From: a plasmid
Sequence record: NZ_CP037472.2
Strand: one strand, 5' to 3'
Length of the DNA: 64,000 nt
In this document: positions 1 through 64,000 of the stretch, one piece after another
How positions within the stretch are numbered: position 1 is the first letter of the stretch
How the letters are laid out: the number at the start of each line of letters is the position of its first letter
Program-made: the position numbers and the translations under genes
The notes under the pieces: generated by a model
What the model was told of the DNA's origin: nothing
What the model saw: only the letters and a program-made list of their open reading frames with translations
Database searches by the model: none

Positions 1-360
1 GAAGCAGAACTTAAAAAGCAAAATTATGATGAGGATGTATTAAAAAAAGAGATTAAAAAAATATACGAGATTTACAAAGAAAAGCCTCATTTTATAACAG
101 AACGAGACAAGTATAAAGATTTAGATATACTAATAAGAAAAATAAAAGTTAATACAAATCTTTGCAAAGAACAAGAAAGAGAAAAAAGCGATATAAAAAA
201 TAATATTTTTAGTATATTATTAGAACAGTTAAGGCACAAGATAGATATTAGCATATTAATACCGGCCTTAAAGAATTTTATCAACGCTAAAGATGAGTTA
301 AGGTATAGTAAAGTTGTTGATAATACATATTATTATGAATTGCTCAAGACTATAGAATAA
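1..360 (+). CDS. C-terminal fragment of a K/E-rich plasmid protein, possibly PF57/62-like; the 5' end lies outside the window
   Basis: Open frame 1 runs from the window start to a TAA at 358-360. It is lysine/glutamate rich and sits where a PF57/62 gene lies upstream of PF50 and PF32 in Borrelia plasmids. Confidence 0.35.
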   Translation, partial: EAELKKQNYDEDVLKKEIKKIYEIYKEKPHFITERDKYKDLDILIRKIKVNTNLCKEQEREKSDIKNNIFSILLEQLRHKIDISILIPALKNFINAKDELRYSKVVDNTYYYELLKTIE

Positions 361-391
361 ATCATTATTAATTAACTAAGGAAAAGGAAGG

Positions 392-958
392 ATGGTGGCT
401 TTACTAGAATTATTGAAGCAAAAGAAAAAGGAATTATACCCTAGAAATCAGAGAAAGGAAAAAAATAATATTTTTTCTAAAGTGGAAGAGGTTAATAACC
501 GCAAGATATATCATACTAAGATATTTAATGATTTTTATACTTTTGGGATAAGTAAAAATGAACCAACAAAATTTTTCATATCTCTTAGAGGGATTTTTAA
601 TATAGAAGATATAAGTATGTTTCACTTATTTTCTTTAAGAGGCGATGATATTTTTTTAGGTATTTATTATGGGATTAAGAAGTTAGACAAGGCATTTTTA
701 GTGAGAAATTTTAATAAAAGAGAGACCTATACTCTTAGAAAATGTGAGTATATAGAATTTAGATTTAAGAAAGGAGGGGTTTTTTGTTATTTAAGTGGGC
801 TTCATAATTTGTTAAAAAAAAATAAGGTTGAAAGTTCTTATTATCAAACTTTATTGAATATACTCCTAGAATTAGAAAGGGAGCTTTATGCATTTTATGG
901 GAAACAATTGCCGGAAGGGGGTATTATTCCGAAATGGATACAAAAGAGACAAAAGTGA
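392..958 (+). CDS. PF50/PF57-like plasmid maintenance protein (putative)
   Basis: 188 aa ORF immediately upstream of the ParA gene and overlapping it by 25 nt. This position matches the conserved Borrelia replication-partition cassette (PF57/62, PF50, PF32, PF49). Confidence 0.45.
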   Translation: MVALLELLKQKKKELYPRNQRKEKNNIFSKVEEVNNRKIYHTKIFNDFYTFGISKNEPTKFFISLRGIFNIEDISMFHLFSLRGDDIFLGIYYGIKKLDKAFLVRNFNKRETYTLRKCEYIEFRFKKGGVFCYLSGLHNLLKKNKVESSYYQTLLNILLELERELYAFYGKQLPEGGIIPKWIQKRQK

Positions 959-1689
959 TTACTGTTGCATCAATAAAGGGTGGAGTAGGTAAAAGTACTA
1001 CAAGTTTAATATTTGCGTCACTTTTATCGCAATCGTTCAAAGTATTAATTATCGATATAGATACACAAGCATCAACTACTAGTTATTATTTTAAGGTAAT
1101 AAAGGAAAGAGGGTTGGACTTATTCAATAATAATATATATGAAGTTTTAATATCAAATTTGCATATTGATAATTCTGTTGTAAGTATTAACAATAATCTA
1201 GATCTAATCCCAAGTTATTTAACTTTGCACAAATTTAATTCAGAAGCAATTCCATATAAAGAATTTAGACTAAAAGAGCAGTTAAAATTGTTAAGCTTTA
1301 AGTATGATTATGTAATACTTGATACTAATCCTAGTTTAGACTTTACTTTAACGAATGCTTTGGTATGTAGTGATTATATTATAGTTCCAATCACGGCAGA
1401 AAAATGGGCCGTTGAGAGTTTGGATTTATTTAATTTTTTCATAGACAAGTTATCTATAAGGGCTCCTATTTATTTAATTAATACTAAGTTTAAAAGAAAT
1501 AATACACATAAAGAATTACTAAACATTTTAAAAGAAAATGATAATTTTTTAGGTACAATATCTGAGAGAGAAGATTTAAACAGAAAAATAGCCAAAAATG
1601 ATGTTTTTGATTTAAATAAAGATTATATAAAGGAGTATCAAAATACACTTTTGACCTTGATGAAGAAGATCAAAGGCGTTATGGCTTAA
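934..1689 (+). CDS. parA: ParA-family partition ATPase (Borrelia PF32)
   Basis: Deviant Walker A KGGVGKST near the N-terminus (ITVASIKGGVGKSTTS). ~250 aa ParA/Soj-like length. Followed by a PF49-like gene. Confidence 0.9.
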   Translation: MDTKETKVITVASIKGGVGKSTTSLIFASLLSQSFKVLIIDIDTQASTTSYYFKVIKERGLDLFNNNIYEVLISNLHIDNSVVSINNNLDLIPSYLTLHKFNSEAIPYKEFRLKEQLKLLSFKYDYVILDTNPSLDFTLTNALVCSDYIIVPITAEKWAVESLDLFNFFIDKLSIRAPIYLINTKFKRNNTHKELLNILKENDNFLGTISEREDLNRKIAKNDVFDLNKDYIKEYQNTLLTLMKKIKGVMA

Positions 1690-1706
1690 GCTTGAACTAA
1701 ACTTAT

Positions 1707-1721
1707 GTACACTTAGTGTAC
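1707..1721. promoter_or_regulatory. 15-bp palindrome GTACACTTAGTGTAC between parA (PF32) and the PF49 gene; possible operator or partition site
   Basis: Perfect inverted repeat gtacac-tta-gtgtac read directly in the intergenic spacer. Confidence 0.25.
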
Positions 1722-1744
1722 GTACAGCAAAAGGAGGGTTAAAA

Positions 1745-2290
1745 ATGGGAGTAGAGGTTAATAAAAGGAATTTAGCTAAAGAAGTTACACCTGAAGAAAG
1801 AATATCTATTCACTATAATAAGCTTAAGGAAAAATTAAAAATTAATTTTCAAAAAGAAATTTTTTGTAAAATTGAGGCAATGAAGGTTTTAAAAGAGATT
1901 AAGGATAAAGAATACTATAAGCTTGATAATTATGCTAGTTTTGATGATTTTGCTAAGGATTATAGACTTGCAAGAACTCAAACATATAAATATTTAAAGA
2001 TAGCAACTGCAATTGAGGAAGGAATTGTAGAGGAAAAGTATGTTATTAACAATGGTATTAATAACACTATGTTTTTGATAAGAAATAAAGAAGGTGTTAG
2101 TATAAAGAAGTCCAAGCAAAATCCTTTGAGGCCTCTGAGATTTCAGCTTAAATGTCCTGATGCTTATGCATTTTATAAGCGAAATGCTAAGCTTACTAGC
2201 TTTCTTTTAGAGAAAGTTTTTTTAGATGAAAAAGAATTTTTATCTAAAATAATAAATCAATTTGATTCTTTAAAGAAGGTTAAAAAATAG
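1745..2290 (+). CDS. PF49-like plasmid partition/replication protein (putative ParB analogue)
   Basis: 181 aa basic protein directly downstream of PF32, the canonical Borrelia arrangement. RBS AAAGGAGGG lies 8 nt upstream. Confidence 0.55.
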   Translation: MGVEVNKRNLAKEVTPEERISIHYNKLKEKLKINFQKEIFCKIEAMKVLKEIKDKEYYKLDNYASFDDFAKDYRLARTQTYKYLKIATAIEEGIVEEKYVINNGINNTMFLIRNKEGVSIKKSKQNPLRPLRFQLKCPDAYAFYKRNAKLTSFLLEKVFLDEKEFLSKIINQFDSLKKVKK

Positions 2291-2598
2291 AATACTAGAA
2301 TTATGGTGTTGGATTTATTTCTAAAAATTTTTCAAAAATTAGTGGTATGAGTAGGACAAAGGTTTTAGAAATAGACCTAATAATTAATATCAAAATTTTT
2401 AACATTTTATTTGTATGAGTATAGTTTTATTATTTATTTAATAATAATTTGGTATTTAATAATTTTTTCTAGATAAGAAATTTAGATGAATAAAGGTTAA
2501 GTTTCAAGATAACTTTTTTTGATTTTAAAAAAATTAAAAAAATATTGAAAAAAATTTGCAAAATGTTTGAAATTGTTATATATTATAATAAGTACAGA

Positions 2599-2700
2599 TT
2601 GACATGCAATGTGTCACTCTTAATATAAGGACCTGTTACCTTAAAGGGTTTATTAGGGCCTTTGAGGCCAGAGTTTCTAATAAACCCTTTAATTTTTGTG
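2599..2700 (+). ncRNA. Candidate small RNA: sigma70-like promoter, 16-bp perfect hairpin and U-run
   Basis: TTGACA at 2599-2604, a 16-17 nt spacer, then TAATAT at 2621-2626. Perfect stem ttaaagggtttattag (2641-2656) pairs with ctaataaaccctttaa (2677-2692), with an inner GGCC/GGCC mini-stem. Followed immediately by TTTTTGTG. No ORF is present. Confidence 0.4.
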
Positions 2701-3225
2701 GCTCAACAGTCGTATTTTTATCAATTTTATGGGAATTATTATTATGTAAATAAAAAGCATAAAAAATATTTTGTTAGCTTTAATTTTTAGGTTTAATGCA
2801 TAAAAAAGTTTTTTTGGTAAGTTAAAAGGATTAGTGCCAATTTGAATAAATTGGGATTATAATTTCGAATTTATGGGTATTTAACTTGACATTAATATGA
2901 TAATATCTTAGTATTACACTTCCTAAAGATATATTTTATGGCATATAGTAATTATGCTGGTGGTATTAAGCTTTAAATTTATAATTTTTTATGTTTTATG
3001 TTATTAGTTACATTGGCATTGAAGTTGTTATCAGTTTATTATCATGATATTTTGTTTTAAAATGATTTTTAGTAATACTTTTCTCCTTTTTTATAGATAT
3101 TGGATCTTTACAGGGGGATGTTATCCAATATCTATTTTTATTGTATTTAAATTTTTTTCTATTTAACTTATTCTTAATTAATTTGAGCTTGTTTTTTTGT
3201 AAAAACTCGTTTACAATTTATTTAA

Positions 3226-3786
3226 ATGGTATTTAAAAATAGAGAATCGAAATATAATATTTTATTTGGGTCAAACTTAAGTATAGCTAATATTGCAAAG
3301 ATTATGGATGTTAGTGAGTCGACTGTTTTAAAGGCTAGGCTTAGTATTTTAGGGGAATTTGCAAGTAATATAGATAACACTGATACTACCTTTGTATCTT
3401 CTAGTGATACCGATTTAGATAGTCTTGCCAGAAGTGCAACAATTGAAGCTTACAAGCTTGAAGGGGAGCGAGATAGATTTTATAAAGAGTTTTATAGAAT
3501 TGCAAATTCTTATATTAACTCTCATTTTAAATATAAAGAGTTTAGTTTTCAATCTGCCTTTAAGAAATTAATTAATCTTAATGAAAAGATTTCAAGTTTA
3601 GAAAAGGAAATAAGTGGCAGCAATGATGCAAACTTATGTAGGAGACTTAGATTGAAATTACAGCATAAGATTTATAAGAGAAATCGAATGTCTAAAAATC
3701 TTATTTTAAATGATATGAAAGAAGATTATGAATGTTTGATGAAACTAAAGGAAATTTTTAAGTCTAAGGGCTTAAAGTTGGGGTAG
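3226..3786 (+). CDS. Phage terminase small subunit (putative, HTH-containing)
   Basis: 186 aa. N-terminal HTH-like segment SIANIAKIMDVSESTVLKARL. Stop is 2 nt before the large terminase start. Confidence 0.4.
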   Translation: MVFKNRESKYNILFGSNLSIANIAKIMDVSESTVLKARLSILGEFASNIDNTDTTFVSSSDTDLDSLARSATIEAYKLEGERDRFYKEFYRIANSYINSHFKYKEFSFQSAFKKLINLNEKISSLEKEISGSNDANLCRRLRLKLQHKIYKRNRMSKNLILNDMKEDYECLMKLKEIFKSKGLKLG

Positions 3787-3788
3787 TT

Positions 3789-5141
3789 TTGAAATTAAAT
3801 GATTCATCAGTTTTCATTAAGTTGCAGAAGAGATTTAAACAAAAATTTAATATTAATATTGCCAAGTTTGCAAAAGATCAAAATGACAAGATTAATTTTA
3901 AATTGTTTGAAGAGAGATATTTAACGCTTAAGCAAAGAGAAGTGTTGGATGATATAAATGATAATTTTTGCTCTAAATTGATCTTTAATGGTGGAATATC
4001 TAGTGGCAAGACATTTTTGGCCTCATATTTGCTTATTAAATTTTTGATTCAAAATCAGCATTGTTATCATAAAGATACTAATAATTTTATTGTGGGAAGT
4101 TCAATTGGTGCGTTACTTTCTAATACGCTTAAGCAGATAGAAAAGATCTGTCAGTTTTTAGATGTGGATTGTGTTTTAAAAGTTTCTCGTAGTATTTCAT
4201 GTACCATTGCAGGTCTGACACTTAATGTTTATGGTGGAAAGAACAGAGATGCTTTTTCAAAGATTAGGGGAAGTAATTCTGCTTTGGTGTATGTTAATGA
4301 AGCAACTTTAATGCATAAAGAGACTTTGCTTGAGGTAATGAAAAGGTTGAGGCAGAAGCCAGCTATTGTTATTTTTGATACTAATTCTGATCATCCTGCA
4401 CATTACTTTAAAACAGATTATATTGATAATAGAGATGTGTATAGAACATATAATTTTAGCATTTATGATAATCCCTTAAATTCAAGAGATTTTATTGAAA
4501 CTCAAGAAATGATTTATAAGAATTTATCTGCTTACAAAGCTAGAGTGATGCTTGGGCAATGGACAGTGAGTGTTGATGCGTGTTTTAATGAAGTTATCTT
4601 AAATGAAGATTATGTATTTAAGAGTCCAATTATGTATATTGATCCTGCTTTTTCAGTTGGTATGGATAATACTGCTATTTGTGTCTTTGAAAGAATGGGT
4701 GATAAGTATTATGCATATATTTATCAGGATAGGAAGCCTGTAAGTGATGATTCAATTCTTAATGCAATTAGTGTACTTGCAGAAAATTTTAATATTAATA
4801 CTCTTTATGTTGAAGACCGAGATAATACTGATGGACATGGATTTTTAACTAAGCTTATGGTATCTATTCGGCAAGGTATGAATCATTATTTTAAGATATC
4901 AGCAATTAAACCTTTAAGCAATAAGTTTGTACGGATATGTGCTTTAATACCTTTGTTTAATGCTCGCAGAATAGAGTTTTTAAAGATTATGGATAAAAAT
5001 GTAATAAATGATATTTATAGCTATAGCGGAGCCTTTAAGGGAAGAGATGATTGTCTTGATGTATTAAGTGCTTGTTATTTACTCTTAAATCTTGATCATA
5101 AAGACGGAATAAAACATTTTACCAAGAGCAGATATATTTAA
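3789..5141 (+). CDS. Phage terminase large subunit (PBSX/cp32 type)
   Basis: Walker A FNGGISSGKTF and Walker B-like VYVNEATLM. C-terminal RNaseH-like nuclease region (IDPAFSVGMDNTAICVF ... YVEDRDNTDGHG). 450 aa. Confidence 0.8.
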   Translation: MKLNDSSVFIKLQKRFKQKFNINIAKFAKDQNDKINFKLFEERYLTLKQREVLDDINDNFCSKLIFNGGISSGKTFLASYLLIKFLIQNQHCYHKDTNNFIVGSSIGALLSNTLKQIEKICQFLDVDCVLKVSRSISCTIAGLTLNVYGGKNRDAFSKIRGSNSALVYVNEATLMHKETLLEVMKRLRQKPAIVIFDTNSDHPAHYFKTDYIDNRDVYRTYNFSIYDNPLNSRDFIETQEMIYKNLSAYKARVMLGQWTVSVDACFNEVILNEDYVFKSPIMYIDPAFSVGMDNTAICVFERMGDKYYAYIYQDRKPVSDDSILNAISVLAENFNINTLYVEDRDNTDGHGFLTKLMVSIRQGMNHYFKISAIKPLSNKFVRICALIPLFNARRIEFLKIMDKNVINDIYSYSGAFKGRDDCLDVLSACYLLLNLDHKDGIKHFTKSRYI

Positions 5142-6120
5142 GGGTTTTATTTTAAAAATATTTAACACTTATGAATTGATTTCTTCTTCAATGTTGATAA
5201 ATTATAAAATAATTTATTCTAATTAAATCTACTTGAAATATATTATACAATTTATCATTAATAATATCAATATTATAGTCTTAATTATTATAATTTAGTG
5301 CTTAAAGAAGTTTAGATATAATGTACTTTATTTATTATTATGATATACTTAAAGTACCTTATGATATAATTATTATTGCTTTCAAATTGAGGGTGAGAAA
5401 TTTAATGAAGAGGCTTTAGTTTTTATTTGATTATCAATTTGTTGTCTCATTTTAGAGACTCCTTAGAGTTAAGTATCCTTGACAGGAAGGAAAAAGATGT
5501 AAGTGAATCAAAGTTGATAAATTGTACTAAGGTTAGTAATTATAAGGAAAAAGAGAAAGTTGTTTTGGGTAGTATAGATGATAAAGTTTTTTAAAAGATA
5601 TGGGTTGTAAAATTATATTCTTTAAAAATTATTGTGTTAGGTAGCTCTGAATAGCAATTTAAAGATAATGATGTTTGTGATTTATATTTTTAAAGGTTTG
5701 GTGTTATTTTAGGGAGACAAGATCAATTAATCTTAAGGCTCAACATGTAATTTAAAATATGAATAAATATAAAGCTTTCGGAATACCGGGGCTTTGATTG
5801 TTTGATTAGCAGGAAATTCTAGAATAAAAGTTTTAGTCATTTTTTCAAATCAAATTATAAATTTGATTTACAAATCCGAATTGAATTTTTTAGATTGTCT
5901 GTATTAAAAGAAATTTGGGAATAATCTTCTTGATGTTTAATTTATTAAAGTAATTTTTATTATTTTAATAAATTCTTAAAGATTTAAGCTTTCAAATGAT
6001 ATAAAGTAATTGAAAAAATACACCACCAAAGCAGTGTATTTTTTCAAATTTGTTTAAAACCTATAGTTGTATATTATCTTTAATTTACATTGAATCTTTA
6101 AAAGTTTTCAAATCTTTCTT

Positions 6121-6588
6121 TTATGCTGATAGACTATCTCGGAAATTTTTCAGTGTCAACTCATAACTTCCAGCTGCAGTAACATCACTTTCAAATTTTA
6201 GTTTGCTTAGTACTTCAGCAAATTCCTCATCAATCTTCACAATATTAGCATCTTTATTTTTTTTAGCTTCTTCCAGTTGCTTTTTTGCGTTTAAAGCTTT
6301 AAGAAATTTTTCTTTATCTTGTGCGTTGCCAAGTCCATTCAAGGCTGTTGCTAAGTTAGTATCCTTGTATGTCTTACCTGCGTCTGCTGGAACTAATACG
6401 CTTGTTATATCTGCAAAAGACTCCTTAAGAGGCATTAGCTTGTCTTTATCTTGAATAACTTGTACGTATTTATCACCTTCCCCTGTACCAGGTTTGTATA
6501 CAGTAGCATTATCTTTGCCCATATTACTACAACTCACTAATAGTGAAAATAACATCATGGTCATACCACTTAGAATGATTTTTTTCAT
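6121..6588 (-). CDS. Lipoprotein, function unknown
   Basis: Signal peptide plus lipobox LLVSC-S (MKKIILSGMTMMLFSLLVSCSN). Lysine-rich mature protein. RBS AAGGAGAA upstream. Confidence 0.6.
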   Translation of the reverse strand: MKKIILSGMTMMLFSLLVSCSNMGKDNATVYKPGTGEGDKYVQVIQDKDKLMPLKESFADITSVLVPADAGKTYKDTNLATALNGLGNAQDKEKFLKALNAKKQLEEAKKNKDANIVKIDEEFAEVLSKLKFESDVTAAGSYELTLKNFRDSLSA

Positions 6589-7085
6589 AAATATTCTCCT
6601 TTTACCGTATTTTAATATGGTAATATTAATTGATTTGCTTTTATGGTATCATTTTTAGTTAAGAAATACAAGCATATTATATTTTAATAAATATTCTTTA
6701 TAAAGAATATTTATTAAAATATGCTAATTAAGCTCTTGATTTGTAATTTTAAGGGATACTTGATTTTTGGTTTTATATCTAAACATATTTATGTTTTATG
6801 TGTGTATTTAAATCTTGTAAATGTTATTAATTTATAATTATACTTAAATTATGCTTATAAAATTTTTTTCTGCTTAGTAGTTTTTATAATTTTATGGCAA
6901 TGTTTTTATTCTATTTTGAAATAAATGTCTTTTTTTTTAAGTATTTTGACAAAATTATAAATTATTTAGCTATACTAAAATGTTAATAAGTATTTTAAAT
7001 GGTGGATTTGATTGAGTATTAGGCTAGCATCTTTAAAGATGCTACACTCTAGTTTTTAGGCTATGGTGTGGCATCTTTATTTTTA

Positions 7086-7871
7086 TTAAAGTTTAAAATC
7101 AGGTGCAATTTTTGATATTTCTGGATATTGGTTAATTGTATCTTGTATTAAACGAACCAGGTAAGTAGTGTCAAGTAGTATTTCATACTCATTGGTTGTT
7201 TGATCGTTCATGTTTTGAACTTGTATTTTAGCTTGAATGTATTCATTTTGTGTAAGAGCCATTATTGTTTCTTTTTTGTGCTTTCCTACCCAAAATGTAT
7301 TTGTATAAGCAAATCCAGGTTCTTGTGAGGGTTCTCTCTTTGGTAGTGGAATGTGGAGCCAATTATAAAGTTCATATTTTCTATAATTGAAATCTAATTC
7401 GGGATTGTCTTTTAGATAAAAGTTTGCAACTGTAAGGTCTTCACCTCCATTTTGAGTTGATTGAAATATTACAACAGGCATAATCCTATTTGTAAAGCTA
7501 CCATTTTGTTTAATTGGAGATATTGAGTAAGAATATTTAATTTTCCCTTCAAGTTCTTTTATGGGTTTGTTATCTAATCCTTTAATGTTTAGGCCCTTAT
7601 TTTTCATCCATTCTAGTTTTTGTGTTGTAAAACCCGAACTAACTTCTTTAATACCTGTTAGTGTTTCATATTTTTCTTTCTTATTTTGTATGGAAGGGTC
7701 ATTAGATGAGCTAACTTGTTCATCTTGTTTTTTAATTAATTTATTTAAGTAAAGATTGCGCTTAGCATTGATTCTTTTCATTTCTTCAGCACTCTTGGAG
7801 TTCGTTTTTCCACTAGTATTGCATTGAATGCAAAGTATTACAATAGGTATTATTAATAGTAAATTTTTCAT
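7086..7871 (-). CDS. Lipoprotein, paralog of 29763-30569
   Basis: Signal/lipobox IVILCIQC-N. Shares the block YSYSISPIKQNGSFTNRIMPVVIFQS with the 29763 gene (YSVSPIKYNDQYSKYVMPLILFES). Confidence 0.6.
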   Translation of the reverse strand: MKNLLLIIPIVILCIQCNTSGKTNSKSAEEMKRINAKRNLYLNKLIKKQDEQVSSSNDPSIQNKKEKYETLTGIKEVSSGFTTQKLEWMKNKGLNIKGLDNKPIKELEGKIKYSYSISPIKQNGSFTNRIMPVVIFQSTQNGGEDLTVANFYLKDNPELDFNYRKYELYNWLHIPLPKREPSQEPGFAYTNTFWVGKHKKETIMALTQNEYIQAKIQVQNMNDQTTNEYEILLDTTYLVRLIQDTINQYPEISKIAPDFKL

Positions 7872-8105
7872 ATTAACAAATATTCTCCTTTTTATTTAAA
7901 AAATTATTTCATGTTTCTTTATATCTAAGTACATTATACATAAATACATTTATAGATTTGTACTCATTTATTGTACTAAACATAAATTATACATAAAACT
8001 TCATTATCTCATAAGTCTATAATTTTGTTATTTTAATTTTATTTATTTTATTCAATAATCTTGATCTATTTGTAAATAGTATGTTATATTTTTCCTCAAT
8101 AAAGT

Positions 8106-8663
8106 ATGTTAAGGATTTTGATGTTAAGTTTTATTTTTATGTTATCCCTTTTTATTTGTGGCTGTGGAGGGTCATCTTCAGAAAGTGTTAAGGTTACCCA
8201 TTATAGTAATAAAGGCAAAGCTACTATAAGTGTAAATATAAGTAATGATTCAGGGACTTGTGTTATATATTATCCTTATATTAGTGGTGATAAGAAGTAT
8301 CTTCTTGTAGATTTTAACATTTCAACTAATAAGCCTCTTAATCTTTTAAAAGTTTCGTTTAATGGGGTTAAAGTTGATCACAAATATTTATGGTTGTCTT
8401 ATGATCAACAGTTAAAATTAAATTGGGAGCAGTATTTTTTGCCTTTTGATGATTCGATTGAATTAACACATTTTATTATTCATCTAGAGCCTAGCTTAGG
8501 TGAACATTTACAGTTGTTAGAGTTTGCAAAAAAAGAGGGTCTTAAGTTTGATATTGAATGTATTGAGAGGGACAGCGGTATGAAGCAAAAGATTTCTTTT
8601 CAGTTAAGTGCAGGTAACAGCAAAAAATTCTTTGATCTTCTTGATAATTTAATAAGCTCTTGA
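8106..8663 (+). CDS. Lipoprotein; C-terminus related to the 10895 and 11589 family
   Basis: Lipobox LFICGC-G. C-terminal KISFQLSAGNSKKFFDLLDNL resembles YYFKISAANLRKFIDSL of 10895. Confidence 0.5.
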   Translation: MLRILMLSFIFMLSLFICGCGGSSSESVKVTHYSNKGKATISVNISNDSGTCVIYYPYISGDKKYLLVDFNISTNKPLNLLKVSFNGVKVDHKYLWLSYDQQLKLNWEQYFLPFDDSIELTHFIIHLEPSLGEHLQLLEFAKKEGLKFDIECIERDSGMKQKISFQLSAGNSKKFFDLLDNLISS

Positions 8664-8708
8664 AGATTTTGCTTTTTCTTTAAGTTAAATGGGATTTGAG
8701 GAGAGTTT

Positions 8709-9386
8709 ATGGGCAAAATTAAATCATTTTTATTTAAAGTGTATGTTTGTTTTCTTTCGTGTTTTTTTATGTTTTTCGTATTCTTTTTTGTCTTATTTAT
8801 CAGTCCAGGTTTTATGAATAACTTTTTTAATGAAGGACGTTATAATTCATTTCCTTATAATTATAATGATATGACTGATATGATAGGTAAGCTAACTTAC
8901 TCTAAGGAGTTTGATCATAGTAGTATAAAGAGTATCTCATTTGTAATGAGGTATTTGAATGTCTACTCTAAGGATTTTAAAGCTTTAAATGATAATGAAA
9001 AGCAAAGGATGATAGATTCCTATCCAACTTTTGAGTTAAAGTTTATGGTACCTGATAAACGTTTACTAAATTTTAAGAATGTGATTTTTGATGGAGTTGC
9101 TGCTAAGCTTTATCATGATCAAATCACTGAGTCAAAGTTTAACTCATCAGATGCATTATATTTCCAAATTGATGGTAATAGTGAGTTACCTCAGAAAATT
9201 TTGGGGCAACATTTAGTTAATGTAGAAAATATATTTAACATTAAACTTAATGAAGTTCTATTTAGGGCATTACGTGAGCAGCAAAAGTTAAAAATTACTT
9301 TAATCTCTCATGATAATGTAGGGTATAGTCTTAATATGGATAATTTTTTATCTAAAGATATGTTTAACATTTTAAATAAGAGTTAA
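8709..9386 (+). CDS. Membrane/secreted protein, paralog of 12203 and 12911
   Basis: Hydrophobic N-terminus. Shared blocks HSSIKSISF, FKNVIFDGV and KLKITLISHDN..LNMDNF. Confidence 0.5.
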   Translation: MGKIKSFLFKVYVCFLSCFFMFFVFFFVLFISPGFMNNFFNEGRYNSFPYNYNDMTDMIGKLTYSKEFDHSSIKSISFVMRYLNVYSKDFKALNDNEKQRMIDSYPTFELKFMVPDKRLLNFKNVIFDGVAAKLYHDQITESKFNSSDALYFQIDGNSELPQKILGQHLVNVENIFNIKLNEVLFRALREQQKLKITLISHDNVGYSLNMDNFLSKDMFNILNKS

Positions 9387-9692
9387 AAAATTAAAAAATA
9401 TTATCTTTTTAGCAAGTTTCTTAATATTTATGGCAATAAAGGTAGGTGATAGCATGTCGACTGTTTACTGAATCCGGGTATAGTGGCTCTTATTATTAAT
9501 AAATATTAACTTGCTATTCATTATAAATCGAAATCTAGTGCTAAAATTTTAGGCGGCATTTCAATTTTGTGTATCTAAGAAATTGATAGTTTTTTACCTT
9601 AAATTTTGTGAAAAATTAAGAACAAAATGGATGTAAATTTGTTTAATTTAAATTTATTGATATATAATGTTGATTCTGATTTTTATTAAAAT

Positions 9693-10604
9693 TTGAGGAG
9701 AGATATGAAAAATTTCAGTATTTTTGTGTTTTTATCAATATTAACATTAAGTTGTGAACTTGATGGTGTTTCCGCATTAATTACTGATTTGATGGGTAAT
9801 CATGAAGTTGTGGTTGCTGGTGCTAAAGCAGGAAATTTTGATGAGGTTCTTGATTTAGATGGTGATGATGAAGAGGCAGAGATCGATGAGATTGAGCAGA
9901 ATCTTTCAGAAGGTGTTGATGGTAATATTGACCAAAATCCAGGAAATGTTGATGGGCATATTGTTTTAGTTGATGCTCAAGGAGTAAGTGTTCCAACAGT
10001 TGTAGAACATTCTGCTGTGAGTTCAAGTGTAGAGCGTAGGGTTGTCACTGTGGGACAAAATGTAGAGTCTAGGAGGCTTACAAAAGTTGAGCGTTTAGAA
10101 AAATATCTTGAAAGTGCTATTAAGTCTGGTGGCAAGTTAAATGAGCAGCAAAGGCGATTAAAAAATGGGAAACAAATGTTATTTACATGGTTGAACGAAG
10201 ATGCTAATGCTTCTAAGAGAGCAGAATTAGAACAAGATATGCAGAAGCTATATGGTTTAATAAAAGAGAGTATAACTGACAGTTCATCACAATTTAGTAG
10301 TCGAGATGGTGAATATAGTGATGAAGCAATTGATGGTTTATTAAATAGTCTTTTTAGCAGCTCCTTTGATAATACTTTTGCTTTAGATTTATTTTTCCAA
10401 GCATTATTAAATACTCTTTGTGATTTTAAAAAAGATAATTGTAAAGATGAAGAGGTAATCTTTGCAGATATAAGAAAGGTATTTTCTGATGAATCTGATA
10501 CAAAAGGTCATTTTGGATATTTAAAATCCAAGCTTAAGGATGAGTTAGTTATTTCAGATGAGGGAGATTACGAGGAAGATGGAGATTTTGAAGAAGAAGA
10601 TTAA
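9693..10604 (+). CDS. Acidic lipoprotein
   Basis: Signal MKNFSIFVFLSILTLSC-E. D/E-rich stretches (DLDGDDEEAEIDEIEQ; C-terminal DEGDYEEDGDFEEED). Confidence 0.5.
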   Translation: MRRDMKNFSIFVFLSILTLSCELDGVSALITDLMGNHEVVVAGAKAGNFDEVLDLDGDDEEAEIDEIEQNLSEGVDGNIDQNPGNVDGHIVLVDAQGVSVPTVVEHSAVSSSVERRVVTVGQNVESRRLTKVERLEKYLESAIKSGGKLNEQQRRLKNGKQMLFTWLNEDANASKRAELEQDMQKLYGLIKESITDSSSQFSSRDGEYSDEAIDGLLNSLFSSSFDNTFALDLFFQALLNTLCDFKKDNCKDEEVIFADIRKVFSDESDTKGHFGYLKSKLKDELVISDEGDYEEDGDFEEED

Positions 10605-10894
10605 GGTGTTGAGATTTCATCTTATTTATTAAGTAGTGATTTTGTTTTTTAACAATTTACCCAAAAGCTTTTAAGAAGTTTTTAGGGTAAATTGTTTGTT
10701 TTTAAGGTTTAGTGTTGTTTAATGATTTAAATTTTTGTTTTTTAGTCAATAATCAATTTTAGAGATTTAGATTGTATTTAAATGAAATCAGTTTAATTTG
10801 CTTTAAGAGGCGTTTTGATCTGAGAGTTGATTAATGTTTTTTTAGAGGATAGACTTGGTTTATATATTCAAGCTTTATAAGGAGTATTTAAATT

Positions 10895-11383
10895 ATGCTA
10901 GTAAAGCAACTATTTTTAAGGATATTATTTATATTTAGTTTATTAACGCTAAATGGTGCTCTCCCCCCTAAAGAATCTGAAAAATTTACCATTCGTTATA
11001 TGAGCAATTACGATAGAGTACCTGAGGTTGAATTGGTTTTAACTAATGGAGGGAATTCATTAGTGATCAGGAATGATAACTATACTGGCTATTTAGACAC
11101 ATATGTTACTCTTAAGGATGGTTTTAAGCCTAATATAAAGACGTTAGCGTTATTTATAGGTAGTGGTGATATTCGTAATAGGGAGCATGTTAGGTGTTGT
11201 GATAATGATTATCTACTTTGTAAAGAGCAATGGGACAAATTGGTTATTAAAGCTAATGGTAGAGACTTGTGTTTTTATGTTGTTTGTCTTGAGGGGGAAA
11301 CTAATATTGAGAGAGAATATTACTTTAAAATTAGTGCAGCAAATTTGCGCAAATTTATTGATAGTTTAGTTGATTTTGTATAG
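10895..11383 (+). CDS. Secreted protein, paralog of 11589
   Basis: N-terminal signal; shared C-terminus ETNIEREYYFKISAANLRKFIDSL. Contains a C7 run at about 10951-10957. Confidence 0.5.
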   Translation: MLVKQLFLRILFIFSLLTLNGALPPKESEKFTIRYMSNYDRVPEVELVLTNGGNSLVIRNDNYTGYLDTYVTLKDGFKPNIKTLALFIGSGDIRNREHVRCCDNDYLLCKEQWDKLVIKANGRDLCFYVVCLEGETNIEREYYFKISAANLRKFIDSLVDFV

Positions 11384-11588
11384 CTAGTTTAGACAATTTT
11401 GATTAATCTAGTAAATCTTTATATATATCTAAAAGATATATTTTCTATGACTTTATTCATGTTTATTTTGTGAAAATTTAAAATCAGTTTGAATTATTCT
11501 CAGAACTATTTTAGGGGTTGATTAATATTTGTTTTAAGAATAGGCTGGATTTGTATGTTAATACTTTTAAAGAGGGGGGGTATTTAAT

Positions 11589-12188
11589 TTGTGGATAGTA
11601 AGGAAATTATTTTTTAAAATATTATTTATACTAAATTTATTAACTCTAAGTGGTGTTATTCCTAAAGAATCTGAGGAAGTTTTCATTCATCACATGAGCA
11701 ATAGATCTATATTTTTTTTAGTTAATTTGGTATTGAAGAATGATAATAATTCTTTTTTTGTAAATTATGGTTATTATGGTGACTCTATAGATATTAGTGT
11801 TTTTCTTCAGAATGATTATAAGCCTGAAATAAAGAATTTAAAGTTAGTCAGAGGCGATACTAAAGAGTCTTTTAATATTATGAGTAACTTGAGTATGTCT
11901 GGAGAAGATGAAAAGTGGAATAATAGGACTTATTATGTTCCTTTTGTTGCGAAATGCAGGCAAGATGCGACAGAATTTCACGAAGGAACTGATAATTATA
12001 GGTACTTACATTTATGTAGGCAAGATTTGACAAAATTTCTCAGAGGAACTGCTAATGATAGCAACTTATATTTTTATGTTACTTGTTTTGAGAAGGAAAC
12101 TAATGTTGAGAGGGAATATTCTTTTAAAGTTAGTGCGGTAAATTTTCTTAAATTTATTGACATTTTAAATGCTGTTGAGCCGAGTTAA
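11589..12188 (+). CDS. Secreted protein, paralog of 10895
   Basis: TTG start 8 nt after AGAGGGGGGG (a G7 run forming the RBS). C-terminus ETNVEREYSFKVSAVNFLKFIDIL. Confidence 0.5.
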   Translation: MWIVRKLFFKILFILNLLTLSGVIPKESEEVFIHHMSNRSIFFLVNLVLKNDNNSFFVNYGYYGDSIDISVFLQNDYKPEIKNLKLVRGDTKESFNIMSNLSMSGEDEKWNNRTYYVPFVAKCRQDATEFHEGTDNYRYLHLCRQDLTKFLRGTANDSNLYFYVTCFEKETNVEREYSFKVSAVNFLKFIDILNAVEPS

Positions 12189-12202
12189 GGGAGGTAGAAT
12201 TT

Positions 12203-12799
12203 ATGTTTATTAAATTTACCATGATTGTTTGTAAGATTACTATATTTTATATGTTGGGTACATTTGTGCTCTCAGCAAGTTTTAATTCATATTGTGATAG
12301 CACTTTTTGTTATAAGGAGTATGATCAAGAATTTGACTCTGGTAGCATAAAAAGTATTTCTTTTAAAAAGCAAGAGATTACAGATAAAGGTATCGAACAG
12401 GCCAAAAGAGAATATTCTGGTAGTTACTTAGACTCAATTTTAGGGGGGTATCCATCTTATGATTTAGATTTTGTAATAGTTGATGAGAATAGGGCAATAG
12501 ATTTTAAGAATGTCATTTTTGATGGTGTTGAAGCAGAAATATCAGTGTTTACTCTGAATGAACGTAGTGCTCAACTTGTAGAGATTAAGGATTTTCAAAT
12601 GGGACCTTTTGGGGGTTTGCCGAAACTTTTAAATTTTATTTTTCCCTTTCCAGTAATTAATACTTTTAGTATTAGTCTTAGGGAAAGATTTATCGATAAA
12701 CTTAAGCAAAAGGATAGACTTAAGATTACTTTAGTATCCTATGATGATAGGAAGTTTGTTCTTGAGATGGATAATTTTATAAAGAAATATGATTTTTAG
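12203..12799 (+). CDS. Secreted protein, recent tandem duplicate of 12911 (8709 family)
   Basis: Near-identical to the 12911 gene except for one ~25 aa divergent block. RBS GGGAGG upstream. Confidence 0.55.
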   Translation: MFIKFTMIVCKITIFYMLGTFVLSASFNSYCDSTFCYKEYDQEFDSGSIKSISFKKQEITDKGIEQAKREYSGSYLDSILGGYPSYDLDFVIVDENRAIDFKNVIFDGVEAEISVFTLNERSAQLVEIKDFQMGPFGGLPKLLNFIFPFPVINTFSISLRERFIDKLKQKDRLKITLVSYDDRKFVLEMDNFIKKYDF

Positions 12800-12910
12800 G
12801 TCTCTTAATCCAGGGAATGTTTAGATAGGTTAATTTTTTATTTTGGTATTTAGCCTGTAAGGATAAGCGGGCATTTTATAAATGTTTTAGGTTTCAAGAT
12901 CGGAGGATTT

Positions 12911-13510
12911 ATGTTTGCTAGATTTACCATGATTGTTTGTAAGATTACTATATTTTGTGTGTTGGGTACATTTGTGCTCTCAGCAAGTTTTAAGTCATAT
13001 TGTGATAGTACTTTTTGTTATAAGAAGTATGATCAAGAATTTGATTCTGGTAGCATAAAGAGTATTTCTTTTGAGGAAAATGAACTAACAAAAGAAATAA
13101 GAGAAAAAGAAAAAAGAGAATATTCTGATGAGAGTTACAGAAGATCAATTTTAGAAGGTTATCCATCTTATGATTTAAATTTTGTGATAATTGATGGGAA
13201 TAGGGCAATAGATTTTAAGAATGTCATTTTTGATGGTGTTGAAGCAGAAATATCAGTGTTTACTCTGTTTGAACCTAGTGCTCAACTTGTAGAGATTAAG
13301 GATTTTCAAATGGGACCTTTTGGGGGTTTGCCGAAACTTTTAAAATTTATCTTTCCAGCACCAGTAACTAATACTTTTAGTATTAGTCTTAGACGAGGAT
13401 TGATTAATAAACTTAAGCAAAAGGATAGACTTAAAATTACTTTAGTATCCTATGATGATAGGAAGTTTGTTCTTGAGATGGATAATTTTATAAAGAAATA
13501 TGATTTTTAG
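12911..13510 (+). CDS. Secreted protein, recent tandem duplicate of 12203
   Basis: N-terminal 50 aa and C-terminal ~120 aa are almost identical to the 12203 gene. The 3' flank is also duplicated. Confidence 0.55.
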   Translation: MFARFTMIVCKITIFCVLGTFVLSASFKSYCDSTFCYKKYDQEFDSGSIKSISFEENELTKEIREKEKREYSDESYRRSILEGYPSYDLNFVIIDGNRAIDFKNVIFDGVEAEISVFTLFEPSAQLVEIKDFQMGPFGGLPKLLKFIFPAPVTNTFSISLRRGLINKLKQKDRLKITLVSYDDRKFVLEMDNFIKKYDF

Positions 13511-13690
13511 GTTTCTTAATCCAAGGGATGTTTGGATGGGTTAAATTTGTTATTTGGATAATGATCCTGTAGGGATAAATCGGAGTTAGCACAGGTTTTA
13601 GATGTGTAATTATTAAGTATAATTAATAAATTATACTTAAATAAGTCATATTTTGTTTACAGAATCAAAATTTTTTGATAACATTAATTT

Positions 13691-14893
13691 ATGTTATTTA
13701 AAAATAGTAGTAATGTTTTTGATAGTATTTTATTTAAAAAGCAATTAATCAATCCTATAGAATTGTACAGATATTCTTTATTTTTTAGAAATTATATAGA
13801 AAATGCCGTAGAGGATGCATTAAGGCCTGGTATTAAATTAGAACTTTTAAATGTTTCAGGATTTGATTTTAGTAATTTGCAATCTTTAAGCTTGGAGTTA
13901 TCAGAAGCACTTCTTGAGGCTATGATAAGTTATCGGTTTAATGGGGTTGGATATATTTTAATTAAGCCTAAAGTTTTAGATGAAGATTTAAGCAAAAGTG
14001 TTAATGATGAATTGCCGGTTGGGTTTCAATATTTGGACTATAAACGACTAAAAAATGATCGTAGTAGTGATTATTTAGAGTATTTGCAAGGAGATGGTAC
14101 ATCCATCATCATACACAAGAGTCGAGTAATAATCCATGAAAATTTTGATTATATACTTGGGGTACATGAGCCAGTTTATACTCAAAGCTTGCTTTTAGAT
14201 ATTTGCCTTTTAGAACAGATATATATAGAGATTGAAAAACGCATTGAACAATATAATTTTTTGTTTTATAAAGATGAACAGCTAGTTGAACTTATGCAGG
14301 CGTTACAAGATGCTAAAAATCAGGTTAGTACTCTTGGCACCAAAAGTAGGGGATTATTTTCTACATTTTTTCAAAATAATGATAATTTAAATACTAGCTT
14401 AGGCTCAATTGGATTTGAGCTTGATCGTTTACTTGAAAAGCTTAAGAGTGGTCTTGGTAATAATGGAATATTTTACAGTGCTGATTCGGATGCAAGTTTG
14501 CAGGTTGTGAAGTATGATCTTGTATTTTTAAGAGATGCATTTGAGCTTGTAAAGGCAAAGATAGGGGCTGATACTAAGGAACCATTGACTCGAAGTTTTA
14601 ATGAGCAGGTAAAGGGCTTAGGAAGTGATGGTAAGGGAGATAGAGCTAATTATATTGATTTCTTGCATACCGTTCAAAAGGCTGCTGCAAATGCAGTTAA
14701 TATTAAACTCAACAAGCACTACAGACTTAACATGTGTTTTAATGATTTAGTTATATTAAGTGATGAACAGAAATTAGATAGGGATATGAAATTACTTGAT
14801 GTGTATTCTAAATATTTAGAAATTATAAAACAAAATTCTTTAAATGGTGATGAGATAGAGATATTAAAGAGTAAATTAAATTTTTCATTTTAA
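13691..14893 (+). CDS. cp32-like late operon protein 1 (possibly portal; hypothetical)
   Basis: 400 aa first gene of a 16-gene co-directional, overlapping operon downstream of the terminase. Identity is inferred only from size and position. Confidence 0.4.
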   Translation: MLFKNSSNVFDSILFKKQLINPIELYRYSLFFRNYIENAVEDALRPGIKLELLNVSGFDFSNLQSLSLELSEALLEAMISYRFNGVGYILIKPKVLDEDLSKSVNDELPVGFQYLDYKRLKNDRSSDYLEYLQGDGTSIIIHKSRVIIHENFDYILGVHEPVYTQSLLLDICLLEQIYIEIEKRIEQYNFLFYKDEQLVELMQALQDAKNQVSTLGTKSRGLFSTFFQNNDNLNTSLGSIGFELDRLLEKLKSGLGNNGIFYSADSDASLQVVKYDLVFLRDAFELVKAKIGADTKEPLTRSFNEQVKGLGSDGKGDRANYIDFLHTVQKAAANAVNIKLNKHYRLNMCFNDLVILSDEQKLDRDMKLLDVYSKYLEIIKQNSLNGDEIEILKSKLNFSF

Positions 14894-14905
14894 GGAGGTT
14901 GTTTA

Positions 14906-15427
14906 GTGGAAAACCAAGCAGAAGCAACTGGTGTTGATGCTACTGAACTTAATAAAGATGACAATCTTAATCAGATTGATAATGGTGATGGGGATAATGA
15001 TAAGTTACTCACTCGAGCTGTTTGGATAACTAGGCTTGCAGATGATAATTTAAATTTAAGTTATAGTACACAAGAACTCTTAAGTGTTGGACATTCATTA
15101 GTTGAAGTTTTAGATATTCAAGCATGTGAGCTTATAAAAAAGTATGTTGATGAGAAGCAAATATTGGCAGTTGCCGGTAATATTGATATTTTGAAATTGA
15201 ATGCTAATATTAAAGATATCTTATTAAGACTTGCAAGTGCAAATATTAATTCATTTAAAAATAGTAATAATTCATATAGCTTAATGGCCCTTAATAAAGG
15301 CAATCTTAAAGAAATGTTAAATTTGCGGAGCAAAAACATTGCAATAAAGGATTATAAAGACTTGAGGCAAGCAATGCTTAATGAGTGGATGCAAATTAAG
15401 CAAGAATTTTATAGTATTAAATCTTAA
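14906..15427 (+). CDS. cp32-like late operon protein 2 (hypothetical)
   Basis: GTG start 7 nt after AAGGAGG; 12-nt gap from the previous gene. Confidence 0.45.
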   Translation: MENQAEATGVDATELNKDDNLNQIDNGDGDNDKLLTRAVWITRLADDNLNLSYSTQELLSVGHSLVEVLDIQACELIKKYVDEKQILAVAGNIDILKLNANIKDILLRLASANINSFKNSNNSYSLMALNKGNLKEMLNLRSKNIAIKDYKDLRQAMLNEWMQIKQEFYSIKS

Positions 15428-15471
15428 GTTATTTTAATATTTATGATTTAAAAAAATTAAGGAGAGTATTT

Positions 15472-16092
15472 ATGCCAAATAAAAGCGTAGAAGAAACAAG
15501 TTTAATTAACTTATCTCAAGAAAAGCGTAGACTTGAGAAAGAGGTGGAATCTATTAAGTCAAGATGTCAAGCATCAGTTTTGGAAAAACTTAAGATAGGA
15601 AGTTATAGCAGATTTCCGTCTGTTTTTGATAAATCTGGTCAGTTTAAATCATCAGACATGTATTTTGCTTATGCAGGAGGAATTAAGCATTCCTTAGATA
15701 AGTTTGAAAACTATCAGTCCATTGATTTTTGCTATAAGCGTGGAGTTAGACTAGTTATTGAGAGTGGCATGTCGTCTCGCATAGCAAGTGGTGGAGGTAG
15801 TGATCTTTATGGAATTTGCATAGATTACGATAATTTTACAAAAACAGCAACAGTTATATCAATTGCAAGTAATTTTGAATGTGTTTTACTCTCAGATTCT
15901 AGTATTAAAGCTGGTGATAATTTGGTTTTTGATAGTTTAGGAGTCCTTAAAAAGGTTCATGATAATGATGAGTCTGATTACATTCAAGCATTAGCTTTAA
16001 GCGATGCTTTAGAATTTAAAGATAAACCAGGACTTTATGGTGCAAAGATTATGCTTATCAGTAGACCGTTGTACAAATCATTGGGAAGTTAA
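15472..16092 (+). CDS. cp32-like late operon protein 3 (hypothetical)
   Basis: RBS AAGGAGAG upstream; operon context. Confidence 0.45.
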   Translation: MPNKSVEETSLINLSQEKRRLEKEVESIKSRCQASVLEKLKIGSYSRFPSVFDKSGQFKSSDMYFAYAGGIKHSLDKFENYQSIDFCYKRGVRLVIESGMSSRIASGGGSDLYGICIDYDNFTKTATVISIASNFECVLLSDSSIKAGDNLVFDSLGVLKKVHDNDESDYIQALALSDALEFKDKPGLYGAKIMLISRPLYKSLGS

Positions 16093-16146
16093 TTTAAATA
16101 TTATATTAGAAAAAAATTAATTTAAAAATTAAGGAGATATTAAACG

Positions 16147-17076
16147 TTGAGTGAAAATTTATTTAATAATGATGAATTTATAAATGTTATTAGGGAGTCT
16201 TTATCCCTTGAGAGTCCAATTCCTGAGTATTATCATTTTTTTGATAATGGGCAAATAGAGAGCAGCGATGCGTCATTTGCAAGTGAGAGAGTTGTAAAGT
16301 GGCATTCAAGTATAGCAGATCTTCCAACGCTTAAGGTTAACGATTTTAGTACAGTTTCTGCCATTAAGTTTAAAAGACAGGTAGTTTTCGTAAATTATTT
16401 GCCGTTTCAGTATGCCTTTACGTATTATGCACCTGATGGTAAATTTGATATTCAGTCAGTGAATAACATTAATATGAAGGAGGGACTTCGGTATTCGTTA
16501 AATGAAATACATAAGTTGCTCAGTGTGCATTACTTAAGAGGTGGTCTTTGCTTTCCTGGAGAAGAGAAAAATAGGCGTACTCTTCTTGTTGATGAATCTA
16601 ATCGGGAGACTATGTATGGTCTGTTGAATATTCCAGGACAAATAGATGCAACTGTCAATATTATTAATAATGCAGATTTGTTGAGGGTTTGCCGTGATAA
16701 AGTGGGTCAAATTAATTTAGAAGATGAGAGAAGAGTTCCTTTTAAAGTATTAACAACTCCTAAAATTAAGGCGTTATTGCTTGAAAGGTTGCTTAATAAT
16801 CATTATTCATACAAGGATATGTTATTTGACATTTTAAGAGCAATAAATAATGATGCTGATATTCAACTTGAGACTACAAATTTATTGTTAGATGAGATGT
16901 TAATTTATCCAAGGAGTTCTAAACTTGTGTTATTAAAAGATGGGCATCCTCCAATTTTAAATGCGTATACACAGATGTCAAGCAGTAATTTTAGAACTAG
17001 TTTTCTAGATTTTTCTATTGGCACTATTCTTGCAAGTGAAAATTCGATACTTAGACTTAAAATAGAGTGGAGTTAA
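16147..17076 (+). CDS. cp32-like late operon protein 4 (hypothetical; major structural candidate)
   Basis: RBS AAGGAGAT upstream; 309 aa; operon context. Confidence 0.45.
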   Translation: MSENLFNNDEFINVIRESLSLESPIPEYYHFFDNGQIESSDASFASERVVKWHSSIADLPTLKVNDFSTVSAIKFKRQVVFVNYLPFQYAFTYYAPDGKFDIQSVNNINMKEGLRYSLNEIHKLLSVHYLRGGLCFPGEEKNRRTLLVDESNRETMYGLLNIPGQIDATVNIINNADLLRVCRDKVGQINLEDERRVPFKVLTTPKIKALLLERLLNNHYSYKDMLFDILRAINNDADIQLETTNLLLDEMLIYPRSSKLVLLKDGHPPILNAYTQMSSSNFRTSFLDFSIGTILASENSILRLKIEWS

Positions 17077-17474
17077 AGGTGGATAATGATTTTAAGGACT
17101 TAAGGAAAATTTATTCTAGAGTATTAGATTTGCTTTTGCTTAAATCTGAAGAGCTTAGTTTCGAGGATTTTAATGTATATTTGGAGTTGCTTGAAGATAT
17201 TTTAGTTAGCAAAGGTTTTGGACTGCAGGATTTAAATGTAAGCAAGGCTTTTTTGCTTATTTATTACTTTTTTGGGTGTGAGCTTAAAAAAAGAGGTAAG
17301 CTTTTGCATTTTGACTTTAACAAAGTAAAGTCAGAGCGATTTAATGAGATATCGATAGAATATTCAGATTGCATGTTAAGAGATGAAGCTTTAAGTAGAG
17401 ATTTTTGTGTTGCTTTTAATAATCTTATAGAAGATGTTATAGGTTATAAAAGATTGGTCATAGGAGCTGTATAG
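17067..17474 (+). CDS. cp32-like late operon protein 5 (hypothetical)
   Basis: GTG start overlapping the previous stop by 10 nt (translational coupling). Confidence 0.4.
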   Translation: MELKVDNDFKDLRKIYSRVLDLLLLKSEELSFEDFNVYLELLEDILVSKGFGLQDLNVSKAFLLIYYFFGCELKKRGKLLHFDFNKVKSERFNEISIEYSDCMLRDEALSRDFCVAFNNLIEDVIGYKRLVIGAV

Positions 17475-17848
17475 TGGTTGTTGCTGGGCTTAAAGGTATT
17501 AATTTGGCTATAATTAAGAGTATTAAAAGATATTCTAGACAAATGTTTTTATTTAGAAAAATGTTGATTAAAAATAGACATATTGCTTCTTATGAAAATA
17601 AAGTTGATAAAACTAATTTTACTGAATTTAAAGGTGTATTTTTGTTTCATGGTGAGGATAAGGTTGAGCTTTTTGGTTCAAATATGTTTGCAAGAGAAAC
17701 TTACGCTAAAATTTATACCTTAGCTATTCTTGATTTTAAACTAGAGGATCAGGTGTTAGTAGATGATAATTTTTTAGAGATTATTAGCGCAAATAAATGT
17801 TTTAAGCAGACAGTTGGATATACCATTTTGATGCTTAGATTACTTTAA
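17474..17848 (+). CDS. cp32-like late operon protein 6 (hypothetical)
   Basis: Start overlaps the previous stop (ATAG/GTG context). Confidence 0.35.
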   Translation: MVVAGLKGINLAIIKSIKRYSRQMFLFRKMLIKNRHIASYENKVDKTNFTEFKGVFLFHGEDKVELFGSNMFARETYAKIYTLAILDFKLEDQVLVDDNFLEIISANKCFKQTVGYTILMLRLL

Positions 17849-17892
17849 TTTGTAATTAATGATCTTTAAAAAATTAGTATTGCTTCAGGAGA

Positions 17893-18441
17893 ATGTTTGT
17901 GTTAGTTAATTTGTATGAATCTCAAACTTTTTTAACAGAAATACTCATTCAGTTTAAAAACTATTTAAGGATTCGGGCTTTAAGGATGGATGTTATAAAT
18001 TCTTATAATGGTTTGTATTTGAGTGATTTAAAAAAAGGTCGTTATTTGGGTCTGATTGTAATGAAACCAGAAGGTTTTGATTGTCTTGAGCCAAGAAGTT
18101 TAAGAAGTGGAAGTTTTTATGAAAATGTTAATGAGTTTTGCTTAAACTTTAAGCTTTATTTGTTGGGATTTGTCAAGGATATTGGAAAACTTAAAATTTA
18201 TAATATTTTGCATAAAGTGTATGAATATTTGCTTGAGTTTTTACATGAAAATTTTTACAAATTTGAATTTAAAAAGCCATTAGGAGACGAATATGAGCTT
18301 GCTTTAAATTATTACATAAAAGCAACAGATAATATGGTGAATGGGGGTTTTGTAAATGTTTCTTGTGTGGGGTTAAGATCAGTTTTGGGATTGATTCAGT
18401 CTTTCAGAGCCAACATACAAGCTATTGAGATTAAAAATTAG
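17893..18441 (+). CDS. cp32-like late operon protein 7 (hypothetical)
   Basis: RBS AGGAGAA upstream. Confidence 0.4.
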   Translation: MFVLVNLYESQTFLTEILIQFKNYLRIRALRMDVINSYNGLYLSDLKKGRYLGLIVMKPEGFDCLEPRSLRSGSFYENVNEFCLNFKLYLLGFVKDIGKLKIYNILHKVYEYLLEFLHENFYKFEFKKPLGDEYELALNYYIKATDNMVNGGFVNVSCVGLRSVLGLIQSFRANIQAIEIKN

Positions 18442-18486
18442 AATAGAATTAGATTTAAAAATTAAATTTAAAAGTAGGGGGATAAT

Positions 18487-19560
18487 ATGCCACAAGATAC
18501 AATTAGCGTTAATTTAATTGAGGATACAATTAGATTGGAGAGGATTGGTTATTACAATCCTTTGCTTATTTATAAGAGTGATATTTTAAGTGAAGGTAAT
18601 TTTGTTTTCAATGTTTCAAATTTTGAAGAGAGTATCGAGTCTCTTGCAATTAGGCAGGATCTTGACTCTGATGTGAAAAATAGTACAGCTATTTCTCAAC
18701 GGGAGTTTTTATTAGCAAGTAGCAATAACTTTTTTGAAGTAGGAGGACTTAGAGCTTTTAATTTATGCATTTACAAAGACATAGGAACGGTAATTGAATT
18801 TTTAAAGAAAAACATATATCCATTTGTTGTTTTTATAGATGATATAAAAGAGGATTTTGCATTGGATTATAATGCAATAAAGAGTTTGACTAAGTTTGTA
18901 GTATTTTCAATAAAAAGCAAGAATCTGCCTAATTTTTTAGAAAGTATGCCTCAAGTACAAAGAGATGGAATAATTATTGCTTATGATAAGCATAATGATA
19001 ATTTGCATCTTAAGTTTACAGCTAAGTATTTGCATGAGGCTAGTATTTTTCATGCTGTTAATCCTTATGGAATGACATTGAAGACAAAACCGATTTATGA
19101 TGCAACTCTCATTAATGAGCTGAGAAAGAGTAATATTAATTTTTATTCTTTGCTAAATGAAACTGGTCGGGATGGGGTGTTGGCTTTCAAAGAGGGGGTA
19201 GACCTTAGTGGTATGCCAATTGATGAGGCTTTCACATATTATCTTTTAAAAAATGAATCAACGCGTGAACTTATTCGTATTTGGAACAGTAATAATAGAC
19301 AAAATAGTAAGCTGAGTCAGTTGAGGTTTAAGGAAGGAAAATTTAATGCATATACAGCGGGGCTTGAATGTTTATTTAAGGAATTTAAAGAGAGGGGATT
19401 GATTATTTCTTTTGGTGATATTCGATTTAAACTTAAGGCAGATGATGTTTTGGGTTTAGATTTATCTATTCGTATTAAATATAATGACAGCTTTAAGAGT
19501 GTGATTTTAAATATAAATAGTGATGATATTAAGGATTATTTAAGAAAGGAGATTGATTAG
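18487..19560 (+). CDS. cp32-like late operon protein 8 (hypothetical; tail/sheath-size)
   Basis: RBS GGGGGATAATATG; 357 aa. Confidence 0.45.
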   Translation: MPQDTISVNLIEDTIRLERIGYYNPLLIYKSDILSEGNFVFNVSNFEESIESLAIRQDLDSDVKNSTAISQREFLLASSNNFFEVGGLRAFNLCIYKDIGTVIEFLKKNIYPFVVFIDDIKEDFALDYNAIKSLTKFVVFSIKSKNLPNFLESMPQVQRDGIIIAYDKHNDNLHLKFTAKYLHEASIFHAVNPYGMTLKTKPIYDATLINELRKSNINFYSLLNETGRDGVLAFKEGVDLSGMPIDEAFTYYLLKNESTRELIRIWNSNNRQNSKLSQLRFKEGKFNAYTAGLECLFKEFKERGLIISFGDIRFKLKADDVLGLDLSIRIKYNDSFKSVILNINSDDIKDYLRKEID

Positions 19561-19979
19561 TGAAAGATTATTATTCATTAGATTTAGTATTTTTTAGTTT
19601 CTCAGGTGTTGTGGTAGATAGGGGCAAATTACAGTATTCAACTTCTCCAAGTGTTATGGCAATTGCCAGCACTGAGGAGAGGAATATTCCAATACCAAGT
19701 TTCAGAGATCCCAGAACTGTTGTTCATATATTTAATTTAGAGATTACTAAGGGTTCATTTGACTATAAGGTCTTAACTAAACTTAGTAATATTCAATTTT
19801 ATAGTCCTACTTCCAAGATAGACAAACTTAAACCATTAGTTTTTAATGACCAAATGGGGCTTAAGATTGTTTCCAATCATGCGTTTTTTTCTGAAATACC
19901 AAATCGAGGTTACACGGGTAATAGTGATACTGTGAATTTTATAATACATGCAATTGATTGTGAAATTGAGAGTAATTAG
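19560..19979 (+). CDS. cp32-like late operon protein 9 (hypothetical)
   Basis: Start overlaps the previous stop (ATTAGTG). Confidence 0.4.
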   Translation: MKDYYSLDLVFFSFSGVVVDRGKLQYSTSPSVMAIASTEERNIPIPSFRDPRTVVHIFNLEITKGSFDYKVLTKLSNIQFYSPTSKIDKLKPLVFNDQMGLKIVSNHAFFSEIPNRGYTGNSDTVNFIIHAIDCEIESN

Positions 19980-19982
19980 GCT

Positions 19983-20393
19983 ATGAGATATAAGTTAAAA
20001 ATTTTGACTAAGAGTAAGACTTATGAATATGTTTTAAGAGATATTCCTATGTATGATTGGGATTCTATTTTAGGATTTGATGCAAGTCAAGAAACCTTAA
20101 GACAGCAGCTTAACAGCATATTGATTCTTAAGAAGATAAGTTCTTTGATGATATCATCAACTTTTTTTGATGAGTTTTATGACATTATTAATATGCATAG
20201 GGAAAATTCATTTTTATACAAATATTCACTTCCAACAATTCTTTTTGCTGTTCAATATTCTTTGGTAGAAAAAGTTTCAGGACTCAAAGAGCCCGGTTTA
20301 GTTTATATTGAAAGTTTTCAAGATGATAGTGGAACTTTTGTAAAATATCTACATATTGATGATAGGTGGAATTATGAAGCCTTAGTATCTTAA
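19983..20393 (+). CDS. cp32-like late operon protein 10 (hypothetical)
   Basis: 3-nt gap from the previous gene. Confidence 0.4.
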   Translation: MRYKLKILTKSKTYEYVLRDIPMYDWDSILGFDASQETLRQQLNSILILKKISSLMISSTFFDEFYDIINMHRENSFLYKYSLPTILFAVQYSLVEKVSGLKEPGLVYIESFQDDSGTFVKYLHIDDRWNYEALVS

Positions 20394-20443
20394 GTGAGTG
20401 ATAGTGGTCTTTGAGAAAATTAATTTAAAATTAAGGAAAGTTA

Positions 20444-20659
20444 ATGAATCATGATGCAGTTTTGGATGAGTATTTTGCTTATTTGAAATATTTAAGAAGT
20501 GAAGCTTGTAAATATTATTTTCCTGTTTTAATGGGAATTTGTACCTTTGATGAGATTAAACGCTTGAAATACAAAGAGCTTTTAGAAATTAATAAGATTG
20601 CTAATATTAAACTTAAAAAAGAAATATATGAAAATTTTTTGATTTCTAGGAGATTTTGA
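20444..20659 (+). CDS. cp32-like late operon small protein 11 (hypothetical)
   Basis: RBS AAGGAAAG upstream; 71 aa; overlaps the next gene by 4 nt. Confidence 0.35.
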   Translation: MNHDAVLDEYFAYLKYLRSEACKYYFPVLMGICTFDEIKRLKYKELLEINKIANIKLKKEIYENFLISRRF

Positions 20660-22065
20660 TTATGAAGCTAGATAAGATTAAGGATAAAACCTGCTTAAGT
20701 GATGAACAAAAGGATTTATCTTCTATTTTTATTTTTAATGTTAATTCAGATGAACATTTTAAGCTAAAATTTTTGGGTAGTGATGATCTTCTAAGAGAAC
20801 AAATTGCATCTCTTCTTGTTTGGCCAGAGATCGTGAGCAATTCATTTGAAGCAAAAGATACTTTAAGAGATGATTTTATAGTTAACTTTCCAAGCATTGA
20901 CATTGATTCTCAAGTTGATAGTTTGAGAGATGTTTCTTTTAAGCAAGATGTAAATTTCACGAAAGGACAAGTAGATAGTGAGGAAAGAGAAGTTTTTGCT
21001 GATAATTTAATTAAAAATATACTTTCAAATTTAGTTTCATCTGTGATGCCTAATTTTTTAAACTTATTAAAGCTTCCCATTAATGATGTTGCTAGTAATG
21101 TTTCCGATACTGATGCCTTGGATAACAATTCTCTTTTAAATTTAGATATGAGTATTTTTCATGATTTAAACAATTTAATTTCCGATTTTCTTGCATCACC
21201 AGCCGTAATTCCTGATAAATCTGGACTTGAATATTTAGATATTGATTCAAAACTCAAAGGAATTGGCAAAATAAAGAAAATACAAGAGAGTAAATATTCA
21301 GGGATATGGCAAGGTAGAGGAGTAGGGGGCAAAATTAATGAGTTCACTTATGATGATTTTGAAAGTAAAAAAATAGAGGATATCCTTACAAGTACGGGTA
21401 AATTTGATACTCAGGTAGATATGAATGATTTTATTCGTAAAACCTGTGGTTTTAGGTCTTTGTTGTCTAAGGTTGAACCAGAGTGTACAAGAGAAACGCT
21501 TTTTGATGTAGTTAATCTTGCAGGTTCTTTAAAGGGACGCAATAGGTATTTACAGGATAATGATAGTATTGTGTCTGTTATTTATGATTTATTCCAAGGA
21601 AATGATGAGAATTTATCTTCCATTATGGATGATTTAGAATCTTCAAAGGGGAATTTTTCTAATTTTGATACTGGCTTGGATAAAAATGGAGATTCATATA
21701 TTGGTTTAAAACAGCGTCTTAAGCGTTCACTTTTAAGTTTAGATGAGAACCCAGATTTTCACTTAAGTTCAAGCTTAGATGATACTACTCATTCAGACTC
21801 AACCTCAAGCAACTTGGGAGTAGTTAGTGCTATGAGAGATAATAATATGTATATAATTTTAGAAGAAATTAGGGAGTTTTTAAGTTGGGCCCGTAGTGTA
21901 AATTTTGAAAGAAGTATTGTTGAACCTTTAGGTACCTATTTTATTAACATGGAAAATGTTTTTGCTGATTTAACAGATACATTGATGTATATCGTGCAGG
22001 GTGCTTCTTTGCAAAATAATATGAAGGATTATAAGATGGGAAATGAAAGTTCAAGAATGCCTTAA
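20656..22065 (+). CDS. cp32-like late operon protein 12 (large, D/S-rich; tail or tape-measure-like; hypothetical)
   Basis: 469 aa, ATGA overlap with the previous gene; operon context. Confidence 0.45.
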   Translation: MIMKLDKIKDKTCLSDEQKDLSSIFIFNVNSDEHFKLKFLGSDDLLREQIASLLVWPEIVSNSFEAKDTLRDDFIVNFPSIDIDSQVDSLRDVSFKQDVNFTKGQVDSEEREVFADNLIKNILSNLVSSVMPNFLNLLKLPINDVASNVSDTDALDNNSLLNLDMSIFHDLNNLISDFLASPAVIPDKSGLEYLDIDSKLKGIGKIKKIQESKYSGIWQGRGVGGKINEFTYDDFESKKIEDILTSTGKFDTQVDMNDFIRKTCGFRSLLSKVEPECTRETLFDVVNLAGSLKGRNRYLQDNDSIVSVIYDLFQGNDENLSSIMDDLESSKGNFSNFDTGLDKNGDSYIGLKQRLKRSLLSLDENPDFHLSSSLDDTTHSDSTSSNLGVVSAMRDNNMYIILEEIREFLSWARSVNFERSIVEPLGTYFINMENVFADLTDTLMYIVQGASLQNNMKDYKMGNESSRMP

Positions 22066-22082
22066 GGAGGATATTTGATAAT

Positions 22083-22643
22083 ATGTTAAATGATATAACG
22101 TTATTTATTTTGGAACTTGTAAATCACGTTTTAGGTCTTGCAAAATCATCTAATTTCATTGCATTATTTCCACGTCCTGATCTTAAGGGTTTGGATTATT
22201 TTCCACAGATATTTTTTATATATCCCAAGGGCAGTCCTATTGTGGAGAGTATGAGTATTTCTAGTAGCCAGAGATCTATTGTTAATCTTAGCACCAGGCG
22301 TAGTGAATTTATTAATTATAATGTTACGGCAAATCCAAAGATAATTTCCATTTCTGAAGCAATTTTAGCTCCAATTCATGACCATTATTTGATTGAAAAT
22401 TTAACAAAAACACCTTTTAAAAATAGTATCTTAGAGTTTGATCTTAATTTTGTAAAGGAGCAATTTAGAGAAAAATTTAGGGCAGGTACTTATTATAGTC
22501 TTTATAATCGTTCGATTGGCTTTCATGAAACAGCTATTGTTAGTTCTTTAAGAATGACAAATACTGCCTTTATTGATGAGATTAAAATGAATATAGATAT
22601 TAAAATAGTAAAAACTTTTAATTATTTTACTTATAAAGGTTAA
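22083..22643 (+). CDS. cp32-like late operon protein 13 (hypothetical)
   Basis: RBS AAGGAGGA upstream. Confidence 0.45.
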   Translation: MLNDITLFILELVNHVLGLAKSSNFIALFPRPDLKGLDYFPQIFFIYPKGSPIVESMSISSSQRSIVNLSTRRSEFINYNVTANPKIISISEAILAPIHDHYLIENLTKTPFKNSILEFDLNFVKEQFREKFRAGTYYSLYNRSIGFHETAIVSSLRMTNTAFIDEIKMNIDIKIVKTFNYFTYKG

Positions 22644-22661
22644 AATAGATTATCATACATT

Positions 22662-23771
22662 TTGATATTTAGGAGAATGTTTATGTTGAAATTTAAATAT
22701 ATTATATTGTTGCTGTTTTCTTTGTTTTTAAACATTAATGCAACCCCTATAGTTAGACCTTTTAATTTTGATAATTGGAATTTTGATCAAGAGGTTGAAG
22801 AAGCTTATGAGTCCAGTTATGAGATAGTAGATGGTGTTTTAATAAATGTTAATGATTCAAGTAAGAATATGAAGGCAAAGAGAATTTTACAAAAAATAGA
22901 GGATCTTGAACGTTATTATAATTGCCTTGTGAATATCATAAGGGATGAGATTTTTTTGCAAGTAGAAAATGAATTTTTGAAAGATTATGGTCAATATTTT
23001 GATGATGATGTTTTTACAGAAACTGATAATAGATTTAAACAGTTGATAGAAATTCCTATGGAAGAGAAGTTTGGCAATTATAGGTATAGACTTATGAGTT
23101 TTGCTAGTAAGAGTTGGATTAAAAACCCCGATTATACGAAGTTATTTATTAGACTACAGCTTAAAGAGATTTGTTTTATAGAAAATTATCTTAACCAAAA
23201 ACTTGGTATAAAATTTGGTGATTTAAGTAGTCAGAAATCAAATGATCAAAAATCAACTCGCCAAAGACCAAGTAGCATGATGGATAGTAATGATCAAAAA
23301 TCAACTCGCCAAAGACCAAGTAGCGTGATGGATAGTAATGATCAAAAATCAACTCGCCAAAGACCAAGTAGCGTGATGGATAGTAATGATCAAAAATCAA
23401 CTCGCCAAAGACCAAGTAGCGTTATGGATAGTGATGATGAGGGCTTTGGTAATCCAAGACCAAGTCGTTCAAGACGAAGTAATCCAAGACCAAGTCGTGT
23501 GGTGGATGGTGATGATACCTTTAGTAGTTCAAGACCAAGTCGACAGGAATCAAATGAGATGATGAGAGCAAATGGTCAAAATCCGAGTCCTAAATCTAAT
23601 AAGTTGCAACCAAGTGGTACTAAGCAAGGAAATATTAGGCCAAGTAGTACCAGACCATCCCTAAGAAGACCAGGACGAGATGTAAGACAGAAATTTATAC
23701 GACCTATTGTTACGCCAATTGGTGATAAACCAGGTAATTTTGTGTTCAGAGAAAAAAAAGATGAAAATTGA
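22662..23771 (+). CDS. Secreted repeat protein within the late operon (tail fibre or surface protein candidate)
   Basis: N-terminal signal peptide (IILLLFSLFLNINA-TP). Four tandem 16-aa repeats NDQKSTRQRPSS[VM]MDS, then an RPSR/Pro-Ser-Arg-rich low-complexity tail. Confidence 0.5.
   Translation: MIFRRMFMLKFKYIILLLFSLFLNINATPIVRPFNFDNWNFDQEVEEAYESSYEIVDGVLINVNDSSKNMKAKRILQKIEDLERYYNCLVNIIRDEIFLQVENEFLKDYGQYFDDDVFTETDNRFKQLIEIPMEEKFGNYRYRLMSFASKSWIKNPDYTKLFIRLQLKEICFIENYLNQKLGIKFGDLSSQKSNDQKSTRQRPSSMMDSNDQKSTRQRPSSVMDSNDQKSTRQRPSSVMDSNDQKSTRQRPSSVMDSDDEGFGNPRPSRSRRSNPRPSRVVDGDDTFSSSRPSRQESNEMMRANGQNPSPKSNKLQPSGTKQGNIRPSSTRPSLRRPGRDVRQKFIRPIVTPIGDKPGNFVFREKKDEN
23241..23432 (+). repeat. 4 x 48-bp near-perfect tandem repeat inside the 22662-23771 CDS
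   Basis: Unit aatgatcaaaaatcaactcgccaaagaccaagtagcgtgatggatagt read directly, with 1-2 substitutions between units. Confidence 0.85.
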
Positions 23772-23850
23772 TGTTAATCTTTTGGGTTTTTAATATTTTT
23801 CAAAGTGCTTGCTTTTAATTTTTAAATTAAGGCTTTGGTAATGGAGTTTT

Positions 23851-24780
23851 ATGTTACTGTTTCAGTATGACTTTAAAATAGAATTTTATGGTGTTTTGGG
23901 TGGAATTATTAATGATCAGACTCCCAAAGTGATAATAAAGACAAAATATGGAGCACCCGCTATTAATCTTGTAATTAGTAATGAATATTCCCTTATAAGT
24001 TCAGTTCAGTGTAAAAGGGCAAAATTGCAATTATTTAATATGCCTTTGAATTTTAATGAATCTTTAACTATTGGGGATATTGTTAAAATATACTATAAAA
24101 AATTTGCTAGTGAGGGTGATTTAGATTATAAATTTATTATGGCAGGTTATTTGGGGGCGCCTGTTGATTTTGATTTTGAGAGTGGTGATTTTATTTGCCA
24201 GTATGAAATTTATCTATTATCTAAGGATACTTTTTTTAATCAAGAGCTTACTGTTAAAAATTTCAAATACAAATCTTTAGAAGAGTCAATAAATTTAGTA
24301 TTTAAAGATCAAGCCGTTATTTTCATAAATCATCAAGACAGAAGCCGTCTAATAGTTGAAAGTTTTTATGTTTCTACTTTAAAAGAGTTTATAGAACGAC
24401 TTATTGAAAGATATGTGAATTTAATTTTTGTTGATATTGGCGATTCAACATTTAAGGTTGATACTAGATTTATTTTTATCAATTTTAGTGCACAGGAGAT
24501 AAAGAAGGATTATAAGAATTTAGAAGATTTTGCACTTTTATTTATTCCACAAAAAGAAGTGAGGGTTGTGGGTAAATCTACTGTTAATTTTTGGAATGCA
24601 ACACTCCTTTTTACAGATAAGATTAAGGTGGGAGATGGGGTTCAATTTATTAATAGATGTGGTAAGTCTGTTAAGGCCTTTGTACAAGAGACCAATGCTT
24701 ATTTAAGCAATGTGGGGGATTGTACATTAGGATTAAGACTTTATGATGAATCTAATGTTTTTGAAGGTAAGGTAATTTGA
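23851..24780 (+). CDS. cp32-like late operon protein 15 (hypothetical; baseplate/tail candidate)
   Basis: RBS GGTAATGGAG upstream; 309 aa; ATGA overlap with the next gene. Confidence 0.4.
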   Translation: MLLFQYDFKIEFYGVLGGIINDQTPKVIIKTKYGAPAINLVISNEYSLISSVQCKRAKLQLFNMPLNFNESLTIGDIVKIYYKKFASEGDLDYKFIMAGYLGAPVDFDFESGDFICQYEIYLLSKDTFFNQELTVKNFKYKSLEESINLVFKDQAVIFINHQDRSRLIVESFYVSTLKEFIERLIERYVNLIFVDIGDSTFKVDTRFIFINFSAQEIKKDYKNLEDFALLFIPQKEVRVVGKSTVNFWNATLLFTDKIKVGDGVQFINRCGKSVKAFVQETNAYLSNVGDCTLGLRLYDESNVFEGKVI

Positions 24781-25397
24781 TGATGAAAAATTATGAATTT
24801 TACAGGAATTTAGGAAATTTAAGTGATGGTTTTATGCTTGAGGATGTTAAGAGATATTTATATAAGAATGTATTTATTTGTCGAGTTGGGGTTGTAAAGG
24901 AATTTGATTCCCAGACTCAGAAAGGGACTGTTGTAATTGAAGAGTATGAAGATCTGGATATTTTAACTTGCAATATTTCAGCTCTAAGATTAGAGCTTCA
25001 GAAAGGAGACAAGGTAATATTGCTTCAAAGTAGCATTAATATTTTCAATGAAAAAGATGATAATTATTTTGATAAACATTATTTTTATATTTTAAATGCG
25101 GTAAATCTTGAATTTGCAGGTATAAACTTACAGAAGTTTAATATCAATACAAAAGAATTGACTTGTGTGAGTGAAGAGACTTCTTTAAGGTCTAAGAATG
25201 TAGTATGTGAGGGGGCTAATACTAAGATTTCTCTAAAATCCTTAATTATTGAGGCGGATGACATTCAATTGAAAGGTAATGTATACATTAACGGTAAATT
25301 ATTTGAAAGTCATATGCATGGTGTTGGTACCATGACTTATGTGAATGCCGGGGGAGCTCCTACTCTTGTAACAGGAAATACCTCAGGTGTTTCATAA
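24777..25397 (+). CDS. cp32-like late operon protein 16 (hypothetical; Gly-rich C-terminus, spike-like)
   Basis: C-terminus HMHGVGTMTYVNAGGAPTLVTGNTSGVS. This is the last gene of the overlapping block. Confidence 0.4.
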   Translation: MMMKNYEFYRNLGNLSDGFMLEDVKRYLYKNVFICRVGVVKEFDSQTQKGTVVIEEYEDLDILTCNISALRLELQKGDKVILLQSSINIFNEKDDNYFDKHYFYILNAVNLEFAGINLQKFNINTKELTCVSEETSLRSKNVVCEGANTKISLKSLIIEADDIQLKGNVYINGKLFESHMHGVGTMTYVNAGGAPTLVTGNTSGVS

Positions 25398-25604
25398 GTT
25401 TGATTAAAAGGGTATAAAGGATGTTGTAATTTTATTTTAAAAAATTATTTAATTAATTTTAATTTAATCATTTTATTTTCACTTATAAATTGGCTTTTAA
25501 TAATAAATCAACCTTTGATCATTTTTATTAATAAATTTTTTTTTAATAAAAAGTTTAATTAATACATTATTGGGATATATTTGGTAGTTAAAAGGAGATA
25601 TATT

Positions 25605-26216
25605 ATGAGAGTTTTTCAATTTTTGATCTTATTGTTAGCGCTTTTATTTTGTTGTTGTGATGATGTTGAATATAATGATGATGCAAGTTTTGATCATACT
25701 TTTGAGTATTTTGCTGGAAGTGATTTTGATATTGGACTTGACTTTGACTATCGTTTATTAGAGGGTCTAGCTACAAACTTTAAGCTCTCAGAAGAAGAGA
25801 AGATTGCAGTTGGATTTTTAAGAAGAGCATTAACCGATCCTATGATTGCAAAGGATGTTCCAAATGTGAGTACGTACAGTGATGATGAGTTTTATGAGTT
25901 TTTGTTCATTCTAAATGCTGATCGGACCAAAGAAGCGATTGCTGATATAGTTATGACTTTAAGGGTACGAGATGAAATATTAGAAATTATAAGGGCTGAT
26001 TCTAAAGCATATGATTTTAAAGATCGGCTTATTACTAAGGAAAAAGAATATTTAAAAAATTTGAAAGTTGCTTGTAGTAGTGATAGGGGATATGAGGGAA
26101 CGTATCTATCACTTATATCTTCTGATAATTCGTTTATGTTTGGGGCACTTAGAAATCAAATATATTACGATTTTATGAACGTTAATTTCAGTTTAGGTAA
26201 ATTAGATCAAACATAA
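25605..26216 (+). CDS. Putative lipoprotein (acidic)
   Basis: ATG at 25605 preceded by AAAAGGAGAT. Signal MRVFQFLILLLALLFCCCDD. Confidence 0.45.
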   Translation: MRVFQFLILLLALLFCCCDDVEYNDDASFDHTFEYFAGSDFDIGLDFDYRLLEGLATNFKLSEEEKIAVGFLRRALTDPMIAKDVPNVSTYSDDEFYEFLFILNADRTKEAIADIVMTLRVRDEILEIIRADSKAYDFKDRLITKEKEYLKNLKVACSSDRGYEGTYLSLISSDNSFMFGALRNQIYYDFMNVNFSLGKLDQT

Positions 26217-27168
26217 TTAATGGACCAATAGTAATAACGTTAAATAGTAAAGTTATATGTAGGTAGAGTAAATTCTTATATTATCAACATAGTCTAGTTT
26301 GACGTAGTGTTATTGTGTGTTAAAATAGTTTGTGGATTGGTTTTTAGTAATTTTACTGCTTTAATTAGTGAATATTTGTTTTAGAATTTTTTAGTATATT
26401 CTTGGGTATTCTTAACTTCTCTCTATTTGCGTCTCATCTTAAATACGTAAGCACGACTTTACTCCCCATTAATTCTGGTTACAATTTTAGTGTCAATAGA
26501 ATAAAGAAGATATAGTCAGGGTTATTAAATCTGCAATTAAAGGTAAGAGTTCTTTTGACTTGGATTTCTAAAAGGTTATAGACTCTAGTGAAAGTCTGGA
26601 CTATTTTTTTTTATTTTCTTATGTTACACTTAAATTAAGTAGTAAAGATTTCATATTGGTTTGTTTTAGTTTTATGATTTTTTAGCTTGTATTCTGGATT
26701 TGAGTAATTTTTGTATATCTTCAATTATCTAGTTAAATGAATAATTAAGGAATTAATGTTCTTTTTTGCATAATGCTCTATTTTATTATTTAATCATGAG
26801 TAAATGTTAAATAATTTAGGATAGTGTAGATTAGTTTATTTTGCTTGTATATATGTCAGTTGATTTATAAGATGATTCAAAAAATTAGGTTGAATATAAT
26901 AATACCAGATAGGTTAGTATTGTTCATGAATTTGTTAAGATTCAGTCAATTATAATTTTTGAAATTATTCTGATTAATTAAATAAGTTTATTAGGTTGAT
27001 AATACTAGTAATGAAGCGGTGGTGTATTCCTTGATTGTGCTAAAAGCAATTATACTTACACTCTAATTAAGATTAGTTTAAGTTAGTTGGCAAGTATCTA
27101 TACAAGGTCACTAAGCTTAATCTATACTGCTTAATTTAAGATAGAAGTATAAGTATTAGGAGAATGTT

Positions 27169-27900
27169 ATGGTTAAATTTATAAATTATTTGATACTTTG
27201 TAGTGCATTATTATTTTTTTATTGTTCGGATCCTAATAAGATGGTATCTGATAAAAATCAATCACTAAATAAATCACTAGATTCACAGATAACTGCTGAT
27301 AAGGAATTGGATGATATTGTTGGCTTAACTCATGATGCGGCTAAAAAGTATCGTTTTTTAAAAAATATACTTTTTAAGATATTTTCTGAATTAGAATATC
27401 ATGGCTATAATTTTGATGTGTGTTCAGGTGAATTTTGTTACGATCAAGATATAGACAATCTAGAGCTGGATTTGGAGAAAAGAAAACAGATGAATAAAGC
27501 GAGAGCTGATGAGAGGAGGCAAAAAGGATGTTTGTCATTTTTAGATTGGCTTGCAACTAAACCAGATAAACAAAAGAGATTGGTTGCTTCTTTTGGTTTT
27601 GCTTATGAACTCTTAAACAAGATAGGTGAAAAACATGCAGTAGACAAGACTTCAGATCAATATATAATTGATCTTCTTGATGTTGGATACAAGAATTATT
27701 GGGAAAAAGGATGTGGTGATAGTAGTAATGCTTTTACTTGCCCCATATTTTGGTTTTTTAGAGACATTATTCAGCCTTTTAATAATTCGTATTATGATAA
27801 TCATGAAAATATGTTTGATTTTTTTGAGAAAGCTTTCTTACCTGATTCTGTATTAAAAAAACATCATTACAAAATTTTAAAGGAACTTTCGGAAAAGTAA
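27169..27900 (+). CDS. Putative lipoprotein, Cys-rich
   Basis: RBS AGGAGAA; signal MVKFINYLILCSALLFFYC-S; 243 aa. Confidence 0.5.
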   Translation: MVKFINYLILCSALLFFYCSDPNKMVSDKNQSLNKSLDSQITADKELDDIVGLTHDAAKKYRFLKNILFKIFSELEYHGYNFDVCSGEFCYDQDIDNLELDLEKRKQMNKARADERRQKGCLSFLDWLATKPDKQKRLVASFGFAYELLNKIGEKHAVDKTSDQYIIDLLDVGYKNYWEKGCGDSSNAFTCPIFWFFRDIIQPFNNSYYDNHENMFDFFEKAFLPDSVLKKHHYKILKELSEK

Positions 27901-28379
27901 TATTTAAACATGTATGAATAGTGATTATATAAATAGATGAATTTATGCATGTAACATAATCTTATATAAAGATTGTGTTGCATGTAGATTTAAAAATGTA
28001 TATATTTATTATTTTGTAATTGTAATTACTCTGAATATAAAAAAGACCAGATTCAGAGTTTGAATTCTTATAAAGTTAGAAAATTATACATTGTAAGCTT
28101 TAGGTGGTGATGATGGGGGTTTAAGTTCAATTTATAGATGAACGTTTATTGTTAAGGAAAATGGTGGTTTGAAATACAGAGATTGTATTAGCAAAAGTAT
28201 TAAATCCTTATTGAAATTGAAATAGCCTTTGATCATATGTGGGCAGGTGTTTAATTGTAAAATTAAATTATTGCATAAATGTAATTATTATTATATAATA
28301 ATATGCAAATAAACAGATTTGAGCATGCAAGGTTGTAATAACTACTATGTTGTATGTCAATTTAAGAAAGGAATGATGT

Positions 28380-28574
28380 ATGTATTTATTTAAGAAATTT
28401 AATTATTTAATATTGGGTGTAATATTGGGTGTAATATTAGGTGTAATATTAGGCATATGCCTATTGTTTTATACTTGTGGTTACTCTGAAGATCAAAAAG
28501 ATGTAAAAAAGAAGTGGCCCTCTTCAAGTCAAATTCCTGTCAAGTTAGAAATGTGCAATGAAGAAAAAACTTAA
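28380..28574 (+). CDS. Small putative lipoprotein with GVIL x4 repeat in the signal region
   Basis: 12-bp unit tattgggtgtaa repeated 4 times (28411-28458). Possible lipobox LLFYTC-G. Confidence 0.3.
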   Translation: MYLFKKFNYLILGVILGVILGVILGICLLFYTCGYSEDQKDVKKKWPSSSQIPVKLEMCNEEKT

Positions 28575-29046
28575 GTGATTAATGATGATTTGGTGGCTAA
28601 AAGGAATACGAAAAAAGAAAAGAGGGCCTTTTGATTTTAGTATTAATATATTATTAGGATAAAGTATCGATGATATAAGGACTAAGCTAGATTTTGATTT
28701 AATTGCTAAGCTGTCTTTATTACAAAAGATAACACCTTCTATGGTAGTGATATAGACATGTTGCTTATATTAAATATTTATTAAAAGGTGTGAAGGTTTC
28801 CAATAAGGAACCTTTCTATTATAAATTGCTTTAAAAATAGAAATATATAATTTGTTAACTACTGCATAATAAACTTAATGCTCTTTGAATCATTGTTTAA
28901 AATATAAAAATTAATTGGTTGTGATTCACAAAGGTTAAGGTTAAAGGTTAAAACCCCCAATTTTTGCTAGTTTTAATGTAAGTTAAAGATGAAATTAAAG
29001 AAGAAGTGATATATTTATTTAGGTTATAAATGTGAGAGAGATTTAA

Positions 29047-29500
29047 ATGAAGAGGATTAATTTTAATTTTGTTTTGTTTATGTTATTACTAATTAGTAGT
29101 TACGGTCTATACAATAATAAGAATAAGGAAGTTGAAAATGGAGCTAATAATGGAGAGCTGGATCAACAAGTAGAGAAACAAAAAACATCTGAGGAAACAT
29201 TAAGAGAACGTTTAAGTGAATCACAAAATAAAAATCTAGATTTCTTAAAAGAGGCTTTAAATGGAGATGATAGTAAGTTTAGTAAATTTTTGAGTGCAGA
29301 TGATACAAAAATTTATACTTGATCATATAGAATCACAGCTGAAAGACTGCACAGATGAGCAAAAGACAACGTTTAAACAGGTGGTAGAGGGAGTCCTTGG
29401 AGGAGACATTGATCAATTTACAAATCAAGCATCTAGCATGTGTAATATGGTAGGAGATAGGGGGGGGGTTGGGATGGTGAAGGGTCCAACTAAAAAATAG
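29047..29500 (+). pseudogene. Frameshifted secreted-protein gene containing a G9 tract
   Basis: ORF 29047-29322 (signal peptide, Q/E/K-rich) continues in another frame at 29294-29500. A G9 run at 29460-29468 lies inside the second part. Confidence 0.4.
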
Positions 29501-29762
29501 CAAACATAGCTAATAGACATAATAATTACTGAATCTGAATTAATGTTATAATGCAGAAGCAACAAGACTATAAAAGAGAAAGATATAGATATCAACAACA
29601 GTTTTAAATATATTTTATTTTTTTAATAATTTATATTATATTAAAGTTAATATGGTAATAGTCAAAATTTTTGAATTTTAACGAATTGATTTATTAATCA
29701 ATAAATTTAAGGCAAGGTTATTTAAACTCTTGCCTTTTAAATTAAAAATTACTCTTGGTATT

Positions 29763-30569
29763 TTAGTTGTTAATAGGAACTCTGAATTGATTATTAGCGG
29801 TAGTTGTGCCTGGGTATTTTTCTATAATCTTTTTCATAAATTCATTAAATAATTTACCATTTAAAAGTATTGTATAAGTGTTTTGTTGCTGAGTTGTTTC
29901 GTCTTTAACAGTTATTTCTGCTTCCAGAAGATTCCATTTGCCATTATTGTAAAGAGCGGTAAAAGCAGATATTAATTCCTGACCACCAGTTGGGGATATT
30001 GCATTTAATATACCATAAGGGTATACGTTTTTGTATTCGTCCTCAGATGATTTTTCCATTTCAGGGATGCCTTGAATACCTAAAATTTTTTTGTTATTGA
30101 AATTTAGAGTTGGGTGCTCTTTTAATCTAAATGAAGTTACTTGAATATTATCTTCTAAACTTTCAAATAATATTAGTGGCATGACATATTTACTATATTG
30201 ATCGTTGTATTTAATAGGTGATACTGAATATGAGAATCGAAGTTTGTTTTTTAATGATTCTATTGGTTGTTTGTCCTTGCCAATTATTTCTTTGGCTTTA
30301 ATTTTCATCCAGGTGATTGTGCATTTTCGTGGACACTCGCACCACAAACAGACTAGACACATGCATTTTTCTTTGGTTCCTTCAAGTATTTCAAATGTTA
30401 CTTGCTCGTTCATGATTGCTTGCTCATTTATGACTATTTTTTTCTCTTCTTTTAATTTGTGATTATTATGAGTGTGTGATTTTTTAGTCTTGTTTTGAAT
30501 GTTTGAAAAATCGTTACTTAAGAAACAGCATGTTATGAATAATGGGAATATAATGATTATTTTTTGCAT
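29763..30569 (-). CDS. Lipoprotein, Cys-rich, paralog of 7086-7871
   Basis: Signal MQKIIIIFPLFITCC-F. Cys cluster CMCLVCLWCECPRKC. Shared SYS[IV]SPIK block with the 7086 gene. Confidence 0.6.
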   Translation of the reverse strand: MQKIIIIFPLFITCCFLSNDFSNIQNKTKKSHTHNNHKLKEEKKIVINEQAIMNEQVTFEILEGTKEKCMCLVCLWCECPRKCTITWMKIKAKEIIGKDKQPIESLKNKLRFSYSVSPIKYNDQYSKYVMPLILFESLEDNIQVTSFRLKEHPTLNFNNKKILGIQGIPEMEKSSEDEYKNVYPYGILNAISPTGGQELISAFTALYNNGKWNLLEAEITVKDETTQQQNTYTILLNGKLFNEFMKKIIEKYPGTTTANNQFRVPINN

Positions 30570-30889
30570 TTTACTTCTCTCCAAAGTTTACAAGTATATA
30601 GCGGAAAATGATATTTGTAATTTATTTTTGCTTAGTTCAAATAAATTTTTCAAGAAATTCTTTATTTAATAATCAATAATTTTGTGATAACATTTACCTA
30701 TTAATTTTCATTTATTTTGATTTAAGGGAAAGTTAGGTTTAGTTGATGAGATGAGCGGTTTAATTGTGTTTAAGGTTATTATTGGTCTGGGTAATCACCT
30801 TGAGGGTTGATTTCAAAAAATATAGACAGTTTTGAGATTTAAATCTCATAAATAGAAGTAATTTTTAAGGGATATAGGACGGGTGGTAT

Positions 30890-31708
30890 ATGCGAGATCA
30901 CGTAAAGGCAGCAGATGAAATATTGGATAGAGAATATAAGGTCTTAGATAAAGGTTTTTTAAGACTTATTGATTATATGGGCAGTGATGAGCGAATAGTG
31001 AACTCAGCTAGAGTTTCTTATAGAGATTCTAAGGGAAAGCGGGATAGTGCTGGTCTTATTGATTATTTAATAAGAAATGAACATACAAGTCCACTAGAAC
31101 AAGTAGTTTTTGCTTTTCATATAAAAGCACCAATATTTGTGGCAAGGCAGTGGATGAGGCATAGAACATCAAGGATTAATGAAGTTTCAGGGCGTTATAG
31201 TTTAATGAAGGAAGAATTTTATGTACCTTGTAAGTCTGATATTAAGAAGCAAAGTAGATTTAATAAACAAGGTCGCTCAGATGAGGATGTTGATGTTGAT
31301 GTTGCTGAGTCCTTTTTAAATGGGTTGGATGAGGTTTATAAGAATTCTTATCAAATTTATAATGATATGATAAATGATGATGTTTCAAGGGAACTTGCAA
31401 GGATCACTTTGCCTTTAAGTTTATACACTGAATGGTACTGGCAAATTGATCTTAACAATTTATTTCATTTTGTTAAACTAAGAGCATCAGGTCATGCACA
31501 AAAAGAGATCAGAGAGTATGCTAATATTATATTAAACATTGTTGAATTGGTAGTGCCATTGGCAACTGCTAGTTTTAGAAGGCATATTTTGGGGGGAGTT
31601 ATGCTTTCAAGTGAAGAGGTGTGTGAGATTCGAAAGGTATTAGATTTAACAAAACTGAATTTATCAGATAAGAGCTTAAATCGATTAAAAGAAAAACTTA
31701 GTTTATAA
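30890..31708 (+). CDS. thyX: Flavin-dependent thymidylate synthase ThyX
   Basis: ThyX signature RHRTSRINEVSGRYS (RHR...S...R motif); 272 aa. Confidence 0.9.
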   Translation: MRDHVKAADEILDREYKVLDKGFLRLIDYMGSDERIVNSARVSYRDSKGKRDSAGLIDYLIRNEHTSPLEQVVFAFHIKAPIFVARQWMRHRTSRINEVSGRYSLMKEEFYVPCKSDIKKQSRFNKQGRSDEDVDVDVAESFLNGLDEVYKNSYQIYNDMINDDVSRELARITLPLSLYTEWYWQIDLNNLFHFVKLRASGHAQKEIREYANIILNIVELVVPLATASFRRHILGGVMLSSEEVCEIRKVLDLTKLNLSDKSLNRLKEKLSL

Positions 31709-31738
31709 TTTATTATAAATTTTAAGAGGGATAGGTAT

Positions 31739-32110
31739 ATTTTAGTAGTTTATGCGTCAAAAACAGGGAATATAGAGCGTTTTATTTCAAAAGCAGGGAT
31801 TGGTAGTATTTTTAGAATAGTTACTGGTGATGAAATTGTAAATGAGTCTTATATATTGCTTACATATACAATTTCTTTTGGCAAGGTTCCTCCTGAGGTA
31901 GAGAAATTTTTAAAAAATAATTCAAAATTAATGGTGGGTGTTGCTGGGAGTGGAAATAGAAATTGGGGTGATTCTTTTTGCAATGCTGTTAATTTAATAC
32001 GAGACAAATATAATGTTAAAGAAATATTGAAGTTTGAACTCTCAGGAACCCAGCATGATGTTGATAATTTTATAGGAAGGATTGAGAATGAAACATTTGG
32101 AATTGAATAA
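31739..32110 (+). CDS. nrdI: Ribonucleotide reductase-associated flavodoxin NrdI; start codon uncertain (probably ATT or ATA)
   Basis: The frame is open from 31718. It encodes ILVVYASKTGNIERF (the NrdI FMN-binding SxTGNT motif) upstream of the annotated TTG at 31856. RBS AAGAGGG at 31724-31730 lies 8 nt before ATT at 31739. Sits between thyX and nrdE. Confidence 0.7.
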   Translation: MLVVYASKTGNIERFISKAGIGSIFRIVTGDEIVNESYILLTYTISFGKVPPEVEKFLKNNSKLMVGVAGSGNRNWGDSFCNAVNLIRDKYNVKEILKFELSGTQHDVDNFIGRIENETFGIE

Positions 32111-34163
32111 TGAGATTATGGTTTTAAAGGATGGATTTTATAGATTAGAAAAAGATCTCGAGGCTTTGAGTGTTTTTTTAGAAGATGTTGAGAGTAAGTC
32201 TTTAAAATTTGATAATCCAAATGAAAGAATGCATTATTTGATTGATAATAATTTATATGAGGATTTTTACAATAACTATTCTGAATCAGAGATACTTGAA
32301 ATATATGAGCTTGTTAGGGGTGAAAATTTTCAGTTTAAATCTTATATGAGTGCTTCAAAGTTTTATAAAGACTATGCGCTTAAAATGAATAATGGTAAAG
32401 TTTATTTGGAAAATTATGAGGATAGAATAATTGCAGTGAGTCTTTTTCTTGCTAATGGATGTTTTGATTTTGCTAAGCAGTTTGCCTTGGAAATGATAAA
32501 ACAGCGGTATCAACCAGCAACGCCTACATTTTTGAATGCTGGCAAAAGGGTAAGGGGTGAGCTTGTATCATGTTTCTTATTAGAGGTAGGAGATTCTTTA
32601 AATAGTATTACTTTTAATATCTCATCAGCTATGCAGCTTTCAAAGATTGGTGGAGGAGTAGCTTTAAATCTTTCAAATATTAGAGCCAGAGGTGAGGAGA
32701 TACGGGGTATTTGTAATATTGCAAAAGGCATTATTCCTGTTATGAAGCTTTTAGAGGATGGATTTAATTATGCAGATCAAATGGGACAACGAAAGGGTGC
32801 AGGTGCTGTATATTTAAATATTTTTCATTATGATATAGAAGATTTTCTTGATACAAAAAAGATAAATGCTGATGAGAAAAGTCGTATTCAAACATTATCA
32901 TTAGGTGTAATAATTCCAGATAAATTTTTTGACATAGCAAAGCAAGGTCAAAATTTTTGCGCATTTGCGCCATATTCACTTTATAAGGCTACTGGTCGTT
33001 CGATGAATGAGATTGATTTTGATAAGGAATATGACTCTTTGGCAAGCAATCCTGATATTTTAAGAAAAGAGATTTCAGCTAGGGACATGTTGGTTCGCAT
33101 TGCTAGGTTACAGTTTGAATCTGGATATCCTTATATAATGTATTCAACATCATGTAATATGAATAATCCACTTAAAGGACTTGGGAACATTAAGATGTCT
33201 AATCTTTGTACAGAGATTTTTCAAATTCAAACACCATCAGTTATTGGTGATTATGGTGAGAGTGATCAAATTGGATATGATATCAGTTGTATTTTAGGTT
33301 CTTTAAACATTGTTAATGTTATTAACCGTGAGTTTGAGTATACAATAGATATTGCTATGAGGGCATTAACAGCTGTTGTTGAAATGACATATATTAAAAA
33401 TGCACCAAGTGTTCAAAAAGCAAATTCAGATTATCATTCTGTTGGTCTTGGTGTTATGAATTTGCATGGGTTTTTGATTAAGAATAAGATTCCTTATGAG
33501 AGTAATGAGGCTTTGGATTTTGTTCGTACTTTTTTTATGATGTTAAATTTTTATTCTCTAAGGAGTAGTATGAATATTGCAAGAACTAGGGGTAAAACTT
33601 TTAAGGATTTTGATAAGAGTGAATATTATAATGGTAATTATTTTGATATGTATCTTAATGAAGATTTTTCTCCTCGTACAGAGGTGGTGAAGAAGATATT
33701 TCAAGATTTGAAGATTCCTGATAAGAGTGATTGGATAAAGCTTAAAGAGGAAGTTCAAATGCATGGACTTTATCATTCTTATCGTTTAGCTGTAGCACCA
33801 ACACAAAGTATATCTTATATTCAAAATGCAACAACATCTATTATGCCTATTGTTGAACCTGTTGAGGCTAGAGTTTATGGCAATTCTATAACATATTACC
33901 CAATGCCTTTTCTTAGCAGAGAAAATGCTGTTTTTTTTAAGTCAGCTTATTATATGGATATGAGGAAGTTAATTGATTTAATCAGTGAAGCTCAAAGACA
34001 TGTTGATCAAGGTATTAGTACTCTTCTTTATGTGACAAACGAGACTAGTACCAGGGAACTTGTAAAGCTTTACATTTATGCAAAGAATAAGGGACTTAAA
34101 AGTTTATACTATACAAGAAATAAAAATTTATCGGTGTATGAGTGCATTCTTTGTGCAGTATAG
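32082..34163 (+). CDS. nrdE: Class Ib ribonucleotide reductase alpha subunit NrdE
   Basis: Near block-by-block match to class Ib/NrdE sequences as recalled: QPATPTFLNAGKRVRGELVSCFLL, GGGVALNLSNIRARGE, NLCTEIFQ, C-terminal CILCAV. Confidence 0.95.
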   Translation: MRMKHLELNNEIMVLKDGFYRLEKDLEALSVFLEDVESKSLKFDNPNERMHYLIDNNLYEDFYNNYSESEILEIYELVRGENFQFKSYMSASKFYKDYALKMNNGKVYLENYEDRIIAVSLFLANGCFDFAKQFALEMIKQRYQPATPTFLNAGKRVRGELVSCFLLEVGDSLNSITFNISSAMQLSKIGGGVALNLSNIRARGEEIRGICNIAKGIIPVMKLLEDGFNYADQMGQRKGAGAVYLNIFHYDIEDFLDTKKINADEKSRIQTLSLGVIIPDKFFDIAKQGQNFCAFAPYSLYKATGRSMNEIDFDKEYDSLASNPDILRKEISARDMLVRIARLQFESGYPYIMYSTSCNMNNPLKGLGNIKMSNLCTEIFQIQTPSVIGDYGESDQIGYDISCILGSLNIVNVINREFEYTIDIAMRALTAVVEMTYIKNAPSVQKANSDYHSVGLGVMNLHGFLIKNKIPYESNEALDFVRTFFMMLNFYSLRSSMNIARTRGKTFKDFDKSEYYNGNYFDMYLNEDFSPRTEVVKKIFQDLKIPDKSDWIKLKEEVQMHGLYHSYRLAVAPTQSISYIQNATTSIMPIVEPVEARVYGNSITYYPMPFLSRENAVFFKSAYYMDMRKLIDLISEAQRHVDQGISTLLYVTNETSTRELVKLYIYAKNKGLKSLYYTRNKNLSVYECILCAV

Positions 34164-34175
34164 GAGTAATTATTA

Positions 34176-35141
34176 ATGGGACTAATTAGAGAGGCTATAA
34201 ATTGGAATAGATTAAATAATGATTATACCAAGATGTTTTGGGATCAAAATATAAGACAATTTTGGGTAGATGAAGAGATCCCAATTTCTGATGATAAACT
34301 GGTTTGGCGAACCTTGTCTAGTGATGAACGAGATGTTTATGAAAAAGTTTTAGGTGGTCTTACTTTGTTAGATACAGAACAAGGTTCTGTTGGTATGCCA
34401 AGTATAGCTTTGGCAATAGATAATTTAAATTATAAGCCTATTCTTGGGTTTATGGGAGCTATGGAGCATATGCATGCTAAGAGTTATAGTAGCATATTCT
34501 CAAGTCTTTCAAACATAGATAGAATAGATCATATATTTAGTTGGGTGAGGAGTTATAAAAATTTGCAAGATAAGTTAAACTTAATTTTAAGTAAGTATAA
34601 CAGCATAAATGATAGAATGAGTTTATATCAAGCTTTGTGCACTTCTGTATTTCTTGAAACGTTTTTGTTTTATTCTGGTTTTTTTTATCCTCTTTATCTT
34701 GCAGGTCAAGGTAAGATGGTTAATAGTGGTGAGATTATTAATTTAATAGTGCGTGATGAATCTGTACATGGAGTATTTGTTGGTCTTTTAGCGCAAGAAG
34801 AGTTTAATAAGATGACTGATAAAGAACAAGTATTTGCGAAAAAAGAGTCCATGGTTATTTTGGATCGACTTTATGATTTGGAAAGAGAGTATACTAAAGA
34901 CTTATATTCATCTATTGGACTTGATGTGGCAGTTGATGTTTTTGTTCGTTATAATGCTGATAAGGCTTTGATGAATTTAGGTTTTGATCCTATATTTAAT
35001 ATTAAGGATGTTGATGTTAATTCTTTGGTTTTAAATGGCCTAAAGACTGATACTAAAACGCATGACTTTTTTTCTACCAAGGGTAATGGGTACATAAAAC
35101 CCATGAAGATTGAACCTTTGCAAGATGATGATTTTATATAA
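34176..35141 (+). CDS. nrdF: Class Ib ribonucleotide reductase beta subunit NrdF
   Basis: Di-iron ligand motifs (MEHMHAKSY, VRDESVHGVF); 321 aa; immediately downstream of nrdE. Confidence 0.9.
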   Translation: MGLIREAINWNRLNNDYTKMFWDQNIRQFWVDEEIPISDDKLVWRTLSSDERDVYEKVLGGLTLLDTEQGSVGMPSIALAIDNLNYKPILGFMGAMEHMHAKSYSSIFSSLSNIDRIDHIFSWVRSYKNLQDKLNLILSKYNSINDRMSLYQALCTSVFLETFLFYSGFFYPLYLAGQGKMVNSGEIINLIVRDESVHGVFVGLLAQEEFNKMTDKEQVFAKKESMVILDRLYDLEREYTKDLYSSIGLDVAVDVFVRYNADKALMNLGFDPIFNIKDVDVNSLVLNGLKTDTKTHDFFSTKGNGYIKPMKIEPLQDDDFI

Positions 35142-35382
35142 AAAGTTTATTAATTTTTTTCAATTTAATTTTAGGTGAAAGTGAGGTTGTAATGTGCCTT
35201 TTGGTTCGTTTTATTTTTATTAAAAAGATTAAAAAAATCAATTTAATTTATTTTTTATTAATAATAATTTTTAATTAAAGTGATTTATTAATATGATTTT
35301 AATGTATAATGTATTATATATAATATATACTGAACATTAACTAATGTTAGTAGTGTGTAGGCTTAAAAAAGGAGAATACTGT

Positions 35383-35538
35383 ATGAAAAAAGTAGGAATA
35401 ATACTCTGTGTATTTTTTGTAGCACTTATTGTGGCCATAGTATTTTATAATCGGAAAATATCAAGCATTAACATTGATGAACTAAGTCCTTCTTATGGTG
35501 TACTTATAACAACGGTAAGTACATATTTTTTGGTATAG
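35383..35538 (+). CDS. Small single-TM protein (hypothetical)
   Basis: ATG after AAAAAGGAGAA; hydrophobic helix VGIILCVFFVALIVAIVFY. Confidence 0.3.
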   Translation: MKKVGIILCVFFVALIVAIVFYNRKISSINIDELSPSYGVLITTVSTYFLV

Positions 35539-36065
35539 GGTTGTTAAATCAGTTGCTAAGTTGCAGAAGGACCATTATGAGTTTGATATTTTTTCAGAAA
35601 TTAGTAGAAAGGCTTAAAAGATTTGATTTTTCGTCAAATGCTTTTAAATACAAAGGTTGCTTAATTTATAAATAATATTAAAAAACCAATTTAATGTACT
35701 TAATTACATTAAGTGATATAAATTTAACCAGATAGCATTTTCGTTTTTGCGAGTGCTATCTTTGAATATGTAACTAATAGTATAAACAATGTTTATGTTT
35801 TTTTATATTAAGTTATTTTCACATATAAGTAGGTACTTTTGTCCTTTGATTTTTATTTTCTTATTTAGTTTTTATGATGATTAAAATCATGCTTGATAAT
35901 AGAGTATTTTTCAGGCATTGGTATTTTTTGAGGTGTTATAAAAAAACAATATTATAATAGTAGTTATTATTTAGTTTTAGATATGTTTAATATTCCTTTT
36001 TTGTGGTAGTAGGTTATTATATGATTGGGGGTATGTATCTGATTTAAGGCTAGGAGAATAAGTTT

Positions 36066-36782
36066 ATGCAAATTAGAGTTATATTTTATATTTTAGCCTT
36101 AATTATAATTTCTTGTGAATTAGAAAAGATCCAGAAAGTTATGTTTCTAACACAATTTGAAATGATATCAAGAGATGTGGTTTGTGATACTTTATCAGAT
36201 AAAGTATCTCAGTATAGAGAAGAATTTACTATTGAAGAAATTAAATTTAAAAAAACTGAAGCCAATAGTCGATTTAAGATTCCTTTCTTTAAAGTGTCAC
36301 CAGTCTTTGATGATGAGTATAAAAATGCACAGACCCAGCATTTATGCAATCCTTGGATATGATTTTGATGTTATTAAAAAATTAGAAAAGATATTTGATA
36401 GATTGAATTTACAATTTCCCCCTGCTAATAATGAAGATACTGCTATTGCCATTAAGTTATTGTCCCTTTTTAAAGATGCTACAGATTCAGTCAGAATAAT
36501 TTAAATGTGCATTTAAGTGAGTCACGCTTATCTAAAATTAAGAAATTCAAAGATAAAAGCGTTATTGAGAAAATTGATTCTCTTGTAAAAGATGTGCTGA
36601 TCATAAGACACAATGTGATCATAGAGTTAAAAATGCATATAGATAGGGTGTACAAAACATTGAATAATGATCTAAATCTTTTAGATAAGTTGAGTAATAT
36701 TTTTGATGAAAGTGGAAATATTAAACAATTTGTTAATTTTATGCTTGAGATAGAGAACCAGATTGAATTATTGGTTAAATAA
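36066..36782 (+). pseudogene. Family A paralog broken into three frames
   Basis: Signal-peptide ORF 36066-36362, core-motif ORF 36175-36504 (SIYAILGYDFDVIKKLEKIFDRLNLQF) and C-terminal ORF 36507-36782 lie in different frames. Confidence 0.55.
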
Positions 36783-37128
36783 TAATTTACTTAAGTGTAT
36801 TTATGGATCCAAATTAGATTTGGATTATTAATAAGTATATCTACAATTACTTAAACGTCTACGGTCAGGATCATTACTTATTTTCAAAAAATTAAGATTT
36901 ACTTATAACTTGCCTGAAGATAAATATAAAGACTTTTTGTCATTTTTAATAAAATTTTCTTAAAATATTTAAGAAATGATCAAAATTTAATTGAAATTTA
37001 TATTAGATTTATTTAGAATAATATTCTAAATATAATCGTTATTTTATAATTTTAATTATTAATATATTATACACTATGAAGTAGCATATACTATGCAGTG
37101 TGTAACTCTTTAAAAAAAGGAGAGATAC

Positions 37129-38118
37129 ATGAGAAAGTTTTATATAGTGTTTTGTGTGTTCAGTATATTTTTAAGCTTGTCCATGCTAGCTTGCAATAAG
37201 TCATTAGAAGAACGAGAGGACATTTATACATCAGAGAGTTTATCATTAGCTGATGAAGCAAAGCAAAGAAAAAATAACTTAGCGTCAGGTATTAACAAGG
37301 GATTAGTTGTTGTTCCATGTGTGGAGGATACATTTATAGCACATCTGGAAGAATTATCAGAGAGTGAAAAAATGGAAAAAGAAAAGGCTTATGCTGAGCT
37401 TGTAAGAGTCGTAACAAATTACAAGGCGCAACTTGTAGATGAATTACAGGTATTTGAAGCTGCGGTTGAAGCCACAAACAAGGAACTTGAAGAAGCTGAG
37501 GTTGAAGACATTACTGAGGACGAAAATAATGCTAAAGATCAGATAGATGTCAAAGAAATTATTTTAGAGCCATTAGCAAAGACTCATTTTCATGAGGTAT
37601 CGCAAGAGTTTAAAGATCAGGATTTAATCAATACTATTTATGCTTCTTTAGGATATGATGTTAAGGTTATTAATAAATTAGAAAAAATAATTGCATCACT
37701 TGATTTGGATGTTGCGTTGCAAGTGAATAATGAATTGGATAAGGAACTTCATGATGAATTATTAAATTTAAGTTATAATATGTTGTTTTGTTTAAGTTAT
37801 ATTACAAATTCGGCCATACTGATTGTAAATGATTATTTGGACGAAATGCGTTTATCTAGTCTTGAAAAAGTTAGTTTTACACAGAAGATTGTGGATCTTC
37901 ATAATCACATGGAGGAATTTATTCAAAATAGGGCTCAATTTATAGAAAAGATTAAAGATGTGATTTTAAATGTAAAGATAGGTAATAAACAAAGTATGTT
38001 GCCTGTCTTGAGAGATATTATGGATGATAAAGGGGAGATTGTGTCATCATCTAACTTTACACAGCGCAAGTCAGCTTTGATTCAATGTGAAGTTAATAGT
38101 TTACTTAAGATATTGTAA
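37129..38118 (+). CDS. Family A lipoprotein (LGYD core motif paralog)
   Basis: RBS AAAGGAGAG. Lipobox LSMLAC-N. Core IYASLGYDVKVINKLEKIIASLDL. Confidence 0.65.
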   Translation: MRKFYIVFCVFSIFLSLSMLACNKSLEEREDIYTSESLSLADEAKQRKNNLASGINKGLVVVPCVEDTFIAHLEELSESEKMEKEKAYAELVRVVTNYKAQLVDELQVFEAAVEATNKELEEAEVEDITEDENNAKDQIDVKEIILEPLAKTHFHEVSQEFKDQDLINTIYASLGYDVKVINKLEKIIASLDLDVALQVNNELDKELHDELLNLSYNMLFCLSYITNSAILIVNDYLDEMRLSSLEKVSFTQKIVDLHNHMEEFIQNRAQFIEKIKDVILNVKIGNKQSMLPVLRDIMDDKGEIVSSSNFTQRKSALIQCEVNSLLKIL

Positions 38119-38538
38119 AGGGTTCTTTACTTATAATTTTTTGTGAACTTTATTTATTGGCAATGGTTTTCAATCCAAAATTAATATTTGCTTAAATTGG
38201 GCATGATATTTTTGACAAATTTTTAAGAATCTATTTTTAGATTGTTGATGAACTTAAAAGGTTAAATATTAGAAGTAACTTCTAATGCCCTTTTAAGTTT
38301 TTTATTTAAGGTGATTCATGGGCTTGGAAGATTTTTAAAAATTTGAGTATAAATTTTATTAACTAAATTAAAAAAATATTGAAATTTATGTAACTTGAAT
38401 TACAATTCATAATTAAAATAATCTATAAATATGGTCATTATATTACAAAATTAATTATTTATAAGGCTCATTTATGTGTTAAGTGATATTTTATATAGAT
38501 TGTGTAATTTTTGATTTTAATTAAAGGAGAATGGAATC

Positions 38539-39480
38539 TTGAAGAGTTTGAATTATAATTTTATTTGTATAATTTTATTTGTTGTATTCATGATGGCTTG
38601 TGGCTATCCATTAAAATTGAGACCTGAGGGTTGTGAGAATAGTTTAAATAGACTAAAAAATAAAGAGGTACTTTCTGTAGATGTGACTAAAGCAAAAAAA
38701 GGACAAGTTGAAGTAGCACCTTCAGTTGTTGATATTGTAGGAAATATTGAAGATGAATCTTTAGTTTTTGATGTTGAGATTAAAGAACAAGTTGAGGACA
38801 TATCTTTATCTAGTGATGAGGTTAAATTAAGTTCAAGTCAGAAAGATGCTTTAATCAGTTTATTGGTAAATAGTTTAGATAATTACAAAAACCGGCTTAA
38901 GGAACAAAGTGATGCATTTAATAAAACAAATGCTTCAATGGAAGAAGAATTTGCAATTAAGCTTCCTTTACACAAAGTACAAACAGTAATTGATTCTGTA
39001 GCTACACAGGCCGTCATTTTTGAAACACTAGGATATTCAGAGACAACTTTAAAAAGATTGCAAAAAATATTAAATATATTAGATTTTGAAAATCTTATTT
39101 CTCGTGATGTAAGAGTTGCAAATAGTCTTATATTGTGTTTGGATAATGTTTTTTCTCTTACAAAAAAAGTTTTATATGATTATGTTAATGAATTAAATTT
39201 AGAGCAGATCGTGACTAATAATGGTGAGGATGGTATTAATGCTATTTGTAGGCGTATAGATCAATTTATGGAATTACGGGATCGATTTATAGAGCAAGCT
39301 AAAAATGATATAAATTTAGCTTTTAATAATGATGCACATATGCAAAGAAAAAAGATAACATATAAAGATGCTTTGTTAGATGTATTGGAAAGGGTGATTG
39401 GCCCAAATGGAACCCTTACTGAAGCACTTGCAGCGATGGAACAATGTGCAGATGAAATATATGCTTATTTGAGTCCTTAG
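38539..39480 (+). CDS. Family A lipoprotein paralog
   Basis: TTG start after AAAGGAGAATGG. Lipobox FMMAC-G. Core FETLGYSETTLKRLQKILNILDF. Confidence 0.6.
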   Translation: MKSLNYNFICIILFVVFMMACGYPLKLRPEGCENSLNRLKNKEVLSVDVTKAKKGQVEVAPSVVDIVGNIEDESLVFDVEIKEQVEDISLSSDEVKLSSSQKDALISLLVNSLDNYKNRLKEQSDAFNKTNASMEEEFAIKLPLHKVQTVIDSVATQAVIFETLGYSETTLKRLQKILNILDFENLISRDVRVANSLILCLDNVFSLTKKVLYDYVNELNLEQIVTNNGEDGINAICRRIDQFMELRDRFIEQAKNDINLAFNNDAHMQRKKITYKDALLDVLERVIGPNGTLTEALAAMEQCADEIYAYLSP

Positions 39481-40081
39481 CTGATTTAGTAGATTATTTA
39501 TTTTAAATAGTAAGATAAAGGCCTTAAAAACAAAGGCTTTTTATTATTTCAAGTGCTTTATAATAATAAATATAATTATATTTTTATAATGATTCTATAT
39601 TGTAAAGTTTTAGAAAAAGGATAATGTATGGGGTATTTTAATATATTGTTGTTTTTTTTATTATGTGTACTATTTATTTTGATCTGTTCGTTATTTATTG
39701 TGTTTTCAGTTTATTATTGTAATTTATTAATTTGGTATCATTTATGTTTTTGAATTTTTTTAAGAGATTAAGCCATATTATACAATTGACTGCACAATGA
39801 GTTAATCTAAATGATTAAATAAAAATTACTAGGAATAAAACAGAATAAATAAAATATTTTATTATTAATTTATAGTTATTTTGAGAAGAAAAATATTTTC
39901 TTGCAAATTTATTTTTCTTTATAACAAGGTAAAAAATATGATTTAATTATATAATTTTAATTATATTGAATTAATTAAAATTATATAATTAAATCAATAT
40001 AATATGCTATAATTAATTTAATATGTTTTGTTAGGTATGGATGGGATGTTTTAAAAATATCTTAAAAAAAGGAGAAATATT

Positions 40082-40678
40082 ATGGATGAAAAGTGTCGTG
40101 CTTTTAATGAACTTAGAAGAAAGTTAGTAGAATTCAGACAAGAGTTTGAAAGTCAACGTGCTATTTTTTTTCCCAAAGAAATGCAATTAAAAGTTCATTT
40201 TAAAGGGGCCTTGAGTGAAATTTATTATCCATCAGATTTAGAAGAAATTTATGGAGCATTAGGATATGATGTTGAAGTTATTAGTAGCTTGGGTAAGGTA
40301 TTTAAAAAATTGAATTTCAGATGTTTAAGCGATGGGGATACAAAAGTTGTTACTAATTTATTAAATGGATTAATGCGTGTTGCAAATTTAATTCAGACTC
40401 TTTTTTCAGATGTTTTAAATCAGATAAAATTGAATATGCTTAAGTCTAGAGATATAAATGACCTTAAAAAAATTAATTTACATTTAGTTCAGTTTATAGG
40501 CCATATAAAAGATTTGAAGCTTAAGATTAAGACTGGCATATTATCATCAGCATTAAAAAAGAATGCAGAGGGTATTGTAAAAGAATTAAAAGAAGGCATT
40601 CTTGTTAGCCATAAAGTTATGATCCGCAATATTCATGATCGTTTATTTGATATTGTGGAACTAGTGGAGCTTGCATGA
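40082..40678 (+). CDS. Family A paralog lacking a signal peptide (N-terminally truncated form)
   Basis: RBS AAAAGGAGAA. Core IYGALGYDVEVISSLGKVFKKLNF. No hydrophobic leader. Confidence 0.55.
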   Translation: MDEKCRAFNELRRKLVEFRQEFESQRAIFFPKEMQLKVHFKGALSEIYYPSDLEEIYGALGYDVEVISSLGKVFKKLNFRCLSDGDTKVVTNLLNGLMRVANLIQTLFSDVLNQIKLNMLKSRDINDLKKINLHLVQFIGHIKDLKLKIKTGILSSALKKNAEGIVKELKEGILVSHKVMIRNIHDRLFDIVELVELA

Positions 40679-40868
40679 TTGTTACTTAAAAGTGGTTTAG
40701 TTTTCTTACTTCTTTAGTGTAGAGGTTATAAGGAGGTTTGTGTTCTGATGAGGTGAATTATATCAATATTTATTATAATGGGAGATATTTTATATATTAA
40801 TATAAATACCATTATAATAATAAGTTAGTTTGGTATGTATTGGTAAATGAGCAAAAAGGGGAAATTGT

Positions 40869-41654
40869 ATGAAAGAGTTTGGTATGGTATTATTGACAAT
40901 TGGCTTTATGTTAGGGTGTAGATCATCTGTAAGAGGATACAATGTAAGCAATATTGACGTTCCTGAACCAAAAAAAACACTACTTCAACCAAAACCTAAA
41001 CTAGTTCCTCTTATTCAAAATCAAAGTTCAATAAGTAGTGCTTATGATGATTTAAGATCATTATTAGCTTATTTTAGAAAGCAACTTGAAGATGAATATA
41101 AGCATGATCCTATCACAATTTCTTTATTTATGGATTCTGTCAAATTTAGTCTTAATTCAAAATTATTAGTCTATAATTCGTTAAAAAGTGATAGAACACA
41201 TAATGTTTATATAGCATTAGGACATGATCTTGAGATTATTAAGGATTTAGTAAGCATACTTAGTACATTAAACTTGACAGCAAATGATGAGAATATAGAT
41301 GTAAGGATTGCTTCTCTTTTGTTATTCAATTTGGAGCAGATTGCATATCTTATTTTCTTGTTAAATTTTAGTTTGAGTAATGAAAATTTGAGAAAAATTA
41401 AGAATAGCAAAATAGTAACGGTAGATGATATTAATCAGATTACGGGTTTTCTGTTTTTGTTTATGAGAAAAAGAGATGATTTAATAAGAGATGTTGGTAC
41501 GGTTTTAAAGGAGGCATCAGTAGTTAGAGATGATAGACGGGCAATGGAGATGTATCTTAAGAAGATTGTTCAAGATGGAGAAATTAAGCGAAAAATTAGT
41601 GCTATGCGAGAATTAATACAAAGTATTGACAATTTAATTAGTAGCGTTATATAG
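40869..41654 (+). CDS. Family A lipoprotein paralog
   Basis: Lipobox FMLGC-R. Core VYIALGHDLEIIKDLVSILSTLNL. C-terminus DGEIKRKISAMRELIQSIDNLI. Confidence 0.6.
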   Translation: MKEFGMVLLTIGFMLGCRSSVRGYNVSNIDVPEPKKTLLQPKPKLVPLIQNQSSISSAYDDLRSLLAYFRKQLEDEYKHDPITISLFMDSVKFSLNSKLLVYNSLKSDRTHNVYIALGHDLEIIKDLVSILSTLNLTANDENIDVRIASLLLFNLEQIAYLIFLLNFSLSNENLRKIKNSKIVTVDDINQITGFLFLFMRKRDDLIRDVGTVLKEASVVRDDRRAMEMYLKKIVQDGEIKRKISAMRELIQSIDNLISSVI

Positions 41655-41803
41655 TCTTTATGCTTTACTTTTAAAAGTATTTGAGTAAATTTTAGGGGCT
41701 TTAAGTATTTGCAAATGTGAAGTTTTGTTTTAGATATTGTTGTATCTTAGTCTGTTGTTTCTTGAATATTATTTTTAGAATTGATTTATAAGGAAGAGAA
41801 TTT

Positions 41804-42562
41804 TTGGCAAGAATTAGTATGTTATTGTGTATTATATTTGTAATTGCTTGTAAGCAAGAAAGTTCTAGCATAGATATAAAAAAAAATATTAAAAAAGTAG
41901 ATTCAAAAAAAAATTTTGCTTTATGCGGTAAAGATGAAGCAGTCATAAAGCCAGCAAATATTGATTCCAGATATTTGGCTTTTTATAAACTTAACAGAAT
42001 GGTTAGGAATTTTAGACAGAAACTGAATGCTAAGACATTTGAATTTTTTTATGACCGAAAAATTGTGTTTGATTTCCCCATAAAACAAATTTTTCCGCTT
42101 TATGATAATCCAGATGATATTTATGAAGGCTTAGGTTACGATCCTATAGCTATTAAGAGTTTAGAATTGATATTGAATACATTGAATTTAGAACCTAATT
42201 TTGTTAATGAAGATTCAAGGCGTGCTTATAGTTTATTACTCTATTTATCAGATGTTGCAAAGATGGTCAAATTAATTGTGAATGAGAAGTTAGATGATAC
42301 AACTTTAGAACGATTTGAATCTGAAAGGACAGCAGAGGATCTTACTAAAATGCATTTTTATTTAGATAGGGCGATGGCAAATAGGGAAATGTTGAAGCTT
42401 AAACTTGTAGAACATATAATAAGGGTAGCAGAATATAATTTTACTAGAGAGTCGATTTTTAGATCACTTATAGAAGATATTCTTTTTCACATAGATGTTT
42501 TGCAGCCCTATTTAAATATGTTACAAAACATAGATATAGTTTTATGTTTGGTTGGGAAATAG
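41804..42562 (+). CDS. Family A lipoprotein paralog
   Basis: Lipobox FVIAC-K. Core IYEGLGYDPIAIKSLELILNTLNL. Confidence 0.6.
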   Translation: MARISMLLCIIFVIACKQESSSIDIKKNIKKVDSKKNFALCGKDEAVIKPANIDSRYLAFYKLNRMVRNFRQKLNAKTFEFFYDRKIVFDFPIKQIFPLYDNPDDIYEGLGYDPIAIKSLELILNTLNLEPNFVNEDSRRAYSLLLYLSDVAKMVKLIVNEKLDDTTLERFESERTAEDLTKMHFYLDRAMANREMLKLKLVEHIIRVAEYNFTRESIFRSLIEDILFHIDVLQPYLNMLQNIDIVLCLVGK

Positions 42563-42764
42563 GTTAATTGGAAACCTTCATATGGTTTTTTCTTTGATAA
42601 TTTTTCTTTTTAATGTTTTTAAATTTACCAGATAAAAATTTTGATTTAATTTAGCATAATTTTATTGTATAAATTTAGTTTTATTAGTATATAATACTAA
42701 TTGTTAAGATTGACTTAGTATAAATAAATATTATTGAGTGTTTAATCTTAAAAAGGAGAAGTAT

Positions 42765-43845
42765 ATGAAAATATTAGGTGTAGTGTTTTGTTTATTATAT
42801 GCCTTAGGTATGAATTCTTGTAAGACTTGGACCTCAAGGGATTCATCTAAAAGATGGGGATACAAAGTGATGTGACTAGCACTCATCTGGATGATGTTCG
42901 TAGTTTAGACCACATGGGTGTAAACTATTCAGAAGTGTATAAGGGGTTCGGACTTACAGAGAGCTTGGACGCAGATGATTCAGATTTAAGGCAATCAGAA
43001 GTTCCTGTGGAAGAGGAGAGAGTGGTTCCAGAAATTCAGTTAGATTTTCAACTAAAGTCAGGAACTAAATTAGGAGTAGGTGATGATAATAAGGATAAGA
43101 ATGATGGTAGAGAAGGAAATAATACAGTTGATGGTAAAAAAATTGGCATAAATAAACAATATGTTGAAGACAATGGTAACTTAGTAGATGAAGAAAATAA
43201 GATTCAAGATTATGATATATTGGATTTTTAGTACCACTAAAATCCAATATATACTGAACTTATCAATGAAATAAAAGATTACAAAGAAAATCTTTCAGAA
43301 AAACTTACACAGTTTAATTTAGAAAACCTTGCATTTAAGATTCCTTTCAATAAAATTTCGTCAGAATTTGTATCTAAAGATAAACAAGAGGAAATTTATG
43401 CAGTTTTGAGATATGATGTTAAGCTTATTGAGAAATTAGGAGATATGTTTTCTAGATTGAATTTAGCTGGTTTTAAGTCCTTTAATGATTCTGTGAGAGT
43501 GTCTAGAGACATGTTATCAGTTTTAAGCAGTGTGTCCCATTACTTCCAGGGAAGCTTAAATCATTTTAATGATGAATTATTAGATAAAATTAGTAATTAC
43601 AAGAGTAGATGATGATATTGATCAGGTTCTTAGTATTCTAGTTAAGATTGGGCAGGTTAGAGATGGCTTGATTAAGAATATTGATGACTGTGTAAAATCT
43701 TTAGAATCAGTGACTGATGAAAAAAGAATTGTTGCTGTATTGAAAGAAAGCTTTGCTCAAAATGGGGATATTAAGCGAAAAGTTAGTATTTTAAAAGAAT
43801 TTAATGACGTTATTGAAAGTTTAGTTGATAAGTTGAAAGTTAAAT
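42765..43845 (+). pseudogene. Family A paralog disrupted by several frameshifts or stops
   Basis: ATG at 42765 gives a signal peptide MKILGVVFCLLYALGMNSC-K, then the frame breaks. Core IYAVLRYDVKLIEKLGDMFSRLNL is at 43382-43453. TGATGA stops fall at 43609-43614. The C-terminal part (NGDIKRKVSILKEFNDVIESLV) is in another frame. Confidence 0.55.
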
Positions 43846-44042
43846 AGGTTATATTAGCCTATTTAACTTTTTTATTTGAATGTGTGTGATTAAAAGGGGG
43901 GGGGATGAAAAAGTTTCAAAAAAATTCAATTTAAATATTGATAATTTTAATTATTGATATATTATACTGAATATAAATATATATTATATATCATATAGTA
44001 TTAACTATTATATAATATGTAAACTATAATAGGGAGAGGTAT

Positions 44043-44780
44043 ATGAAAAGATCTAATTTAGTGATGGGTAATGTGTCTTGTAATGCAGATAAGATTTCAA
44101 AAGGCAAACAGGCTAAAAAATTATTTTATGTTAGGAGCAATGTAGGTGGTAATGTGGGTCGTGTACAACCATTTCATATAAGTTCTAAAGAGAAAGCTTA
44201 CTATACTTTAAAAACAAAAGTAGGTTTTTATAGAGAGGAACTTGAAGAGATGCAAAAGCATTTTAATTTAAAAGGAGTTTTTTTTAATATTCCTTTCAAT
44301 AAAATCTCATCAGATTTTGTTGATTTAGATAGACAAGATAAAGTTTATGCTAGTCTAGAATATGACGTTGAGGTTATTAAAAAATTGGGAGTGATATTAA
44401 ATAGGTTAGAGTTAGATGATCTTCCTTTTGACAATGATGATATAGCTTTTGCTCGTGGTTTATTGATAATTTTAAATAACATTACGGATTGTGCTGAGAT
44501 AGTTATAAATTACTATTTAAGCAATGAAAATTTAGTTCAAATTAAAGCTAATAAAGATGAAGCAAAAATTAATAAAATTTATGATCACCTGGAAAAATTT
44601 ATTAACCAGAGAAAGAATTGTATATCTGATGTTAAGGAGCAGATAAAATTGCTTGAATCAAGGATTAGTAGAGACTCTTTATTGTTAGGAATTAAAGAAA
44701 TTATTAATTTCAAGGGAAAAGTTGGACAATCAGTTAGCTTAATGGATACACTTGCCATTACAATTTGGAGTCTTTGTTAA
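44043..44780 (+). CDS. Family A paralog
   Basis: RBS GGGAGAGG. Core VYASLEYDVEVIKKLGVILNRLEL. A G9 tract lies 140 nt upstream (43897-43905). Confidence 0.6.
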   Translation: MKRSNLVMGNVSCNADKISKGKQAKKLFYVRSNVGGNVGRVQPFHISSKEKAYYTLKTKVGFYREELEEMQKHFNLKGVFFNIPFNKISSDFVDLDRQDKVYASLEYDVEVIKKLGVILNRLELDDLPFDNDDIAFARGLLIILNNITDCAEIVINYYLSNENLVQIKANKDEAKINKIYDHLEKFINQRKNCISDVKEQIKLLESRISRDSLLLGIKEIINFKGKVGQSVSLMDTLAITIWSLC

Positions 44781-45129
44781 GAACAAGAAATACTTTGGTT
44801 TCCATTTTTTTAAGTTTTAGTTAGAGGCGAGTGATTAAGAGGATAGCTGTATTCTTTAAAAGAAAATTTAATACAAAGTATGTCATTTGTAAAAATGGAT
44901 AAACTTATTAACGGATTTAAGAAAAACATTTAACTTTAAAATTTTAATAATTGTACGAAATTTACCTATTATTGTGTTTCAGATAAATAAGACTTACATA
45001 TTTATATTAATTTATATTATTTAAATACAATCATATTATATTATAATATAATTATTATTATAATATAATATGATTGTATTGTACTTATTATAATATAATA
45101 TGATTATTTTAAGGAAGGAGAAATATCTT

Positions 45130-46080
45130 ATGAATAAAAAATTAAAAATGTTGATTTACTATATGTTATGTATTCTAGGTTTGATGTCTTGTAAAAACCC
45201 TGGATTAACTCGAAGGTCTCCAGATATTGATAGAAGCATTAAAGTGGTAATGGAGGGGGGGGAATTCAAAGGTTTACAAGCTTTAACCAAACAAGTTGAA
45301 CCCTCAAGTGGAGTTGGAGTAGTTGCAGATGTTAAGAAGACCAAAGAAGTTACTATAGTTGTAGATAAGGATAAAGCAGGTACAGTTTCAGGTCATAAAA
45401 CTTCAGGCAAGGTTGTTGCTATAGATAAACAAGCAGTGGTAGATTTGGAAAAAAAGAAATTAGAGGAGTATTATGATAAATTTTCAAATAATGTGGCTAG
45501 ATACAAGTCAGAATTTTTAAGTAATAATTCTCAAATTGCATCAAGTGGTATTTCATTACTTGAGCATTTCAAGAAAGTAGCATCAATCTTCGCAGGTTTA
45601 GAGCAACAGTTAAATATTTATATTGCATTAGGATATGATGTTGAGGCTATTAAAAAGTTGGGAGTGATACTTAAAAAATTAGATTTAGGTTATCCAGCTT
45701 CTCTAAATTATGGTGATACAAAAATTGCTAATAATTTATTGAATCTCTTAGAACAGGTTGGCCTTTACACTAAAAAAATTATGAATACTCATCTAAGCAG
45801 TGTAAATTTAAGTAGAATTAAAGTTGCAAAGACTTTAGATGATATTATTGCAATTGATTCTCTTTTAGAGAGCTTTATTCAAGAAAGAGAAAGGGCAGTA
45901 AAGACAATTAAAGACCAAATAACATTGTTAGCTGAAAAAGAAAAAAAAGAAGATCTCATGGAGGAATTAGTAAAAGTTATTAATTCAGGAGACGATCATA
46001 ATAGAACAATTAAGAGCGCATCTTATTCTATTGTAGGATTCTCGGATCAAATAGGCAATTTGATTTCTAAACTATTATAG
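45130..46080 (+). CDS. Family A lipoprotein paralog with an internal in-frame G8 tract
   Basis: ATG after AAGGAAGGAGAA. Lipobox ILGLMSC-K. Core IYIALGYDVEAIKKLGVILKKLDL. G8 at 45255-45262 encodes MEGGEF. Confidence 0.65.
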   Translation: MNKKLKMLIYYMLCILGLMSCKNPGLTRRSPDIDRSIKVVMEGGEFKGLQALTKQVEPSSGVGVVADVKKTKEVTIVVDKDKAGTVSGHKTSGKVVAIDKQAVVDLEKKKLEEYYDKFSNNVARYKSEFLSNNSQIASSGISLLEHFKKVASIFAGLEQQLNIYIALGYDVEAIKKLGVILKKLDLGYPASLNYGDTKIANNLLNLLEQVGLYTKKIMNTHLSSVNLSRIKVAKTLDDIIAIDSLLESFIQERERAVKTIKDQITLLAEKEKKEDLMEELVKVINSGDDHNRTIKSASYSIVGFSDQIGNLISKLL

Positions 46081-46122
46081 TGAAATGTGTTAACTTTTTT
46101 AGACTTAAATTTGAAATAGAAT

Positions 46123-46150
46123 AGGCCATGAGTATGGCCTAAATTTTTTA
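46123..46150 (+). terminator. Hairpin aggccat-gagt-atggcct followed by a T-run, downstream of the 45130-46080 gene
   Basis: 7-bp perfect stem read directly, then AAATTTTTTAT. Confidence 0.35.
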
Positions 46151-46692
46151 TAAATTTAATCAACAAAATTTAGTTTTAACTATAGATATATTTAGATTTT
46201 TTTGTTAATTCTTAAGCTTAGTTTAAATTATGTCTTAAAGACATGAATATACAAGTCTTAAAAGGTTGTATGGTTTATTGGATCTATTAGTTGTTTCTGA
46301 TCAAGCTAGAAATCATCATATTGTTGGTAGAATTTTAGATATTTTTCTAGTAAAAGATTTAACTTAAAAAGTTAATCTTGTTAAGATCTAATCTTAAAAA
46401 TGTTAAGAGACTAAAAAGAGTTGATCATATTGATAGATGATATTACAGTATAAGTCACTGAACTTATCGTGATCTTTAATGAAAACCAATTTAAGAGGAA
46501 TTAAAATTTCAAGATCTCGTCTAATAAAATAACTAATATCACTTAAAATTAACAATCAAACATAATAAGTGATTTTATTGGCATTATTGCTTCAAGCAGT
46601 TGTATCCGTTTAAATGTGATTTACTTAATAAATTTAATTTTAAATTAAATTCAATTTTAAATTAAATTTGATTGCAGATTTTGTGTTATTTA

Positions 46693-46790
46693 AGTATAAT
46701 AAATATTACAGGTTAAGCCACCACCTGATCCAGCTTACGTACTTTGAAACGTAATTTAAAGACGTAGGCTGTCCTTTTTATTTTTGATCA
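46693..46790 (+). ncRNA. Candidate small RNA mini-gene, copy 1 (promoter-like TATAAT, GC-rich leader, terminator hairpin, U-run)
   Basis: ttatttaagTATAATaaatattacagg, then ttaagccaccacctgatccagc. Hairpin cagcttacgtac...gacgtaggctg, then tcctttttattttt. Confidence 0.4.
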
Positions 46791-47297
46791 AATTATTAGT
46801 CTACATATTAATTAGTAATATAATAGATGTATTACCAATAAGTAATGTATATTATATAAGTTTATGGTTTTTGTTTAGTGTCATCAAAAACCATAAAGAT
46901 TAAATAATTTTTAGTTTAATGGTGTTATGTCTAGTATCTTTAGTTACTTTAATAATATTAAATTTTATCAGTAAAGATAAGAGATTGATTTTCAGTAGTA
47001 TTTGTTTAAACTAGTTAAAGTATTTTTTTGATAAATCTATGATGAGCTATTTTTAAATTATTAATAATCTTAAAAATAAATATTAGAATTAGATTATAGT
47101 AGTATTATGATAAATTATTGTTAAAGGAGAAAGAAAAACTAAGGCAGCAAAGTTTGAAATTAATTTATAGTTCATTATTTAGTAAATAGTCTTTTTTAGA
47201 ACTAAAACCCTATCAGGTGATAGAAAAAGTTATTTTTATTAATTTTTATTAATTGATAAAAACGTTAAAATTCATTATAATTGAGTTGCAAATCTTA

Positions 47298-47395
47298 TAT
47301 TATTTAAGTATAATAAATATTACAGGTTGAGCCACCACCTGATCCAGCTTACGTACTTTAAAACGTAATTTAAAGACGTAGGCTGTCCTTTTTTT
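47298..47395 (+). ncRNA. Candidate small RNA mini-gene, copy 2 (about 97% identical to copy 1)
   Basis: The same ~97-bp sequence with 2 substitutions (a>g at the leader, g>a in the loop), 605 bp downstream of copy 1. Ends in tcctttttttgat. Confidence 0.4.
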
Positions 47396-48556
47396 GATAT
47401 TATCTTATACTTTTCATTAAATTGTATAAAAAATATAAAACTAAAATCCTAATTAATCAATATGATTAATTAACATGTAATTAAAATATATCTATTTTTG
47501 TAATTGTTAAGGTCTGGTATTGTAATAGGTTATTAAGGGGGAAGACAATAGAATAGTATAAAAAGTAATTTCAATGTAGTAATGGGAGATATAAATAAAT
47601 GTTAGCTATGTAATGGAGGTTAGATGTGACAGGTTAGAAGTGCAGATTAAAATATGAAAGATGAGTATGAAAATAAACTATGAAATAATTTAGTAAAAAC
47701 TTTAGTTACAGTAATATTAATTGTGATAATTAATAATTATTCGTATATAATAATAAGTATAAAGATATATTATGTATTATATAGTAGTAAATATAGAGAA
47801 GTAAGTGTATACTAATTATTAGTTTTTAAAAAATAAAGAATGATAAAAATCAGTCTACATTTTTTAAGTAGGTAGTCTGGGTCAGGTGGTGGCTCTGCCT
47901 TTATTTTTATACTTGTAATTATATTAAAAAATTATAGGAAGCTATTTAATGTTGGGATATGGTCCACAGGTAGGTATGTCGTGTAAGGGATAAACTGTGA
48001 CTTATCGTTATTAGAAAATTAATAGACAAACTTAACAAGGGTGCAAAATAAAAATTTGAAAAAAGGTTAAGCCACCTATCAGCTTAATTATTGCATAACT
48101 GAGCTGATGTTAAACAATCGCTTATTGTTAAGCTAAGAACATGAAAAGTTTTATACTTTGACGTTAGTACATAAAAGTATTATATATATTATTATTATAT
48201 AGGCTTGATTTTTGTTTGTACAGTAGAAAAGCTTAAAAAGAGTAATTTTTACTGAAAAATCTGGTGAGTATTTGGTTATTTCATAATCATAGTAATATTT
48301 ATAGTCAAAAAATTAACGAAAAGAAAAATAATAACTAGTGGTTAAAAATCATTTAAATATATTTAGTAACGTGAACAGTTTCAAGTCATATGCTTTGACA
48401 AACTTTAATTTTATAACATCTTATATTAGTAGAGTATTAATTGTTATAATTAATTATAGCTTTTAGCTAGAATTATGAGTTTTAGTTATATGTGTATGGT
48501 ATTTGGTGATGGTTATTTAAATGAGAATAGAAGTGGGGAAGGGGGGCAAGAGTTGT

Positions 48557-49372
48557 ATGAAAAAGTTTAGTATGTTATTTGTTATGAGTGTGATTATTTG
48601 TATTTGTGTGGGGTGTAGGTTGTTTCAAGTCTCTTCGGAAAAAGCACGCTCTTATTTGACAGTTGTAAATGCATCATTAGATAATAAAATTAAGGAAGAT
48701 GCAGAATTGTCTAAAAGACTAGCATCGTCTTTAGTTATTTTAGAAAATTTAATCAAAAATAAAGACGAGATGCAAAAAATAGATAGAAGTTACTCTGAAC
48801 TTAAAGATAAAGTAGAAAAATATAGGTTAAGACTTAGCTCTCAGGAATCTGAATTTAGTCCAGATCTTAGTTCATTAATTGTGCTTTTTAGAGCAGTGGG
48901 AATGACGTTTGAGCATATAAGGATAAGGTACAATATTTATGCTACTCTAGGATATAATTTAACAATTATTGGGCAGTTGGAGAAAATATTGAATCACTTA
49001 AGTCTCAATGCTCAGAGTATAGATAGAAGTCTGGCATATGATTTACTTGTATTTTTAAGTAATGTTACAAATTTTGCTCGATTGATTGTAGATGTTTATT
49101 TAAGAGATTTGAAATTGGCTAAAATTGCAACTAAAGATAAAGTTATGACTGAGATTTATTATCAGCTAGATGAATTTATTATAAGAAGAGAGTACTTGAT
49201 AGAGAGAATGAAAGAAATGATAAGTTTAGTGGCATCAAAGACGGGTAATAAGCTAGAGATGTTAGAGATATTGGGTAGGGAACTTGATAAGGATTCAGAA
49301 ATTGTAAAGATGGTTAATTTACTTCAAGAAATTAAATATAAAATAGAAATATTGACTTGGACGTGGGAATAA
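48557..49372 (+). CDS. Family A lipoprotein paralog (last plus-strand member)
   Basis: ATG at 48557 with G4/G6 runs in the upstream RBS region. Lipobox CICVGC-R. Core IYATLGYNLTIIGQLEKILNHLSL. Confidence 0.6.
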   Translation: MKKFSMLFVMSVIICICVGCRLFQVSSEKARSYLTVVNASLDNKIKEDAELSKRLASSLVILENLIKNKDEMQKIDRSYSELKDKVEKYRLRLSSQESEFSPDLSSLIVLFRAVGMTFEHIRIRYNIYATLGYNLTIIGQLEKILNHLSLNAQSIDRSLAYDLLVFLSNVTNFARLIVDVYLRDLKLAKIATKDKVMTEIYYQLDEFIIRREYLIERMKEMISLVASKTGNKLEMLEILGRELDKDSEIVKMVNLLQEIKYKIEILTWTWE

Positions 49373-49467
49373 TTAATTACTTTATAGTGTGATATAGACA
49401 AATATTTTTTTGCATTATTAATGAATGTTTGTTTGATTTTGTAACTTATTATTTTGTCTAAAATAAG

Positions 49468-49500
49468 AAAGGGGAGAAAAGATAATTTTCTCCCCTTTGG
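49468..49500. terminator. Bidirectional terminator between convergent family A and family B arrays
   Basis: Perfect 13-bp stem aaaggggagaaaa / ttttctcccctttgg with loop gataa; A/T runs on both sides. Confidence 0.6.
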
Positions 49501-49525
49501 GTTATTGAGCCATTTTAAAATTGTA

Positions 49526-50428
49526 TTATATTTTAGATAAATTATTTGTAACTTTTTGATGAAGTTCTTTTATTTTAGGAAGTTCTGTCTTAAGTATTGT
49601 ATTATATTGAGAATCTACATAATTTCTTAGTGTTGCTTCATTGCTTTTTATACCAGAAGTATCAGCCTCATGTTCAGCAATGATTTTATTAACAGTATCT
49701 TGCCATTTCTTTCTTAATTCTTCAATCTTTTCAAGGTTGTCTTTGATGTCTTTTAGTTGTTCAAGTGTCAATTTCTTAAGATTGTCTTTTTTAGTGTTTA
49801 TTGTCTTAACCGTTTCTTCAAAATTTACTTGAGTATATGTTACTCCGGCTTCCAAGATAGATTCTGCTAACTTATTGGTATCATTTCTTGCTATTGCATT
49901 AAGGATTTGTCCAAACTTTTGAATTGTGTTTTCTTTCCAATCCAAGGATGAATATAGTTTTTGTCTTATATTTTTATTTTCACTAGAATTTATTGTTTTG
50001 CTATTTTTAGTGAGCTTTAAAATTTTAAATACCCCCCATTCCATTCCATATTGTTCATGGCCTTCAGTTTTTTTGTTATATTCGTTTATTAACTCCACAC
50101 TAGTTTGAGCTTTTTTTGTTATCTCAGCTATTAATGCAGTTTTTTCTTTATTTTCTGCTGATTCTTTTTGTAGAATTGCTTCTGGGTTTTCTTGTTCATT
50201 TGGTTTGATTTCTAGATCCGGTGTCAAATTTTCTTCATCTTTTTCATTAGTTAGTTGTGGATTTAATGCTTCTCTTTCTAATTTTGTTGAGCCGTCAGAT
50301 TGATTTTCATTTTTCTGATAGTTTTTTTGACTCTTTAACTTTATATTACCATATGGTTCACAACTGATTAAAGTGAATGACGTTAAAGCAAATATAATAA
50401 GAGCGTTATTTAAAATATTCTTTCTCAT
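49526..50428 (-). CDS. Family B lipoprotein (YSSL-W/Y core motif)
   Basis: Lipobox FTLISC-E. Core KLYSSLDWKENTIQKFGQILNAIARNDTNKL. Confidence 0.6.
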   Translation of the reverse strand: MRKNILNNALIIFALTSFTLISCEPYGNIKLKSQKNYQKNENQSDGSTKLEREALNPQLTNEKDEENLTPDLEIKPNEQENPEAILQKESAENKEKTALIAEITKKAQTSVELINEYNKKTEGHEQYGMEWGVFKILKLTKNSKTINSSENKNIRQKLYSSLDWKENTIQKFGQILNAIARNDTNKLAESILEAGVTYTQVNFEETVKTINTKKDNLKKLTLEQLKDIKDNLEKIEELRKKWQDTVNKIIAEHEADTSGIKSNEATLRNYVDSQYNTILKTELPKIKELHQKVTNNLSKI

Positions 50429-50671
50429 AAATATTCTCCTTCCTTAATATTATAATCTTAATTAATATCAATTATAATATAATATTATATATCATTTAAT
50501 ACAAAAACAATATATTGATAAAAAATTATTTTTTATAATGGTACTTATCTATAGTTTATATTTGTTTTATTGATAATGCTTATTTATTCCAAAGTCGTTG
50601 TATAAAAATGCTAGTTTTATTAAGTGTTATTTTATGTACGTGTATTTGCAATATTGGTTGGAAGTTTGTTA

Positions 50672-50702
50672 AAAAAAGAGAAGATATTCTTCTCTTTTTT
50701 TA
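50672..50702. terminator. Hairpin plus T/A runs downstream of the minus-strand gene 50725-51567
   Basis: aaaaaagagaag-atat-tcttctctttttt read directly. Confidence 0.5.
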
Positions 50703-50724
50703 ATTTTTACTTAAGATAATAATA

Positions 50725-51567
50725 TTATTTTATTGTATCTAGAATTGTTTTAATATCGCCACTAGTTGTTGCGATTTTATCAAGTTCAGACTTAATTTTT
50801 GAGTCGTATTTTGGCTTTATATAATCTACTAATTTTTTAACATCATTTTTGATGCTGTCTTTATCATCTGTATGATCTTTAACAATTTCCTTTACAAGAT
50901 TTATCCAATTTTGTTTTAAGCTGTCAATTCCATCAAATTTTGCTTTCAATTCAGTCATCTTTTCATAAGGTAAATCATTAAGCTTGTCTTTTTTAAGGTC
51001 TATTTGATTAACTATCTTTTCAAATCCATCTTGAAGCTTGTGACCTGCGTCAATAAGATCTTTAGGCAAAGTCCCTTTATTAGTGTCATCCTTTTCTACT
51101 TGTCCGATAATTTTTCCAAAATCTTCAATTGTTGTCTTTTCCCAATTCAAGGATGCATAGAATTGTTCTCTTAAAGTTTTGTTTTCTACCTCATCATAGG
51201 TTTTTTGATTGCTGCTATTGGTTAATTTTTTGAATACGTCTGTTTTCATTCCGTGTTGTTCATCGGATTCTTGCTTACCTTTTACCATTTCTTGTTCTTC
51301 TGTTATTTTTTTATTAAGAGCATCTATTAAAGGTTTGTTTGCTTCATTTGCATTTTCTGGTTGCTTTGCATCATTTGCATCTGCTAAATTTGCATTTGCT
51401 AAATTTACATCTGATGAAGCTTGTTGTGAGCTGTCATCACCTTGGATATTGTTTGAGGTGTTTTTTTTATTATCTTTTATTAATGAGTCAATTGGCTTAC
51501 AGCTAGTTAAAGTAAATGCTACTAGAGTAAAGATAATAAAAGTGTTGTTTAAAATATTTTTTTTCAT
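50725..51567 (-). CDS. Family B lipoprotein paralog
   Basis: Lipobox FTLTSC-K. Core QFYASLNWEKTTIEDFGKIIGQVEKDDTNKG. Confidence 0.6.
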   Translation of the reverse strand: MKKNILNNTFIIFTLVAFTLTSCKPIDSLIKDNKKNTSNNIQGDDSSQQASSDVNLANANLADANDAKQPENANEANKPLIDALNKKITEEQEMVKGKQESDEQHGMKTDVFKKLTNSSNQKTYDEVENKTLREQFYASLNWEKTTIEDFGKIIGQVEKDDTNKGTLPKDLIDAGHKLQDGFEKIVNQIDLKKDKLNDLPYEKMTELKAKFDGIDSLKQNWINLVKEIVKDHTDDKDSIKNDVKKLVDYIKPKYDSKIKSELDKIATTSGDIKTILDTIK

Positions 51568-52806
51568 AAATATTCTCCTTCCTTAAAATCAAAATTGATT
51601 ATCAAATGATAATCATTCTAAATAAGAATTATACATTTTTAAATTTAGATGTCAAGTTAGTTAAGTGAGATGATAATAAAAATTTTTCTTATAATGTTTT
51701 TGGTTTAGCAATTTTTTATTTATGCCAAAATCTAATGGATAGTGTTTTAGATTAATTTTGAATTTATTTGAAATGAACTCATCTAATGAGACAGGTTTTA
51801 CTTTATTCTCAAGATTGCAACTTTTACTTCTAACTTTTCTGTTTCATTGTTAAAAGATTTATATGAATTAACTTAGAATTAATACTTTAGACTTCACAAT
51901 ATTTTTCTTTTTGCACTTAAAAGACTGAATCAGTCGTTGTAATATTTTAGCTTTAAAATATAGTAGGTTATTATTATTTCTTAATAAATTATGTATTTAC
52001 TTTTATTTGAATATCAATATATACATAAACAACTTATTCATAGCATCGTGATATAAAGTATACTGCTTTAATGGTATGATCACATTTATTAAAAAGGAGT
52101 AAAAAAATTTGCTTACTCCTGATGGGGGTCTATTAAAGCTTAATTTATAGTGCTTTTGCATTTTATTTTTTTTCTAAATAAAGACAATCTTGAACTCATT
52201 TTTATGTTATTAATTGGCTTTCGGATTACTGGCCAGAAGTTTGCTTTCATGTTCTCCCTTACCTTAAAGGATTTTAGTTATGCTGAAATCTAGCTAACTT
52301 CTTTTCTGGTAGGTTTTTATCACCAGTAAATAATGACCAGTAACTGAATGCCTATCAGGTTTTGCCCCCGTTTTTCCAGGTTCTCAGTTATAAAAAATTA
52401 ACATAAGAACACTAAAATGCACATAACAGAAAAGATATACTTCAAAATATTTTCCTTATTACTGGAACCAAAAAATTAATTAATTGAAATCTTTAATTAA
52501 TTAATTTTTTTGTAACTTAGTATTATTAATTATAATAACCATTAACTAATATTGTATATTTATTTTATTTAAATATCAATACAAAAAGAAGGAAATAATA
52601 ATACTATAATAATTTATTAATTGATATTATAATTTTTATTTATTGTATTTTTGAACTAAGATTGCTTTTTAGATTTTTAAAAATTCTTTAGAAATCTAAA
52701 AATAGAAATACTTTGTATTGATTTTATTACTTAAATAAATATACAATATTAGTTTTTTATATTTTATTTAAAGTTCTTTTTGTACTTCAAATCGATCATT
52801 ATTCGT

Positions 52807-53082
52807 TCAATTATCGTTATAGTCTAATTTGTATTGTGTTGTATTTTCTGCTCCTATTAGTTGTTTTAGTTTCCGTATTTCATTTTTTATTTGTTGTCTT
52901 CTTTTTGCTTTTTCTAGATTTTTTTTTGCATTTTTTGGTATTTTTGTTAATTTTTTGTGTATTGTTTTTTGTTTTTTTTCTATTGATCTGTATGCTTTGA
53001 TTTCTATATCTTTCTTGATTAGATGCTGTCTACAAGCAATTAAGCTTGTTAAAGCTAGTAATACAAAAATATTATACTTCAA
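52807..53082 (-). CDS. Small basic lipoprotein (hypothetical)
   Basis: Lipobox LTSLIAC-R; K/R/Q-rich, 91 aa. Confidence 0.3.
   Translation of the reverse strand: MKYNIFVLLALTSLIACRQHLIKKDIEIKAYRSIEKKQKTIHKKLTKIPKNAKKNLEKAKRRQQIKNEIRKLKQLIGAENTTQYKLDYNDN

Positions 53083-64000: not shown

Follow-up and report, generated by a model that had tools for sequence, protein, structure and literature searches.

A conserved small RNA gene downstream of PF49 on a relapsing-fever Borrelia plasmid, and its predicted pairing with the PF57/62 Shine-Dalgarno region

The question raised by this locus is how Borrelia holds up to ~20 related linear and circular plasmids at a set copy number and mutually compatible. 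Regulation of plasmid copy in Borrelia was still described as 'largely unknown' in a 2022 paper, and mapping of incompatibility has gone no further than whole PF cassettes; the bbb10-13 region confers replication and incompatibility. The window analyzed here (the whole stretch of 64,000 nucleotides taken from plasmid record NZ_CP037472.2) opens inside such a replication/partition cassette, the genes of which are arranged as follows.

1-360: PF57/62, C-terminus (Pfam Borrelia_orfA)
392-958: PF50 (DUF226)
934-1689: PF32 (ParA)
1745-2290, + strand: PF49 (Plasmid_parti, Pfam E = 8.9e-34), last gene of the PF57/62-PF50-PF32-PF49 cassette

PF49 is followed by 935 bp without conserved ORFs, the next conserved ORF beginning at 3226; beyond this stretch lie a 186-aa ORF and then a phage-type large terminase. 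An initial annotation of the DNA had placed a hairpin-containing element in this ORF-free stretch beside the replication and partition genes and had described it as lacking coding capacity, and both statements hold. The sole ORF that crosses the element (2604-2753) has ACG in place of its ATG in B. burgdorferi and its frame is not conserved, on which grounds a small-protein reading was rejected. The intergenic region as a whole is kept only in B. miyamotoi lp72 (94-96% identity), which identifies the window replicon as a B. miyamotoi-type lp72; a Logan contig (SRR7989215) is identical to it over 3 kb. A search of a phage database gave no match, and Rfam 15 applied to 2200-3400 in E-value mode gave only two chance matches to miRNA precursors (E = 3.8-6.3), no family reaching its gathering threshold (best 17.3 bits, against thresholds of 83-100).

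Comparison with other Borrelia plasmids shows that a block of ~165 nt (window ~2534-2698) has a single match per plasmid in 110 plasmids of PLSDB, with identities of 84-95% in relapsing-fever megaplasmids and ~80% in lp54 of every Lyme-group species; the palindrome is thus conserved in related plasmids. The element is present as one copy per genome in every Borreliaceae species examined, and in every locus fetched (the lp54, megaplasmid and lp72 lineage) it lies downstream of PF49 on the same strand, with identical synteny on the PF49 side across all species fetched. The spacer between PF49 and the element is ~300 nt long and non-conserved in relapsing-fever species; in Lyme lp54 the element begins 8 nt past the PF49 stop codon, and its flanks are unalignable between the Lyme and relapsing-fever groups. 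The ~60 nt from GTACAG (2592) to GGGTTTATT (2654) are almost invariant in Lyme, relapsing-fever and reptile-associated Borrelia, and few non-coding stretches of these plasmids are as well conserved as this element. A motif scan of the genome collection returned some Borreliella lp54 and cp26 records together with ~14 chance matches and missed B. burgdorferi and the relapsing-fever species, the orthologs of which were therefore drawn from PLSDB.

In B. burgdorferi B31 the matching segment (lp54 14891-15034; 80.5% identity over 144 nt, E = 6e-26, with 3 positions differing in the core from GTACAG to GGGTTTATT) falls within SR0891 (14845-15060, + strand, intergenic between bba21 and bba22), one of 13 intergenic sRNAs confirmed by Northern blotting (Popitsch et al., 2017, PMC5216591). 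SR0891 is RelBbu-regulated, being listed as 'Rel downregulated' with a log2 value of 3.08, and the Northern probe used in that study (Drecktrah et al., 2018, PMC6041397) is the reverse complement of GGTACAGACTGACACGCAATGTGTCGCTCTTAATATAAGGACCTGTTACCTTAAAGGG, spanning GGTACAG...AAAGGG; the RNA detected therefore contains the very stretch that the initial annotation took for a -35 hexamer, a spacer and a -10 hexamer. The same element had been described in silico in three Lyme species as 'Sequence #5', with a perfect inverted repeat, three stem-loops and an RNAz z-score of -6.04, together with the remark that further homologs were needed (Delihas, 2009, PMC2674063). No function is assigned to SR0891 in the literature found.

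The window element shares with the SR0891 group its homology, its single-copy position downstream of PF49 on the same strand and its covarying stem-loops, and is almost certainly a bona fide sRNA gene orthologous to SR0891, as the initial proposal of a non-coding RNA gene on the + strand would have it. Expression of a discrete small RNA, seen for the B. burgdorferi ortholog by Northern blot and RNA-seq, is by analogy predicted for the window copy. The two have in common a near-identical 5' domain (GTACAG to GGGTTTATT), three helices, and strand and place after PF49; the window copy differs in belonging to the relapsing-fever clade (on a B. miyamotoi-like lp72), in following PF49 by ~300 nt rather than 8 nt, in its upper hairpin, and in having no BBA22-like small ORF with a duplicate target. 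To SR0891, already known in Lyme species, the present comparison adds this relapsing-fever-clade copy and suggests a pairing, predicted from sequence, with the Shine-Dalgarno (SD) region of PF57/62. The parts of the RNA are as follows.

2592-2699, + strand: putative primary transcript of ~108 nt, with its start placed by conservation, covariation and the cp26 paralog
2601-2615, + strand: 5' hairpin P2, GACAU-GCAAU-GUGUC, paired in 100% of alignment cells
2616-2629, + strand: invariant seed ACUCUUAAUAUAAG, mostly single-stranded, the predicted anti-SD sequence
2641-2692, + strand: long hairpin P3, 24 pairs, 96% of cells paired, 6 compensatory pairs
2693-2700, + strand: U-run TTTTTGTG, directly after P3, kept in most species

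Structural conservation was evaluated in an alignment of 25 species for three helices (P1, formed by 2592-2597 with 2633-2639; P2; and P3) comprising 35 pairs. Standard pairs occupy 97.5% of the 875 cells, compared with no more than 52% for slid partners; 7 pairs are changed on both sides, and none of 500 shuffles matches the observed values. Compensatory changes in P3 include G-C to A-U in Ca. B. fainii and A-U to G-C in Borrelia sp. RT5S; further ones are U-A to C-G in B. turcica and A-U to G-C in B. recurrentis and all Lyme species. In P2 an A-U pair becomes G-C in RT5S, C-G alternates with U·G, and C-G becomes G-C in the cp26 paralog. RNAalifold independently recovers P2 and P3. P1 fits all of the variation, and RNAalifold prefers in its place a 4-pair extension of P2 that is equally compatible; P2 may lengthen through AGA (2596-2598) with UCU (2618-2620).

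The lower stem of P3 is a perfect 16-bp inverted repeat (2641-2656 with 2677-2692) within a 52-nt hairpin, exactly as first reported, and the U-run noted after it is likewise present, save in B. anserina, which shows GTGTAAAAAGG instead. The upper stem is variable, and in B31 the hairpin extends to a 26-bp perfect stem, a 52-bp perfect palindrome. An inner GGCC mini-stem, which had also been pointed out, does not recur in relatives, where the part of the upper stem that is kept reads CUUUG/CAGAG. Folding, which had been recommended as a check, gives -28.7 kcal/mol for the P3 hairpin, far better than shuffles (z = -3.7), and z = -4.5 for the full 108-nt RNA.

A paralog of this RNA exists on cp26. 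SR0961, which lies between bbb13 (the PF49 gene of cp26) and bbb14, was recognised through its Northern probe as carrying the same 5' motif, AGAyUGAsAyGCAAUGUsUCGCUCUU, at the start of the transcript; the two copies read as follows.

5' motif, cp26 copy: AGAUUGAGAUGCAAUGUCUCGCUCUU
5' motif, lp54 copy: AGACUGACACGCAAUGUGUCGCUCUU

Between the two, a C-G pair of the 5' hairpin is swapped in a compensatory manner for G-C. A scan of the genome collection for the motif found it only on Borreliella lp54 and cp26, once each, with chance matches elsewhere; SR0961 is conserved on relapsing-fever plasmids too, for example B. miyamotoi lp41. In Petroni et al. (2023, PMC10319736) the short form SR0961-S is mapped to cp26 10739-10816, and SR0961 is given two start sites and a 3' end in common with bbb13. 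SR0961-S begins behind a TTTACA/TATAAT promoter, 4 nt ahead of GAUUGAG. SR0961 resembles the window RNA in its position downstream of PF49, in its layout (5' hairpin, unpaired stretch, terminator) and in a predicted anti-SD pairing with the PF57/62 gene of its own cassette; it differs in the seed that follows GCUCUU, in the terminator and in its cp26 lineage.

The predicted pairing is most simply described for the lp54-type RNA. The seed ACUCUUAAUAUAAG can form 14 contiguous pairs (13 Watson-Crick and 1 G·U) with CUUAUAUUAGGAGU in the translation-initiation region (TIR) of PF57/62, a sequence that precedes the start codon of the lp54-type gene by 5-7 nt. In the strain studied here the target lies outside the window, 767 nt upstream of position 1 (L066 2843-2857). 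Between variable flanks, the target island TACTTATATTAGGAGTA shows no difference among B31, B. tanukii, B. miyamotoi, B. hermsii, B. turcica and RT5S. Corresponding duplexes are predicted for other plasmid types with different sequences. The strongest duplex of SR0961-S on its own cassette joins GCUCUUGUUGUUUGAUU with AGAUCAAACGAUAGGAGC in 17 bp over the SD of BBB10, the PF57/62 gene of cp26. SR0793, a Northern-validated sRNA that begins 32 nt past the PF49 gene of lp28-3, has UCUCCGUGUUCAGU to pair with ACUGAACAUGGAGA at the SD of the PF57/62 gene BBH26. When 109 annotated TIRs (B31 lp54, cp26 and lp28-3) were ranked, SR0891, SR0961-S and SR0793 each placed their own PF57/62 gene first, and no non-cognate PF57/62 gene appeared among the six best TIRs of any of them.

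In a converse, annotation-free comparison, both strands of each whole plasmid were scanned with its own PF57/62 TIR. The top non-self site proved to be SR0961 for cp26, SR0793 for lp28-3 and, for lp25, a stretch (11194-11226, - strand) that falls within SR0750 (11188-11253), a Northern-validated sRNA, ~270 nt downstream of PF49 on that plasmid; all three thus lie downstream of PF49. The same scan of lp17, cp32-1, lp28-2 and lp36 gave no top match downstream of PF49, and a rule for all plasmid types was accordingly rejected: either anti-SD pairing of this kind is not universal, or the criterion misses some cases. Among cp26-type orthologs (B. miyamotoi, B. hermsii and RT1S) a G to A change in the sRNA is matched by C to U in the target, three A to G changes in the target remain wobble-compatible, and one U·U mismatch occurs, in B. 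hermsii. In the lp54-type ortholog group no covariation between seed and target is seen, because both partners are invariant.

The lp54-type duplex itself is A/U-rich and modest, at about -17.5 to -19.8 kcal/mol, and its margin is narrow: -19.7 against -18.0 for the next TIR in B31, and in the window -19.8 against -19.6 when PF57/62 is ranked, again first, with the TIRs of 56 long ORFs. It is 7th of the 33,312 windows in a scan of all of lp54, and 11 of 296 SD-bearing pseudo-TIRs of the window equal or outscore it. When G·U is allowed, the 64-kb window contains 4 sites with a run of 14 pairs or more, so that the seed match is not unique. A scan of whole-sRNA duplexes against 50-nt windows was uninformative, since the long, A/U-rich arms of the hairpin produced -25 to -37 kcal/mol wherever they were placed. 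In Lyme species there is a second near-identical target at the TIR of BBA22; a type I toxin-antitoxin reading, with BBA22 as toxin, would apply at most to those species and has no counterpart in the window.

The reading that best accommodates these results, to which a probability of roughly 0.6 is assigned, is that a trans-encoded anti-SD RNA represses translation of PF57/62 and thereby sets plasmid copy number. The RNA would act through three parts: the 5' stem-loop (2601-2615), the unpaired ACUCUUAAUAUAAG (2616-2629), and the long hairpin with its U-run (2641-2699). The seed would pair with CUUAUAUUAGGAGU in the SD region of PF57/62 (a 'plasmid maintenance protein', Borrelia_orfA), which heads the same cassette 3.3 kb upstream of the RNA gene, and the pairing would block ribosome binding; more plasmid copies would yield more RNA and hence less replication protein. 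The outcome would be negative feedback on copy number, and a seed specific to the plasmid type could add to incompatibility. Of the roles suggested at the outset, a copy-control or incompatibility RNA on the one hand and a partition site on the other, it is the former that gains from the complementarity of the seed to the PF57/62 SD and from its recurrence on three other plasmid types. In the literature searched, no experiment tying these sRNAs to PF57/62 or to copy number was found.

It is also possible, though unlikely, that the RNA acts in trans mainly on targets elsewhere, or binds or sequesters a protein, the match to PF57/62 being coincidental. The ~60 nt of near-invariance exceed what a 14-nt seed needs, so that other constraints must exist, be they a protein partner or other targets; regulation by RelBbu with a log2 change of ~3, the merely marginal lead of the lp54-type duplex energies and the duplicate target at BBA22 in Lyme species point in the same direction. 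What a coincidence leaves unaccounted for is the recurrence of the same relationship, between an sRNA downstream of PF49 and the SD of PF57/62, with different sequences on cp26, lp28-3 and lp25, the compensatory change in cp26-type orthologs, and the invariance of the target island between variable flanks.

Repression of PF57/62 by an anti-SD RNA would find its nearest parallels among known copy-control RNAs. In the repABC plasmids of alpha-proteobacteria a counter-transcribed RNA (ctRNA) keeps the replication initiator repressed and serves as a determinant of incompatibility, and antisense RNAs that block rep translation are found in R1 (CopA/CopT) and pMV158 (RNAII). Like the ctRNA, the Borrelia RNA is a small RNA encoded next to a parB-like gene of a combined partition and replication cassette; like CopA and RNAII, it would be an abundant, plasmid-encoded RNA in which a stem-loop and a single-stranded tail that pairs with the initiator TIR are joined to a terminator hairpin. 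However, the ctRNA is cis-antisense and overlaps the repC leader on the opposite strand, and CopA and RNAII are cis-encoded and fully complementary to their targets, whereas the window RNA lies on the same strand as PF57/62, ~3.3 kb downstream, and the Borrelia RNAs would be trans-encoded and would pair only partially, with complementarity of 14-17 nt. Complementarity to an initiator TIR is thus found (14 bp across the PF57/62 SD, the top-ranked TIR by a narrow margin), and a cis-encoded counter-transcript is not. The window RNA may therefore resemble ctRNA, CopA and RNAII in manner of action, and since it is not a cis-encoded counter-transcript it stands outside those families.

A broader proposition, which has about an even chance of being right, is that trans-encoded anti-SD sRNAs downstream of PF49 are the missing copy-number controllers, and compatibility determinants as well, across Borrelia replicons. 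The proposed members are SR0891 with the window RNA (lp54, lp72 and megaplasmids), SR0961 (cp26-type), SR0793 (lp28-3) and SR0750 (lp25). If this is true, seeds and targets that differ by plasmid type would serve as compatibility determinants among the 10-20 plasmids of a cell, and sRNAs that rank among the most abundant and best conserved in Lyme and relapsing-fever spirochetes would gain a function. The pairing would be directly testable by a change in the seed, for example AAUAUAAG to AAUCGAAG, with rescue by a compensatory change in the TIR, and RNA supplied in trans would test for plasmid-specific displacement. Such knowledge could aid the design of stable shuttle vectors or plasmid-curing tools. 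Mechanism aside, this element may well represent a new RNA family spanning both genera.

The extent of the RNA bears on two further explanations, and for these the following positions are needed.

2556-2561, + strand: TTGCAA, -35 hexamer of the putative sRNA promoter (promoter scan, TTGCAA-17-TATATT)
2579-2584, + strand: TATATT, -10 hexamer (TATACT in Lyme species, with conserved 17-nt spacing)
2599-2626, + strand: TTGACA-16-TAATAT, the promoter of the initial annotation, inside the RNA and over P2 and the seed
2653, + strand: position matching the dominant B. burgdorferi 3' end (lp54 14989), by alignment transfer only

Transcription from TTGCAA (2556)-17-TATATT (2584) would start near G2592. 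The sequence TTTGCAAAA, which holds the -35 hexamer, shows no variation among 27 lp54-type loci drawn from Lyme, relapsing-fever and reptile Borrelia. Counted from the end of the -10 hexamer, G2592 is base 8, and the mapped start site of cp26 (10739) has equal spacing from its own hexamer. Near-invariant conservation sets in sharply at GTACAG, within which alignment to the start of SR0961-S would also place the first nucleotide. The likeliest extent of the RNA is 2592-2699, with trimming to ~2592-2653 that may follow as in B. burgdorferi.

The initial annotation had instead seen a complete minimal transcription unit in which TTGACA (2599) and TAATAT (2621) would direct a ~65-nt RNA, consisting mostly of the big hairpin, from a start near 2633; this is improbable. 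Both hexamers are present (2599-2604 and 2621-2626), although with a spacer of 16 nt and not the 17 nt given, they are good matches (10/12), they are conserved (CTGACA in Lyme species), and the two start sites of SR0961 make a second internal start, and with it a secondary internal promoter at TTGACA/TAATAT, conceivable. However, the hexamers lie within the P2 stem and the seed, where they are conserved and covary as RNA; the Northern probe for SR0891 covers exactly the stretch from TTGACA to TAATAT; the boundary of conservation is at 2592 and not at 2633; and promoter-like matches occur in this A+T-rich intergenic region at chance frequency (11, against 9.9 expected from shuffles). The promoter is accordingly placed ~40 nt further upstream, and the RNA would measure ~108 nt rather than ~65 nt.

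At the other end, P3 would terminate transcription. The features of a terminator are present (a stem and U5), with a loop too large for a simple terminator scan, which makes no call. Supplementary Data 5 of Petroni et al. (2023, PMC10319736) lists a 3' end at lp54 14989 (+ strand) with 9.6e6 reads, orders of magnitude above the other entries examined there, with an intrinsic-terminator score of 1.96 (threshold 3.0) and Rho scores >12. This position is inside the 5' arm of P3, an indication that the long stem is processed and that the U-run is not where the RNA ends. The B. burgdorferi RNA would accordingly be trimmed within that arm to a very abundant core, for which the alignment implies ~62 nt (2592-2653 in the window); P3 is probably both terminator and processing substrate. 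It probably also terminates read-through from the PF49 operon, which would place the anti-SD element on the operon's own 3' end.

That last possibility invites a simpler account, namely that the PF57-PF50-PF32-PF49 operon simply ends here, the element being its 3' UTR and intrinsic terminator and having no function of its own. Its place after PF49 on the same strand, only 8 nt past the stop codon in Lyme lp54, would suit such an account, as would the shared end of SR0961 and bbb13 and the start of the SR0891 interval inside bba21. It is nonetheless quite doubtful, for it leaves unexplained an invariant 50-nt 5' domain with a conserved promoter of its own, the 300 nt of non-conserved spacer that separate PF49 from the element in relapsing-fever species, and the abundance of the RNA: the 9.6e6 reads at 14989 stand against a DESeq2 base mean of 519 for bba21, these being different measures. 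Neither does the element score as a simple terminator, with no call by the scan and a B31 score below threshold.

A DNA-level element (a centromere-like partition site, a replication origin or a cruciform), for which its place beside the par and rep genes, the 52-bp perfect palindrome of B31 and the short palindrome of P2 might speak, is very improbable, since an abundant discrete RNA is detected from the + strand for the B. burgdorferi ortholog and since sites of the parS type are palindromes, usually repeated, with symmetry at the level of DNA, whereas the motif occurs as a single copy, unrepeated in 64 kb, and its wobble is asymmetric between strands. This asymmetry also removes the partition site from the roles first suggested: the wobble cells of the alignment comprise 76 G·U on the + strand and 0 A·C, a distribution that selection on DNA symmetry would not produce and that indicates selection on the + strand RNA rather than on a DNA palindrome.

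Among the 3' ends listed for B. burgdorferi B31 lp54 (Petroni 2023, Supplementary Data 5; PMC10319736), the 200 nt preceding bba22 hold a single entry, position 14989, which carries 9.6e6 reads. This position (4099 in the fetched lp54 locus, L001; homologous to window position 2653) falls inside the long hairpin, on its 5' arm, and not at the U-run. The location of this dominant end suggests that the 16–26-bp stem is cleaved, perhaps by RNase III, and that cleavage of the long hairpin yields a very abundant core RNA of ~62 nt.

Beyond the predicted pairing with the Shine-Dalgarno (SD) region of BBA18, the lp54 PF57/62 replication gene, two further sites on lp54 are related to this target:

L001 4239-4253 (B31 lp54 15129-15143): BBA22 ribosome-binding region, AACTTATATTAGGGGTTAAGATG, a near-duplicate of the BBA18 target
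L001 674-688 (B31 lp54 11564-11578), + strand, and L003 486-500: sequence fully complementary to the BBA18 SD island, ACTCCTAATATAAGT, ~187 nt upstream of BBA18

Because the first nearly repeats the BBA18 target, SR0891 may, judging from sequence, have an adjacent second target in Lyme species; equivalents of the BBA22 site are found at 12 Lyme-group loci, with no counterpart in the window or in the relapsing-fever loci. BBA22 itself is a small hydrophobic ORF of 52 aa, ~190 nt 3' of the sRNA in B31. The second site falls under the minus-strand sRNA SR0887, which would thus carry a copy of the BBA18 target and could serve as a decoy; in B. hermsii the SD-island complement occurs with 2 mismatches at a comparable distance.

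Orthologs of SR0961, the cp26 paralog, are present at 84–87% identity on relapsing-fever and reptile-Borrelia plasmids (L058, L059, L060) that also encode telomere resolvase, indicating that both paralogous sRNAs are older than the split of the two genera. When the exact sRNA-motif pattern was used to scan the genome-contig collection, none of the records returned came from B. burgdorferi, B. afzelii, B. garinii or a relapsing-fever Borrelia; in PLSDB, plasmids of these species do contain the pattern, and the collection evidently lacks or masks those plasmids.

Other features recorded on these replicons are:

L058 4001-4123 (B. miyamotoi lp41): SR0961 ortholog
L065 ~16900-17000 (B31 lp36): neat promoter and terminator unit, directly 3' of the PF49 gene
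L063 18877-18909 (B31 cp32-1), - strand: 12–13-bp anti-TIR match (TIR, translation-initiation region)
Window 2886-2914: second strong promoter-like match, TTGACA-17-TAGTAT, 10/12
Window 3226-5141: 186-aa ORF, then phage-type large terminase, 3' of the partition cassette

The lp36 unit, on a plasmid where PF49 is divergent from PF57, shows no clear pairing with the PF57 ribosome-binding region, and the cp32-1 match lies on the opposite strand, ~220 nt upstream of the PF57 gene. The promoter-like match shares the sRNA's intergenic region, in a segment conserved within B. miyamotoi only. The 186-aa ORF has no Pfam hit; the order cassette, 186-aa ORF, large terminase recurs on lp54 (BBA30/BBA31) and on relapsing-fever megaplasmids, and this shared arrangement indicates that the replicon has prophage-derived genes beside its maintenance genes.

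Follow-up and report, generated by a model that had tools for sequence, protein, structure and literature searches.

A duplicated, predicted small RNA gene and a complementary inverted copy within a lipoprotein gene array of a relapsing-fever Borrelia plasmid

Background

An island (46081-48520) in a lipoprotein gene array of a Borrelia plasmid raises a simple question: what is encoded by the nearly identical, GC-rich units of about 100 bp that it carries? The window, i.e. the whole stretch of 64,000 nucleotides that was analysed (sequence record NZ_CP037472.2), represents a B. miyamotoi-like lp72 plasmid, with B. burgdorferi lp54 as its Lyme-group relative (75% identity in the partition locus). 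The locus lies within a PFam54/CRASP-like complement-evasion lipoprotein array, which is the Chi/CihC/HcpA neighbourhood in B. recurrentis (PMC13128870). The island contains no ORF longer than 50 aa; an earlier note on this DNA had described it as ORF-free. Remnants of the flanking gene family were not recognisable in it by tblastn with 22 family proteins (all E > 0.6), so that the island is no recognisable gene graveyard at the protein level, and a search for tRNA and tmRNA genes gave no matches. As judged from its sequence, the duplicated unit is very probably a gene pair for a predicted small regulatory RNA (sRNA) of ~75 nt.

Results and discussion

Anatomy of the duplicated unit

Two units (46672-46785 and 47286-47395) were found in the island, each consisting of a promoter, a stem-loop, a terminator hairpin, and a U-run (Table 1); at the level of the window, a direct repeat relates 46620-46779 to 47234-47393. 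The earlier estimate of ~97% identity between the copies agrees with the in-register values, namely 97.7% (85/87; 46693-46779 versus 47307-47393) and, for the RNA part, 97.3% (71/73; 46705-46777 versus 47319-47391). The intervals proposed earlier covered the same element, except that the second one (47298-47395) began 9 nt out of register. The TATAAT box that had been read in each copy is part of a near-consensus promoter (TTGCAN, 17-nt spacer, TATAAT), the one of unit 2 having 10/12 matches in a promoter scan and being supported by alignment too. Similarly, the leader AGGTTAAGCCACCACCTGATCCAGC (46710-46734) is GC-rich, as had been noticed, with 56% GC compared with 27.6% in the window and 22.8% in the island. 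Its core GCCACCACCTGAYCCAG occurs three times in the window (46717 and 47331, plus strand; 47877, minus strand), against a chance expectation of 0.02.

Folding of 46709-46786 bore out the hairpin and U-run of the earlier note: a 5-bp stem-loop is followed by a 17-bp hairpin with U-run, of the terminator type (-24.5 kcal/mol, z = -5.1). In both units, the small stem-loop (SL1) displays the C-rich loop UURAGCCACC, and the terminator hairpin measures 16-17 bp. Neither an ATG nor a conserved ORF was present in the units. The family gene upstream of unit 1 possesses its own terminator (46122-46141), which indicates that unit 1 is not the terminator of that gene. As a site for an sRNA probe, the unit sequence GGAUCAGGUGGUGGCU was named.

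Table 1. Positions of the predicted features in and around the island (window coordinates)
Feature	Position	Strand	Details
Bidirectional terminator hairpin	46122-46141	.	Terminator scan; closes upstream family gene 45100-46080
Promoter of unit 1	46672-46700	+	-35 TTGCAG 46672-46677; 17-nt spacer; -10 TATAAT 46695-46700; read from sequence
Predicted transcription start of unit 1	~46707-46708	+	
Predicted sRNA copy 1 (~72-78 nt)	46705-46785	+	Covariance model 99.5 bits
SL1 of copy 1	46709-46727	+	CAGGU 46709-46713 : ACCUG 46723-46727; loop UAAGCCACC 46714-46722; fold
Terminator hairpin of copy 1	46731-46771	+	U-run 46775-46779, resumed 46781-46785
Promoter of unit 2	47286-47314	+	-35 TTGCAA 47286-47291; 17-nt spacer; -10 TATAAT 47309-47314
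Predicted sRNA copy 2	47319-47396	+	Covariance model 101.5 bits; fold -25.1 kcal/mol
Parts of copy 2	47323-47395	+	SL1 47323-47341, loop UGAGCCACC; terminator hairpin 47345-47385; U-run 47389-47395
Conserved family-type promoter block	47716-47775	+	ATTAATTGTGATAATTAAT...TCGTATATAATAATA; faces inverted copy
Inverted, degenerate unit copy (type B)	47840-47905	-	Covariance model 34.8 bits, E = 3e-6
Residual RBS (AGGAAG) and 14-codon ORF	47935-47994	+	ATG 47950; decayed lipoprotein gene start
Diverged type C copy	48059-48117	+	AAAAAGGTTAAGCCACC, TATCAGCTT; own 8-9-bp hairpin; covariance model 15.8 bits, E = 0.35

Conservation and distribution

The unit was retrieved from 11/11 other relapsing-fever species sampled in PLSDB (83-93% identity), in 1-2 copies and at the same syntenic locus. 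It was not found by blastn in any Borreliella plasmid record of PLSDB, and lp54 of B. burgdorferi B31 gave no covariance-model match. As it is absent from the Lyme group, the unit can serve as a lineage marker and may contribute to the differences between the groups. Among 14 copies from 10 species, the -35 and -10 hexamers (TTGCAN-17-TATAAT) were invariant or nearly so, SL1 and the terminator were likewise conserved, and conservation ended sharply at the -35 box on one side and at the U-run on the other. The consensus structure had 97.4-97.5% of its cells paired, compared with 28-46% in slid controls. In the terminator helix, 3 compensatory and 6 one-sided changes were counted; as SL1 is invariant, covariation is uninformative on this element. 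Conservation is restricted to the units, the spacers between them not being alignable across species; even with respect to B. miyamotoi, the units are 99.1% identical and the spacers 91-94%. Copies 1 and 2 clearly underwent gene conversion in the miyamotoi lineage. The conserved promoter hexamers and the covarying terminator support the self-contained unit of ~75 nt that had been suggested earlier, whose expression is predicted.

Alternatively, the unit might be a 5' leader or attenuator belonging to the lipoprotein gene found downstream of it in other species, the window copies being relics left after gene loss. Indeed, a same-strand family gene starts 160-290 nt past the terminator in B. hermsii, B. 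coriaceae, B. turicatae, B. fainii, B. parkeri, B. venezuelensis, and B. puertoricensis. However, genes lying between or after the copies in B. hermsii, B. coriaceae, and B. turicatae are absent from the window, and two intact units without a downstream gene are seen in the window, in B. miyamotoi, and in B. anserina. Moreover, at least in B. turicatae, the downstream gene has a family-type promoter block of its own between unit and ATG. The strong terminator with its good U-run and the single dominant fold (46709-46786; ensemble frequency 0.60) also speak against a riboswitch or attenuator, as does a search of Rfam 15 in 46600-48200 on both strands, which returned no match at E <= 10, riboswitch and leader families included. 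Such a leader role is thus very unlikely.

A role of the repeats as DNA, whether as binding sites of plasmid proteins, as an invertible promoter segment, or as ends of a mobile element, would find an argument in the 48-nt inverted repeat (79% complementary) that copy 2 forms with an inverted copy downstream, spanning ~500 bp with a promoter-like block. Yet, 12/12 B. miyamotoi lp72 records are collinear with the island in one piece, and the identical orientation in these records and in all other species gives no sign of inversion. The partition genes of the plasmid are 45 kb away from the repeats. The earlier note had left room for a dispersed element or the terminal repeat of a mobile element; blastn against PLSDB returned one syntenic locus per genome, with 1-2 intact copies plus an inverted one. 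The unit was therefore rejected as a MITE or mobile-element repeat, the window containing no further copy above chance by core search or covariance model. The compensatory changes in the hairpin, together with the invariant promoter, favour an RNA product, and a DNA-level role is highly improbable.

Searches beyond the plasmid collection gave little more. A 21-mer scan of metagenome contigs yielded 7 loci, one of them a real copy (L141; same score as copy 1 of B. hermsii) and the rest chance matches; an 18-mer scan of genome contigs (AGCCACCACCTGAYCCAG) returned, among the matches listed, only chance ones in GC-rich genomes and none in Borrelia. Across the whole window, no Rfam 15 family matched at its gathering score. 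A search of the literature for sRNAs of relapsing-fever Borrelia and for the core sequence string found nothing relevant, including no description of a small RNA in this group. The unit is thus not described in the databases and literature searched, and Rfam is without a family for it. In B. burgdorferi, the sRNAs DsrA-Bb, ittA (lp17), and BasA have been reported, some of them plasmid-borne, intergenic, and linked to host-adaptation genes (PMC9108270, PMC13081726). These come from the same bacterial family, but no similarity to the unit was detected, and BasA was set aside as unrelated (PMC13081726).

Taken as a candidate sRNA, the unit has unusually good computational support: its promoter is conserved, its terminator covaries, it was retained when neighbouring genes were lost, and each genome has 2-4 family members. 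The units are likely to form a genuine conserved sRNA gene family, with expression predicted.

An inverted copy in the leader of a decayed lipoprotein gene

The minus-strand occurrence of the core belongs to a degenerate copy of the unit in inverted orientation (type B). The reverse complement of the leader core had been placed at 47873-47897; GGGTCAGGTGGTGGCTC is indeed present on the plus strand at 47879-47895 and would be able to pair with the sRNA, the plus strand at ~47876-47895 (CUGGGUCAGGUGGUGGCUC) being complementary to the sRNA 5' region. This copy lacks the promoter and the hairpin of the intact units. It has been kept, one per genome, in 10/10 species whose fetched locus extends to the site, and pairwise identity reaches its regional maximum (0.96) in the core bin 47883-47892.

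A family-type promoter lies ~100 nt before the inverted copy, which belongs to the leader of a lipoprotein gene now dead and falls within the extra ~150 nt that separate this promoter from the residual RBS. The promoter block has a mean pairwise identity of 0.7-0.87 among 9 species, compared with 0.1-0.4 in its flanks, and contains GTGATA-17-TATAAT (47723-47751; promoter scan). The same block recurs upstream of the intact family gene at 48557, at a distance of 80-100 nt (48436-48457), and also upstream of two CDSs in fetched loci (L006 CDS 3118 and L003 CDS 7552). At the homologous position, the signal peptide of a lipoprotein is still readable in B. turicatae, B. parkeri, and B. hermsii, albeit with a frameshift or truncation (MIRVCILCIFNVF...); the gene behind the complementary leader is dead in every species.

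The layout brings to mind a module of the type I toxin-antitoxin kind, with a small hydrophobic peptide that is encoded behind the complementary leader site and would be repressed by the sRNA. The residual ORF of B. hermsii encodes a hydrophobic peptide of 35 aa, those of B. turicatae and B. parkeri encode hydrophobic 16-aa peptides, and a nearby sRNA gene with ~20 nt of leader complementarity is also seen in tisB/istR-1, shoB/ohsC, and zorO/orzO. However, the residual ORFs vary from 5 to 35 aa across species and are not conserved, with 14 non-hydrophobic residues in the window, 12 in B. anserina (17 from an upstream in-frame ATG), and 5 in B. coriaceae; in other species, the ORF is clearly recognisable as the signal peptide of a lipoprotein with a frameshift, and remnants of the LGYD motif of the family come after it. 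Because the residual ORF is not conserved, the type I toxin idea was rejected as scarcely credible.

It could also be argued that the inverted copy is a third, diverged sRNA gene, read from the minus strand, sharing its seed with copies 1 and 2 and antisense to the leader. Consistent with this, the covariance model matches the inverted copies over the full length of the model in all 10 species (26-37 bits), a weak hairpin and U-run persist, and a TATAAA is found in the window at about the expected distance. Against it, no -35/-10 box is conserved on the minus strand across species, the 5' half of SL1 is gone in most of them, and the hairpin decays through mismatches without compensation. Its minus-strand fold is weak (-5 to -11 kcal/mol, versus -16 to -27 kcal/mol for the plus-strand copies; z = -2.0). 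A minus-strand gene would also leave the conserved plus-strand promoter block before the dead gene unexplained. This makes a third sRNA gene unlikely, and equally so the corollary that the conserved core is an sRNA seed and not a target.

Further downstream, the diverged third copy that the earlier note had placed at 48066-48110 is present from 48064 onwards (AGGTTAAGCCACCTATCAGCTTAA), with a covariance-model score of just 15.8 bits (type C; Table 1). It is identical to its B. miyamotoi counterpart at 59/59 positions, compared with ~92% in the flanks, and homologues occur in B. anserina (L002 ~9624-9675) and B. recurrentis (L005 ~6668-6720). No recognisable promoter or U-run accompanies this copy, and its fold has a z-score of only -2.5.

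Pairing partners of the predicted sRNA

In the window, the best duplex in trans of the sRNA is the one with the inverted copy (-43 kcal/mol; next best -28 kcal/mol). Similarly, the inverted copy gave the top duplex in 9/9 loci tested (-32 to -49 kcal/mol; background -20 to -28 kcal/mol), and a conserved complementary site of 15-25 nt was found in every species where the locus could be inspected. When the inverted copy was compared with the sRNA of the same genome, 4/5 distinguishing substitutions were wobble-compatible on the plus strand; the site of B. hermsii has one non-wobble mismatch. The same G-to-A change occurs in copy 2 and in the inverted copy of B. coriaceae, and the similarity of the shared core could stem from gene conversion between copies. 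Whether the inverted copy functions as the plus-strand partner of the sRNA is, on these sequence data, a matter that we rate just short of an even chance.

An energy scan of the whole window and 8 orthologous loci revealed no second duplex site above background, and neither the 64-kb window nor the fetched loci offered a convincing mRNA target. In particular, the proposed targeting of the G-rich RBS of the neighbouring family genes did not hold, the duplex at 48521-48560 (-23 kcal/mol) being at background level compared with that of the inverted copy. Sites with 9 nt of perfect complementarity were mildly enriched (21 versus 7.5 +/- 3.7). The sites at 2698, 17746, 27321, 29157, and 55615 were rejected as targets, being chance-like. 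Complementarity to the sRNA loop is also present in the start codon region of the PF50/DUF226 maintenance gene (GGAUGGUGGCUU, window 390-402); this holds for relapsing-fever species and not for the Lyme plasmid lp54.

Proposed mode of action

The analysis shows how the units are built and conserved, that their structure covaries, and that the complementarity exists and is conserved; we infer that both RNAs are transcribed, that they pair in vivo, and what the pairing leads to. Two sibling genes, specific to relapsing-fever Borrelia, would encode a base-pairing RNA of ~75 nt, each being transcribed between a sigma-70 promoter and an intrinsic terminator of its own. The working part would be the invariant 5' third (ACAGGUURAGCCACCACCUGAUYCAG), in which a 5-bp stem displays the loop UURAGCCACC and the loop plus its 3' flank may act as the seed. 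Its one clear partner would be the plus-strand sequence CUGGRUCAGGUGGUGGCUC, ~500 nt downstream of copy 2, which may have originated when an inverted duplicate of the sRNA gene entered the 5' leader of a lipoprotein gene of the PFam54/CRASP-like type. The coding region of this gene has decayed in every species, promoter and complementary site being retained. A duplex of 15-25 bp between sRNA and leader RNA may have either of two outcomes: the leader transcript would be destroyed or silenced by the sRNA, or the leader would serve as a sponge or decoy, titrating the sRNA away from other targets. Sibling base-pairing sRNAs with a conserved target or sponge leader, their transcription and pairing in vivo being predicted, thus constitute a joint reading that we consider rather probable.

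A more speculative extension, in our opinion quite unlikely, is that the dead-gene leader has persisted over tens of millions of years solely on account of its inverted copy, and that this pseudogene-derived sponge or mutual-antisense partner sets the active level of the two sibling sRNAs, which would control genes elsewhere. Candidates for such control are the PF50/DUF226 gene and surface lipoproteins switched at the transition from tick to vertebrate. With a conserved complementary partner at hand, post-transcriptional control on this virulence plasmid is open to simple experiment.

Comparison with known systems

Listeria LhrC1-5 and RsaE/RoxS of staphylococci and Bacillus are short RNAs (~75-110 nt) with their own promoter and intrinsic terminator, which occur as tandem intergenic repeats and carry a C-rich unpaired motif that is conspicuous in AT-rich DNA; LhrC controls surface and lipoprotein genes. 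The units resemble them in being short and tandem, in having their own promoter and terminator, and in their C-rich unpaired motif; as to LhrC, the genes of the units lie inside a surface-lipoprotein array. They differ in phylum and in motif (CCACCACC instead of UCCC), and have no sequence or Rfam relationship with them; no Shine-Dalgarno target was found for the units, the family-gene RBS at 48521-48560 pairing at background level. The likeness extends to the working principle and no further.

A second comparison concerns the trans-encoded antisense pairs istR-1/tisB, ohsC/shoB, and orzO/zorO, which have extended complementarity, far longer than the usual trans seed. Here too, an sRNA gene would lie ~0.5-1.5 kb from a leader with 15-25 nt of near-perfect complementarity. 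In contrast with these pairs, no conserved toxin ORF follows the leader, the promoters of sRNA and target point in the same direction and do not diverge, and the complementary site can be seen to derive from the sRNA gene itself, as an inverted duplicate.

Lastly, the chb intergenic trap for ChiX, SroC for GcvB, and 3'ETS-leuZ are transcripts retained for their complementarity to an sRNA seed and not for an encoded product. Whereas these reside in functional operons or are processed fragments, the Borrelia counterpart would be a pseudogene leader, predicted from sequence. Nevertheless, the conserved promoter and complementary site in front of a dead gene fit retention for complementarity.

A predicted duplicated transcription unit in an ORF-free island

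The duplicated promoter-plus-terminator unit that the earlier note had described in an ORF-free island was confirmed. The island (46081-48520; 22.8% GC) contains no ORF of more than 50 aa and harbours a direct repeat (46620-46779 and 47234-47393), the RNA parts of which (46705-46777 and 47319-47391, in register) differ at 2 of 73 positions (97.3% identity); apart from a 9-nt register shift at its start, the interval previously assigned to the second copy covered the element. Chance would predict 0.02 occurrences of the 17-mer core GCCACCACCTGAYCCAG in the 64-kb window, which has three, namely two plus-strand matches and a minus-strand one at 47877-47893. Unit 2, located 614 nt downstream of unit 1, displays an identical set of parts. 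Since the upstream gene, a member of the flanking family of PFam54/CRASP-like lipoprotein genes, possesses a terminator of its own, unit 1 is not the terminator of that gene.

Features of the island and their positions in the window
Feature	Position	Strand	Composition	Basis
Bidirectional terminator of the upstream family gene (45100-46080)	46122-46141			
Unit 1 promoter	46672-46677 (-35), 46695-46700 (-10)	+	TTGCAG, 17-nt spacer, TATAAT	sequence
Unit 1, 3' of the promoter		+	ACAGGUUAAGCCACCACCUGAUCCAG, ~7 nt past TATAAT	sequence
Unit 1 hairpin	46731-46771	+	followed by UUUUUAUUUUU	sequence
Unit 2 promoter	47286-47314	+	TTGCAA-17-TATAAT	
Inverted copy	47840-47905	-	degenerate unit	
Type C copy	48059-48117	+	AAAAAGGTTAAGCCACC in common with the unit, short deletion, own 8-9-bp hairpin	

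Folding of unit 1 with RNAfold, as proposed earlier, gave a stem-loop (5-bp stem CAGGU/ACCUG, 9-nt loop UAAGCCACC) and a 17-bp terminator helix, with a folding energy of -24.5 kcal/mol (z = -5.1 versus dinucleotide shuffles). Directly 5' of its -35 box, 46630-46669 is taken up by a palindrome and a tandem repeat made of A and T alone (AAATTTAATTTTAAATTAAA / TTCAATTTTAAATTAAATTT). This palindrome is kept in the copy-1 type of B. anserina, B. hermsii, and B. coriaceae and is absent in the copy-2 type; it may be a UP element or operator, the siblings thereby being regulated differently. Copies 1 and 2 represent two ancient paralogue types, distinguished by their upstream flanks (46672-46779 versus 47286-47393 in the window, compared with the B. 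anserina locus L002 and the further loci L003 and L004). In the window and B. miyamotoi, the two RNA parts hardly differ and both belong to the copy-1 type. Such homogenization next to distinct upstream flanks points to gene conversion, probably restricted to the transcribed part.

Distribution among Borrelia

The island aligns collinearly and without a break, at 94% identity, with the lp72 plasmids of 12 B. miyamotoi strains, and the window thus represents a B. miyamotoi-like lp72. A search of the plasmid collection PLSDB with the 141-nt unit matched 29 records, every one from relapsing-fever Borrelia, namely B. miyamotoi, B. anserina, B. hermsii, B. nietonii, B. coriaceae, B. recurrentis, B. 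turicatae, B. parkeri, B. venezuelensis, B. puertoricensis, and Ca. B. fainii, with 83-93% identity outside the miyamotoi group. Such a search had been put forward to tell a dispersed element from an sRNA family; it returned one record per genome, with the unit in one or two places. None of the at least 94 Borreliella (Lyme group) plasmids in the collection was matched. Likewise, a 14-copy covariance model gave 83-105 bits for plus-strand copies and did not find the unit on lp54 of B. burgdorferi B31 (best match 11 bits, E = 6.5). Lyme-group lp54 and the window plasmid are 75% identical at the partition locus, the ~75% DNA identity of the maintenance cluster applying to the query stretch tested. 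This cluster (PF50/DUF226, ParA-type ATPase, and partition protein) spans 392-2290 in the window and 12995-14883 in the lp54 locus L132. These comparisons confirm a relationship of the plasmid to lp54, with the sRNA locus lacking on the Lyme-group side. The unit had no match in Rfam at any threshold, and the literature searched yielded nothing on sRNAs of relapsing-fever Borrelia or on the core sequence.

Evidence for an RNA gene under selection

In the 14-copy alignment, conservation starts at the -35 box, with hardly any variation between the -10 box and the CAG of the core (both included), and stops at the U-run. The consensus structure was paired in 97.4% of the cells, versus 28-46% when partners were slid. 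Three pairs of the terminator helix showed compensatory changes and six showed wobble-type changes, the covariation score being matched by 0 of 500 shuffles; the small 5' stem-loop (SL1) was uninformative because it is invariant. Next to this pairing pattern, it is highly improbable that the repeats are a DNA-level site or an invertible segment.

The units of the window and of B. miyamotoi strain 410 share 99.1% identity, compared with 90.7-94.4% for the spacers; over longer range, the spacers are unalignable and solely the units and two further blocks align. In B. hermsii, copies 1 and 2 are separated by two to three lipoprotein genes, and a gene lies 3' of the unit in B. turicatae, Ca. B. 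fainii, B. coriaceae, and others. These genes are gone from the window, B. miyamotoi, and B. anserina, with no remnant found by tblastn, and both units are intact there despite this loss. That the unit would be a cis leader or attenuator is thus named here as a very unlikely explanation.

The inverted copy and its possible partner role

Exactly one minus-strand copy was found downstream of the plus-strand unit(s) in all ten species of which the fetched locus reaches this position, that of B. nietonii stopping short of it. It could be read as a paralogous sRNA transcribed from the minus strand, as the covariance model recognizes it over its full length, but with just 26-37 bits. Moreover, the minus strand has no conserved -35 or -10 box across species, the 5' half of SL1 is missing in most species, hairpin mismatches accumulate without compensation, and the RNA folds at -5 to -11 kcal/mol (z = -2.0), versus -16 to -27 kcal/mol for plus-strand copies. 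Hence, the inverted copy is a poor gene as a minus-strand RNA, and this reading is unlikely.

The earlier suggestion that the antisense copy could pair with the sRNA is supported by duplex scans, in which the plus-strand site was the sole outlier of the window (-43 kcal/mol; next site -28; background -7.2 +/- 3.6) and ranked first among trans sites at all eight orthologous loci (15-25 contiguous pairs). Five substitutions separate these sites from the sRNA of their own genome, of which four would give a G-U wobble and one (B. hermsii) a mismatch. The core of the inverted copy, CAGGTGGTGG (47883-47892), has a mean pairwise identity of 0.96 over nine species, the maximum of the neighbourhood, versus 0.75 in adjoining bins. 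A second peak (0.7-0.87) at 47716-47775, ~100 nt ahead of the core in the plus-strand direction, contains promoter-like hexamers, and the block forming it also precedes intact family genes (48436-48457 ahead of the gene at 48557; 2994-3067 ahead of CDS 3118 in L006; 7445-7492 ahead of CDS 7552 in L003). Compared with those genes, the island has ~150 extra nt between promoter block and residual RBS/ATG, and the inverted unit lies inside this extra stretch. The ORF 3' of it is dead in all species, being a frameshifted signal peptide in B. turicatae, B. parkeri, and B. hermsii, and 14, 12, and 5 unrelated codons in the window, B. anserina, and B. coriaceae, respectively. The conserved core and promoter block next to a dead ORF suggest that promoter and sRNA-complementary site are under selection and that the gene formerly served is not.

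In the explanation favoured here, copies 1 and 2 would be sibling base-pairing sRNAs, with their C-rich loop and flank as seed, and the inverted copy would provide a conserved partner site on the plus strand within a leader RNA, as a target for cleavage or as a sponge.

Other possible targets and the type C copy

The anti-Shine-Dalgarno sequence is CACCUCCU. The seed CACCACCU is one position off it, so that pairing with AGGUGG-type ribosome-binding sites is conceivable; no such target was found, and the G-rich site of a neighbouring family gene, proposed earlier, scored at background in the duplex scan. A weak lead is the PF50/DUF226 gene start (Pfam match), which reads GGAUGGUGGCUUUAC in the window, B. 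turicatae, and B. anserina, a 9-nt perfect loop match; in the window (385-405, start at 392), AAGGAAGGATGGTGGCTTTAC carries the complement UGGUGGCUU across the start codon, and Lyme lp54 has AUGACGGCUUUAC / ATGACGGCTTTAC. Coding constraint would keep this 9-mer regardless, and 9-mers of this type are just mildly enriched in the window (~21 versus ~7.5 expected). Inside the minus-strand CDS 55079-55915, the sRNA core recurs in sense orientation with a 3-nt deletion (minus strand of 55615-55628, TGAGCCACC-TGATCAG), probably by chance.

The fourth, diverged type C copy consists of AAAAAGGTYAAGCCACC, YATCAGC, and a hairpin, without promoter or U-run. Its covariance-model score is marginal (15.8 bits, E = 0.35), its fold is unremarkable (z = -2.5), and it is identical to B. 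miyamotoi at 59 of 59 positions, with flanks at ~92%. As its homologues in B. anserina (L002, ~9624-9675) and B. recurrentis (L005, ~6668-6720) lie just 3' of a plus-strand family gene, it is possibly a 3'-UTR-borne relative of the unit. A noncoding block at 48165-48239 is conserved across species as well (~80% identity; L002 9737-9806, L005 6779-6855), its homologues in these two species having the last plus-strand family gene on one side and a convergent CRASP-like gene on the other.

Comparison with known systems

The candidate sRNA locus sits inside a PFam54/CRASP-like lipoprotein array (PMC13128870). The candidate family appears new, of a well-known kind, and restricted to relapsing-fever Borrelia. 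For a purely computational sRNA candidate, the support is unusually strong and includes a testable putative partner. With istR-1/tisB-type trans-encoded antisense pairs it has extended complementarity in common, without homology and with no toxin here, and a type I toxin-antitoxin module is a most improbable description of the locus. It resembles sRNA sponges as well, without homology or membership. LhrC and RsaE/RoxS are tandem sibling sRNAs with C-rich loops in low-GC bacteria; they are not homologous and carry another motif, the likeness lying in the working principle of tandem siblings with C-rich loops.
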